From: Eledone cirrhosa
Lineage: Eukaryota
Reading direction: 5' to 3'
Length of the DNA stretch: 64,000 bases
Assembly (NCBI GenBank): GCA_964016885.1
Contig: OZ024749.1
Coordinates: 2,418,001 to 2,482,000, forward strand
In this document: positions 1 to 64,000 of the stretch, piece by piece
Layout: every line of letters begins with the position of its first letter
Position numbering within the stretch: position 1 is the first letter of the stretch
The notes under the pieces: model-generated
Told to the model about the DNA's origin: nothing
The model's database searches: none
Seen by the model: the letters and a program-made list of their open reading frames with translations, nothing else
Program-made: the position numbers and the translations under genes

Positions 1-405
1 TGTTTTTTTTTTCCTGATCCTACATAATAAAGTAAAATGGAATTAGATAATGTGGAAATTTCATTTTCAATCAGTTGATTCTCAATAAAGGAAGTAATCA
101 AATATGATAAAGCAAGTAGCGATTGGAATGCTACTTTGAGATAAGATAATGAAAATTAAGAAATTAAGACATTACATTAATCACGGAACATAAAAGGAGA
201 AAGCAGTGAATAGTAAAAATGAAACGTTATGTATAAATATCTCTCGTTACTATCTAGCTAACAACCAAATGACGTATATATATATACCTTTGTTTTGTTT
301 TCATCTTTGTCTCTCTCAACTTTCACTTTCACCTGTTTTTCCTATCTATATTTCACTTCCTACCTCGAGATTTCCCTTTGCATTGTTGTGGCTTTCTTAA
401 ATACG

Positions 406-479
<74 letters not shown>

Positions 480-484
<5 letters not shown>

Positions 485-672
485 GAAAATATAGAAATTA
501 ATGTCAGCAAGAAGCCAACAGTATTTCATAATATATAAGTGACTATAACGTCAACATGGAAAATAATTAACGTAAAATGTGGGCAAATAATTCAAACTCA
601 ATTAAAAAAAATATCAAGACAGAGATTTTATCCACAGATTTTGTGAAATCCAGGGAAAAAACCAATAGGGTC
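480..672. repeat. Dispersed repeat fragment; inverted copy at ~20610-20800
   Basis: ataatatataagtgact...gattttgtgaaatccaggg matches the reverse complement of 20610-20800. Confidence 0.75.
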
Positions 673-1084
673 TTAACTCAGAATAAAATAAAGTTTAAAT
701 ACTCATCCTTCAATTTGGAAAAGCTACAAATGCTCTAAATAGTCTATATATATATGGCAGTATATACAGAAAGACACACAAAGAGGTATGTTCAATTACG
801 GGGTATAGAGTACCACTCTGGTGGTATTATATTCACGGTGTTGGTAACGCCCCCTTTGAGAACCCCTGCCTAACACTGACTATTTAGTCTGACGGTTATT
901 TCATTGACATAACATCTGGAAGTGCTGTAATATACTCTCTCGTTACCAACAATGTTATTCGTTTTTAAAAACCTAGGTCCAGAAATGTACCGTATCATAG
1001 CTTGACACAACCATATTGTCTCTCTCCTCATATCAACCCTACTTCAACATTTAATATTCTCAAAACTAAATACAAATTAACAAC

Positions 1085-1395
1085 ACTATCTTCTCGCTAA
1101 ATTATATTAATACAAAGCTCTAACCACTCTGCCAATTTGCCATCATTTATATCTAAGTAATTATTTATCACAATTAGACTTCTTAACAATTAGGCCCAAT
1201 TATTGAAGCAAAGATCAATATTTACACATACCGTATAATTAAGCTTAAATATCAATTCCCATTAGATATAATTATGTTCTTGCTGCATAAGTAACATATA
1301 TTTACCAATGCCACACGTTTTTTAGACATCTTAGATAGCATTGTTGTTGAGGTCATTAACTGTTCTACTTCTCTCTTAATACGTATTTAAATTCA
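1085..1395 (-). pseudogene. Possible highly decayed GIY-YIG (Penelope-like) endonuclease fragment
   Basis: Minus-strand reading Y*ERSRTVNDL...DV*...LLMQQEHNYI*W loosely resembles the YIGETSR...R..EH...H.I.W pattern; many stops. Confidence 0.3.
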
Positions 1396-1542
1396 AGTTA
1401 AAAACAAAAGATGTATCTTCAAATCATTTTATAAATATCTACGAACGTTTCAATTTTTGTGCTGTCAGCTGACACTAAAATAGCCTCAGGACACACACAC
1501 ACCTATACATATATATATATATACACATACACACACCTATAC

Positions 1543-1573
<31 letters not shown>

Positions 1574-1623
1574 TATATATATACGATATTAATAAATGGA
1601 AACTATATTTATAAAACCATATT

Positions 1624-1688
1624 TATTTCATTATACATATTTCAGGGATACCAAATTAAATTATGGTATGCCTTCATCAGACAAAATA
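1624..1688 (-). ncRNA. Minimal type I hammerhead ribozyme, family A
   Basis: TATTTTGT-CTGATGA-AGGCATACCA..TGGTATCCCT-GAAA-TATGTA-TA|ATGAAATA; stems I and II pair. Confidence 0.75.
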
Positions 1689-1817
1689 CAATATTTAACA
1701 GTTTTACAAATAAGCTTTGACGTACCCTTTTAAAATGCAACCATTATTTTTGGAAGCCATCCGGATAGTTATAAAAATATTTACTTGTTGCATCCCAACA
1801 ATTTTAAATAGACCTTT

Positions 1818-1860
<43 letters not shown>

Positions 1861-2159
1861 GGTTTCTACAGGACTAGAACTGTTCCATTCTAAAGAAATC
1901 ACAATTTCTATATTAAATTATGTATATACTCTGCTATGTATTGGGTACCTTGCTTATTGTGGTTACGCCCGATTAAACCCGGGATAACCCTCCCCCACAC
2001 ACACATATACCCCCCACCTCCGTCAACACCCCCCCCACACACACACACACTGATATATATAGTAAAAAAGTTAAATCGTTAGAAACTTTAAAATATCAGT
2101 TTATATAAGAAAAATAATATTAAAGAATTTAAAATACACAAATCGATTTTTTATATATA

Positions 2160-2950
2160 CATGTATATATAACTGTATATTACATTACACGTTATATATA
2201 GCTGTATATTACATTACACGTTATATATAGCTGTATATAACATTAAACGTTATATATAACTGTATATTACATTATACGTTATATATAGCTGTATATTACA
2301 TTACACGTTATATATACATGTATATTACATTACATGTATATATAAATGTATATTACATTACACGTTATATATAGCTGTATATTACATTACACGTTATATA
2401 TAGCTGTATATTACATTACACGTTATATATACATGTATATTACATTACACGTTATATATAGCTGTATATTACATTACACGTTATATATAGCTGTATATTA
2501 CATTACACGTTATATATAGCTGTATATTACATTACACGTTATATATACATGCGTATTACATTACACGTTATATATACATGTATATTACCTTACACGTTAT
2601 ATATAGCTGTATATTACATTATACGTAATATATAGCTGTATATTACCTTACACGTTATATATAACTGTATATTACCTTACACGTTATATATAGCTGTATA
2701 TTACATTATACGTAATATATAGCTGTATATTACCTTACACGTTATATATAACTGTATCTTAAATTACATGTTATATATAACTGTATATTACATTACACGT
2801 TATATATAGCTGTATATTACATTACACGTTATATATACATGTATATTACATTACACGTTATATATAGCTCTATATTACATTACACGTTATATATAGCTCT
2901 ATATTACATTACACGTTATATATACATGTATATTACTATATACATGTATA
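2160..2950. repeat. 29-bp minisatellite, ~27 copies
   Basis: Unit ctgtatattacattacacgttatatatag; period 29 (2173 to 2202). Confidence 0.95.
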
Positions 2951-3318
2951 TATAATGTGTAATGTAATATACATATGTATATATATCTATACACATACGT
3001 TTTATATATATGTATATATATATATGTATACACATACATTCTATATATATGTATATATATGTATACACGTACTTTCGATATATATATATGTAGATATGCG
3101 TTCTATATATATAGGTGTTTGTTTCAGCGAATGTTTGTGTGTCCGTGACTTTATTTGCGTCGAGTAAAAATTTGACATTAACACTTATCTATTAGAATAA
3201 TCACATATGCTTACACTCGAACACACGAAGGCATCGAAGCATACGTTAACACACGCACTCACACACTTATATGTATATATAAAACTTTACACACACACAC
3301 AAGTATATTTGCAAATAA

Positions 3319-3392
<74 letters not shown>

Positions 3393-3401
3393 AAAATATT
3401 T

Positions 3402-3432
<31 letters not shown>

Positions 3433-3693
3433 ATATATACGTATATATCAATCTTTATAAACGCATACAAATATATATATGCCTTCAACATACACATACT
3501 TATCAACATATTTATTAACGCACCGATATAAACAGACACAGACCTATACACTAATATAGGTTGTATAAATTACTTACTAAAGGCAATTTGTATTAGTTAA
3601 TCAGTCTAGCGTGAACAACTACACAGTTCATTAGATTTCTATGTAGTTCCTACCTACGTCACATTTATCTGAGACATTGTCAAGTATCTAACC

Positions 3694-3742
<49 letters not shown>

Positions 3743-4119
3743 AAGAGAGAGAGATATGAGTATGTGTGTGTCAATGTATGTATACTCGTGTTTTCTCTAC
3801 TACAGTCGGAATTATATTGGTTGAATATAAGAAGGAACACATCAGTGAGTTACATATTTATATTTCATTGTGACAAACCAAGATGGCCGATGTTGGGCCT
3901 ATTATCACTTATCACCTAATGTTTTTACACCGCAAATGTTCGAGGAAGCTATATTTGGAGGAGGTAGATGCTTCTTATTTAATCGAGATCATTAACAATT
4001 CATAATACCAATCCAAATACAAGCAAACATGTAATCATTTATCTTAACAGTCGCTTCTCTTTTCTTCCACCGTTCCTGGGAAATAAGGAGGAACTCCTTA
4101 CAGGGAACCTCAACAGCGA

Positions 4120-4320
4120 ATAACAGTTTGGGGGGGAGGGAGAGGAAAGTCGATTAATTCGACTACAGTGAGTTATTGGTACAGTACTTTATCGATCACG
4201 TAAGGATGAAAGACAAAACTAACATCGGTAGGAACTGAACACAAAATGCAAAGGCACGTAACCCTACACCACAACGCATGTTGTCCGGAATCTTCGCAAT
4301 ACTGCCCATCCACTGCCCTG
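4120..4320 (-). mobile_element. Diverged tRNA-derived SINE (main family, long variant)
   Basis: tttatcgatcacgtaaggatgaaagacaaa similar to the reverse complement of the SINE core. Confidence 0.65.
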
Positions 4321-4718
4321 AGCGAATATTAGCTCCCAAATCTCACTCAAATCATACATTTTACTGGTTTCTGTCACTGTACACCTGATATGTTAGGCAG
4401 CCATATTGAAGGGTTTGCTTCGTCTCACTGAAACCGCAGTTTTAACTAAAATCCTGCAACTTTACCTTTAAAATATAACAATGACTCTAGACATGTACAT
4501 GTTAGGAATCTGGAGAAGACATATTTGTCAATCGTTAAGAGAGCAAACACAAGCATGAAATATAATGAAACATATTCAGAACTGAAAGTGAGCAGGGCCT
4601 GGAGCATCAACAAATATATATAGGGCTGGGGGAGAAAGCTATAAAGATAGGGTAGGCATGGGGACCGAACATGTAGAAAGAACTGCATTGACATGGAGTA
4701 ATGACGTGAACTGTGATA

Positions 4719-5399
4719 ATGGTGGTGGTGGTGGTGATGATGGTGGTGGTGGTGGTGATGATGGTGGTGGTGATGGTGGTGGTGGTGGTGGTGGTGCAGT
4801 GGTGGTGGTGGTGGTAGTGGCGGTGATGATGATGTTGGTAGTGATGGTAGTGGTGATGGTGATGATGATGATGGTGGTGGTGGTGGTGGGGATGATGGTG
4901 ATGGTGGAGGTGGTGGTGATGATGTTGGTAGTGACGGTAGTGGTGATGGTGGTGGTGGTGTTGATGGTGGTGAGGGTGATGATATTGGTGGTGATGGTGG
5001 TGGCGATGGTAGTGGCGGTGATGATGATGTTGGTAGTGATGCTGATGCTGCTGGTGGTGGTGGTGGGGGTGATGGTGGTGGTGGTGTTGATGGAGATGAT
5101 ATCGGTGGTGATGGTGATGGTGGTGGTGGTGATGATGGTGGGTATGTTGATGATGATGATATCGGTGGTGATGGTGATGATGGTGATGGCAGAGACTGTG
5201 TTGACGATGATGAAGTCGATGATGACTATCATGATGGTGATGACTATCATGATGGTGATGACTCCATTGTTGATAATGATGGCTGTCATGACGCTGACAA
5301 CGATGATGATGATGATGATGATGACGATGATGACGATGATGACGATGATGATAGTAGTGGTTGTGGTAATGGTTGTGAGGACGATGTCAACGTTGATGG

Positions 5400-5430
<31 letters not shown>

Positions 5431-5486
5431 ATTAGTGATAGTGCTGCTGATTACGACGACCATCATGACAATAATGACAATAATGG

Positions 5487-5518
<32 letters not shown>

Positions 5519-5546
5519 GGTGATTATGGGTGATGATGGGTGATGC
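4719..5546. repeat. Compound (GGT/GAT)n trinucleotide tract
   Basis: ~830 bp of ggt/gat/gac triplets; accounts for the 275 and 291 aa ORFs. Confidence 0.95.
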
Positions 5547-6670
5547 TATGCTTCAAAATCCTGTTTACAAATTTGTTGCTGAATTGTATTTTTTCGCAGC
5601 CCCCCCCCCCCCCCCCCCCTTTGGCCCCTCCCCCCCACTATAATTACTAATATATAATATATAATTTGCTTTTACAGCAGAATTACTGTGAGACATTTTA
5701 AAATATGGGTTAAAAATGCCGTTCAAAGCATCGCGTTTGATTTTCAACCGCAAACATGAAAGAGTAAAAAATAAAATAAAACACATATTTTTTTTTTTCA
5801 TATATGTCTATAACTCCCCCCCTCTCCCTCCACCCTCTCTCTCTCTCTCTCTCTCTCTCTGATGCAGTCCTCTTTTCTATCAGTCTCTCTATCTCTCTCA
5901 TTCTCTCTTTCCCCATGCGATATCATTGTCTTTTCAATTATATTGAATTAGAATGGCGTCAGATATAGAGTTTTACAGCTTTTGATGCTTTCAGAATTAT
6001 TTTGCATCTAATAGAGTGGAATGTGTTGTGTAAATGGGGAAGCAACGTCTAGTAGCGAGCAATCTGATTTTTCACATTTATATTTCATTATATATCCATT
6101 TGTACATATACAAATAGATCTACATCTGTGTACGTGTGCATGTTAGTATGGGTATATAAGTGTGTGTAAAATGAGTATGTATATGGACGTATATGATTAT
6201 GTATGCATACGTATGTATGTATGTATGTATGTATGTATGTATGTATGTATGTATGTATGTGCGTGTGTGTATGTATGTATGTATGTATGTATGTATGTAT
6301 GTATGTATGTATGTGCGTGTGTGTATGTATGTATGTATGTATGTATGTTTTCTCTTTCTCTTAATTTCGAGTATATTTTTTTGACCGGCCACCTTCCTGG
6401 TGGCAAGGTTGTAAAAGAAAAGAAATTGTCATCCCTTGAATCGCAAGAATGTTTTGCATATTTTGAAGGTGCCAGCTATGTATGTATGTATGTATGTATG
6501 TATGTATGTATGTATGTATGTATGTATATATGTATGTATGTACGTACGTACGTTTCAGTTACTGTTTCCATCAGCAGGCGTATTATACCCGACATTTACA
6601 GCTATTATTTATAGTTATCTGTATTTTAGTAGTTTGTGTCCAAAACGGAAAGGAGTACACGTTTTGAAAG

Positions 6671-6702
<32 letters not shown>

Positions 6703-6754
6703 TCATGGATCGGTGTGCGTCCGCGAGTGTGCGTGTGATTGGTTGTGTGTCTAT

Positions 6755-6833
<79 letters not shown>

Positions 6834-6914
6834 CAAAAAGTAAACGAAAAACACCACACCAAACAATACGGTACAATGATGATATATATTACTTTAACGC
6901 TTTATGCAATAGGA

Positions 6915-6960
6915 AAAGTGTTTTAACGTTTCCCACGCTGGTCTTTCATCAGATGATAAA
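6915..6960 (-). ncRNA. Degenerate hammerhead-like motif
   Basis: Minus strand CTGATGA-AAGACCAGCGTGG-GAAACGTTA; weak stems. Confidence 0.35.
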
Positions 6961-7249
6961 ATGAGGAATAAATGATACAGGAAATTAAGAAGAAGAAGAA
7001 AATCATTTGAAGAATGCGACATGTGTATATATTTCCCCACTTCAGCCCGATCACTGAGCACGCCAGAATACCACTCCACCTGGGTCACACAATCTAACTG
7101 GGTCGACTGACAGCGGAGATCAAATCCCTCTTATTAGGTTAGAATATTTGCCATTTGTATCCCCAAGGAGAAATGTCCAGCCCACACCCTGAGCTATATC
7201 GTGACGATGGTTTGACAGTCTCCCATAATTACAAGGACCATACCCTAGA

Positions 7250-8060
7250 TAAGTTCCGTAATGACCTAATGCAAAGGACTTAGAACTCAATACACCCGTA
7301 GACACTAATGTAACTCATATGAATCTCTTTGACCTTAATTTAGATTTAGCCGCAGGTACCTACAGACCATATCACAAGACAAATATTAAGATATATCGAC
7401 AGAGGGTCATGTCCCCATCCAGTAGTATTTAAAATCCTGGTCCCTAACACTAGTCGTATGATCTGAAATATATCTTCCTCTAAAGACATTCGATTAGGCC
7501 GCGCCACAGAATAATAATGCAGTTAATGATTGTGGGGGTGAAGGATAGGATTCAATATATACCAAAGACTAGAAACCAAAATAAGGAAAAAATAAAAATA
7601 TCTCGTTCACACGACCCTACCACTAGCAGTGAAGATCTATTTATAGATAAGCATTTCTCATCCCAGCGTAGGTATACTAATTTATGAAACAGATAGTCGG
7701 TGTGAGTTAGTTATGTTTGTGGCCCAATGTTGAAGTCAAACATAACCGTATAAAGAACTCCAAAGGACAACCCAGGATGCTTATGTAGAATAAAGGAGGA
7801 ATGCCCCTTACCACAGAAATGCACCACAAGATCAGTGGTCTATGAAAACACGCAAGTCATATGTGGGCATGACAGAAGAAAACAGCGGTACTACATATCG
7901 TGTCACTTATATACCAACATATGAGAAAAGCAACGGCACTGGGCACCCGAGTATAGGTGCTGAAAGACAAGAACATAGCTTACAATTGCAATCAGCTCTA
8001 TACATAAGTATTTGCAGAACTATAATAATGAGTAGACACATGATTGTGTAGACAAGAACA
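7250..8060 (+). mobile_element. Decayed Penelope-like element: RT C-terminus plus GIY-YIG endonuclease
   Basis: Frameshifted translation DTNVTHMNLFDLNLDLAAGTYRPYHK...HPVVFKILVPN...NISSSKDI, then CLCRIKEECPLPQKC..SVVY and YVGMTE, typical PLE motifs. Confidence 0.85.
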
Positions 8061-8077
8061 TCTAAAATAGGATACGC

Positions 8078-8110
<33 letters not shown>

Positions 8111-8118
<8 letters not shown>

Positions 8119-8330
8119 TAAAATAAGAGATTAAAATTTAAGCAAAGAATCGCTGCCTTCACCCTTAGCGGGATCTTAAGGGTGAAAGCAGCGATTCTTT
8201 GCTTTAATTTTAATCTCTTATTTTAATAAATATTTCCCCTACGGTTCGCATATATTTGATATATATTTATCCTTATCGAGTCCTCTTTGGATTTTAGTCT
8301 TCAAATTTATTGTTCTGTTACTGTTACCTG
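8111..8330. mobile_element. Foldback short element, family F; also at 33362-33970 and 42030-42210
   Basis: Near-perfect palindrome 8111-8233 (gcaaagaatcgctgc...gcagcgattctttgc) next to (TA)n; shared tail atttgatatatatttatcctta. Confidence 0.8.
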
Positions 8331-8776
8331 TTCTATACACGGACACAAGTTTGCATCTCATAATACCTGTCTGTAGTATATCGCACCTTCTCCTGTACCC
8401 TTTTTTTATTTTTTATTTTACCCGTCCCTTTATTTTACCCATTCTTTTCTTGTACCTATTTATGCAGTTACACACAGATTTTAATGTACCCTAAAATTTA
8501 TTTATTTATTTTATCTTATTATCATATTGTGTTTATGTTCACGTGTTTTTATGCGTGGACATGTGTGTGGGTATATGTGCATGTGTGTGTGAGTAGATGC
8601 GTATGTATGCATATATATAGGTGGGTGGGTGCTGGGGTGTGTGTATGGGCATGGGTACGTGTGTGCACGAGCTTATACGCGCCTGTATGTGCAGACATGT
8701 GCATATATATATATATGTGGCGGAATGTGGGTGTATGTGTGTGTGGGTATGTGTATATGTGTGTCTATATATGAGC

Positions 8777-8829
<53 letters not shown>

Positions 8830-9008
8830 CGTAGGTCCCGGGTTGAGTCGGGGATAACCACAGTAAGTAAGGTACTCAATACATGGCAGAGTAACATTTT
8901 TTTATATTATAGAAGGAGCTTCTACAGGACTAGTACTGTTTCATTCAGATGAAATCTTCAGGTTTCATCTGAATGAAACAGTACTAGTCCTGTAGAAGCT
9001 CCTTCTAT
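8830..9008. mobile_element. Foldback element, family B, with hammerhead-like core; also at 1861-1990, 34440-34905, 40012-40200
   Basis: Palindrome 8908-9008; minus strand CTGAAGA-TTTC.ATCT.GAAT-GAAAC-AGTACTA-GTC. Confidence 0.75.
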
Positions 9009-9135
9009 AAAATAAAATAAAAATATATATATATATAAATATACATGGAAAGTTATATTTAAAATTGTTGGGTTACAACTAGTAAATATTTATAACTGAT
9101 ATAAAAGCACTCGACAAATATTTGGAGTATATTTA

Positions 9136-9488
9136 CAATATTAAATAAATGGAAACTATATTTATAAAACCATATTTATTTCATTATATATATTTCAGGG
9201 ATATCATATTAACAATATGCTATGCCTTCCTCAGACAAAATACAATATAAACAGTTTTATAGATAAATAGATTCGACATACCGTAACCCACATCGACTTG
9301 CTGCCAAATCAACCTCTTCAAATGCAAGTCGATGTTGTTACGGTATGTCGAATCTATTTATCTATAAAACTGTTTATATTGTATTTTGTCTGAGGAAGGC
9401 ATAGCATATTGTTAATATGATATCCTTGAAATATATATAATGAAATAAATATGGTTTTATAAATATAGTTTCCATTTATTTAATATTG

Positions 9489-9490
<2 letters not shown>
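9136..9490. mobile_element. Foldback of family A element with one hammerhead per arm (9177-9242 minus, 9382-9447 plus)
   Basis: ~165-bp near-perfect inverted arms; TATTTTGT-CTGAGGA-AGG..CCTT-GAAA-TATATA-TA|ATGAAATA. Confidence 0.85.
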
Positions 9491-9521
<31 letters not shown>

Positions 9522-9636
9522 GGCGGAATATGGGTGTATGTGTGTGTGGGTATGTGTATATGTGTGTCTATATATTAGCATATATATAAATATATACATA
9601 TATATATATGTCTATATATGTATGAGTGTGTATGTA

Positions 9637-9792
9637 CGTATAGCCACATTTGAGTAGGTGTGTGTGTGCGTGGGGGAGTAAGTGTGCGTATATATATGCG
9701 TGTGGGTTAGGGTTAGGGTTAGGGGTAGGATGTGGGTGTGTAAGTGGGTGCAGGTGCATGTATATGCGGGCCTCTATATGTGTGTACATGTA
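9637..9792 (+). repeat. GT-rich dispersed repeat with internal (GGGTTA)3; near-identical copy at 32620-32777
   Basis: Direct sequence match over ~155 bp. Confidence 0.9.
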
Positions 9793-9871
9793 TTTGTGCA
9801 TAAAAGTATGTGCTTATGTGCATCTCATAAGAATGTGCGCGAATGATTATATATGGACTATATATGCTTTT

Positions 9872-9990
9872 TATCCCGCCGAGGTTGACTTTGCCTTTCA
9901 TACTTACGGGGTCGATAAAATAAAGTACCAGTAATGCACTGTGTAATTGCTGGCCTTGTGCCAAAAGTAGAAACAATTATTACTATTATT
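9872..9990 (+). mobile_element. 5'-truncated main-family SINE
   Basis: ctttgcctttcat..ggggtcgataaaataaagtaccag..ggccttgtgccaaaagtagaaac plus ATT tail. Confidence 0.9.
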
Positions 9991-10683
9991 CTTGCTGTAT
10001 TATTTTATCACATATCCTCTATATATATCCGTATATATCCGTATATGTATGTATGAGGCTGTGTACGTGTGTATGTGTGTGTGTATATATGTGTATGGGT
10101 ATGTATATATATATAATGGCGGATATATATATATATCATATTGCATATTATATTACATTGTATATTTTATTTTTTTATGTTACGATAATTTACCGATGTT
10201 CTGTGCTACATTGTTCTTATTGCATAATGTATGTTTAACTGTTCACTTACAGGTGTGTTTATATATGTATATGTGGTAGCACATGTGTGTGTAGGCAGGT
10301 ATGCATGCGTGCAGGTGTATGCATGTGGCAACACGTATGCGTATGCATGTGTAAATGTATGTATATCGGCATATGCGTGGGTATTTGTATGTATATGTGT
10401 GGATGTGCGTACGCATGTTAAGTTGTCTCTTTTCTTTTGTGTGTATATATCTATATATATGTATATATAAAAATAAATATATATATGTGTGTGCGTGTAT
10501 GTACGTGTGTAGGTAATGTTTATGTACGCATATGTATTCGTATTTATGTGTGGACATGTGTGAGTATATATTTATATATGTATGTGTGTATATGTATGTA
10601 TATATGTGTGTATATATATGTGTGTATATACATGTGTGTATATATGCATGTATCTGTGTGTATGTATATATGTGTGTGTATGA

Positions 10684-10732
<49 letters not shown>

Positions 10733-11506
10733 AATGTATAGAAGGTTGGGCGTATGTATATGTGCGCGCGTATGTATGTGCATGTATGTGTATGTTTGAG
10801 TAGGATACGCTTATCCCAATTGATACAGAGCGCGAAGTAAGCAGCCGTCAGAAGACTTGTGGCGGTATGTATCAACCAGTGGGTGTGAATGGGTCCGTGT
10901 AAATGAGGGAAAGACGGTGTGTGAGTATATATACTTCGATGTATGTGGGGGGGGGGTCTGCGCATGTAGGCGTACGTGTGTTGTGTGTATGCATAGATGG
11001 GTATGTGACTGCATGTGTGTGTCTTTTTATGTGTGTATTTTAGTATGTGTGGGTGCTCACTCTGAAGTGTGAGCAGACGTGTGAAGTACTGAACCCAGCA
11101 TGACTCCATTGAAATATGTCGGACGGTAACATGGTTGATGAACCGTGTGGCAGTAGGTACTGACCAGAACTTGTGATGACGTGGAGTAAAAACAGCCAAT
11201 GGCATGACTAGAGTGGAAATAGGGTTTTTGAGGGTGTTTTTTTTTGATAACACCCCAGTGATAAAATTTGCTCCGGACGAAACACCCGTGTCTGAAAGAA
11301 CCCGCAGAAGTAGAATCAGCCAGATCCATACAAGGACCATGACTCGAGCTACATGCCGGCGAAACATTTGTAACACGAAATAAACCAAGTCCACATGCAT
11401 CACTGATTTTTCGTTTTCTTTATAATATCTACACTCTACTCTGATGACTACCGAGTGCTAATTTTGGCATACCGCCTATGGAAGCACCATAGCTACCACT
11501 ATACAC

Positions 11507-11569
<63 letters not shown>

Positions 11570-11574
<5 letters not shown>

Positions 11575-12436
11575 AAACGTGTGAGATACCAAGTACAACT
11601 AGGTATATTTGAAAAAAGGAAAATAATGACTTTACTTGTAGTTGGTATTCTATAACAATCTAATTTTACAATTTTACAATCGAAAATGCGAGAAAATTCT
11701 GCAGATGGTTAACCAGGATTCTTAAGAATAACTTTACACCAGTGATAACAAAGAACTTATTAGATCTATATAGCAAAGTTATAGAATTCAATTAGAATAC
11801 CAAAAACAAGCGAAGTATACCAATAATGGTTAGAAAATCACTGACGAAGGACTATTTTTATCATATGTAACCCATTTGCAACCACGCAGTATTCTTCTTT
11901 CTTCTCATGTTTTTTATATATATTTACCTCGGCTGCGTTTGTCTGTTTCTCTCTTACTGCTTCCCCACTCTCTCTGTTTCTCTCACCTTGTTTCGCCCCA
12001 TCTGTCAGTTACACTTTCTCTCGACTGACCTCTTCCTCACACTTCCACTCACTCACTCTCTGTTTCTCCCCTTCTCACTTCCTCCCGTTTGGCTTGTAGT
12101 GGGTCTCTTCTTGCTCACATCTCACTCACATCAACACGGTCTGTACCTCTCTCGCTCATGAAATCCACCCAGATTATGCTGACCGGACAAAACCATGTTG
12201 CTTGTTTATTTTCCTATCTTCGGTTTGCTTTTATCCTTCTATGTTGTTTACTTGTCCCCCTCGCCTTACGCGAATTACTGGTCCCAATAACTTTTTTTAG
12301 TTATTGCTTGCACCAACCTGAGGTATCTGATTTTTAATGCGATGAAATACCAATGATGGTTGGAAAATTACTGACGAAGGACTATTTTATCATATGTAAC
12401 CCATGTGCAAACCACGCAGCATTCTTCTTTCTTCTC

Positions 12437-12445
<9 letters not shown>
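11570..12445 (+). mobile_element. (TA)n-flanked element with ~100-bp direct repeats 530 bp apart carrying a degenerate CTGACGA core
   Basis: 11820-11920 matches 12350-12445; ctgacgaagg at 11841 and 12371. Confidence 0.6.
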
Positions 12446-12534
<89 letters not shown>

Positions 12535-12535
<1 letters not shown>

Positions 12536-12690
12536 CAAAGAAGGTGTGGTAAAACACCAGGTGGACCATAACGTATCAAATTGCTCGATACTTAGGGTAG
12601 TAGAGTGGGTAATAGGAAAAGAGTTAGAACCCCGACGGCTGAGCTCTGGCCGTTTCGACAGCTAGATCCGATTTCGGATCTAGTGGTCTT
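12535..12690 (-). mobile_element. Family C short element, truncated within hammerhead stem II
   Basis: Homologous to 23395-23710 and 45325-45548; minus strand GAAACGGC..GCCGTC|GGGGT. Confidence 0.75.
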
Positions 12691-12704
12691 TCCTATATTA
12701 TATA

Positions 12705-12795
12705 GGTTAACTTTGCCTTTCATCCTTACGGGGTCGATAAAATAAAGTACCAGTAATGTACTGGGTAATCCTGGCCTTGTGCCTAAAGTAGAAAC

Positions 12796-12800
<5 letters not shown>
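12705..12800 (+). mobile_element. Truncated main-family SINE
   Basis: SINE core and tail match. Confidence 0.9.
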
Positions 12801-12845
<45 letters not shown>

Positions 12846-13654
12846 TAAATGTAGATGACTGTATATAAAAAGGTATATATAATCCCGAAGAGTACCTAAG
12901 TTTTATTAGTACAGTGTAAAATATTTGTTAACCCTTTAATCTTTATTAATTGCAGCGCACCGCGACGGTATGGTGGACGTATTAAACCTTTCTATATCCC
13001 ACCATGGCAAATATAGAATTAGGGACACCTCCCTACACCCCACCATAGGCGCTGAGCTGGCCTGCCGCAGGTGTGAGCCTCGTGAGTTGGAATTGCTTCT
13101 TCCAGCACATCTCCCTTACCATCCTCCGGGGAAACGCCTTCTCCATTCTGTCCGGACCCCATTTGCTCACCATACGGAGAGATGAAGAGGGCGAGAGAAA
13201 TGGAGGTGATGACAGTGGGAGTTCTTCTCTTCCATGTTCGGACCACACCCTTGTGGTTGTGTTCATAAGCCCTAGTGTATATGGACAGTTGTGGCTTTCA
13301 ATCAGAGATTTTTAGTAAATATATATGGAGGTGATCATGATCATCAAAGACCGAACACTACGTAATATATCGGCAGTAGTCTAATGACGTCATTAAGTTT
13401 AATACTAGTAATTGGTGGATACTGTTTGTTGTTTTCCCAGTTGGTTTGTGGCTTGGAAGGATGTGTTTCAACTGTACTTTGTGTGACATGAGTGTCGCGT
13501 GAGGTGTTGAATTTATATTTGTGATTACATTAGCATTGGACAGATGGAGATTTGCTTACATTGACGGTCGTAGATATATATGTATAAGGTGTTAGTAACT
13601 AGAAAATAATCTGTACTTTAACAAAGTAATCTGTTCTTTAACAAACCAAATGTC

Positions 13655-13789
13655 AAGATAGAATAAGATATCTCATAGTGTCGAGGTTAAACAGTTTCGA
13701 TATGTATCTTCAGTTGTCCATACACACGGATAAAACGTGGTTCCTATATCTGGATATATGGGATAGTGAGAGAGTGTGAGTGAAATGTC

Positions 13790-13800
<11 letters not shown>
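13655..13800. repeat. ~140-bp segment duplicated at 15268-15410
   Basis: ataagatatctc..gtcgaggttaaacagtttcgatatgtatcttcagttg..gtctcatctctc present in both. Confidence 0.85.
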
Positions 13801-13846
<46 letters not shown>

Positions 13847-14044
13847 CTCTCTCTCTCTCTCTTTCACTTACATATGCACATATAGGTGTGGGCGTATGTC
13901 TGCATATATTTATATATGATTTTTTGTATATATATATATATATATATATATTCCTGGATTTAAACAAAATATCACAAACACATATGTATGTATATGTTGC
14001 CTTATGTATCTCTCTCCATATATGTATACGTATACACACACACA

Positions 14045-14152
<108 letters not shown>

Positions 14153-14689
14153 AATACGTATATATAGATATATATGTATACGTATATATATATATATATA
14201 CGTATAGATATATAGATATAGATATATATACGTGTGTCAGTAAATGAAGGTATGTGTGTCTGTGTTGATGTATCGCAGCACATTCATTCACAGATTAGAC
14301 ATTTCTTGGGGTACGTGATCTCCTAGCTAAGTACATTACTTTAAAGAATATATATTAGGTTAAATAAACGATCAAGCAAACGTGATAATTTAGTTAGTAG
14401 TTTGTACGTTACGAGAGTTCACTTTGTTTGAGATCTGAGACAATTCAACACAGGCGCCATCTTAACGTGATATATATATATATATATATACATGCATACA
14501 CACATACATACAAACATACATACATACATAATACATACAAACACACATAGATACATACAATGTAGGAGTAATGAAGACTACACGGAGTGCAATCAACTGA
14601 AACCGTCATCTTTCACTGAATTACAAAGACACGAATGTAGATACAAAAAATATACTGATGTCAACAACAACAACAACAACAACAACACC

Positions 14690-14721
<32 letters not shown>

Positions 14722-14750
14722 CAACAATATTAATAATAATAATATTAATA

Positions 14751-14787
<37 letters not shown>

Positions 14788-14814
14788 CAACTAAAACTAA
14801 AAACTAAAGTCTGT

Positions 14815-15050
14815 CTTGATTTCAGAGGCTTATAAGACCGGTGGTTGTCAAGGTTTACCTGACGTTAAGCGAATCAGTGCTCAAGACCCCCTGGACAAGA
14901 TGACAGTTCCTCGCAGGGTTAAATCCCCGACTATTGCTGGTACTCACTTTCAGCTGGGTACACTGGAGCATCGTGAAATGAAGTGTTTTGCTGAAGACTA
15001 TAACACATATCACTGTCATGATACCTCGACATTATGACCAGAACTCCAAC
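14815..15050 (-). mobile_element. V-SINE/CORE-like SINE remnant
   Basis: Minus strand gcaaaacacttcatttcac..ctccagtgtacccagctg..gagtaccagc..aaccctgcgagg..tccagggg. Confidence 0.6.
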
Positions 15051-15054
15051 ACAA

Positions 15055-15268
15055 TTATAATATTGTTTCTACTATTGGCACAAGGCCAGCAAATCCCCAG
15101 TACATTACTGGTACTTTATTTTATCGACCACGTAAGGATGAAAGGCAAAGTTAACCTCGGCGGGATTTGAACTCAGGCCGTAAAGGGCTGTAACTCTATG
15201 CTGCAAAGCATGGTATCCTAATATCTACGGGTAATTGCTGGCCTTGTGACAAAAGTAGAAACAATTAT
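15055..15268 (-). mobile_element. Main-family SINE (minus) followed by an inverted tail fragment
   Basis: Reverse complement of SINE body with B box, then gggtaattgctggccttgtgacaaaagtagaaac on plus. Confidence 0.85.
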
Positions 15269-15781
15269 AAGATATCTCTTAGTGTCGAGGTTAAACAGTT
15301 TCGATATGTATCTTCAGTTGCACATACACACAGATAAAACGTGTGTTCCTATATCTGGATATATGGGATAGAGAGAGAGAGGGTGAGTGAAGTGTCTCAT
15401 CTCTCTCTCTATCTCTATCTATCTATCTATCTATCTCTCTACTGCCAATGTTTTCTAATTTAGCTGCAAGGCCAACAATTTACGGGGAGGGAAGTCGATT
15501 AAATCGACTCCAGGTCTTCAATAATACTTTATGTTCTCGACCCTCGTATGAAAGTAAATATTATCTCGATGGGATTTAAAAGCAGAATGTGAAAAGGTGT
15601 AATCAAATTCATGTACTAGAGATTTGATTTGTTTGTATCCTATTTCGTGTTATCGGTTGTACTCTTTGTGCTCCGCACCTGTCCCCAATGTAGGGCAAAT
15701 ATTAAAAAACATAAGGATTGACGTCACAATGTGCCAGGCTGTAACACTTCTACTTCACCTCATCATATACTGCCGTACCAA

Positions 15782-15945
15782 ACGTTCTCATGCTTTTCAA
15801 AACTAGAATTCAGACGGAGGGTTTGTGGTTTTTCTAGCATTCCATCTGAATTCTACTTTTGAAAAGCAAAAGAACTGAGAAACTGGTAAAGGGAACAGAT
15901 AAATATTCTTAAAAAGACTCCAGTTGCATTTTCAATTTCTTTTCC
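15782..15945. mobile_element. Foldback of family D element; also at 24978-25110 and 41888-42020
   Basis: gcttttcaaaactagaattcaga...tctgaattctacttttgaaaagc; shared aaaagactccagttgcattt. Confidence 0.75.
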
Positions 15946-16032
15946 TTATACTTTCACTCTTAGGACATCTCGTTTTTTTCATTAAAAAAACCCCCTCATT
16001 TTCACATATATATATATAAAATATATTTATAT

Positions 16033-16064
<32 letters not shown>

Positions 16065-16102
16065 GATAAAGAACACAAGAGCGTCTACAACATCAAACAT
16101 TT

Positions 16103-16160
16103 TTTATTGGCTTACAATGTTTCTTCCTTACGTAACCGTAGGATTCTTCAGAGCTATAAA
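16103..16160 (-). ncRNA. Type I hammerhead ribozyme (separate family)
   Basis: TTTATAGCT-CTGAAGA-ATCCTACG.gtta.CGTAAGGAA-GAAA-CATTG-TA|AGCCAATAAA. Confidence 0.65.
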
Positions 16161-16833
16161 AGGGGTTTGATTGGTGTTATGGACTCTATATATATACATA
16201 GATACGTGTGTATGTCTCCGCGAATGAATATATTTATAATGTTTATTGGAAAATGCATATCTCATTGCTTTTGTTTATAAAACAATGTCTCGTATATAAT
16301 TATATAGACCCCCCCCCCACTCACACACGCACATACACCACAGGCATATATACAAACGAAGTAAACATTTAAACTATTCCATTAGTCTCTCTATCAACAC
16401 TTACTCACACATACACTCACTCACAGACATACATACATATAGAGACATTATCTGTTTGAGTAAATAATATTTGATCTCCTGTTTTTATCAGAAGTTCAAA
16501 TCATTGGAGCCTGTTCGGCGACAGCGACCACAGCGGACCTCTCCCATATTGAATTACCATAATTCTCCTTTCGCCTTCCCCGATACATAACTATCACAAA
16601 AAACAATCAGACGCCTATCCTATCGCATTCAACATATATGGCAAACCTTTCTGATGTTTTGGCATGTCTCCTGAGACTACGGGGAGCGGACATCAGGTGC
16701 CGCTAATTTATACAAAGATGGAATGTCTGCTGACGACTCTTGAGACACATTATCATGTACGTTTGTTAAATGACTCTCAAAACGGGAAGATCTGTCATCC
16801 ACTTGCTGATATATTTTAATCACGCATAAACAA

Positions 16834-16866
<33 letters not shown>

Positions 16867-17383
16867 CATATATATATTCACACCTACATACACACACACA
16901 TATGCGGCACGTATGTACACACACACACATATACATACATGTACGTACACACATACACACACATCTATATATATATGCGTGTGTGCGTGCTTCCATGTGT
17001 GTATGTGTGTGTAGGAGTGTATTTGAACGTGGATAATGTAGCAAAGCCGAGTTATTTGCCAACAAATTGGGGAGATCAACTATGATCTCCGTAAGTTGAA
17101 AAAGTCTCGTACATTGAAATTGGTCTGTAAATGGAAGGTGCCGAGCGGATATCCAGGTTCCGTGGCTCTATATGAAGGCCTACACGATATGTTTAAATAT
17201 ACGGATCATAACTCACTCAGGGTTTTTTAATCCATATATGTATATATGTACATGTACAAGTATATGTATATGTATATGTATATGTATGTGTGTATATGTA
17301 CATATACATGTATATATATGTACATACATATGGGTATATGTTTGTATGTGTACATGTATACACCATCCCCGCATATATATATA

Positions 17384-17857
17384 GGGCGGTTAAAATTACC
17401 GAGATCCATGGACGAGTTCTCTCCACCGGTCTCTGTCCCTCATTATCGCTGCCATGTCCTGCGTCTCCAACAGACCAGTGTCTGTCCTTAGGGCATCAAC
17501 ATACGTTAACCTTGGTCTTCCACTTCTAGTGTGTCCATGTAGGGGCTCCCACAGGAGCACTGAGTGCAATGTCAACTCTGGATGTCGGTGAGCATGTCCA
17601 GCTAACCTCAGTCTCCTCTGTGTCACTTTTGAGCTGACTTTTGCGAGGTTTCCATACAGCTCTGAGTTTTTCGTCCTGAGAGTATACTGATTAATGTTCA
17701 GAGCCATCCTCAGCATTCTCGTGTAGCACCCATCCACCATCTGAGTGAGTTTCTTGGCCAGTGTCCAAGTCTCAGACCCGTACAGCAGCACAGACTCCAC
17801 TACAGCAATGAAGAGGCGGATTTTCATGTCTCTACGAAGGTCCGACTCCCACTCCGA

Positions 17858-17860
<3 letters not shown>
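17384..17860 (-). mobile_element. RTE-clade LINE, 5'-truncated 3' end (ORF C-terminus)
   Basis: KIRLFIAVVESVLLYGSETW..DGCYTRMLR..RRLRLAGH..GRPRLTYVD..DRDRWR; uninterrupted; flanked by (TA)n. Confidence 0.93.
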
Positions 17861-17903
<43 letters not shown>

Positions 17904-19004
17904 ATGTGTGTGCAGGGGTAGATTTATCTATACATCTGTGTATGTAAACATGTGAATATCTATCCATGTGTATATCTATACATGTGTGTTTATATATGTG
18001 TGTATATATACATGTATGTATGTATACATATATATATCTATACATGTGTGTATATATACGTGTGTATGTATACATGAGCATGTATACATGTGTGTGTATA
18101 CATGTGTGTATGTATACATGTATATCTATACATGTGTGCATGTATATATGTGTGTATGTATACATGTGTGTGTGTATACATGTGTGTATGTATATATGTG
18201 TGTATGTATACATGTGTGTATGTATATATGTGTGTATGTATATATGTGTGTATATATGTGTATATCTATACATGTGTCTATGTATATATGTGTGTATGTA
18301 TACATGTGTGTATGTATATATGTGTGTATGTATATATGCGTTTATACATGTGTTTATCTATATATGTGTGTATGTATATATGTGTGTATGTATATATGTG
18401 TGTATACATGTGTATATCTATATATGTGTGTATGTATATATGTGTGTATGTATATATGAGTGTATGTATATATTTATATATAAAGGCAACTCATACGAAT
18501 ATCCTGAAATAATTCTTTGTTCTTTTGTATATATTTAATATTTCTTATAAAATGCTATATATTGACTACAAATGATACATTCATACTCTCACATACACGT
18601 ACATATACATACATATATACACTGTCACATACACATATACATACATACATACATACATTAATGGAACAGTAAAAATATGTAAAACATTCCATAAAATTCT
18701 GCATCTAATAACTGCATATACACATGTACAGATACAAAGCATATACACATGCACACATACAACTCAAAACATACACATCCACACATACAATAACATCCAT
18801 ATCTACACATGCATGCAGACATACATATCTACCTAGTTGATGTTGTGTAAATTCCAATGAGAGAGTCTTGTATCTATGTTAGAAACCGACTCTCTCTCTA
18901 TTGGTAAAACTTTGTGAAATTATAAAACCAGAAGAACATACATATACACATACAAACGTACATACACTCTCACATATATATATAAATACATAAATGATGG
19001 CTGC

Positions 19005-19335
19005 CGCCTCGTTATCAAGTATGGCCATAGCACGATATACCACTATTAATAATTATTAATTAATTCTATCGTGCAATGCCTGTGCGTGAAGATATTTTTT
19101 AAAGTGAGGAAAGACTGTGCACTGAGCCAATCCCACTCTCTGAGCGACAGTAGCTATAACCCGTAAAGAAGAAAAAATCAACATCATCGGTAACTACTGA
19201 GCCGCAGGTTTTATATCGGAATTATCCCAGTTTCCTGAGTTGCCTTCTAGAAGAATGCCCTGACAAAGTCTAGGGGTCCTTCACTCCCAGTGGTTTAATC
19301 GCGCGATAGGGTATCCAGCCCAACTTTTTCTATGG
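19005..19335. repeat. Dispersed repeat; direct copy at 19927-20228
   Basis: ctcgttatc..gcgacagtagctataacc..tagaagaatg..ggggtccttcac present in both. Confidence 0.85.
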
Positions 19336-19652
19336 CCCCCGCATATACATACACATGCACCCATGTATATACACATATACATACATATGCACCCATGTAT
19401 ATACGCATATACATACATATGTACATGTGTATATACATATTTACACACTTTCGGAAAGCCGTTGACTCTTATGAGTTCTTCCGTCCTTTGTCAAGTTTTG
19501 ATTTTTGTCCTGCAGAGTGTCCAAAATCACCCTCCTCACCAAGTTAACTTGATGGGGTTGCCGGTTTAGTCGCCGACGACCCGACCGTGCCACAGGTTGT
19601 ACTGGGTTACATGTTACCAGTAGCACTCAAGAGTAACCCGACATATACATAC

Positions 19653-19691
<39 letters not shown>

Positions 19692-21055
19692 CATAAACAC
19701 ATACATACATACTCTCACATACACACACACATACATACATATATACATACACACATACATTCATACATACACTCTCACATACATACATACATACATACAT
19801 ACATACATACACTCTCACGTACACACACGCACATAAATGCATTCATACATACATATATACATACATGCATACACGCACATACACACACACATACACACAC
19901 ACACACACACATACATGTTGGCAGCACTCTCGTTATCGAGTAGGGCCATTGCACGATATACCATTATTGATTAATGTTAATTAATTCCCTCATGCAATGT
20001 CTGTGCGTGACGAATATTTTTAAAGTGAGGAAAGACAGTGCACTGAACCAATCCCACTCTCTGGGCGACAGTAGCTATAACCTGAAAGGAAGAAAAGATC
20101 AACATCATCGGTAACTACTGAGACACAGGTTTTATATAGGAGTTATCCCAGTTTCCTGAGTTGCCTTCTCTAGAAGAATGTCATGACAAAGGCTAGGGGT
20201 CCTTCACACCCAGTGGTTTAACCGTGCGGTACATGTCTATATACATATTTACATATTTATACACATACATACATACACTCGCACGTACACACACACATAT
20301 ATACATTCCTACATACATATATACATACATTCACTCGCACACTGACAAACATATTTATTGCCACGTACCAATACAACAGTTTTTTTTACAGGTAGTCCCC
20401 GAATCAAATTCTCAGTTTTCAATTTCCTATTCTCTTTTCCCTATCGTCAACGTTAAGTATGGGTTCAACGATACCCTGTTATGTACTTCTGTCGAAGTTA
20501 TCTGATGAGACTGTCCTGTCTTGTATCATATTTGGATGATGGAGCTGGGATATGTAGAGGGGTTTCAACGAGCTAAAATTTTAAAACTTATTTTCCAGTT
20601 CGGCCTTCTGTTGTCGTTTATCCCCGGATTTCACAAAATCTATGAATAAAATCTGTCTTGATTTTTTTTGAATTGAGTTTAAATTATTTTCCCACATCTT
20701 ACGTTAATTATTTTTCCATTTTGACGTTAGAGTCACTTATATATTATGAAATACTGTTGTCTTCCTGCTCACAATAATTTCTATACTTTCAATTATATTT
20801 ATACTCGGAATTTTTCCTAGAGTGCTTAAAATTATTTGTGACTAAACCCGGTCTTTAAAAAAAAAAACCGCGATAATATTGCTATTTTGCTGAACTCCTT
20901 ACAATTTGTAGAGTTTTTCGGAATGTTTTTGACTGTTGTTTCTCGTAAATAGACATTCGTCTCATTCTGACGTCATCAGCCATGTCCCTCCATGTCAGTT
21001 TATTTTCCTAATTACGCCCGAGGTGAACTAGCTTAGATATATATATATATATATC

Positions 21056-21316
21056 TAGGGCGGGTAAAATTCCCGAGATCCAAGGACGAGTTCTCTCCAG
21101 CGGTCTCTGTCCCTCATTATCGCTGCCATGTCCTGCATCTCCAACAGACCAGTGTCTGTCCTGAGGGCATCAACATACGTTAACCTTGGTCTTCCTCTTC
21201 TAGTGTGTCCATGTAGGGGCTCCCAAAGGAGTACTGAGTGCAATGTCAACTCTGGATGTCAGTGAGCATGTCCAGCTAACCTCATTCTCCTCTGTGTCAC
21301 TTTTGAGCTGACTTTT
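21056..21316 (-). mobile_element. RTE-clade LINE 3' fragment, same family as 17384-17860
   Basis: KVSSKVTQRRMRLAGHAH*HPELTLHSVLLWEP..GRPRLTYVD. Confidence 0.92.
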
Positions 21317-22662
21317 GGGATGTATATATATGTATGTGTGTGTGTGTGCATTTGCATGTATATATATGTGTGTGTTTGCATGTATATATATGTATGTGTG
21401 TGTGTATCTGTGTTTGCATGTATATATATATATGTGTACGTGTGTGTGTTTGCATGTATATATATATGTACGTGTGTGTTTGTGTGTTTGCATGTATATA
21501 TATATGTGCGTGTGTGTTTGTGTGTTTGCATGTATATATATATGTACGTGTGTGTTTGCATGTATATATATGTACGTGTGTGTGTGTGTTTGCATGTATA
21601 TATATATATGTATGTGTGTATCTGTGTTTGCATGTATATATATATATTTGTACGTGTGTGTGTTTGCATGTATATATATATGTGCGTGTGGGTGTGTGTC
21701 TTTGCATGTATATATATATATACGTGCGTGTGTGTGTCTGCATGTATATATATGTGTGCGTGTGTGTGTATGTTTGCATGTATATATATATATATATTCG
21801 TGTGTGTGTGTTTGCATGTATATATATGTACATGTGTGTGTGTTTGCATGTATATATATATATATGTGCGTGTTTGCATGTATATATATGTGCGTGTGTG
21901 TTTGTGTGTTTGCATGTATATATATGTGCGTGTGTGTTTGTGTGTTTGCATGTATATGTATGTACGTGTGTGTGTGTGTTTGCATGTATATATATGTACG
22001 TGTGTGTGTGTGTTTGCATGTATATATATGTACGTGTGTGTTTGCATGTATATATATATATATATATATATGTCTGTGTGTGTTTGCATGTATATATATA
22101 TATGTATGTGTGTATCTGTGTTTGCATGTATATATATATGTACGTGTGTGTGTTTGCATGTATATATATATGTGCGTGTGGGTGTGTGTCTTTGCATGTA
22201 TATATATATACGTGCGTGTGTGTGTCTGCATGTATATATATGTGCGTGTGTGTGTATGTTTGCATGTATATATATATATATATATTCGTGTGTGTGTGTT
22301 TGCTGTATATATATGTACATGTGTGTGTGTTTGCATGTATATATATATATGTGCGTGTGTGTTTGTGTGTTTGCATGTATATATATGTACGTGTGTGTGT
22401 GTGTTTGCATGTATATATATGTGCGTGTGTGTTTGTGTGTTTGCATGTATATATATGTACGTGTGTGTGTGTGTTTGCATGTATATATATATGTACGTGT
22501 GTGTGTGTGTTTGCATGTATATATATATATATATATGTCTGTGTATGTTTGCATGTATATATATGTATGTTTGTGTGTGTGTGTTTGTATGTGTATATAT
22601 ATACGTGTGTGTGTGTGTGTGTGTGTTTGCATGTATATGTATGTATGTATGTGTGTGTGTGT
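21317..22662. repeat. Microsatellite-derived minisatellite: TTGCATG + (TA)n + (TG)n units
   Basis: Roughly 40 variable-length units anchored by ttgcatgtata; source of the 350-500 aa ORFs. Confidence 0.95.
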
Positions 22663-22875
22663 CAATGGTATTTAATTGTTTGCATTGGTAGACATGTAGA
22701 CATGTAGAACGATTAATGGGCAATTTCCTGTGCAGTTCTGGTGATGTCTTGTAAAGTGTGTTGAGAATACAGCTGACATAAAGATAAAGAAGCTACTGAC
22801 ACTATCACAAGAAACTGATTAGAGAGAGGGAGAAAGATAGGGGGCGACGAGGAGAGTGAGAGAGAGGAGAGGGAG

Positions 22876-22907
<32 letters not shown>

Positions 22908-23394
22908 GGGAGAGAGGGGCGAGGGGCATAGTAGGACGAGAATAAGAATGAGAGAATGATTCACATGAGGAGAAAGTGGTCCGTGGTAACGAGAGTGACT
23001 AAGATATGGTGGCCCATGAGAACGAGAGAAAGAGAGAATGGCACATAGAAACGAGGGTGATGAAAAGAGGGTGGCCCTCGAGAATGTGAGGGAGAGTTAA
23101 GTACGAGAGTCAGAGAGGTTTCAGTAATTAGGTAAATATTGGCTTTGTATAGGTAAATATATAGGAGGCCTGATAATTGGGAGGGAAGTGACAGTGTCGT
23201 ATGTTTCTCGAAAGAAATGAATGAATATCTGATAGTGTACTGAGCTTTTTTTGTTTCAATTAGAAATGATATCTGCTGTCACAACGGTTGCCGTATATAT
23301 ATATATATTACGACAGTGACATAAACTGGTACTTACGTTTCTTTGGGTTCTAGACCACAACTCATTCTACCAAACAGTATATATATATATATAT

Positions 23395-23710
23395 AGGAAA
23401 AAGTATGACCCCGACCGCAGAGCTCAAGCCGTTTCGACGGCTATTTCTGGACTAAATTAGAATTTTTAGCCAGGTGAATAAATAGCCGAGCTTGTCAAGG
23501 GGGTACTTCCTTATATGGGAAGATTGTAGTTGTGAAGAGGATTGGTTAAAATTTGTTATAAACACAAATTTAGTCCAGAAATAGCCGTCGAAACGGCTTG
23601 AGCTCTGCCGTCGGGGTCATACTTTTTCCTATTTCCCACTCTACTACCCTAAGTATTGAGTACTCTGGTGCGTTATGGTCCATCTGGTTCCTTACCACAT
23701 TTCCTTTGTT
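23395..23710. mobile_element. Family C element with inverted arms, between (TA)n tracts
   Basis: 23395-23458 is inverted at 23566-23632. Confidence 0.85.
23408..23504 (-). ncRNA. Type I hammerhead ribozyme with U3-A8 core variant, family C
   Basis: ACCCC(C)-TTGACAA-G.CGGCTATTT..AAATAGCCG.TC-GAAA-CGGC.ttgagctct.GCGG-TC|GGGGT. Confidence 0.7.
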
Positions 23711-24435
23711 ATATATATATATATATATATGTGGGTGTGTATGTGTGTGTGTGTGAGTGTGTGTGTGTGTATAATTAAGAGACGAAGCTTGTCAAATAGA
23801 ACGGACATAGCTTCAGTCGTTTCATCCCTTACTCATTTACCAATTCAGTTTGTATTATTAAAATTTAAACCCAGCTGGCCAGAGAGCACATATACGTTAA
23901 ACAGTGAGGAAGATGACTTTGTGGGTGAGAGCTTTGGGACTGGTGCATCAGTTTCTGCGGTTCCAATCTGTTGGCAGTGTTCTGAAAGGAGCACTCATCT
24001 GCACTTTACGTAATTTGGCGAGGGATCGTGTCGTCAGCGGGAGTTCGCCTTTCTCTAATGTAAAGATCAATAAGGCATCCCACTATTTTCAGTTGCTAGT
24101 CGCAAGTGACTGTAGTAGTTTAAACCTTCTAGTGACGCGTGACGTCGCATCAGAGAGAAGCTAAACTGACTTGACCATTTTACTGGAACACACGTTGGCA
24201 ATTAATTCATATTGAAAAATATGGCGATTGCAAAAAAACACTCTACCAGTGTGATTTCAAATAGAAAACAAATACAGTACAACAAACAATAAAATATAAA
24301 TCCAATTACGTAAACAAAGTGATGTTATATATATATTATAATGAATTAATACCCAACGGCGTTAATATTAGCCGTTAATATACATAAGGAAAGTATATAC
24401 TTTCAGACGTTCAACCATTTGGCAGGAAGGTATAC

Positions 24436-24476
24436 GATGCTGACGATAGCTAATAAGCTTGAAACTAGTAGTGTCA
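24436..24476 (+). ncRNA. Hammerhead-like motif with poor stem I
   Basis: CTGACGA-TAGCT.aata.AGCTT-GAAA-CTAG-TA. Confidence 0.45.
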
Positions 24477-25163
24477 GTGTTGAACAAAAAGGTGACGTGG
24501 TTGCCTAAACACTGTACGGCGTAATCCGGGCCGTTTGTTTACAAACAAACAAACCGAGCATTATAATAAATGTTCGGTAAACCGTTACGTGCATATATAT
24601 ATGTATGCATGTATGTATATACATACATACTACTGTACGTCTGTATAGATATATGTATGTACGTATACATACTTACATCTAAGTAAGTGTCATACTAAGA
24701 GTGAGAAATGAAATTTCGTTTCATTCTATTCTATATATATATATATATATATGTATAAACACAGATTAAAATAATTTTGAAAACCATACAATACATTAGA
24801 AAGAAAATCAATATTGCTAAGATAACAAAGAATCTTACCTTAGCAAATTTGATAATCGCAAATATCTTCGGGTTTAAAAACTCATTATCAAGGGAGTTTC
24901 CCCGAGAGACTTAAAAGATCAATCGGAGTTGACTTGCTTGTTTGGAGAGCAGATTTAAGTATATATACATATATATATGTGAGAAAAACCACAAATCCTC
25001 CATCTCAATTCTACTTTTGAAAAGCAGAAGAACGGAGAAACCGGTAAAGGAACCAATTAAATATATATATTTAAAAAAAAAGACTCCAGTTGCATTTTTG
25101 ATTTCATCTACAGTTTGATTTCATCTTTCTTTTTTCATTTTGTAAATAAACCTCACTTTCTAA

Positions 25164-25339
<176 letters not shown>

Positions 25340-25764
25340 CCTCACTGTGTAGAATCATTTGATTTTCTACATTGATTGCATATTGTCGAGAACTTTGTAG
25401 CATGTGCGTGAAATTCAGTAGACGAAAAATTGCGAAAGTCTGTATGTTGGAACGAAACAATTCTTGTCGCTCGATTCAGCAGAATCCACTTATACCTAGA
25501 GGGACATGAGAGGAGTCCATTCTCATGTCAATATTTGTACCAGGTCACCAGCCTGATGATACCTTGTAAATGCGCCTCATTCGTTTCCCTAATTATTAGT
25601 CCATGAAAATGATCAGGAACGTCTGTACCTCTAATTAATCAGGAAAAAGTATAACAAAATGAACGACTACAACAAAACCGAATGTAGGTGTTTAATATTG
25701 AATTCCTGGCATAAGGTAACCTTAGTAATATTGAATGTCAGCGGCGAATTGATAATCTAAATCT

Positions 25765-25880
25765 TCGAATAGAATGTTTTGCGGTATTTGTTACGGCTCT
25801 TTGCTATCTCAGTTCAAATCCCGCAGTCAACTTCGCCTTTCAGCCTTTCGAAGTCGATAAAAAAAATACCAATCTGGTAT
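25765..25880 (+). mobile_element. Diverged main-family SINE
   Basis: cagttcaaatcccgcagtcaacttcgcctttcagcctttcgaagtcgataaa. Confidence 0.7.
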
Positions 25881-26770
25881 TGGAGAGTATTTAGATTCCG
25901 CCAGGTTTAAAAATGCCGCAAAAGGCTGTATGTCAATATGGCGCCCATACAAGTCTATCAGGAGTTCCATGTCTATAACGTTAAGTGGTTTGTAAATGTG
26001 TCGTGAGAAAAATGAACTGACGATGGTGAAACATAAGTCATCGTTTTTTAAAACCAAACAACTTGGATTCTCTAGGTTTATATTATCCATAGTTATCGAA
26101 AAACCTCCCGACAAAATTATATGTGATATGGCAGCTGGACCTTACTAAGGCTTATAATCCTCTTTTTCGTGGTTGTTGTGGTACATGTTCGGTTTGCCGA
26201 ATTTCGAAGGTGGGTCATGGTTTAGTTTAGCAGGAATCATGAGTAGAAGTTGGCATTCGGTCATATATACGTATATAAGAACATTTGCTAAGTTATACTC
26301 TAAATATTGCTACTTACATTGGTAAGTACATCCAAAGTTGTTAGTTTTCTTTGTCACTCGAAATACTTGGTTATTTAAAAATTAATTAAACCCATAAGAA
26401 TTATAATTTATGAGAAATGTGGTCATGAAAGTGTTAGTTCGAGGATGACTATACAGTTGGATGCTAAATAGTTTATATATATTTACTTAGTTTACACAAA
26501 CACCAAGTCATTATATATACAATTTATAATTAAAACATGAGACTGTCTGTCATTTATAGAACTAAGAGATAACAGATGACACATATTTACAGTTTCAAGT
26601 TGTTTGCTTCCGGACATTATTTCGAAGAGTGTAAGAACTTGTATCATGGCACCAAGCCCCACGCGTGTGTTAGTGTGTGTATATTTGTGTGTGCGTATGT
26701 CTGTATGTGTATGTGTGCACGCATGAAGACTTTCAAAAGTAAATGCAATCTCAAATGTACAAAAAAGTGA

Positions 26771-26851
<81 letters not shown>

Positions 26852-26856
26852 TATAT

Positions 26857-26900
<44 letters not shown>

Positions 26901-26928
26901 ATACACATGTGTGTATATATGTACACGT

Positions 26929-26976
<48 letters not shown>

Positions 26977-27205
26977 AAACGTGTGTATATATATATTTAT
27001 ACAAACGGACATCCATCTACATACAATTCAAGCCATCTTACATGTGTTCAATTAGATGTAGAGACTCGAGCGAGATATCACAAGAAGAGTTATGTACAAG
27101 CACACTCTCACATATGCAAGCAGAGAGACAGACAATCATATACACACATTAACATACACACATAAGTACAAATCCCTAATTCCCTTTCATACACACTGTA
27201 ATTGA

Positions 27206-27253
<48 letters not shown>

Positions 27254-27255
27254 TG

Positions 27256-27336
<81 letters not shown>

Positions 27337-27690
27337 ATGTATGTATGTATTCATGTATTTATGTATAAATACGTGCAAACTTACAGAATGTTTTATTGTA
27401 AGCAATCATCTCTGTAGGTTGTTTGTGAGGTTTTATACTGAGTAACTAGATGGCATATTGTTGTTGGTTGACGGTGAGAATTCCGGATGGCAGCCATTTT
27501 AAACTCTCAAAGGAGCAGACCAAACACTTCCAATTAGATCTGTAGTATTGAAAGAGCAGATCAATCAATGAAAGAAATAAATAGAGACGTATTCCGTGCC
27601 AGCCGACCAAATTAAATGTCGTATTTCTACTTGTTTCTTTCGTTTAGATAAGTGCATGTGTGGATGTATGTATATGGCTGTACGGTTTCG

Positions 27691-27733
<43 letters not shown>

Positions 27734-28058
27734 CTTTCAATAGATATATATATATATATATATATAAAGAGAGAGAGCGAGAGATGTGTATGTGTGGGAC
27801 CCTGTGTGTGGTGTAGGTGTGATATAAGTGGGTGATTGAACTGGGCAGCTTTAAAGGATGCAAACAATGTAAGTTGTTTGGCCCCAGCGGGTTGTTAGTT
27901 TTCTCTTTTTTTTTCACAAGGAAATGCTCTGATCTGTCTAATTAGTGCTGACATATATCGGCGATCAACCCGTGGAATTCAAAAGAGCAGTCGACATGTT
28001 CTGTGTATACCTTCAGTTGTTGAAGCGGCGCTTTCTTAATTCACCTTTAGAATACATT

Positions 28059-28189
<131 letters not shown>

Positions 28190-28290
28190 AATATATGTGT
28201 GTGTATCTGTGTGGGTGTTTGTAAGTGTTTGGTTATATAAAATTATGTACATATATACATCCAATCACTCGCATATATACATACACCTGC

Positions 28291-28362
<72 letters not shown>

Positions 28363-28684
28363 CAAATGAAAAGATGGAGTTAAAGACTCGCGTTAATCCG
28401 CTCTAAATTAATGAGCTCAAGGATAAGTTCCTCTCTCTTCATAATACAGTATATAGAGAAGAAAACACAAATAGGTATGTTTTCAATTACGAGAGGTAGA
28501 GAAGCACTAGAGTGAAAAACATGAAATCTTCGAAGGAGTTGAAAATACATATTAATTAAAAGAATAAATCAAAAGATCAACCTTTATAACTATAAAATAC
28601 TTGGAAAAACTCTAATAAGAGAATGTTTCACCATAAAAAGTGTCGAACCCATGCCATTTAGGGCTTCTCAACAGGTGTTAAGAC

Positions 28685-28841
28685 AGTATGGTCTTCTAAA
28701 CATACTTCCCTCAACTGTATGGTCCTCTAAACATACTTCCCTCAACTGTATGGTCCTCTAAACATACTTCCCTCAACTGTATGGTCCTCTAAACATACTT
28801 CCCTCAACTGTATGGTCCTCTAAACATACTTCCCTCAACTG
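28685..28841. repeat. 31-bp tandem repeat, 5 copies
   Basis: Unit gtatggtcctctaaacatacttccctcaact. Confidence 0.95.
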
Positions 28842-29042
28842 AAATATCGCACATGGCGAAAAGAGACGAAAACATGCCCGCTACACAGTACATAGTGGCT
28901 TGAATGGATCAAAAGACCGCTAGAAATAGCAGCCCATAATTATTCAACTCAAGAAACTCGACTTAATAAAGAAATGAGTTAGGAGCGAAAATATCAAATG
29001 AAAAATGTTATTTTGGCTCCTAACTCATTTCTTTACCGTACA

Positions 29043-29112
<70 letters not shown>

Positions 29113-29417
29113 GGCAGCCTTTGTTATACCAAAAGCTTGCAACGAAAGCAAGCAGTATAATTGATTTATGTGTCACAGAAACCTCCCACTGGATTCTACC
29201 ATCAATTTCTAGGAGGTCCAGGTAAATTCTTTTGTTAACCTGTTTAGGTTGCTTCGTATTTTTAGCTCAGGTGGCTGATAGCTTCACGACCACCGTCTTC
29301 ATATTGTCTGGCCTCTATAACGCATGTATATATATATATCTTTTAACATGTTAAAATATCCCCCACACACTTACAGACACATTCCTACTGACCATCCCTC
29401 TACCACGAATTACTCTG

Positions 29418-29460
<43 letters not shown>

Positions 29461-29734
29461 TCTTAATAGGCATTTGAACTGTCAACAGGCTGCGGTTCGC
29501 ACACACATCCATGCTGACCATTATCACAACAACGAACCTCTTTACTACTACTACTACACACACACACACATATTTGTTGTGAAAGACTTATCTCTCAGTC
29601 AGCCGACACAAACCTACATTTGGCGCAAAATCAATTTTTTACATTCACATGACCTCTACCGACCAATCAAAATTGTTTTGACCACAAGAATTTTTGCAAC
29701 ACGAATTGGCGCCACTTTTTAAACATAAAAACAG

Positions 29735-29938
29735 GTAGAATTCCCAAAACTAATCAGATCAGAGCAAACATCACGGACGCTCTATCTCAAAATTATTTTT
29801 GAAAAGCATTAGAAGTGCGCAACCGGTAAAACTTAAAACCAAAACTTAATACTAACCAATACTATTACTAATTATCACTTATTCCTAATTAAACTATTTT
29901 TCACTGTGAACAATTTGTCAGCATTTTCTATTCCGTTT
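29735..29938. mobile_element. One arm of the long-TIR element seen at 59728-60090
   Basis: gctctatctcaaaattatttttgaaaag..aatttgtcagcattttc shared. Confidence 0.8.
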
Positions 29939-29943
29939 ACCAA

Positions 29944-30058
<115 letters not shown>

Positions 30059-30596
30059 GTAGCGTGGATGGTAGTAGTAGTTGTTCCTTCTTGTAGGTTC
30101 TAATAACCCGCCTATAAATACGCACTTACCGTTAAAGCAGTGCTATGACTATAATAATCCATGATCGTCCAACGGGTCTAAGGTGATTAAGTAGAACATA
30201 GGTCTACTGAGCTCCGGCAGAGAACATAAATGAATGGAGTAAAAATATTTCCAAAAGAAAAACTCAACCTTTTTAAAATCGAATTATTAATTGCCACTCT
30301 GGGACAAATAAATCAATTTCGTGTATCAGACAAGTGACTTTTGATCGGGCTCAGATACATCGACTCCTGCTGCTTTCCCTCAACTATAACCATGAATTCT
30401 AATTACATATGTACAACAATAGCCTTAGTTTGGGCCAATCACTGAGGTGATATTCCGGGCGGGGTTTTGGGTTCTTACAAGAGAAAGCCCGAGGTCGTTC
30501 AGTGTAGGCAGCCGATCAACAGAATTACTCTTTATTTTGTCTTGCTTTCTATTGATCGTCTTATGGAAATGTGTTGGTAAATATTAATGTTAGTCA

Positions 30597-30677
30597 ATAG
30601 ACTCTGAAGAGGTTTATATAACAGGAATACATATATTCCTCTTATATAAAATATACACCTGCGAATGTCATAGTCTT
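30597..30677 (+). ncRNA. Degenerate hammerhead remnant
   Basis: AGACT-CTGAAGA-GGT.long hairpin.ACC...AGTCT; GAAA not intact. Confidence 0.35.
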
Positions 30678-30799
30678 ATATGGTTGGTGTGTGCACACTG
30701 CTATGTGTGTACGTGTGAGCGTGTATCTTTGTTTTGTTGTTTTTTCTAAGTATGTGAATAGGTAGGATAGTGTGCGTATTATTATTATGATATATATGT

Positions 30800-30988
30800 G
30801 TGGATTGGCAGTATCGGTAGAGGGTCGGACGCCATGCTTTGACGCATAGAGTTACGGTCCTTGCCATTCTGAGTTCAAATCCCGCCAAGGTTTACTTTGC
30901 CTTTCATGCTTACGGGGTCGATAAAATAAAGAACCAGTAATGCACTGGGTAATTGCTGGCCTTGTGCCAAAAGTGGAAACAGTTATTG
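30800..30988 (+). mobile_element. Near full-length main-family tRNA-derived SINE
   Basis: A box tggcagtatcgg, B box gagttcaaatcc, core and tail. Confidence 0.92.
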
Positions 30989-31007
30989 TGATATATATAT
31001 GTGTGTG

Positions 31008-31128
31008 AAGGCGTGCGGCTGAGTGGTTAGAGAATTTGATTCACAATCTTGAGGTTGTGAGTTCGCTTCCTGGACCGGGCGATGCGTTATGTCCTTGAGC
31101 AAGACACTTTATTTCACATTGCTCCATC
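31008..31128 (+). mobile_element. tRNA-head SINE with CORE/V-like domain (second family)
   Basis: ggctgagtggttag (A box), gagttcgcttcc (B box), tgtccttgagcaagacacttt. Confidence 0.75.
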
Positions 31129-31242
31129 TACATGGAGTTGCGACTGACAGATACTACTAGCAACTGGGGAGACCGACGAAAACAGAACTTAAAACGATAA
31201 GTTCTTGTTTTTGTTATGTCACTATCTATAAAACAACTTTTG

Positions 31243-31304
31243 TATTTTATCTGATGAGCGCGTACCAAACATTTTGGTAACCTTGAAATATGTATAATAA
31301 AATA
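31243..31304 (+). ncRNA. Type I hammerhead ribozyme, family A
   Basis: TATTTTAT-CTGATGA-..TACCAAA.cat.TTTGGTA..-GAAA-TATGTA-TA|ATAAAATA; stem I changes keep pairing relative to the other copies. Confidence 0.7.
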
Positions 31305-31425
31305 AATAAGGTTTTATAAAGATAGTTTCCATTTATTAATATTATCGATAAAGGAATCCTGTAGAGTGCTTCGAATCTATTATAAATAAATGTGTTGAAT
31401 AACCAACAAATTAAATAACTCTTTG

Positions 31426-31489
<64 letters not shown>

Positions 31490-32776
31490 TATATAGATAT
31501 AAATATCTATCTATATAAATGTGTGTGCGTGTGTGTGTGTTTGTAGGCCCATAGGACTCTTTTGAGTGTATATAAATATGTGTTGTTATATATGCAGGCC
31601 ACACACACACACACACATAAATATATACATATATGCGGATGTGAGTATGTTTGTGTCTGTTATAGTATTTAATGATTATATGCCTAAGTAGTTAATAATC
31701 ACAGTTTATTATATATAAGTCTTTTCAAACCCAGCAATAGTTATTGGCTAAAACGGGAGTGATAAACTAAAACACAACAGAAACAAATAAACACTCAAAT
31801 AAATAAATCATATACGTTCCTTTTTTTCCCTCTATATCTTCGCAGCTAATCTAAGTTGCCATAATAACAGCACATGGTATAAAATAATATATAAAGATAT
31901 AAAATAATATATAAAGGAAATAAATATAAAAACAAAATTCTCAAAAAATTATTCAGAACCATTTTGCAAAGGGCTACACAAATAAAACAACCAAAAATCC
32001 AAACTCCCAAAACAGAGAACATAATGTAATTGCTGTTGGTCGTTTCATCATTTATTTATTGGCTGTCATCACCAGCTACTGGAAACGTTCACACGAACTT
32101 TTTTTTCTCTCGCTTGAGGTCAGGCAGACTGAAGTACATTTTGTAAGAAGCGATTAGATAATCATTCCGCCATTTTCATCACATACGCTGTTGTAACAAA
32201 ACTAGTAAAACAACAAATATTTAAATTGGAAAGAAAAGCTTGAGCGATCTCGTTAAAAGCTGGGAGTGGGTAGAATTAGAAATATTTTCGGCGAAAGGTT
32301 ATTCGGTATTTAATTCCATCATTAAACTAGCAATATGGGTTCTAATTCAGCCAAATACATTCTTATTGTTTTATGATATTCTTTTCTTGTTATCTTCCTG
32401 TTATATATATAAAAAAAAAATATGTCCAATTTTAAATATGGAAACAGGGGAGGTTACTAGGGGAATATTCGTATGTATTAAAAAAAAGGGCATCGAGTTA
32501 CCTGCGTGAATGTATAGGTTCGTTCTATGTGCTATCTGTTGAACCAGAGTATTGGTATAATTTTACCGACATATTAAACTGATGTTGGTAACATTTAATC
32601 GGATCTTTTGCATCTTCAACGTATAGCCACATTTGAGTAGGTGTGTGTGTGCGTGGGTGAGTAAGTGTGCGTATATATATATGTGTGTGGGTTAGGGTTA
32701 GGGTTAGGGATAGGATGTGGGTGTGTAAGTGGGTGCAGGTGCATGTATATGCGGGCCTCTATATGTGTGTACATGT

Positions 32777-33297
32777 AATTGAAAATTAGAATTGGTGCTC
32801 TGAAATAGCTATATATATATATATGAATGCATATATAGTGTATTTTGCAATACACTGTATGCTTAATTAAAAGCATTTCGAAGACCTTATGTTATTGTTT
32901 TAGAGTAGTGACAGACTCACTTACTTTAATTTCAGCAAACAGGAGAAGATAGAGCTGACAATACACTATATATACATTCATATATATATAGCTATTTCAG
33001 AGCACCAATTCTAATTTTCAATTTCTGCTTGACCGGCAACCGCTCAGTATAATCAGTTTCTGATTATTTACTATAATTCTATAAGAACCAAACATCCATG
33101 ATTTCAGCAAACAGGAGGAGTAGTTGGCTTTGATAAGCATCAATAAATGCGAAACAAGGTCTTGTCAGCTTTATCTCCTCCTGTTTGCTGAAAGTAAAGT
33201 AAGTGAGTCTGTCACTACTCTAAAACAATAGCATAAGGTCTTCGAAATGCTTTTAATTAAGCATACAGTGTATTGCAAAATACACTATATATACATT

Positions 33298-33300
<3 letters not shown>
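32777..33300 (+). mobile_element. Retrozyme-like ~319-nt monomer (32961-33299) preceded by an inverted partial copy, family G
   Basis: atacactatatatacattc at 32961 and 33280; 32777-32960 is the reverse complement and spans the monomer junction. Confidence 0.8.
33102..33193 (+). ncRNA. Type I hammerhead ribozyme with U3-A8 core and long stem I, family G
   Basis: TTTCAGCAAACAGGAGGAG..GGCT-TTGATAA-GCAT.caataa.ATGC-GAAA-CAAG.gt.CTTG-TC|AGCT..CTCCTCCTGTTTGCTGAAA; predicted cleavage after 33166. Confidence 0.85.
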
Positions 33301-33361
<61 letters not shown>

Positions 33362-33369
<8 letters not shown>

Positions 33370-33963
33370 TAACAGATTAAAGCAAAGAATCGCTGCTTTC
33401 ACCCTTAACGGGATCTTCTGAAACTAAAAAAATCAATCCGTGAACGCAGTCTACGTGCTTGTATATGCATACCCATGGCGGGTGTTTTCGCGTATGCATC
33501 TTTAAGAACGTATATGGATGCGTGCATGTATATATTTAATTATTGTTGATTTCAATAACCTCTGTAATTTATTTACATTATTCTTAACTCTGCAGTTTAG
33601 TCTAAGACTTCATTTCTACCATAAACGTGGTTTTGTCTTTGCGTGTAATTGTTCTGATCGCTACACATAATAACGTATTATTTTCGCGTTTTTTTCGTTC
33701 ATTGCCAGAGAACGTCTCCACGAACCAAAGTATCGTCTTCCTGTCTTCCTTCGGTTGCAACGTTTTTCGAAATATTTACTTCTGCGTTCACAGATCGATT
33801 ATTTTAATTTCAGAAGATCCCGTTAAGAGTGAAAGCAGCGATTCTTTGCTTAAACTTTAATCTGTTATGTTAATAAATATTTGCTCTACGGTTCTTATAT
33901 ATTTGATATATATTTATCCTTACCGAGCCCTCTTTGGATTTTAGTCTTCACATTTATTATTAT

Positions 33964-33970
<7 letters not shown>
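33362..33970. mobile_element. Family F element with ~85-bp inverted arm, between (TA)n tracts
   Basis: 33362-33449 is inverted at 33782-33875; CAGAAGA-TCCC..GAAA hammerhead-like variant. Confidence 0.75.
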
Positions 33971-34007
<37 letters not shown>

Positions 34008-34010
<3 letters not shown>

Positions 34011-34440
34011 GATTGATGCTTTGAAATAGCAATGTATACATGAATGTATGTATAGTATATTTGGCAATATACCGAATGCTTAATTAAAAAACATTTTGAA
34101 GACCATACTCTATCAGTTTTAAAGTAGTGTCTGTGTCACTTACTTCTTTTCTTCAGCGAAAGAAGGGAGAGAAGCTAACAAACTCTCTGTTTCACGCTGT
34201 TCGCGGACATCAGAGCAACGTACTCCCCGCTTTCGCTGAATATTATAGAAGCTGGATTCTTATAGAATTCCAGTAATAATCAGAAGCTGATTATACAGAG
34301 CGGTTGCCGGTCCAGCAAAAATTAGTTATTAGGGTTGGGGCTCTGAAATAGCGATGTATACATGAATGTATGTATAGTATATTTGGCAATATACCGTATG
34401 CTTAATTAAAAACATTAATACCGTACGCTTAATTAAAAAC
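34008..34440 (-). mobile_element. Retrozyme-like family G copy, ~322-nt unit plus partial tandem repeat
   Basis: gaaatagc..cttaattaaaaa repeated at 34023 and 34345; homologous to 32961-33299. Confidence 0.8.
34152..34240 (-). ncRNA. Hammerhead, family G, with C3-G8 core and A9 substituted
   Basis: TTCAGCGAAAG..GCT-CTGATGT-CCGC.gaaca.GCGT-GAAA-CAGA.gag.TTTG-TT|AGC..CTTTCGCTGAA. Confidence 0.7.
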
Positions 34441-34831
34441 AAACCCTATTAAGAGAAACTTCACTATAGGGGGTTCACCCCAACACTTGAATCTGTTGAT
34501 GGAACCCTTTCTGCCTTTGTCACCCTAATTTTAGCCTTAAAGAATTAGCTTCTAAAGAATTTCCCTTTTCTTTAAACCATTGAATCCCACCCATCCTGTA
34601 GACACCTGTCTTACAGGCATTGTTACTTTAAGTGATAAACAAGGATTGGTATTCCAATTTTGAACTTGTTTACAGTATTCTTTCTGCCTTTGTTAATTTT
34701 ATAGCTTTAAAGAATTAGCTTTTAATGAATTCGCCTTTCTTTAAATCCTTCAACCAATGACCTCCACCCATCCCAATCCCCACCCTCTCCTACCACCATA
34801 TAAGGAAAGACATAAATACTAACATTTACTT

Positions 34832-34885
34832 GGACAGCCAGGTTCCTGATGATTTCTCACGAAGGAAACAGCTCTAGTCCTGTAG
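34832..34885 (+). ncRNA. Minimal hammerhead, family B
   Basis: CTGATGA-TTTC.tcac.GAAG-GAAAC-AGCTCTA-GTC|CTG; stem I short with an insertion. Confidence 0.55.
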
Positions 34886-34904
34886 AAGTTCTTCTATATT
34901 AAAA

Positions 34905-35044
<140 letters not shown>

Positions 35045-35078
35045 ATATATATATATGCATCTACGCATCTGTAGGCTT

Positions 35079-35142
<64 letters not shown>

Positions 35143-35752
35143 TTAAGTATACAGAGGCGTAGATGCATGAGCATCCATCAGTCATTAGATCGGACCCACT
35201 CACACATCCATTTAAAAACAAATGCTTCTTAAAATAGTCATTGATCAAATAAGAATTTCAATTATATTAGAATCACGAAACATAAAGCATTTTGTTGAAT
35301 TTCAAACGTATTCTATAAAACATATTTATATGTTTATGTCCGCTTATTTCTTATTAATCTAATATAAAAAAAATAAACGCATACTCTACAGATTCTTCCA
35401 CATACATGTGACTTCCTATATATATATATATTTATTTATACACACATATATATTTACACATATATAATGCATACATATATATATTTACATATATATATAT
35501 ACATATTTATATATATATATATATATATATATACATACATATATATATACATATATATACATACATATATATATACATACACCTATATATATTTATATAT
35601 ATATATATATATACACACATATATATATACACACGCATATATATATACACACACATATATATATACACACACATATATATATGCATACACACATATATAT
35701 ATATATATACACACACATATATATATATACACACATATATATATATACACGC

Positions 35753-35803
<51 letters not shown>

Positions 35804-36697
35804 TATATTTATATACATATATCTATATCTATCTATCTATCTATCTATCTATATATATGTGTGTGTATGTATGTATGTATGTATGTATGTATGTATGCGT
35901 GTGCTTCATAATGTTTCCTTTGATATATATTAAAAAATGCATGTATTGTTCCCATCGTATTTTAATCCAAACGATTCTCTCTCCACGCTCTTCAACCAAA
36001 CTAAAACATGTTAACAACAACACAACAATATAACAAATGTATCACCATTACCATTATCTCCAACCCCAACAATACTCATAGCTATATATACATCTGCAAT
36101 TGTATTTGTTTTAGTTTTCAAACTTTTCTTTATGTAAAATGGGGGATTTTTGTAAATATCGAAAAAACATTTTAAGCTAGGAGAGAAAAATGTTGCTTTT
36201 AAAAATATCATTCATATGTTCCCAAACGCAAACACATACAACCCCCCCCCCCCACACACATATATATATATATATATTTCATCATCAAGGCTTTTATTTC
36301 GGTATTATATGCGATAATGGTTGATTTCTTATAATCTATTTTAATGTTTCCTCTACATATTTTTTATATTCTCCTCATTTCTCTACGTATTGTCATTGTT
36401 CTTTTTTTCTATATTTTATTAAAGAATTAAATTCTACATTCCTTCTATTCTTCTATTCTTGTATTGTTTTCTATTCTTCCATTCCACAATAAATAAATAT
36501 AAAAGCTAAAGTTTCTAGTTTGTAATGATTTCTGTTCTTTTCTTATTTTTTAATTCCGGCTTTTCTGTTTCGTAACATAACCTCGAATTAAAATTACTGA
36601 ATCCTAGCAGCGTCGTAAAAGGAGGATACTCTAAGCCGCAACGCATGTGGTCCGATGCTCTACCGATACTGCCAATACACCGACCATGTATTCGTTT

Positions 36698-36912
36698 AAT
36701 AATTGTTTCTACATTAGGCACAAGGACAGCAATTTGAAGGGAAAGGAAAGTCGATTAAATCGACCCTAGTGCATTACTGGTACTTTATTTTATCGACTCC
36801 CTGTAAGGATGAAAGGCAAAGTTCACCTCGGCGGGATTTGAACTCAGAACGTAAAGGGCCGTAACGCTATGCCGTGAAGCATGTGTCCGTCGCTCTACCG
36901 ATTCTACCAATC
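36698..36912 (-). mobile_element. Main-family SINE, long variant
   Basis: Reverse complement of head and core, plus extra gtcgattaaatcgac segment. Confidence 0.88.
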
Positions 36913-37797
36913 CAAAACATGCAAAATAAAATAGAAACTTGTCTTAAGTCACCTGAACGCACACATGGTTGTTGGATTATACAGTAATATAGAAGAAGAC
37001 ATGGACATCCACATCCAATACCGCAAGGTATACTATCCGACGCTCTAACCATCCTCCACATCACCACCTACAAGCTAATAGTTTTATTCACTGATTATAA
37101 AATAAGACGTAATAGACGTGAATATATGAAAGTATTCCAAGTTGACACAGTCATGGAATATATCGGATTCTCTCGTACGCCAATATAGGAAATATATGGA
37201 TGTTACCGTAGATATTATATTATTGGAGGAAACAGAAATTATTATTACATTTACGTATTGATTTCTAGCATTGACACAAGGGGATATATATCGGGTAAGG
37301 GTGAGAGAAAGTATTCGAAATAATCGATCAGAATATCTATCGGCTTACTTATTTTATCGATTACTGAAAGAAGGGAAATATGGAAACAAAACAGATACAT
37401 ATATGTATTTGTATACAGAGTGCATTATATTCCCCTGGCTGGTTCACGGAAGGTGTTCCCTAATCTAAGACGTCCCGACCGTGACCATCACGTGCTGTTA
37501 ACACTAGATGGGGTATGAATGAAAGGCGGCGGGGCGATTCTCTGTTACTTTTTATCGTATTGGTTGACATAGTTATACACCCCCTCCCATATATATATAT
37601 AATTAAAAGATCGGAAGGGATATACAGTAGAGTCAGGTTTATTTAAAATTCCGTTATACCTATTTCACTGACGACTATCAGTTAAGATGGCCTGAGATGT
37701 TCGGACGACAAAACCTAAAATAAATTTTGAAAGTTCCTAATAAACTTTTAAATTTTGAAACCTCTGATAATTCCTCGAAAAAGATTTTCTTTTCATG

Positions 37798-38160
37798 ATA
37801 CAGGGATCGGCCGAACACGTGGTGTTGTTTCTTCGACGGCCGGCCTCTGTATATATATATATACACTAATTTGCTAATTACAATTTATTAATTACAAACT
37901 TTTATCCGAAATTTAAAAAACCGAACATTTTTTTCCAGGATGTCGTCTGCACACCAAAGCTCGTATTTGGCGCCAAACTTGACCCGAAACGACCCACAGT
38001 CAACCCAGGTCCCACAGTTGTGTCTCAGTGCTCCTACCAGTCAGACCTACGTCAGCTCTGCGACTTTCCTCACCGAGAAACTGCCGGTATCGTTGCGCAA
38101 ACTCACGACCTTGCGGCCACGAGCCGAGCACTCTAACCCTGAGTCACCTTGTCCCCTGTA
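37798..38160. mobile_element. Possible Tc1/mariner-type MITE remnant containing a tRNA-like head on minus
   Basis: tacaggga...cccctgta ends; minus strand ctcagggttagagtgctcggctcgtggccgcaaggtcgtgagttt. Confidence 0.35.
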
Positions 38161-38377
38161 ATATTTCATTTAAAAATCTTAAAAATCTACGCTAAAATCT
38201 ATTCGGAAATCCGAAATGTGTCTGGTTCCAAGGTTTTCGTATAAGAGATTGCGAACCAGATATCGTTTGAGAAATTCATAATATTTTGTACACATATAAA
38301 GCCCATAACAATAGCAAAAATACCTATTTCAAGGTGGAACAAGTTATTTCATTATGGTACCTATATATGTATCCATA

Positions 38378-38470
38378 ACTTTGCCTTTCATCCTTACGGG
38401 GTCGATAAAATAAAGTACCAGTAATGCACTGGGTAATTGCTGGCCTTGTGCCAAAGAGAAGAAACAATTA
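38378..38470 (+). mobile_element. Truncated main-family SINE
   Basis: Core and tail match. Confidence 0.9.
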
Positions 38471-39018
38471 TGGTAACTATTTATAATTTGAAAAAGTCCA
38501 TAACTAAAATCGATCTAAGCAATCGATCATCGATCACGAACTATCGATTTTGGTAAAGTTACATGAAACGCGAATCAATTATCAAAATAATTTAGGTCTT
38601 TAAATAAAGTTCCGATAGAGTATAGAGTACAAAATGCTTTCTATATCTGCCAGGAAGCGAGTTATGACAACACCATAGACAACATCGTGAAATAAGGTTT
38701 AAAATGTAGCGGCACATACAAACAAGACTTGACGTGCGCTAAAAAGAGCTACATTGACGTACCCACTATGTTTGAGGGAAAACAAATGTTTTTCATTTTT
38801 GACAAAGCCTTCCGGTATGCAAATCGATCATATGAAAACTCGGTTAATCAGAGGATGTTTACCTTTGAGAATACTATATATTCTCAGCAGTTCTGAGTAG
38901 CAGTAATGGAAGGATATACAGTATCTATAAGGGGCAATAACTCAGAAACAATTGTCGACTGCTTTGTCTCTGATACCGCTGGAGAAAAGATGACGTCTGT
39001 CATCTCACTCTCGAATAC

Positions 39019-39053
<35 letters not shown>

Positions 39054-39243
39054 TATATATAGACGTATATATATATATAAATGTATATGCATACATAAAT
39101 ATATACATACATATATATATATATAAGATGGCCGACTGATTAGGCACTTCTGTTTATTATCTATTTTTCCCCTCAATTTTCTTCTCATTTTCTCAGTTTC
39201 TTCCTCTCATCACACTTTACTTTCTATTTATCTTCTATTTCTA

Positions 39244-39288
39244 AGTCTATCTTCTGATGAAGGACTAGTGTCCGATACCTTAAGACTC
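39244..39288 (+). ncRNA. Degenerate minimal hammerhead (GAAA mutated to GATA)
   Basis: AGTCT..CTGATGA-AGGAC.tagt.GTCC-GATAC-CTTA|AGACT. Confidence 0.5.
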
Positions 39289-39498
39289 TCTTCCTGCTAT
39301 TTCAAGCATTAAACTAGTACATTTCTTCTATGTACTGCGCCTTTCGATTTGTTATTTTTATTAATATATATACTGGTAATAAGGTAGTAATATATTACTG
39401 CCTACCACTATTTAGGGTTTGTATAAAAAAATATATAAAAAAATATATATAACTGCAAAAGGTTTTTGTATTTACATAACCATAAATAGTATAATTAA

Positions 39499-39556
<58 letters not shown>

Positions 39557-39695
39557 TTTGATTGCCGTCATACCTGTCGAAAATCGTGATATGTATATAT
39601 ATATATATTAAGTGTATTGAGTTCAAAATATATATATATGTGTGTATGTGTATGTTTGTGTGTGTATGTGTGTGTGTGTATATATACACATACAC

Positions 39696-39750
<55 letters not shown>

Positions 39751-39947
39751 CACACACACACACATATATATATAAGATCAAAAGATGGTTAAAAGAGTTC
39801 CAAGTATTTTATTATACGCATTTCAAAAACAAATATCATCTGCGTTCTCATCAGATAAAATAGGAAGACATGATATGAAACTTAAAAAACACTTGTGAAT
39901 AGTGAAGTTTTAAATCAACATATCGTGCTACAATAAAACTCACATCC

Positions 39948-40011
<64 letters not shown>

Positions 40012-40017
<6 letters not shown>

Positions 40018-40200
40018 TGAGATTCTACAGGACTATAACTGTTTCATTCTTTAGAAATCATCAGGAATCATTCCTGATGATTTCTAAAGAATGAAACAGT
40101 TCTGTCCTGTAGAATCTCATCTATATTAAAACTTTTATACTCTGCAATGTATTGAGTACCTTACTTACTGTGGTTATCTCCGATTCAACCCGGAATAACG
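40012..40200. mobile_element. Family B foldback with a hammerhead core on both arms
   Basis: Palindrome centred on tcaggaatcattcctga; CTGATGA-TTTC.taaa.GAAT-GAAACAG.tt.CTGTC. Confidence 0.8.
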
Positions 40201-41815
40201 TATATATATATATATGGAGAAATGCTAACAATTTTCACACCGTTAGTAGAATTTATGTTTCTCTTAGTTTAACTGATTTAATCTATTTGGAGAAGTGAAA
40301 TTATTATCGTACTTGTTGAAAACATTTTGGTAATATTTCCTAATTTCCTTGTTACTGGCAATACTTGAAAGTAATAAATATTTTCTTTTGCCAAACTATT
40401 TTACAATTTTCGTCGATATTGGTACAACACTACTGACAAGTACACACACTCATATATATATATATATATATATTCACATGCATACAGACATAAATATACA
40501 CACACAACCATACACATATGTACACACACACTCACCCCCCTCCTATATATAAATATATATATTCAAATACGTATATACATGTATATACGTATTTTGGGAG
40601 AAACAAAGAACGAGATTTACTTACATACACACAGCGTATACAAACACACACACATATATATATGTTATGTGTCTGGTATTTTGTGTGTGCGTCTGTGTGT
40701 TTGTGTGTGTGTAATATAGTATGCACATATACAATGTTAAGTAAAATTATTTCTTTCAGATATACATGAAGATAAATTGTATGAATTATGTATATATGTA
40801 TGTGTATATGTATTTACAAATATCTATGTAAATACATACGTGTCTTTAGATTCTTAAAGTGTGTGTGAAGGTGAGAGTAATTGTGTGGTTATATATGTGT
40901 AGGAACTTAGAAACGAATTCTACAAATCTTTCAATTCCACATTGGTTTCACGCGATTCTCTCAAAGACGTTTGAAAATCATTTCAAAATGGCATCTGCAC
41001 CGTAACATTTAACACGAAGTATTTTAATGGTGAATATAGACAGAGAAAAATATATTGAAAGACGAAGAAATTGTCTTTGTAGAAATATCAGGAAATCATA
41101 AATTGAAATAAATTGTCAGACTATTAAGTTCACTCCATTTTGTTGATTCAGAGAATAGAATACAAAAATAGACATTGAAATTATTCTGCAAGATTTAAAA
41201 AGTTTCTTTTATACTATTGCAGCTTGTCAGTGAATTATTGATATATCATTGACAAACGGTGCATGATTGGTATTTGCTGATTATTGAAATGGTATTACTA
41301 GCGTTCATTCAATTTGTTTTTGTGAGTCATCAACGAAAAAGAGAAGATGTTACTGAAATTTTATTGCATCGATTTTACAGACATTGCTCGACTCCATCAA
41401 AGATATTCACTGATTTACCATTAAATCTCGCATCAATGTGTGAATAATTAAAGAAGAATATAATATCTTCTTTCCGGTTTCGAGATCGATTCGGGAGCCA
41501 ATCCACGAGCCGTTGTGGTACATTTCCTTTAACATACAACTTCTCTCTCTCTCTCTATATATATATATAAAAAAAAAAAAAAAAAAAAATAACAAATAAA
41601 GGACTTGTATAATTTAGTTCCCAAACGCTTAAAATTATTGCAGTTACAGCTGAAACGCATATATTTTCTTGATGAAGTTTGGACATTTACAAGAATAGCA
41701 CGACCAACAACAAAACCTGAGCAAAACCGCAGTTTCAAAGATAAATAAATTCCATGGCATATTTCTGATATTGTCGCTTCAGTTATTCAACCACTAGCTT
41801 CATCTATCTACCTCT

Positions 41816-41890
<75 letters not shown>

Positions 41891-41944
41891 AAAAAATATG
41901 AAATTGAAAATGCAACTGGAGTCTTTTTAAGAATATTTATTTTG

Positions 41945-41988
41945 TTCCTTTACCGGTTTCGCAGTTGTTATGCTTTTCAAAAGTAGAA
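41945..41988 (-). ncRNA. Minimal type I hammerhead with U3-A8 core, family D
   Basis: TTC.ta.CTT-TTGAAAA-GCA.taacaac.TGC-GAAA-CCGG-TA|AAG.GAA; palindromic stem III. Confidence 0.65.
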
Positions 41989-42201
41989 TTGTGATGGAGG
42001 GTTTGTGGTTTTTCTCGCATATATATTAATTAAAGAATCGCTGCTTTCACGAAGATCTCGTTAATAATGAAAGCAGCGATTCTTTGCTTAAACTTTAATC
42101 TGTTATTTTAATAAATATTTCCTCTAGGGTTCTTATATATTTGATATATATTTATCCTTATGGAGCCCTCCTTGGATTTTAGTCTTCACTTATATTTTTA
42201 T

Positions 42202-42264
<63 letters not shown>

Positions 42265-42337
42265 AGGTGAGATAATGTAATAATGACATCAGCTGCACTA
42301 CTGCAAGTATAAGTCAGCATTATTTACCTTAATCACG

Positions 42338-42533
42338 GGTGAATCAGGGCGGTGAATTGGCAGTATCGGTAGAGGGCCGGACGCCTTGCTTTGATGCATA
42401 GAGTTACGGCCCTTGCCATTCTGAGTTCAAATCCCGCCGAGGTTAACTTTGCCTTTCATCCTTACGGGGTCGATAAAATAAAGTACCAGTAATGTACTGG
42501 GTAATTGCTGGCCTTGTGCCAATAGTAGAAACA
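42338..42533 (+). mobile_element. Full-length main-family tRNA-derived SINE with 19-bp target-site duplication
   Basis: A and B boxes, core, tail; ATTATTTACCTTAATCACG at 42319-42337 and 42534-42552. Confidence 0.95.
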
Positions 42534-42599
42534 ATTATTTACCTTAATCACGTTAATGACCCATGGAAGTATTTCGACAGTTTTAATTAAACAATTTAA

Positions 42600-42980
42600 T
42601 TCTCGACATGTCTTATCTCGACATGTCTTATCTCGACATGTATCATCTCGACATGTCTTATCTCGACATGTCTTATCTCGACATGTCTTATCTCGACATG
42701 TATCATCTCGACATGTCTTATCTCGACATGTCTTATCTCGACATGTCTTATCTCGTCATGTCTCAACTCGACATGTCTCAACTCGACATGTCTTATCTCG
42801 TCATGTCTCAACTCGACATGTCTCAACTCGACATGTCTCAACTCGACATGTCTCATCTCGAATGTCTTATCTCGTCATGTCTCATCTCGACATGTCTCAA
42901 CTCGACATGTCTCATCTCGACATGTCTTATCTCGTCATGTCTTATCTCGTCATGTCTCATCTCGACATGTCTTATCTCTA
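42600..42980. repeat. 15-bp minisatellite, ~25 copies
   Basis: Unit tctcgacatgtctta and variants. Confidence 0.95.
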
Positions 42981-44229
42981 GATTATAGAGCATCGTCGTT
43001 AAAATCCATGAAAGATTTTCTTTTTATCCAAAGTTCATCGTAAACTATAAAATGCTGACCAGATAATAAAGATATAGGTTTTGAAACTCTGTATGACCCC
43101 ATAACACGATAGTAAATATCTTCTTATGATATCGACTTAATAAAAGTTGCCTAAAATTTAATTTTCCGAAATTAAATATACGGACATTGCATGGAGGTGC
43201 GCTAGAGGGAATGTTCTCTCTTCTCGGCTATGTTTAAACCAGTCACCTTTTGGGTACAAAAACCTGGGCCTTATGTATATTTGAGCCGCGTCTTATCTTC
43301 ATGCACTTTCTCTGAGTTGATCAGCGTCCCTACGATACCACTTTCCTTTCCCCTTAACTGTTATGGAGGTAAGGAAAAGGGCCGTGTAATTTGTCTTTCT
43401 TTTGATTAATAAATAAAGAGGAAGCCAAGATATTTAAGTAAACAATTGTATTATCATCGTCTATATAGAGTGTATAGAAAGTGGCGGTTGGTTTAGAAAT
43501 ACACGTAATTAAATGAAACTCTGTTGATTATAGTGAACATGTCATATGTTAATAACGCTGGCAATAACGTTTGGATCACGTTCAAAGGAAAAATTATTTC
43601 TCCGTCCTTTGTAGCTCTTTTCTAGTTACTTATATCATCCTATACGTTATGTTAGCGCCAACTTGTGGAATATCTGCTTGGAAAACTCTCATAAACATAA
43701 CACTCAATGATAAACAGACGATAGATGTATGATTATAAAAGAAATATTGAGTATTAGCTTAAAGCATTACACACCAATCCGATATATATCTCTAATAAAA
43801 GAAATATAAAATGAAAAATAGATTTGCGAGCTCACTAAGTAATTATTAATAATGATTTTTAATTCACGCACAAAGCCAGTGATTTTGAGGAAGGGAGGCA
43901 AAAGTCAATTAAATAGACTTAGTTCTTTACTGCGACATTATTTTATTATCCACGAAAAGATGAAAGGTGAATTCCAAGGATTTGAACTCAAAACAAAAAG
44001 AGCTGTAGCACAGCGTTACTAAACATTACCTACAAACATCGATGACCAATATATTTCAATGTTGATTTACATACAGTGGAGACCATCATACAATTTTAAC
44101 CATAAATAATATTCAATATTACCAAAATAACCAGATCTTCCTATAGATATTCGTTAATTGTATAGTGATATAAATGCCTCAATATATACATACATACGCA
44201 TACACAGACACACACACATACACAGACAC

Positions 44230-44395
44230 ACATTCCTTGGAGGATGCCGAGGGAGATGCGTTGGAAGAACCATTTTATCTCGCGTGGCTCAGATCTGAGG
44301 GTAGCCAACTCCGTGCCGATGGTGTTGAGTAGGGAGGAGGCCCTAGGGCCAAGGACACCAGAAGTCTCCACTGCTACGGGATCAACTGCAAACTC
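44230..44395 (-). mobile_element. CRE-like non-LTR retrotransposon, RLE C-terminal fragment
   Basis: PVAVETSGVLGPRASSLLNTIG..EPREIKWFFQRISLGILQG resembles the CRE-type VETxGxxG..QRISLAIQRGN motif. Confidence 0.7.
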
Positions 44396-44560
44396 TTAAT
44401 ACAACATTAATGGCCTGCTTTGGTTTTCTTAGCTGTGGTGAGGAAAGTAACTAAAGGGTGAGGAAGAAAGGCAGGGAGCAGAGCGTTGAGGCGGCCATCT
44501 GTCTTGGTGCTGTATTAGCAATCTTAATGTTGGCAATATTTGTTCTGGTGGTGATTGTTG

Positions 44561-44591
<31 letters not shown>

Positions 44592-44592
44592 G

Positions 44593-44674
44593 ACTCCCTG
44601 ATGACGCAATGAATTCTCGACAGTTAGATTACGTAACTGTCTTTATCCCATTGCAGAAACTAATTAGTTGGAGT
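44593..44674 (+). ncRNA. Type I hammerhead ribozyme, family H copy 1
   Basis: ACTCC-CTGATGA-cGCAATG..GACAGTTA/TAACTGTC..CATTGCa-GAAA-CTAATTAG-TT|GGAGT. Confidence 0.85.
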
Positions 44675-45137
44675 GAAAATTTTAGTAAGTAAGTTAATTT
44701 AAAAAAAAATTTTTTTAATTTTCTTATTTTACGTCTTTTATATTATTGTTCTGCATCCTCCTGCATCGAACCACCTAGGTACTATGACATAACCTGTGTA
44801 TTTGCTAGCATTAGCGTACATCTGTACGCATATGTTAGTAGATATACTAAATCCTCTATATTTATCTCCAAATTACTTATTTGTCGAGCAAACCTGCCAA
44901 AACCACTACTAGTTTATTGGTGTGATAGTAGGCTTCTTTCATCTTACCATCCCACTCCTACCGACTAGCCTCAGTGTCACGTGATTGATTCTTTAGAATT
45001 TGCCATTTGACCAGAGACAGCGAGCTTTTCAGTGCATGGAATCCAGTCCCCGCTAGCTGTTCCATCTACCGAATTATTATTATTTTTATATGAGTCCCCA
45101 GTGTCCGCGCATTGCCTGGAGACTTAGCTGAGAATAG

Positions 45138-45219
45138 ACTCCCTGATGACGCAATGAATTCTCGACAGTTAGATTACGTAACTGTCTTTATCCCATTGCA
45201 GAAACTAATTAGTTGGAGT
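45138..45219 (+). ncRNA. Type I hammerhead ribozyme, family H copy 2
   Basis: Identical to 44593-44674. Confidence 0.85.
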
Positions 45220-45278
45220 GAAAATTTTAGTAAGTAAGTTAATTATTAAAAAATTTTTAAAAATTTTCTTATTTTACG

Positions 45279-45324
<46 letters not shown>

Positions 45325-45542
45325 CGAAGGAAATGTGGTAAGGAACCAGGTGGACCATAACGCACCAAAGTACTCAATACTTGAGGTAGTAGAGTGGGTA
45401 ATAGGAACCAGTAAGACCCCGACAGCTGAGCTCAAGCCGTTTCGACGGCTAATTCTGGACGGCTAATTCTGGACGGCTAATTCTGGAGTCCAGAATTAGC
45501 CGTCGAAACGGCTTGAGCTCAGCTGTCGGGGTCTTACTGGTT

Positions 45543-45548
<6 letters not shown>
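45325..45548. mobile_element. Family C foldback with a triplicated 14-mer at the centre
   Basis: Arms 45401-45460 and 45489-45547; gacggctaattctg x3. Confidence 0.85.
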
Positions 45549-45619
<71 letters not shown>

Positions 45620-45640
45620 ATATATATTTTTTTTCATTTA

Positions 45641-45696
<56 letters not shown>

Positions 45697-46092
45697 TGTG
45701 TGTGTGTTTATTGCTGAGAAATCGTATTTCCTGTCACAGTGTTTCCAAATAAACGATATGTTACACAACTCACCCCACCCCTGAAGTCACATGTGGCTAC
45801 TGGTTTGAAAGAGTTGCTTCGTTACAAGCTTTCTGTTGTAATCGTGGATTATACCCGCTGATGAAGTCTTATATAATCGATTATGTAATATCTTTACATA
45901 AACACTGCAAACGACGACTGGCAGCAGCAGAGACCAGATCAGTCTATAATGCAGAGACAATTGGTAATTATTATTGTCTACGTGACGCCATTTCCATTAC
46001 GATTAACGTATATGGTGTCTACTCTAAGCTGTTGGTTACGTTCGAATTGTGTATTGGACAGACAGGACTTTTCTTCCGATAGCTTCTTTAAC

Positions 46093-46170
<78 letters not shown>

Positions 46171-46786
46171 GCACACACACACACTCATATATATATATAT
46201 ATATAATATAGAACACTTAAAACATTGGGTAAAATACCCCTATGTGTATCAAAACATGGCCAGCGGCTGCTAGGGAGAATGGCACTTCGTATCTTTTAGA
46301 TACCGACTGAGTGTTCTAACAATTGAGCTAGGGGACCTATGCCATAAACACACATTTATGTGCCACTGTGTATCTTTATCTCTTATTCTTATGATGTCTC
46401 CTACCACACAATACAAATTAATAACCAAACACAACCGCCATTACAGGCAGAAAGAGACGGAGACAAACGCTTTGCTTCTTCCCACCATTAAAAGTAAGAA
46501 TGTAAATTTACTTTTATAATTTTAGCGGTGTGATTCCTACATAAATAACTTTTACTGATTAATGTTTTAATCATCTATGTTCACAGTTTCAGAATAACGT
46601 TAAAGATTAGCTTTAAAGAGATGACTATTTAGAAAACAAAAAAAGTTAAACACTTATTTTTACAGCCGGGGTAAAATGAATAACGGTCCATGTTATTTCT
46701 GTCGTTGGAATTGCTTTTAGTTGGATTATATTTTATGAGCGTGAAAGGAAAACGTATATCTAGTGCAATAAAACGAACAAAATAGT

Positions 46787-46913
<127 letters not shown>

Positions 46914-47339
46914 TATATATATATATATTTTTTTTTTTCTTCCTGTATGTTCAATATGTAGCAAGTTTCAAGAATAAAAACTATATTAAAATATATTTCA
47001 AGGAAGGAATATTTTAAAACATTCTGAAATCCATACTACAAAAAAATAGTAGACTGAAATTATTAGTGGTTCGAAATGATTAAAGAGAATCTACTGTAAA
47101 AAGGGGAAGTAAATAGAGAAAAAACAGTTATATAAATGTTAAATTCCAGGACTTATTCCAAGATATATTGTCGTGTATATAACTTCGGTCGGGTTTATAG
47201 TATAGATAATTTTTCGTAGTTTTATTTTTATTTAAAGAAATTTCAATATGTTATTTATACGTAGCGATAACGCGAAAAAGGGAGTATAAAATAATTTGAA
47301 ACTCCATTTAAATATATATACACACGCACAAATATATAC

Positions 47340-47394
<55 letters not shown>

Positions 47395-47436
47395 CACACA
47401 CATATAAACATACATATGTGTACACACACACACACG

Positions 47437-47504
<68 letters not shown>

Positions 47505-47986
47505 TACACATTCGCACATACACACACATGTATTTGGTGTAGCGCCAAATGATATTATTACTGAGAAAATATCGAACCTTAAAGAAGAATTTATTGGATA
47601 ATGCCACACAAATAGAAACAAATAAGAACAAACAAATACACCTCCCAGAAAGAAAATAAATTAATTTTTTGGTCTGTACCCTTAACATAATCAGAAAATA
47701 GAAGCTAAGTAAATGTGGAGATAGAAGAAGCCATGAAATTACATAATTTTTAACTTCATTCGCTTCCTAAAACCAACGCCATATAATTTGATAAATGGTT
47801 GAAGCAATTGTGAAATGCGCCATTTATTTGGTGTTATTTAACGTGTTTTGGTCGTCTTCTAGTAATATCTATTATTGCTGCTTCTACTAACATTACTACC
47901 ACACATAAATGATAGTTTAAATAATGATTTCTTGTCTAGGCACAAGGCCTGCAATTCATGGACAGTGGAAATTCGATACTCTAGTA

Positions 47987-48335
47987 CAGAGGTTCTCGAA
48001 GTGGGCGATACCACCACCCGTGGGGCGTTGAGAAGATCCAGGGGTCATTGGAGTCTAAGGGGCGGTAGAGCTAAAGGGGCGTTGGGAGGAACGGACAGGC
48101 TGTATGTGCCATTCCACCCATGGAAGTTAATATTGTTATAGTATTGTATACATATGATATAATAGTATATTAGATATCTATTATAAATATAGTAAAATAA
48201 GAAATATATAATATCCATACATAGTAAATATATTATTTATTATATATAAATTAACGATTTTATTTATTATATATTATTTACAATTTGTGTGTAGGCAGAT
48301 CTCTCTGGAAATAGGGGTGGGGCGCTGAGGGTATT
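47987..48335. mobile_element. hAT (Charlie-like) MITE remnant
   Basis: Starts cagaggttctcgaagtgggcg, resembling CAGTGGTTCTCAAA termini; GC-rich subterminal ggggcg repeats around an AT-rich core. Confidence 0.5.
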
Positions 48336-48761
48336 ACGAGCCAGTGAAATGCAAAGTTGACCTCGGCGGGATTTGAACTCAGAACGTAAGCAGTAGGATC
48401 AAATTCCACCACCCTGCTGGTTTAAGCGAAAATAATCGTTAACTAAGTTTTGCACAAAACCCAACGATTTGTTGGGGAAAGTGATGGGAAACGGATTAAA
48501 TGAACCCCAGTAATTTGATGAGAGTTTAATTTATTGACCCTTGAATCGAGCAACGGACAAGATGGCATCTGTGGTATTTAATTATAATTCATTACAATTT
48601 GGTTTCAAATCCTATAGAGGTCATATCTACCTTATATTCTTTGGGGGTCAATAGAATAAAGAACCAGTCAAGTACTGGATTCGATTTAATCGACTTTCCA
48701 GTGTCACGAAAATTGAGGGACTTGTGCTTAGATTGAAATTATTATTATTATTACCAATAGC

Positions 48762-48947
48762 AATGGCAGTATCAGTAGAGGGTCGGACGCCATGTTTTGA
48801 CGCATAGAGTTACGGCCCTTGTCATTCTGAGTTCAAATCCCACCGAGGTTAAGTTTGCCTTTCATCCTTACGGAGTCGATAAAACAAAGTACTAGTAATG
48901 CACTGGAATAATTGCTGGCCTTGTGCCAAAAATAGGAACAATTATTA
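48762..48947 (+). mobile_element. Near full-length main-family SINE
   Basis: A and B boxes, core, tail. Confidence 0.9.
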
Positions 48948-49057
48948 TACCGGAGACTGTCAAGGAACTACCATCACTAAGGTCACCGATACTACAAACA
49001 ATTAATAATATTTTTTTTTGTTAGCAAAAGATCTAGCAATCGCTTGCCATGTGAACC

Positions 49058-49113
<56 letters not shown>

Positions 49114-49115
<2 letters not shown>

Positions 49116-50975
49116 GGGTATGAACACCAACCGGAAACGATTGCTGAAAACAAATATTCAGTGCGACCATTTTAACGTGGCCAGAAAATCTGACATTGTT
49201 GCGAAAAGAAAAGGCGAATAACAATTGTGGACACTGCTTCATCGTGGGACCACAGGGTGGATGAGAAGGAAAGTGAGAAAGTTGAGTAATACCAGGAACT
49301 GAAGAGAGAAACCAGGAAACTATGGAGAATCAGAAACATAGAAGTGGTACCAAATGCGGTTAGACATGTAGAAGTGGTACCTATTGTGGTTGGTACACTG
49401 GAAGTAGTTAGTGGGTTAGACATGTAGAAGTGGTACCAATTGTGGTTGGTACACTGGAAGTAGTTAGTGGGTTAGACATGTAGAAGTGGTACCAATTGTG
49501 GTTGGTACACTGGGAGTAGTTAGTGGGTTAGACATGTTGATGTGGTACCAATTGTGGTTGGTACACTGGAAGTAGTTAGTAGGTTAGACATGTAGAAGTG
49601 GTACCTATTGTGGTTGGTACACTGGAAGTAGTTAGTGGGTTAGACATGTAGAAGTGGTACCAATTGTGGTTGGTACACTGGAAGTAGTTAGTGGGTTAGA
49701 CATGTAGAAGTGGTACCAATTGTGGTTGGTACACTGGAAGTAGTTAGTGGGTTAGACATGTAGAAGTGGTACCTATTGTGGTTGGTACACTGGAAGTAGT
49801 TAGTGGGTTAGACATGTAGAAGTGGTACCAATTGTGGTTGGTACACTGGAAGTAGTTAGTGGGTTAGACATGTTGATGTGGTACCTATTGTGGTTGGTAC
49901 ACTGGAAGTAGTTAGTGGGTTAGACATGTAGAAGTGGTACCAATTGTGGTTGGTACACTAGGAGTAGTTAGTGGGTTAGACATGTAGAAGTGGTACCAAT
50001 TGTGGTTGGTACACTGGAAGTAGTTAGTGCGTTAGACATGTAGAAGTGGTACCAATTGTGGTTGGTACACTGGGAGTAGTTAGTGGGTTAGACATGTTGA
50101 TGTGGTACCAATTGTGGTTGGTACACTGGAAGTAGTTAGTAGGTTAGACATGTAGAAGTGGTACCAATTGTGGTTGGTACACTGGGAGTAGTTAGTGGGT
50201 TAGACATATAGAAGTGGTACCTATTGTGGTTGGTACACTGGAAGTAGTTAGTGGGTTAGACATGTAGAAGTGGTACCAATTGTGGTTGGTACACTAGGAG
50301 TAGTTAGTGGGTTAGACATGTAGAAGTGGTACCGACTGTGGTTGGTACACTGGACGTAGTTAGTAGGTTAGACATGTAGAAGTGGTACCAATTGTGGTTG
50401 GTACACTGGAAGTAGTTAGTAGAAGGTTAGACATGTAGAAGTGGTACCAATTGTGGTTGGTACACTGGAAGTAGTTAGTAGGTTAGACATGTAGAAGAGG
50501 TACCAATTGTGGTTGGTACACTGGGAGTAGTTAGTATGTTAGACATGTAGAAGTGGTACCGACTGTGGTTGGTGTACTGGGAGTAGTTAGTAGGTTAGAC
50601 ATGTAGTAGTGGTACCAATTGTGGTTGGTACACTGGGAGTAGTTAGTAGGTTAGACATGTAGAAGTGGTACCGACTGTGGTTGGTGTACTAAGAGTAGTT
50701 AGTAGGCTAGACATGTAGAAGTGGTACCAATTGTGGTTGGTACACTGAAAGCGGTTAGTAAAAGTCTGGATGTATGGCTTGTGAAGCCAAGAATTACCAC
50801 CAGGGCAAGATTGGTGCAGAAAAGAGCCCTGCTAGGAACAGCAATAATTCTAAGGTGGGTGTTAGATTGTTGAAGGAGAGGGAATGACCCAAATGACCTT
50901 TGGCTATTGGCTGTGCCTCTCTCTCTTGGTATAGTGTCTGAACAACACCCGCCAGAGAAAAGGTGTTACCAATGG
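49114..50975 (+). mobile_element. R4/Dong-clade non-LTR retrotransposon 3' fragment (RLE domain) interrupted by a minisatellite
   Basis: YEHQPETIAEN..NIQCDH..ARKSDIV..IVDTASSWDHRVDEKESEKVE*YQELKRE..LW..VEVVPIVVGTL..LVQKRALLGTAIILR; follows an (AAT)n tract. Confidence 0.9.
49360..50760 (+). repeat. 56-bp minisatellite, ~25 copies, derived from Dong coding sequence
   Basis: Unit ttagacatgtagaagtggtaccaattgtggttggtacactggaagtagttagtggg; period 56. Confidence 0.97.
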
Positions 50976-51439
50976 CAATATTAACAGCAGTATTAGTTAC
51001 AGAAGCTGTTGTAATAGTAATTTCAGTCAGCGGCAAAATAACAACTTGTGATATCTCTACATTGTCTAGACAGACATGATGTTAGTTCCACATTTCAGTT
51101 ATAGTGGAGAGAAGAAAATGGGACGTAAGAGGTTGAGCAGAAGAAATTCATAATGAAATATTCAACATTAGAACTAATTAACGGAGAATTTAGAGATATA
51201 TTAAAATTACTAACTATTTCATTATTAAATATTTATGTGTGACATTACTTCAGAGAGGCTTCTTATATATAATATCGGGGGGTAATTAATTTGAATTTGA
51301 AGGCTCTAAAATGTTACATTGTTTATTTCAAATAACCGTTTTGTTTTATAGATCCAGATGAGGTTTTGGCTGGGTTGCCATCAAAAAGATTAATTAGTTG
51401 GGGAGATCAAATCTACTTAAACCTTCACCGCAAAATACC

Positions 51440-51705
51440 TACTGTTGGCAGGGCTACATGCGTTTCTTCTATGAGCCTGGTCGGTTGGCAGTGTTTCAGG
51501 GGTTTCCTCTATGGGCCTGGCATGTTGGCAGGGCTTCATGGGGTTTGCTGCATGGGCCTGGCCTGTTGGCAGCGATTCAGGGGTTTTCTTGTTTGAGCAT
51601 GACATGTTGGCATGGCTTCAGGGGTTTCCTCGTGGGTCTGGCATGTTGGCAGGTCTCCATGGGTTTCCTCTATGGGCCAGGTATGTTGGCTTGTTGGCTA
51701 GTTTC
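51440..51705. repeat. Degenerate ~40-bp GC-rich tandem repeat, ~6 copies
   Basis: Recurrent ggcatgttggcagg..ggggtttcctctatgggcct. Confidence 0.8.
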
Positions 51706-52879
51706 AGGAACTCGGCAAAGGAATTCTCTTAACGGTATCGGAATAACTTGGGATGTGTAAAAAGCACCCAAATAAATGATGTTGCTCGATTTTGCAAGAC
51801 ATTTCTATTTTTTTTATTCTGTTACTCTCATTTTCTATCCATGTCTAGTCTTTTATCTCTCACTCTCTCTCCCTCTCCCTATCCCCTACCAATCACCCCT
51901 CCCCCCACTGTCTGTCTCTCTCAATAAATGTCTCAACTAATATTTACCTATAGTACCACGACATTATTTCATTATTCATATTTCTAAGAACGAGTCATAA
52001 ATATTTCACTGTCTGGCACTATCTCATCCTCTACTGCCCCCCCCCCCATCTCTATCATCAATATGTATGTTGTATCTATTATTCTATCTCAATATTTCTC
52101 TTCATGCCATTCCCGTTATATCGATCTCCCCACCCCCTCTCTACCGTACCCCTTCCTCACACTTTAAATCATGAATATGTATCTCTCTCATTCAATCGTT
52201 CTTCGCCTCTGCCTATCACTATTTCTTTCTCTCTCCATCTCCCCCTCACTATCATTACCTCTCTCTCTCCATCTCCCCCTCGTTATCATTTCCTCTCTCT
52301 ATCTCTCCATCCCCCTGTCATTCCCCCTCTCTCTCTCTCACCATCTCCCCCTCACTATCATTAGCCCCCTCTCTCTCTCTCCATCTTCCCCTCGCTATCA
52401 TTACATCTCTCTCTCTCTTTCTATCTCTCCCTATCCCTCTCTCTCTCCGTCTCAACCTTTCTTATCTTTGTCTTTATCAATACAACATTACTTCATTATC
52501 AATATCACAAACAGCGAAGCAGTAAGCAAAACATTAAGTTTCCAATATAGCGAAACGTTCAATTTCCAAAATAGATTCAACATAACAGCAAGAGGAGGTA
52601 TTACTATTAATACTAAAATGGCCGAACGACAACAAGTTGACGACGTCGAAGACGAAAAAGAGATATTTGCAACGAAGCGCCATTTTAGACATTCACATAG
52701 TAAATGTTTTATCAAATCTCCCCAGCGAGAGGAATTAGGAAAGCGAGACATGTGTCATGCTTACTTATTCTGAATAGGAATTTTAGATAAGAATCATCTT
52801 GCTGCCAGTTATTTCTAGCCAAATTTTCCACCTGGTTGACACATCAAAGTGGAAATAAATACACCGTGACCAAACTCTG

Positions 52880-53390
52880 CTCTCGTCTTCTTTCTCTCCT
52901 TCTTTTCATCTCTCTCTCTTTCTTTTCTTCTTGCTTTCTTTCTATCTCTTTATCTTTCTTTCGTTTCTTTCGTTCACGACTATGTTTCTCTGTAATGTTT
53001 CTATATTACTATATTTTTCACTCTTTCATTTTCTCTCTTTCTCTTCTTATTCCTTTCTCACTTTCTATCTTCCATCTTCTCTTTCTTTCATCTTTTCTCT
53101 ATGTTTCCCTGTATGTTTGTATATTATTCTTTCTTCTTCTCTCTTTCTTTTCTTCTTCCTTTCTCTTTCTTTATCTTTTTCTCTCTCTATATATTTCTTT
53201 CTGTCTTTCTATCTTTCAGCTTTTCTCTATGTATCTCTCTATGTTTCTCTCTGTTTCTCTCTATGTTTCTCTCTCATTCTTTCATTCATTCCTTCTATCT
53301 CACGTTTCCGTCATCTTTCTCCTTCATTCCTTTTACTCTACTTCCTCTTCCTTTCTTTATTCATTCATTCTTCACCTTTATTTATCATAA
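52880..53390. repeat. Polypyrimidine (CT-rich) low-complexity tract
   Basis: Almost only C and T; similar tracts at 52080-52480 and 62040-62300. Confidence 0.9.
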
Positions 53391-53409
53391 AATATATTAC
53401 ATATCATTA

Positions 53410-53712
53410 CTTTCCCTTTCATCCTTACGGGGTCGATAAAATAAAGTACCAGTAATGCACTGGGTAATTCTGGCCTAACGTAGAAACAATTATTATTATC
53501 GACGGTGGATTGGCAGTATGGGTAGAGGGTCGGACGCCATGCTTTCCAGCATAGTTATGTCCCTTTACGGACTCAGTTCAAATCCCGACGAGGTTAACTT
53601 TGCCTTTCATCCTTACGGGGTCGATGAAATAAAGTAGCAGAAATGTACTGGTGTAATTGCTGGCCTTGTGCCATAAGTAGAAACAATTATTATTATCATT
53701 ATTATTATTATT
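53410..53712 (+). mobile_element. Two tandem main-family SINEs (one truncated, one full)
   Basis: Core and tail at 53410-53500; head, core and tail at 53503-53712. Confidence 0.9.
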
Positions 53713-53714
53713 AA

Positions 53715-54010
53715 TAGTACTCATCATAATTCGTCGACTACTGTCGAGATGATGGATCTCACTCTCATGCCCCAGAATTCTCCGTCCCCCATCGATGCCC
53801 CAGGTCCTGTCTACTGATTCCCGTATCCCTAGAGATAACGTCAGGGAATGACAGCTTCCTACTCCTAGTCAGGCTGGAGTCAGGGTTCCAGAGCAAGAGA
53901 GCGGATATGATTTCATTGCTGGCACGGTGACAGTGGCCAGCAAATTGAGCTCTCCGGGATTTTAGAAGGGCAGAGGCTCGAGGGAGTTTCCCATAGATTT
54001 TAGACAAGGT
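53715..54010 (-). mobile_element. RTE-clade LINE 3' fragment (second subfamily)
   Basis: IYGKLPRASALLKSRRAQFAGHCHR..LLLWNP..RKLSFPDVISRDTG. Confidence 0.85.
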
Positions 54011-54014
54011 TTAA

Positions 54015-54065
<51 letters not shown>

Positions 54066-54239
54066 CAGTAGTAGTAGTAGTAATAGTAGTAGTAGCAGCA
54101 GCAACAATGTCTTTTCGGTGGTGCTATATGGTTTCGCTTATATATTTCTATAATATTCTTGAAAATTATATCCGAGAACGCTGGTAATAAATCCAATTCC
54201 TCACACAGTTTAGAGTTTCATGTGACGTAAGACGGAAGA

Positions 54240-54752
54240 ACATAACACTGGTGATGATGGTTATATTACTACATCAAATGTATGCACAGCACTAATAATT
54301 GTTGCTACTTTTGGCACAAGGCCAGCAAATATCCAGTACATTACTGGTACTTTATTTTATCGACCCCGTAAGGATGAAAGGCGAGGTTAACCTCGACGGA
54401 ATAACATATCACTGGTGATGATGGTTATATTACTACATCAAATGTATACACAACACTAATAATTATTTCTACTTTTGGCACAAGGCCAGTATACACCCAG
54501 TACATTACTGGTACTTTATTTTATCGACCCCGTAAGGATGAGAGGGAAATTAACCTCGGCGAGATTTGAACTCAGATCATAAAGGGACGTAACTCTATGC
54601 TTCAAAACATGGTGTCCAACACTAATAATTGTTTCTACTTTAGGCACAAGGCCAGTGCATTAATGGTACTTTATTTTATCGACCCCGTAAGGATGAAAGG
54701 CAAAGTCAAACTCGGCGGCATTTGAACTCAGATCGTAAAGGGACGTAACTAA
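54240..54752 (-). mobile_element. Three tandem main-family SINE pieces with a duplicated flank
   Basis: Cores at ~54300, ~54470 and ~54630; flank cactggtgatgatggttatattactacatc repeated. Confidence 0.88.
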
Positions 54753-54774
54753 TAATGATATATATATATATATA

Positions 54775-55156
54775 CGAGAGCAATCCCAAAAGTAAGGTCT
54801 CCTTCCTATATTGCAACTTTTCCGTTAAAATACTGTGGATGGTGCTTCGGGAAACCTCAGGAACCAAAATGCAGAGAGCACCCAGAGTGATTCCCCCGAT
54901 CTTTACGCATGTTTTCCTCGGAAGGAGACCTTACTTTTCGGATTGCCTTCTATATAGTAACTGCGCGAAAGTCGCACTTGGCGGTAACGTTCAACGGGAG
55001 CTCCATTCTCAATGGCTGCCAAGCCAAGATTGAGCCTCTTTGGGAGTGAAGGAAGCAGCAATCACAACAGTGTTTCCAACAGCCGTATGAACAGTTTCTC
55101 TGTTTCGCTTTGGAGACAGTTTCGCTTTGGAGACCTTACTTTTGGGATGACCCTCG
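54775..55156. mobile_element. Mariner-type MITE with 28-bp TIRs and TA target site
   Basis: ta-cgagagcaatcccaaaagtaaggtctcc ... ggagaccttacttttgggatgaccctcg-ta; extra internal right TIR at 54924-54950. Confidence 0.88.
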
Positions 55157-55579
55157 TATATATATATATATATATATTACATTTGTCCCCCCACCCACCC
55201 CCCGGGATTCGAGGGGGTTACGTTCATAGTGCACCTGCAAAGAGCGAAAAATCGCGAATATTGGACGTGTTTCATAAAAATAGCTATAAACGTCAAAATA
55301 TAACGTAAAATATTATTTAAAAAGACTTATGCGAAGGGACGTCTAATAGGCCAGCAAATATGGTACATTGTTATTAATAATTTAGTGTTAAAAATATAAA
55401 TATATATTGCCACGAAAAAATTCATTAAAAAAATCGCGAAAGACATTTACGATTCCGCGAATATGCGGTAGCTGTCACGAACTATTATGAGTTAGGTTCA
55501 TAAGGAAAAATTCACGAATAACCGGTACCCTGAATGCCGTGGGGTACACTGCATATTTATATAGAAATATATATGATAG

Positions 55580-55943
55580 AGATAAATGTTAAGTCAAAAG
55601 TTACATAATATTTATTATGATAGGTATTTCTGTGATACAGGCATGGAGCTGCTATGGTATTGTTACAACAGTGACAGGCATCAGTGAGATATCATCAGAA
55701 GTTAACACATTTATTTGGGTGGGTCCCTATGTATTTGGCTAACGCAACATGTTCTGCGGACTTTCGCAAATATGGTTGCGTTAGTCAAAAACATATCGAC
55801 CCAGCCACGTAATTGTCTTAAAACCTGGTGATATTGGCGCAGGTCCCTGGTGTAACGACAGTAAAACAGTGCCGTGCCTGTGATACAGAAATATTTCTAA
55901 TAATAAACATGATTATGTAACTTCCGTCTTAATGTTTATTTCA
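55580..55943. mobile_element. Diverged ~360-bp fully palindromic (foldback) element
   Basis: Imperfect complementarity along its whole length (aagttacataat/attatgtaactt; tggctaacgcaac/gttgcgttagtca). Confidence 0.75.
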
Positions 55944-56352
55944 AACAAACTCCGTTACGTTTGATAGACAATTGACGTGGAGTTTTCTACCTGCTTCAAC
56001 TCAATTATCAACGAGAAGTCAATACGCAACGTTTAATGATAAGCAATACAGCAACTAGCAACATATATATATATATATATATTATTTAGAAATCACAATC
56101 CAGAAGAGTGGTAATATCGTATTGCAATAAATGTTAATCCCGCTCTTCTGCATTGTGATGATTTAAATAACAATTTTGTAAATCTCTATATACTCCGTAA
56201 ATTGTTTCACATGGAACATACAGTGGAACTACCAACAAATTTGCCAATTGGAATAATTCCACCGTTGAGTAAAACACTACTGTAAGTGGCTCCTCATTCC
56301 TGTTACATAATCAAATTAATTGTCTACACTAATGGGAACTGAATAATTCTGT

Positions 56353-56450
<98 letters not shown>

Positions 56451-56555
56451 ATATATATATATATATATGCTTGCATGTGCGTGTGTGTTAGCACTCGTAT
56501 TTTAAATGTTAAAAATAATTCGGGGTATGTGTGGGCGAAACATTGTAATATTATA

Positions 56556-56685
56556 ATCAATTCTACTTTTGGCACAAGGCCAGCAATTATCCCAGTGTAT
56601 TACTGGTACTTTATTTTATCGACCCTGTAAGGATGAAAGGCAACGTTAACCTCGGCGGGATTTGAACTCAGATCATAAAGGGAGG
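56556..56685 (-). mobile_element. Main-family SINE
   Basis: Reverse complement of core and B box. Confidence 0.9.
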
Positions 56686-57196
56686 TAATGAATGACACCC
56701 ACAAATGTTATTCGGGCCACCTAGCCACAGGTGCAATTAACTGTTTTCCAGATTTCCAGTGTGTGTAGTCAGTGATAAAGGTGTTATCTCCTAACCTGGG
56801 CCTCTGGTTGATATTCCAGTTCATTGAATTAGAAGAGATTGGTTGTAAAGTTGTTGAAATACTGACAAAGGTAGATGTGAGCAATCTGATGAGGCTGAAT
56901 TAGGTGGGAACTATTAAATAGTCTTCTGTAGAAAGAAGCATACAATTTCAGATATCTTGTTACGATGCTTTTCTGACATGAAAAGTAAGAAATTACGCGA
57001 AATCATTAGAATATGTACATTACGGGGTCGATAAAGAGAGCACTGTTGGCCTAAATCAGAAATTATTATTATTATTATCATTGTTAAATTAGTCTTGCCA
57101 TTGTGCACTTTTACTCGACCTTATTGTAAACCCCCACTGTCCGTGTCTTTGTATTGTACCCAACATGTCGGCCCTTGTGGCCAATAAAGAAACCAT

Positions 57197-57385
57197 TGGT
57201 GAATTGGCAGTATCGGTAGAGGGTCGGACACCATGCTTTCCAACATAGTTACGTCCCTTTACGGTCTGAGTTCAAATCCTGTCGAGGTTAACTTTGTCTT
57301 GCATCTCTATGGGGCCGATAAAATAAAGTACCAGTAATGTACTGAGGGTGTGCTGGTCTTGTGCCAAAAGTATTATTATTATTAT
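57197..57385 (+). mobile_element. Main-family SINE, near full length
   Basis: ggtgaattggcagtatcggtagag..gagttcaaatcc..ATT tail. Confidence 0.9.
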
Positions 57386-59262
57386 TTCCTACTTGGTCGA
57401 TAAATTAAAACACCAATATTGCACTGGTATCGATTTAATCGACCCCCCCCCTTTAAATTACTGGCATCGTGCCCATATCCGAAACTATTATTATTATTAT
57501 TATAGTAGTAGTTGTTTTTTTGTGTAGTCATTACTCCACAGAGCCCCACAGACTGGGCAAAGACAGGACGTGTTGTTTCGATTAACACAACTTGAGTTAT
57601 CGGAAGTTTCAAAGTTTGTTGTTTTTCTCCTTTTATGAACAATCAGCAAGACGACAATTTGATGATGATGATGGTGATGGTGCTGATGGTGATGTTGATG
57701 ATGATCATGATGATGATGATTAGGAGAAGGAGATGTAAGCTTAAATAACGAAGTCTAGAAGAAAAAAAACATGACAGAGACTCACTAAAATAAAAACACA
57801 TACAAATTAAACAATGAAACAAAAATCGAAATAATGTTATTCTGCCTTTGCACGTCATTTGGCTAAGTTTAGAAACTTTTGAACTGATGTAGACAAGAAA
57901 AGCTATGAACGATTTACTGTGTAAACACACGAATATCCTCTGGACTTGAAAATTTTGGCAGACATTTTGTTTTATATACGATTTATACATTTTCAATTCT
58001 ATTTCTGTAACGTTTAAATGATGACAAGTCCGGATCTCCGAATGGATACGATTACAGACAATTACTCAAGAGTTCACAATCCTGTCAAAACCAACCTGAA
58101 GCAAGATGGGATACATCTGTCAGCTGTTAACTACGTTATATCAACTAACACTTTAAAAACAGAAACATAGAATAATGAGACACCCCAAAGAGCTGTAAAT
58201 GTATTGTCCATAGTGTAAGGATCAAGCATGTTTCGAAATAATATTCACGTTGTGTGTTAAGCCGATAGAACAATCGCAATCGAATCCACTGAAGGACTCA
58301 CTATCTGATCTCTGTTGAAATGTCAGTCAAATATTCACTCAAATCTCAGTTATTCTACATTAGAAATTAATAGGAAGGATAATGAGTGATGGTGCACTAT
58401 ATACGGAGACGTACAGGGTGGTCCTTGATGGAAAACATTGGATTTGTTTTATCATAGATGACAATGACCCGGAGCTAAACAACACGTTTTGATGTGTATG
58501 AATTGATTCCTCATTTAATCATGACTGTTTCAATTTCGTCAAATTGTTGATTAAATATAATTCAAAATTAGAGGTTTCTAATCCGAAACAAAGCATGGCT
58601 TATTCAGCAAGCGTCTTCTATCATAGATTCGTTTCGACGAAATTATTCCTGGACAGGCGAAAATTGAAAGGTTATGGTTTAGGTGGTTGTTAGGAACTTT
58701 GTCATGGACTAAGAATAGAGGAAGAAATGTCTGGTCACCTGTTGCATCTTTTAGAAAACAAACATTGTTTACTTGAATCCAAACAAAGTGATGCCATTCG
58801 AGCTCAACTTTTGTTTTTCACTAATTATCCTGCTAAGTTAATATGTTTAGTTATATAGAATTCTACCACTGAATAATATTTGCGGAGGGATGAACATCGC
58901 AATGTTGTCTTCAGTTAACACGATATTACTCATAACTCTTCCTAATCGTTAGTAGTTTTGTGGTTCAACTCTCGTAAAGTCGGTATTTCGATTCTCGGAT
59001 CAAGCGGTGCTGTGTCCTTCACTACGACACTTTATTTCAGGTTGTTCCAATCCCCTCAGCTGGCAAAACTGAGTTCTGTAATTTCAAGGGTCCGATCGAG
59101 ACGTTACACACAATGTGTCATGCTTAATATCCCTAACAGCTACGTAAACAGAACACATGTTTATAGAATATTCACCGAATTACACGTTAATCCCACAGAC
59201 AGGCACTTACGTTGATTGGATTGGCTGGAGCACACATTGTCGCAATCGATGAAGGGCGTCTA

Positions 59263-59473
<211 letters not shown>

Positions 59474-59727
59474 GGATTTTAATGGATACAGTTTAGTTAA
59501 GAAGGAATTTATTGACACGTGTTTCTATAACAGTTACATAACCTGAAAACAGCTGCTATCTACAAAGTATTAGTTATGCAGACATTCAATATTTAAATGT
59601 TATTATCAACTGTCATTTCATCGGAATTACTGTGTGTAATATTTATATTACAACACTAAGGAAAATACTGTATATGTATATTTAAAAAATAGAGGTGTGA
59701 CACACGAGTTGTGATATATTAGTAAAA

Positions 59728-60087
59728 AGGAAAAGAAAATACTGACAAATTTTTCCAATTGAAAAATAGTTTAATTAGGAATAAGTATCAATTAGTAATA
59801 AATATTAGTTAGTATTCAGTTTTAGTTTTAAGTTTTTACCGTTTGCGCATTTCTCATACTTTTCCAAATTAATTTTGAGATAGAGCGCTCGTGATTTTTG
59901 CTCTAATCTGATCAGTTTTGGAAATCACGAGCACTCTATCTCAAAATTATTTTTGAAAAGTATGAGAAATGCGCAAACAAGAAAAAATTAAAACTAAAAC
60001 TGAATACTAACTAATATTATTACTAATTACTACTTATTCCTAATTAAACAATTTTTCACTGGGAAAAATTTGTCAGCATTTTCTTTT

Positions 60088-60090
<3 letters not shown>
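59728..60090. mobile_element. Foldback MITE with ~170-bp TIRs
   Basis: aggaaaagaaaatactgacaaattt ... aaatttgtcagcattttcttttcct; ~25-bp spacer. Confidence 0.88.
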
Positions 60091-60151
<61 letters not shown>

Positions 60152-60284
60152 GTATATATATATGTGTGTGTGTGTATGTGTGTGTGTGTATATATATGTA
60201 TATATCATATATATCTATATCTATATCTATATATCTATATATATCCATATATATATATATATGTATATATATATATGTGTATAG

Positions 60285-60420
<136 letters not shown>

Positions 60421-60669
60421 TATATAGTAGATATATATATATATAGTATATACATATATATATATATAATTGGAGGCTTAGTAAAATCGAATCTTTGGCG
60501 GTGTGCAAGCAAATTCGACCTACGATATGAATGAGTTAGCAAAGCACTCGACAAGGTAGGTCCTCAGAGTTATAACATAAGTTTAAATAGCTTGACAAAT
60601 TGAACATGTGGTAGGCGAAATCTAACCCAATATACCAAAGTAACGAAAGGACTAACAGGTTGAAAAAAT

Positions 60670-60791
<122 letters not shown>

Positions 60792-61448
60792 CTGTTATGT
60801 ACAGCTGTGATGATGGTTTACAACATTCATAGCAACACATCAATATACTATAAATAATCATATTGTATATGCCTCTATATATTCATCTATTAATATACAT
60901 GTATATATACATATACATAACCATACACCCAAACAAATATATATATGTGTGCGTGTGTGGCTGTGAGAGAGAGGGTGTGTGTATGTGTGTCTGTGTGTGT
61001 GTCTGCATATAAATGCATATTTATATAGTCATATATCTATATATATATAGTGACACTCTGATATGTAATTTCATGCATACATGTATAGACACATACATAC
61101 ACACCCATGTACATAATACACACATACATACATACACACATACATACACACACACCTACATAGATACATACATACATACACACACACATGCATACATAGA
61201 TACATACATACATACATACATACATACATACATACATACATACATACATACATACATACATACATACATACACACGCTATGGTTATGGTTTTCCCCTCCT
61301 AAAGTACCCATCTTGATATTTCATATATTACAAAGAAGACTGCTTCGGAAATTGATATTTATCACACAGGCTCCATAAACACTGACCATACGCAGACATA
61401 GGAATATCTACTTCATTTTAGACGAGGCATATATTATCTTTTTGATCT

Positions 61449-61521
<73 letters not shown>

Positions 61522-62494
61522 TTGTTTCTATATACATCTTGTTTCTATATACATGTGCACACACAGATACATCTGAATCTATCTGTGTTTGTACATATAT
61601 ATATATTATACAGCTAAACTTTTACTTTGTGTATTTATTTCATTCATACAAACAAAATACATGTCTGCTAGGTTTTTTGTCTCGACAGATGTCTCTATAT
61701 TTATTGGGGGACAAAAGGAGAAAAAATATAATGATATGTTATATATGCATTTCTAAAGCTGATAGGAATTAATAAACACAATTTCTATTGTCTTAATAAT
61801 GGAGAGATGCTCAGACTAATATAATTCTGGATATATATGTCTGGAAAGTAATGCCTATATTTGAGTTTGAGCTAAGCAGCAGGATAAAGTTTAACACGTC
61901 AACGTAGAAGTGTAGGGTCTCACTTATATGACTACATTTCTCTGGTATAATAACAGGGAATGTTAAATAAGACACGATTACTTTAAAACAGAGAAACAAA
62001 TGAAGCAAAAATAAGACCAAACACTGTGTAATGTTTCTCTCCTTCCTTTAACCCCCCCCCCCCGTAACTCAATCCCTTAATTTCTTTAATTTTTTTTCAA
62101 ATATTCCGTTTAATCTCCATTTTTCCCTTTCTTCATATTCTACTTTCTTTTTCGCCCTTTTTATTTATTTCCTTCCCTTTTCCATTCCTTCTTTCCCTCT
62201 TCTTATTCCTCTTACCCTCTTCCCTTCTACCTTCCTCTCTACAATCTCCTCCCCTCATCTTTTTCTCTGTATTCTACATATATTTCCTTTTTTCTTGCAA
62301 TCACTCTTTGATGTTTTCCGGTATTTCTAGTTCACCGTTTCACTCTTGCTGTGCAATTCTATTGCCGCCCTAAATATATTCCTTATGGCTTATTATCAAT
62401 TATTTAACTTTTCATCAAATTGCGACAATATTGGCTGTTATTGACCATTCTTGGCACCAAACACACAATGCATATATACATATATAGATAGTTA

Positions 62495-62533
<39 letters not shown>

Positions 62534-62600
62534 ATATCTATATATATATATAACTATATCTTTATCTATTTATACCAATTTCGTACCTCTCTCTCCCTCC

Positions 62601-62708
<108 letters not shown>

Positions 62709-63172
62709 CTGTGTGTAAAATGTAAACAGAAATAACGAATCAAACACAAACTACCTACCTATACGTTAAGCCAATCTTTCCATGGAGCAAGCACTAACAA
62801 TATTTGTAAATCTATAATATCGATTCTATTTATTCTATTCTATTCTTTTACTTTTCTCTTTTGTTTCTCGTTTTCTCTTTATCTTAAGCGAATATCTCAA
62901 TTCGAGCGTGAAATTTCTACAACTCAGCCTGATTACATTTCAATGTGGAACGCTAGCAAAAGAACAATATTGATTTCTGCTAGAGATAATTCTAGCCTCT
63001 ACCTACCCAATATTGGTCGGTGTTTTTAGAAACAGCGTTACATGATGGCGTATGTAAGGTGGTGGTTGCCAAGTTTATTACGTGAATATATACACGATTG
63101 ACATACAACCGAGAGTCTAACTGTAACAACCCCTCCCCATATATATATATATATAGTGAGAGCGAGAGAGAA

Positions 63173-63217
<45 letters not shown>

Positions 63218-64000
63218 TAGGGAGAGAGAGAGAGAGAGAGTGTGTGTGTGTGTTTATTTCAGGTGGCACTTCTTGATAACAGGTGCTAATGGCTTAACTT
63301 GTGTAAACAAACGCCACGGTGTGTCACGGTATATAGAGCCCTCTGATTACGAAACGTGCGTACTTGAACCACAGCTACGCATGTACCAATAAATGGATCA
63401 TAACATATTTGTAAAATCATTCAGTTTTGTCTCTGAACACGCAGTATGCTCCACACTGCCACACGTACATACATCGAAATATCTCTTTATTCTGAAGGTC
63501 TTCAATGCTTTCAGAATTATTTGTCATGTGACACAACCGCCACAGTAAAGCTGTATGTTAGTATAACGAAGTATTGTTAAAATATCTCATGATTATAGTT
63601 GGTCTAAAGCTTCATATCAGACCATGGGCCTAAAACATTGAAGAGAGATTGAGTGAACAGAGACTAATTGGTCTTTGGTCTGCTAACAAAGACGAATGAA
63701 TATTTCATACCGAGAGTTTCTGTAAAGGTCCTGCACACAGCTCCAGTGTTATGCAAATGTTTATACAGGGGGAATTACATAACTAACTATAGAAGGACCC
63801 AGAGGGTTACGCAGCTTCCTAAGACTAATGTGTGTGTGTATATATATATTTATATATATATATATATATACTATTATAATTATTATCATATCACACACAC
63901 ACACACACATGGATGTATGTATGTAAGTATATGTATGCATGTGTGTCTATATGCGTACATCTTCAGTCGCCAATGCTGCCGTGTCCTACGTTATAGTACT

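Follow-up and report, generated by a model that had tools for sequence, protein, structure and literature searches.

Introduction

Metazoan non-LTR retrozymes are low-GC repeats of 150-450 bp that have no ORF, LTR, PBS or PPT, carry a canonical type I hammerhead and occur in thousands of copies (Cervera and de la Pena 2020, PMC7229834). Vertebrate retrozymes have been argued to be non-autonomous derivatives of Penelope-like elements (PLEs; Li, Clavereau, Pollet, bioRxiv 10.64898/2026.07.22.740005). PLE insertions, for their part, are described as showing 5' truncation, partial tandems, an inverted 5' copy and a tail of 30-40 bp that is often present at just one end, with (TA)n tracts as targets (PMC8557442). 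In work with a purified PLE protein from the anole, both strands were nicked and extended, starting from two internal sites on the RNA that flank the tail; the anole hammerhead needed protein, and ribozyme mutants did not affect insertion in vitro (PMC11167929). Natural hammerheads with U and A at positions 3 and 8 (U3-A8) have also been reported and are active in vitro (Perreault et al. 2011, PMC3088659), and they are described in the Cercyon PLEs of Schistosoma as well (PMC4209133).

Here we describe a ~320-nt hammerhead repeat of Eledone cirrhosa, starting from two copies in a 64-kb window (the whole stretch of DNA that was analyzed, 64,000 nt; OZ024749.1:2418001-2482000). This ORF-less repeat is very probably a non-LTR retrozyme whose RNA is copied into (TA)n by a PLE RT/GIY-YIG protein acting in trans. 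Like the retrozymes of PMC7229834, it is a short ORF-less unit with a type I hammerhead, low GC, thousands of copies and forms that range from monomers to multimers, and its size resembles that given for the mussel (350-390 bp) and axolotl (330/350 bp) elements. The family agrees with metazoan non-LTR retrozymes, as that source describes them, in every feature open to a test. Unlike the retrozymes described there, its dominant subfamily has a U3-A8 core and a palindromic helix III of 5-6 bp; cleavage and circular RNA, which have been demonstrated for those elements, are putative in the Eledone repeat. Two fixed 3' end sites and inverted arms are further features of the Eledone repeat that are not in the PMC7229834 descriptions compared.

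With EN+ PLEs (Craig et al. 2021, PMC8557442; Frangieh et al. 2024, PMC11167929), the repeat shares truncation, tandems, an inverted 5' copy, a 30-40 bp tail, (TA)n or AT-rich targets and a hammerhead near the 3' end. It differs from the elements described in these two papers in having no ORF and in carrying a canonical hammerhead with a long stem I instead of the minimal PLE form. Its dispersed monomers, locally amplified arrays and proposed relationship to PLEs are likewise features of the vertebrate retrozymes of Li et al.; there the evidence presented is co-occurrence and pLTR homology, mainly in Xenopus, whereas for Eledone it is insertion anatomy without pLTR homology. Among the matches listed for published work on cephalopod or octopus retrozymes, hammerheads and Penelope, we found no description of the ~320-nt family, and supplements may hold mollusc examples.

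Two copies of a ~320-nt unit in the window

Two diverged homologous copies had been predicted in this region, each slightly longer than one unit, and both points held. Copies A and B are 76-77% identical over 345-431 alignment columns, their units measure 319 and 322 nt, and each consists of a unit plus a partial repeat. The main arm of copy A (32961-33298, plus strand) comprises one 319-nt unit (32961-33279) and 19 further nucleotides, and runs with a short-type 3' end into its target, the (TA)n tract at 33300-33364. We number the unit from window position 32961 (u1), which places the predicted cut between u206 (C17, 33166) and u207. The count of two copies was right but incomplete, as it did not include the inverted second arm of copy A. 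This 5'-truncated arm (32777-32961, minus strand) is joined to copy A head to head and is 94% complementary to it; it covers unit positions ~202-319 and then 1-63, contains only the 3' half of the hammerhead and has a tail-type 3' end.

Copy B, which belongs to subfamily B (34005-34416, minus strand), is made up of 34 nt (unit positions 289-322), one 322-nt unit (34062-34383) and 57 nt (positions 1-57), and its tail-type 3' end enters the (TA)n tract at 33967-34007. An extra short repeat of unit positions ~291-314 at its 5' end (34418-34441, minus strand) is likely a template slip. Directly upstream of both fixed 3' ends, the unit has a 7-bp hairpin (33268-33285, plus strand). In the subfamily-B version (34055-34072, minus strand), pairing is kept by a compensatory change (two commonest forms in 87 A arms and 19 B arms). 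The 3' region with this hairpin looks like the best conserved part of the unit across subfamilies, and the hairpin at 33268-33285 is a likely candidate for a recognition element or binding site of the PLE protein.

Several other elements were noted. An 82-nt repeat at 32700-32781 adjoins the inverted arm, contains (TTAGGG)3 and is 97.6% identical to 9715-9796. Between copies A and B, we found a different two-armed (TA)n insertion (33357-33961), with related pieces at 8111-8314 and 42026-42207. Read by eye, it has a type I hammerhead-like fold with the core CAGAAGA (A at position 4) in most of 24 listed copies and CUGAAGA in one (L060); a family-wide U4A core would be unusual. Elsewhere in the genome (L178, L195, L204, L216, L219), we saw a further C3-G8 family of type I hammerheads, which is older and whose flanks bear no relation to our unit. 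In a frame at 17399-17923 (minus strand), the first residues after an AT run presumably resemble the C-terminal part of a LINE-type reverse transcriptase. No ORF is joined to any mapped copy of the ~320-nt family, and none of the long frames of the window encodes RT plus GIY-YIG.

Each copy carries a predicted type I hammerhead

A hammerhead had been proposed for each copy, and we recovered both, each of type I, with cores at 33130-33136 in A and 34213-34208 in B and with the stem I strands that had been cited. Hammerhead A (33103-33192, plus strand) has a long stem I with an internal loop, the U3-A8 core UUGAUAA, stem II at 33137-33150, GAAA, a near-palindromic helix III at 33154-33165 and a GUC triplet ending at 33166, after which the cut is predicted. 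In hammerhead B (34152-34240, minus strand), the C3 (34213) and G8 (34208) of the proposed CUGAUG core are present, but the next base is U, the triplet ending at 34177 is GUU, not GUC, and the copy is degenerate. Its core reads CUGAUGU, with a private U at position 9 (34207; A9U) and a C at 10.1, and the base pair of stem II is mismatched. Copy B in the window is probably a dead member of an intact CUGAUGA subfamily.

The ~96-nt motifs fold far better than their shuffles (z = -7.2 for A and -5.0 for B; 0 of 200 shuffles in each case). For motif A, the lowest-energy structure is not the hammerhead-competent fold but another one, lower by 5.6 kcal/mol, so we infer the active fold from conservation and not from energy. 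An Rfam scan of the whole 64-kb window at gathering scores gave 0 matches. The topology is type I and the units are in tandem, unlike plant LTR retrozymes, which are defined by a type III hammerhead in two LTRs and a 4-bp TSD.

The repeat is a high-copy family with several subfamilies

DNA searches of the Eledone cirrhosa assembly (3.0 Gb) gave 1,957 and 2,720 candidates at first look. A descriptor of the A-type core matched the genome 2,996 times, compared to 13 times for a reversed-pattern control, so the A-type motif is not a product of chance, and the retrozyme-type family that had been proposed is indeed present in high copy. The descriptor for one B form had 146 matches, versus 0 for its control. 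Among hammerhead rows from the 60 best-scoring loci, UUGAUAA was found in 52 of 55 A rows and GUC in 54 of 55; U3-A8 is fixed in this subfamily. The B rows contained CUGAUGA (32/39), GUU (28/39), U.U at 10.1-11.1 (32/39) and A at position 9 (38/39), the window copy being the sole row with U. Sampling in genome order revealed further subfamilies, whose stem II is GCAU/AUGC, GUAC/GUAC, GCAC/GUGC or GCUU/AAGC, and helix III varies between subfamilies yet stays palindromic. A single contig from organism B looks similar to the GCUU/AAGC subfamily, but at depth 4 its coverage is too low for it to be counted.

The U3-A8 core of subfamily A is the same core covariation as in PMC3088659 and PMC4209133, fixed here in a canonical retrozyme subfamily whose motif has about 3,000 matches; it is also present in PLE hammerheads of the Eledone cirrhosa genome. 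In subfamily B, the U.U at the base of stem II matches the axolotl HHR_Amex2 described in PMC7229834. Together with the mostly GUU triplet, it is a weak point for an active ribozyme. For comparison, 1 of 9 tested retrozyme dimers cleaved according to the Xenopus preprint (bioRxiv 10.64898/2026.07.22.740005).

Tandems with at least two hammerheads include a 28-unit array (C14:23499037-23508239), L212 and L228 (about 17 and about 14 units) and L224, and 38 of 208 arms cross the cut site at least twice. The 28-unit array starts with an inverted arm and ends with a tail in (TA)n, and among its units we distinguish 13 types, with a higher-order block of 9 units that is repeated. Because of these higher-order repeats, we conclude that it grew at the DNA level after insertion; a rolling-circle origin of this array is ruled out by the 13 unit types and the repeated block. 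Two pairs of near-identical family loci, L025/L026 and L117/L118, each lie far apart on one contig and are probably segmental duplicates.

Copies end at two fixed 3' sites and vary at their 5' ends

To map insertion ends, we called arms in L001-L060 (minus array L029), L113-L142 and L157-L236, leaving out array, PLE and pattern-picked (L143-L156) loci. Two fixed 3' sites ~30-35 nt apart account for 208 of 262 distinct arms: 113 stop at the short site (u7-33, whose true end near u20-22 is made imprecise by an AT run within the unit) and 95 at the tail site (u50-64, mostly u55-58), where (TA)3 follows in 79 cases. The remaining 54 arms are fragmented or end elsewhere. The 5' ends, in contrast to these 3' ends, are scattered from u1 to u293 (84 arms, genome-ordered loci). 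The original prediction had taken the different starting registers of the two window copies as circular permutation, expected of copies of a circular or tandem RNA. This did not survive the mapping: the termini are fixed on the 3' side, only the 5' ends vary, and the registers come from variable 5' truncation.

The cut site is crossed by 177 of 208 clean arms, and 117 of the 208 exceed one unit in this sample, which is biased to long copies. On this basis, most templates were uncut multimers or circles. Such over-unit copies fit a circular template and an uncut tandem transcript equally well, and divergence between rounds within arms does not separate the two. That over-unit copies crossing the cut site are common would also be expected if the copies were randomly permuted cDNAs of a ~320-nt circular RNA, and circular RNAs have been shown for coral, mussel and axolotl retrozymes (PMC7229834). 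However, uncut multimers explain the over-unit copies just as readily, and with the 3' ends of 208 of 262 arms at two fixed sites, there is no random permutation; we consider this reading highly improbable.

Many insertions consist of two arms joined head to head (n = 98), and both ends could be classified in 60 of them. In 57 of these 60, one arm has a short end and the other a tail end; two are short-short and one is tail-tail (p = 3e-14). In 40 of 48 cases, the distance between the two arms of an insertion is smaller than that to the median other arm, and rare variants are shared between arms in 10 insertions. This suggests that both arms of an insertion come from one RNA source, with gene conversion as an alternative. 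A fold-back model, with the second arm copied from the cDNA of the first, was rejected, as neither arm of insertion A is contained in the other, and no more than 33 of 55 pairs have the tail arm as the longer one. Taken together, the insertions show all of the PLE-type signatures: 5' truncation, partial tandems, an inverted 5' arm, a 30-40 bp tail and a (TA)n target.

Selection likely acts on the hammerhead fold

In an alignment of 32 chosen rows, 93.3% of 941 cells are paired, and 9 of 30 pairs have changed on both sides. The covariation score of these rows is higher than in any of 500 shuffles and in any slid control. As a plain count, however, the 9 doubly changed pairs do not exceed the shuffles, 126 of 500 of which reach that number, and the double changes mostly track the single A/B split. 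Within 91 A-group units, we found seven recurrent double Watson-Crick changes, distributed over stems I, II and III. Pairing is kept by recurrent variants at 15:8, compared to 9:49 for singletons (p = 2.5e-5, from rows that are not independent and with one B row left out), and by 65% at true pairs, compared to 34-54% in slid controls. The core is intact in 88-91 of the 91 units per column; recurrent variants number 0 of 9 in core columns and 24 of 160 outside, a difference that is not significant alone.

The claim that the stems differ in sequence while pairing is kept is borne out, as compensatory changes recur across several subfamilies. The covariation predicted between U3-A8 and C3-G8 fared less well: the swap is there, but it is one event between two subfamilies, is already published, and involves a degenerate C3-G8 copy. 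Positions 3 and 8 are U-A or C-G in 165 of 169 motifs, in a sample partly picked by a pattern that allows only a pyrimidine at 3 and a purine at 8. Overall, selection on the hammerhead fold is likely, although the covariation stems from a handful of events and follows a few subfamily splits, not many independent changes.

Compensatory changes in hairpins can also arise through template switching. This would be the source of the pairing if the repeat were a satellite- or MITE-like sequence spreading at the DNA level, with the hammerhead as an inherited fossil. Arrays do exist, the higher-order structure of the C14 array is typical of DNA-level expansion, and inverted arms mimic terminal inverted repeats. 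However, the fixed 3' and variable 5' ends of dispersed copies point to reverse transcription, the swap at positions 3 and 8 lies outside any DNA hairpin, and the near-complete conservation of the core argues against a fossil. Of the explanations weighed here, we give this one the least credence.

Symmetric junctions at the predicted cut site

We searched for arms whose first base is exactly u207 and obtained 14 matches at 11 loci, of which 2 are internal deletions and 9 are true 5' ends. In seven of these nine (four cleanly), the partner arm begins there as well, around a 4-nt palindrome, against 614 read-through copies of the u207 anchor. A control 6-nt palindrome (u280) gave 3 symmetric and 8 asymmetric ends and 1 insertion per 2,286 read-through copies, and at a 12-nt palindrome immediately 5' of the cut, none of 15 rows had a symmetric junction. 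Symmetric junctions were more frequent at u207 than at the control by a strict count (4 versus 3, p = 0.04) and by a lenient one (7 versus 4, p = 0.003, computed with a control value of 4 that has since been lowered to 3), while the rates of asymmetric ends were equal. No general pile-up of 5' ends was observed at the cut site, with 0 of 84 genome-ordered arms starting at u205-209.

This small excess of symmetric junctions, which is post hoc, set against two controls and limited to about 1% of arms, hints at a trace of cleavage. Alternatively, it may be explained by pausing at the ribozyme hairpin. It is possible, though we put it forward only tentatively, that the insertions record the PLE mechanism in vivo, a dimer priming one strand per RNA start site on RNA from one source, with ~1% of arms derived from ribozyme-cut RNA.

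A PLE family as candidate partner

The genome is PLE-rich, with 10,596 GIY-YIG candidates. One of the loci examined, L093 (C1:145868501-145876500, minus strand), contains a full-length PLE with 750-nt pLTRs that are 99% identical, a 938-aa open RT plus GIY-YIG frame with a Cx4Cx2C linker, a minimal U3-A8 hammerhead and two 3' ends about 65 nt apart. The linker is Neptune/Nematis-like, going by the description in PMC8557442. Both L093 and subfamily A end in TTCTAAT followed by (AT)n; this shared terminal heptamer and the U3-A8 core are the only links between the unit and the L093 family. Because 50 endonuclease loci (the 30 best GIY-YIG and 20 long-ORF loci of the 10,596 candidates) yielded no pLTR with homology to the unit, the L093 family would be a candidate partner only. 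Two other leads were discarded: apparent colinear unit matches in L073 had crossed into a separate element, and L064 holds a B copy that inserted independently. Minimal hammerheads of their own, U3-A8 in some cases and C3-G8 in others, lie ~130-230 nt ahead of the (TA)n end in at least three other PLE families (L063-L112).

As every insertion signature is PLE-type, the copies could also be 5'-truncated ends (pLTRs) of an unseen autonomous PLE, and Xenopus retrozymes are related to pLTRs (bioRxiv 10.64898/2026.07.22.740005). However, what lies 5' of a unit in the mapped loci is more unit, an inverted arm or flank, and never a shared ORF end, with the proviso that top-hit sampling may miss rare ORF-linked copies. 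Moreover, the pLTR hammerheads of PLEs in the Eledone cirrhosa genome have short helices and unrelated flanks. We regard an origin as pLTR fragments as very unlikely.

Proposed mechanism and implications

We propose a model for retrozyme mobilization by a PLE protein in which over-unit copies or arrays would be transcribed to multimers, some of which the hammerhead would cut to monomers, probably aided by dimer formation via the palindromic helix III. Monomers may then be circularized; on whether a ~320-nt circle serves as template within this model, we are about evenly divided. The PLE protein, probably as a dimer, would bind the conserved 3' region and nick both (TA)n strands, and reverse transcription would start at two internal RNA sites, one per strand. 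How far copying runs, along an uncut multimer or around a circle, would vary, and the two cDNAs would then join head to head. Amplification at the DNA level would later turn some insertions into arrays. Selection would keep the ribozyme because it helps the element propagate, not because it has a function for the host.

In its ribozyme chemistry, the repeat offers nothing new. What the repeat adds to the known class of animal retrozymes is an undescribed, multi-subfamily family, and with it an invertebrate retrozyme tied to PLE mobilization by insertion anatomy, a link that, by the account of the preprint of Li et al., still awaited study beyond vertebrates. With the near-strict one-tail rule, what had been a qualitative remark in print becomes a sharper, testable prediction of how the two PLE start sites are used. 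If the tentative reading of the junctions is true, they would be genomic evidence of germ-line cleavage by a U3-A8 retrozyme, and the 320-nt unit would offer a minimal substrate on which the formation of PLE tails and inverted ends could be studied.

Follow-up and report, generated by a model that had tools for sequence, protein, structure and literature searches.

A PLE-type non-LTR retrozyme family in Eledone cirrhosa, with genomic footprints consistent with hammerhead cleavage and twin internal priming

Introduction

A stretch of 64,000 nt from the genome of Eledone cirrhosa (assembly GCA_964016885.1, contig OZ024749.1, positions 2,418,001 to 2,482,000; hereafter the window) contains two hammerhead ribozyme motifs that delimit a segment of 545 nt inside a (TA)n tract. 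A first-pass annotation, made from the letters alone, proposed that this segment is a non-autonomous retroelement replicating through a self-excised RNA circle. This raises the question of whether the hammerheads cut in vivo, which form of the RNA is copied, and by which enzyme. Circular RNAs of non-LTR retrozymes and their ligation by RtcB have been described in coral, mussel and axolotl (Cervera & de la Pena 2020, PMC7229834), and animal retrozymes have since been argued to be non-autonomous derivatives of PLEs, a report in which one of nine Xenopus retrozyme dimers was cleaved in vitro and eight were not (Li, Clavereau & Pollet 2026, bioRxiv 10.64898/2026.07.22.740005). Poseidon_Ac of Anolis uses two internal start sites with extension on both strands, by what is predicted to be a PLE dimer, and hammerhead cleavage is not needed for its insertion in vitro (Frangieh et al. 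2024, PMC11167929). The cutting of PLE hammerheads in vivo and the mobilisation of animal retrozymes are stated to be open in the text of the latter two reports and of Cervera & de la Pena 2014 (PMC4209133).

Results and Discussion

Anatomy of the window copy

The insertion consists of a single arm in a (TA)n tract (Table 1). As the first-pass annotation had claimed, two type I hammerheads, identical at every letter, lie in direct repeats (there put at about 150 bp), the predicted cuts lie 545 nt apart, (TA)n is found at both ends and the spacer is non-coding. Each hammerhead is composed of stem I ACUCC/GGAGU, CUGAUGA, an extra C, stem II GCAAUG/CAUUGC prolonged by an 8-bp inner hairpin, an extra A, GAAA, the palindromic stem III ACUAAUUAGU and U17. 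The 545-nt unit folds better than shuffled sequences both in linear (z -4.6) and in circular form (z -5.2). The long hairpin predicted next to priming site B may be a binding site for the reverse transcriptase, and the conserved block downstream, which holds what we take to be an E-box-like word, is on its sequence a candidate internal promoter element. As the copy has no sequence upstream of hammerhead 1, it would, given an internal promoter, depend on read-through to yield a monomer.

Table 1. Features of the retrozyme copy and of its target tract, in window positions.
Feature	Position	Strand	Remarks
(TA)n tract, left part of target	44561..44587		joined to 5'-truncated end of copy
Whole insertion	44591..45288	+	single arm, 698 nt = 1.28 units; 5'-truncated at unit position 467; 3' end is priming site A
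Direct repeats	44591..44743 and 45136..45288		153 nt each, 95% alike, spacing 545
Hammerhead 1 (type I)	44593..44674	+	predicted cut after 44669
Hammerhead 1, stem I	44593-44597/44670-44674	+	
Hammerhead 1, core CUGAUGA	44598-44604	+	extra C at 44605
Hammerhead 1, stem II	44606-44611/44649-44654	+	extra A at 44655
Hammerhead 1, GAAA	44656-44659	+	
Hammerhead 1, palindromic stem III	44659-44668	+	
545-nt unit, cut to cut	44670..45214	+	longest ATG ORF 35 aa
Priming site A, internal copy	44735..44743	+	unit position about 74; TA-like microhomology
Long predicted hairpin	44796..44847	+	just 5' of site B, inside conserved A-B region
Priming site B	44855..44865	+	unit position about 196; internal in window copy
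Conserved block	44970..44994	+	mean conservation 0.93 at unit 301-325
Hammerhead 2	45138..45219	+	same sequence as hammerhead 1; predicted cut after 45214
(TA)n tract at fixed 3' end	45284..45323		terminal site A copy ends at 45288

The hammerhead motif

In fold energy the single motif surpasses all of 200 shuffles (z -3.8). Its minimum-energy fold (-23.1 kcal/mol) is an inactive one, in which the catalytic CUGAU pairs with half of stem III, the active fold being 2.5 kcal/mol worse (-20.6). In a transcript carrying both hammerheads of the window the two palindromes are predicted to pair with each other (P 0.93-0.98), and cross-pairing of stem III is predicted with P>0.5 in 17 of 22 two-hammerhead stretches of the family. 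The swapped stems I of a full double hammerhead are given a P of only 0.04-0.11, and these models favour other folds over the complete double hammerhead.

The C·A mismatch at the base of stem II, earlier listed as a caveat, occurs in 134 of the 142 distinct hammerheads of the family (a conservation partly imposed by the search anchors), which rules out decay of the window copy as its origin. By analogy with PLE hammerheads, in which an extra base between positions 9 and 10.1 is followed by a G10.1-C11.1 pair (Cervera & de la Pena 2014, PMC4209133), the C reads as this extra base. With those hammerheads the motif has the extra base, the G10.1-C11.1 pair, a long stem II, a palindromic stem III and a predicted dimer in common, all the marks of the PLE type. 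It differs in its fixed U17 and in the extra A between C11.1 and G12, just before GAAA, the oddity of the family core; no description of either was found in the main text of that paper.

In 31 chosen hammerheads 96.8% of the stem cells are paired, a value reached by none of 500 shuffles (in a statistic that ignores relatedness) and compared with 32-54% in slid controls, and the second pair of stem II occurs in all four Watson-Crick types. The core letters are almost invariant while the stems covary, the conservation of the core being partly imposed by the search anchors. The comparison with Rfam, where Hammerhead_1 had been expected to be informative, gave no hammerhead match in the whole window at the gathering score, nor in 44400-45600 at E<=10. 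The 51-nt span of stem II put the motif out of reach of a simple hammerhead pattern.

A dispersed retrozyme family

The 29-mer across the cut has 4,189 exact copies in the genome, and whole hammerheads of the wider family number 10,010, with no match for either reversed control. A search of the 3.0-Gb assembly with the element, in which 37 of 2,452 candidates were scored, gave top copies 93-97% alike. Clustering of 75 distinct whole units from the loci compared gave 16 clusters, whose likeness to the window unit is 73-92%; all units are about 480-590 nt long. The longest ATG ORF is 27-51 aa in the six cluster representatives examined, and the circular fold of all 16 representatives is better than that of shuffles (z -1.8 to -7.4, 12 shuffles each). 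Copies are scattered among many chromosomes, and every copy has 5' breakpoints of its own.

Non-LTR retrozymes are recognised by two or more consecutive head-to-tail units that each carry a type I hammerhead, and by the lack of protein-coding capacity, all of which are found here, the last in the window unit and the six representatives. The window copy is one non-LTR retrozyme, and the element class is already known. Nor is its size novel, as had been supposed: the units are longer than the 150-450 bp of the retrozyme range of 2020 and lie within the 51-972 bp reported in 2026 (10.64898/2026.07.22.740005). With the metazoan retrozymes of PMC7229834 (coral 220-245 nt, mussel 350-390 nt, axolotl 330/350 nt) the family has in common non-coding head-to-tail units with one type I hammerhead each, thousands of copies, a structured unit RNA, a dimer-type stem III and a proposed mobilisation by PLEs. 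It differs in its unit of ~545 nt, in a hammerhead of PLE style, in which stem II is long and a C and an A are added, and in the prevalence of short dispersed (TA)n insertions with inverted arms instead of long arrays.

Short-stem relatives with the same stem III were rejected as a route to the parent element, as 29 of the 30 loci inspected (from 39 matches) are family copies with an internal deletion and one is unrelated.

Insertion anatomy and priming sites

Arms were sampled from 57 of the 59 clusters among the first 100 of the 4,189 29-mer matches, not picked by likeness, and counted when at least 78% alike and away from locus edges (n=92). Site A (unit position ~74) is the end of 44 arms and site B (~196) that of 43, while 5 end elsewhere (A or B, 87/92). 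Both ends could be classed in 29 of the 32 sampled two-armed, tail-to-tail insertions, and each of the 29 combines A with B. Over all 166 deduplicated loci, diverged subfamilies included, sites A and B account for the ends of 261 out of 276 arms; of the 91 arm pairs that could be classed, 88 are mixed and three are not. The two sites are 122 nt apart and TA microhomology is present at both.

The insertions have variable 5' ends, fixed 3' ends, an inverted 5' copy and a tail at one end only. Truncated insertions with an inverted copy and a tail on one side are the pattern known from PLEs (10.1101/2021.04.23.441226), and the arrangement fits, by analogy, the Poseidon enzyme of the anole, which starts at two internal sites and extends on both strands. 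Both Poseidon_Ac and the family have two internal start sites that define the ends and the 'tail', use both target strands, insert into AT-rich targets and carry a type I hammerhead. Poseidon, in contrast, is autonomous, its start sites lack homology to the target and its tail measures 30-40 bp as against 122 nt here (PMC11167929). Chlamys elements such as MRC1 (Craig et al. 2021, bioRxiv 10.1101/2021.04.23.441226) are likewise non-autonomous and form head-to-tail multi-copy insertions at microsatellites, with 5' truncation, an inverted 5' copy and a tail at one end; they mostly lack hammerheads, according to the text of that preprint, and their 3' end resembles an autonomous partner.

Of the 279 flanks at arm 5' ends, 209 consist of the inverted arm of the family itself, 42 are TA, 5 are another microsatellite and 23 are of other kinds. 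No shared upstream ORF recurs among these 23, and an ORF with reverse transcriptase (RT) and GIY-YIG is neither present in the unit nor recurrent at the 279 flanks. The window copy is therefore not merely the pLTR pair of an autonomous Penelope element, an outcome that the first-pass annotation had named as fatal to its proposal. Multi-copy, without an ORF and with fixed priming ends, the family is almost certainly a PLE-type non-autonomous element, as far as autonomy is concerned in agreement with that proposal.

In a different model of the tandems, an autonomous PLE left the unit behind as a stranded pLTR, which was then amplified locally in DNA by unequal crossing-over, as proposed for Xenopus retrozymes. 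This model is published, with pLTR homology for 21 PLE matches among 57 Xenopus families (10.64898/2026.07.22.740005), and our own full comparison covered just two of the many PLE families in the genome. It is difficult to reconcile with copies that are dispersed and have their own 5' breakpoints and fixed 3' priming ends, with the lack of a shared upstream ORF among the 279 flanks, or with the persistence of an ORF-less unit over 27% divergence. We hold it to be highly improbable, and for the present-day spread of the family it is largely refuted. The retrozymes of that report and the family agree in size range, in co-occurrence with EN+ PLEs and in non-autonomy. There the evidence is co-occurrence and pLTR homology, and tandems are modelled as local DNA amplification, whereas here no homologous pLTR was found and the insertion anatomy points to tandems arising during reverse transcription.

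In the young subfamily (e.g. L004, L019, L026, L073), 14 of 25 terminal ends at site B have 4-31 TC repeats between the element and (TA)n, compared with none of 41 internal B sites. These repeats could be the stutter of a repeat-adding, telomerase-like enzyme at priming, or reflect the choice of compound (TA)(TC) targets.

Probable genomic footprint of cleavage

One of the 92 sampled arms (at L061) has its start precisely at the predicted cut. A genome-wide count was then made of arms that begin at a chosen base and are preceded there by four non-native letters; it covered six positions, with pass rates that differ between the patterns. The predicted cut gave 23 matches in 21 loci. With the same anchor, starts 5 and 3 nt upstream gave 1 and 0 matches, and 3 nt downstream gave 8 in 7 loci, 3 of them TA joints, which the cut-site pattern does not match; distant controls with another anchor gave 9 at unit position 442 (5 of TA type by their upstream letters) and 1 at 444. 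Eight of the 21 cut-site loci have two arms that both stop no more than 2 nt away from the cut; the arm lengths there are 74, 196 or 619.

The simplest reading of these arm starts is run-off at a ribozyme-made 5' end. They are indirect evidence, on which the hammerhead of the family very probably cuts in vivo, at the base earlier predicted. An analogous footprint is left by R2 elements through their HDV-like ribozyme. For Poseidon_Ac the text reports no reads ending at the hammerhead cut (PMC11167929), whereas here genomic arms end there.

The pile-up could also be a pause of the reverse transcriptase at RNA structure, the hammerhead being a non-cutting structural signal for the PLE protein. 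Such a role would suit the atypical core (extra A before GAAA, U17), the inactive minimum-energy fold, the lack of an Rfam match and the fact that cleavage is dispensable for Poseidon insertion in vitro (PMC11167929). The pile-up, however, falls on the one base that hammerhead chemistry predicts, the counts 3 and 5 nt upstream being 0 and 1, while a structural pause would be expected ~5 nt away, at the 3' edge of stem I. The core letters, moreover, are almost fixed while the stems covary, a pattern to which the search anchors contribute in part. We consider a non-cutting role quite improbable.

Two further candidates were rejected. A transcription-start hotspot at unit position 442, seen in 4 of 87 rows, is without genome-wide support (9 matches, 5 of TA type, with 1 at the neighbouring 444), and microhomology of stem I as the source of the cut-site pile-up predicts upstream letters that occur in none of the 23 matches.

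In 5 of the 32 two-armed insertions (L068, L069, L091, L100, L043) the stops of the two arms lie within 5 nt of one shared unit position, where 0.65 such insertions would be expected. Shared stops also occur away from the cut, which suggests that one RNA was copied by both arms; that of L091 lies on a natural palindrome.

Circular or linear template

An intact cut site is crossed by 72 of 87 arms, two being crossed by 24, three by 4 and four by 1, and the usual template is therefore a circle or an uncut multimer. Arms reach up to 3.8 units. At L264 the two arms are ~2,100 nt (~3.8 units) each, and their six whole units do not differ at any scored column, the closest other locus among those compared being 2.4% away. 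The locus belongs to an unplaced contig of 31.6 kb, in which the units could have been homogenised by assembly. Genomic tandems contain the very junction that a circle would have.

The same element and PLE machinery could operate on a linear template, with cleavage only trimming the 5' end of read-through transcripts and multi-unit arms arising from uncut multimers and from seamless template switching between terminally redundant RNAs. Linear RNA is indeed copied at least sometimes, as the arm pairs of 619+196 nt at L224, L225 and L232 need a precursor cut at one hammerhead and uncut at the next, and arms of 741 nt ending at the cut likewise require linear, partly cut RNA. Template switching occurs: at L236 the family is joined, via short microhomology, to another hammerhead repeat inside one insertion. 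Furthermore, two Neptune-type PLE families of the genome in which no hammerhead was detected also make partial tandems, showing that tandems need no ribozyme. On the other hand, the six identical units of L264 would demand that each arm switch cleanly three times, or that the source array was fresh and uniform, an exact stop at the cut is seen in only one of the 92 sampled arms, and no inverted junction out of 45 is found again at a second locus, a weak argument in that read-through copying might produce such recurrence. Inheritance through linear RNA only would moreover be expected to shorten the arrays in every generation. An exclusively linear template is in our view unlikely. The identical units of L264 favour a circular template, and a circle is probably the usual one; a circle as template for more-than-unit copies has also been proposed for PLE hammerheads (PMC4209133).

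The relationships among units point both ways. Ten of 13 multi-unit insertions are monophyletic, in favour of a circle, and three are not, in a test that left out L041 (two separate insertions) and whose bootstrap was rough and had not settled. Lineage variants, also in favour, are mostly common to both laps (612 vs 52) and to both arms (436 vs 56); private variants, which count against, are mostly unshared between laps (9 shared vs 122 unshared). The median distance within loci (1.6%) is no lower than that to the nearest other locus (1.4%), a comparison uninformative as a test for one template because many loci derive from near-identical sources.

Candidate driver and proposed mechanism

The genome is rich in PLEs. 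Most families are seen only as fragments, the exceptions being two young, TA-flanked, two-ORF families (L131-L139 and L213-L219) with intact RT+GIY-YIG frames of 784 and 796 aa, the first with Pfam matches to RVT_1 and GIY-YIG. Their Neptune-type label rests on a zinc-finger linker as in 10.1101/2021.04.23.441226. Both have kilobase-sized, microsatellite-rich pLTRs; a motif scan found no hammerhead in them, and no sequence likeness to the retrozyme unit was found. Two one-off fusions join the 5' end of a retrozyme arm to the first family, one near its 3' end and one inside the endonuclease region (L063:3186-5940 and L110/L263, the latter on the reverse strand of L263, 6853-8214). The fusions fit template switching, and also later deletion; they are suggestive, and make the first Neptune-type family no more than a candidate driver.

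In the mechanism that we propose, a locus with two or more hammerheads would be transcribed, and two hammerheads would pair through the palindromic stem III, as predicted by folding, and cut after GUU, as the arm starts suggest. The unit-length RNA would then be ligated to a circle, probably by RtcB as found in vitro for other retrozymes, and the predicted inactive fold of a lone hammerhead would protect this circle. A PLE protein, probably a dimer to judge from the work on anole Poseidon, would nick both strands of a (TA)n tract and prime reverse transcription at the fixed internal sites A and B, one per strand, in keeping with the fixed ends and the A+B pairing. Each enzyme would extend for a variable length, up to about four units, after which the two cDNAs may be joined tail to tail, or one to the target, products of both kinds being present in the genome. 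A minority, ~1 in 100 arms, would be copied from linear cut RNA with run-off at the cut.

A retrozyme that spreads as a hammerhead-excised RNA circle copied by a borrowed PLE reverse transcriptase/endonuclease is overall the best explanation, and a fairly probable one. A fuller reading joins to it a single-base cut in the germline and a dimeric PLE enzyme that primes both strands at two sites and rolls round the circle, possibly the enzyme of Neptune-type elements without a hammerhead of their own; this combination is tentative, and we place it slightly short of even. If true, it would document PLE-type hammerhead cleavage and twin internal priming directly in vivo, and the 545-nt unit would be a minimal substrate for both. 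The value of the family lies not in element class or size but in its footprints of cleavage in vivo and of twin priming, which can be counted as run-off at the predicted cut and as strict one-site-per-strand priming, and in a short natural RNA with a ribozyme and both priming sites that is usable for reconstitution. A search of the main text of accessible papers on PLEs and retrozymes found no report of genomic copies ending at a hammerhead cut and no count of strict A+B pairing.

Other hammerhead-like repeats

Next to the copy, in the same tract, window positions 45324-45547 hold a second TA-targeting family, as a tail-to-tail pair of truncated arms whose fixed ends differ and whose joint contains a 14-nt triplication, together with an apparent hammerhead 3' half (GAAA, palindromic stem III, GUC). 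It has matches in at least 41 sequences, and further window copies lie near 23589, 40565 and 51344. A third retrozyme-like family is represented by window positions 24370-24725 and L236:1522-2545, with a 468-nt tandem unit and fixed ends in (TA)n. Its short hammerhead has a U·U at the base of stem II, an ACUAGU stem III and a GUA site, and it is the partner in the L236 chimera. More short hammerhead-like motifs, some in inverted pairs and belonging to at least two other repeat families, are located in the window at 8961, 34846, 40064-40074, 1680, 9234-9390, 31251 and 39854.
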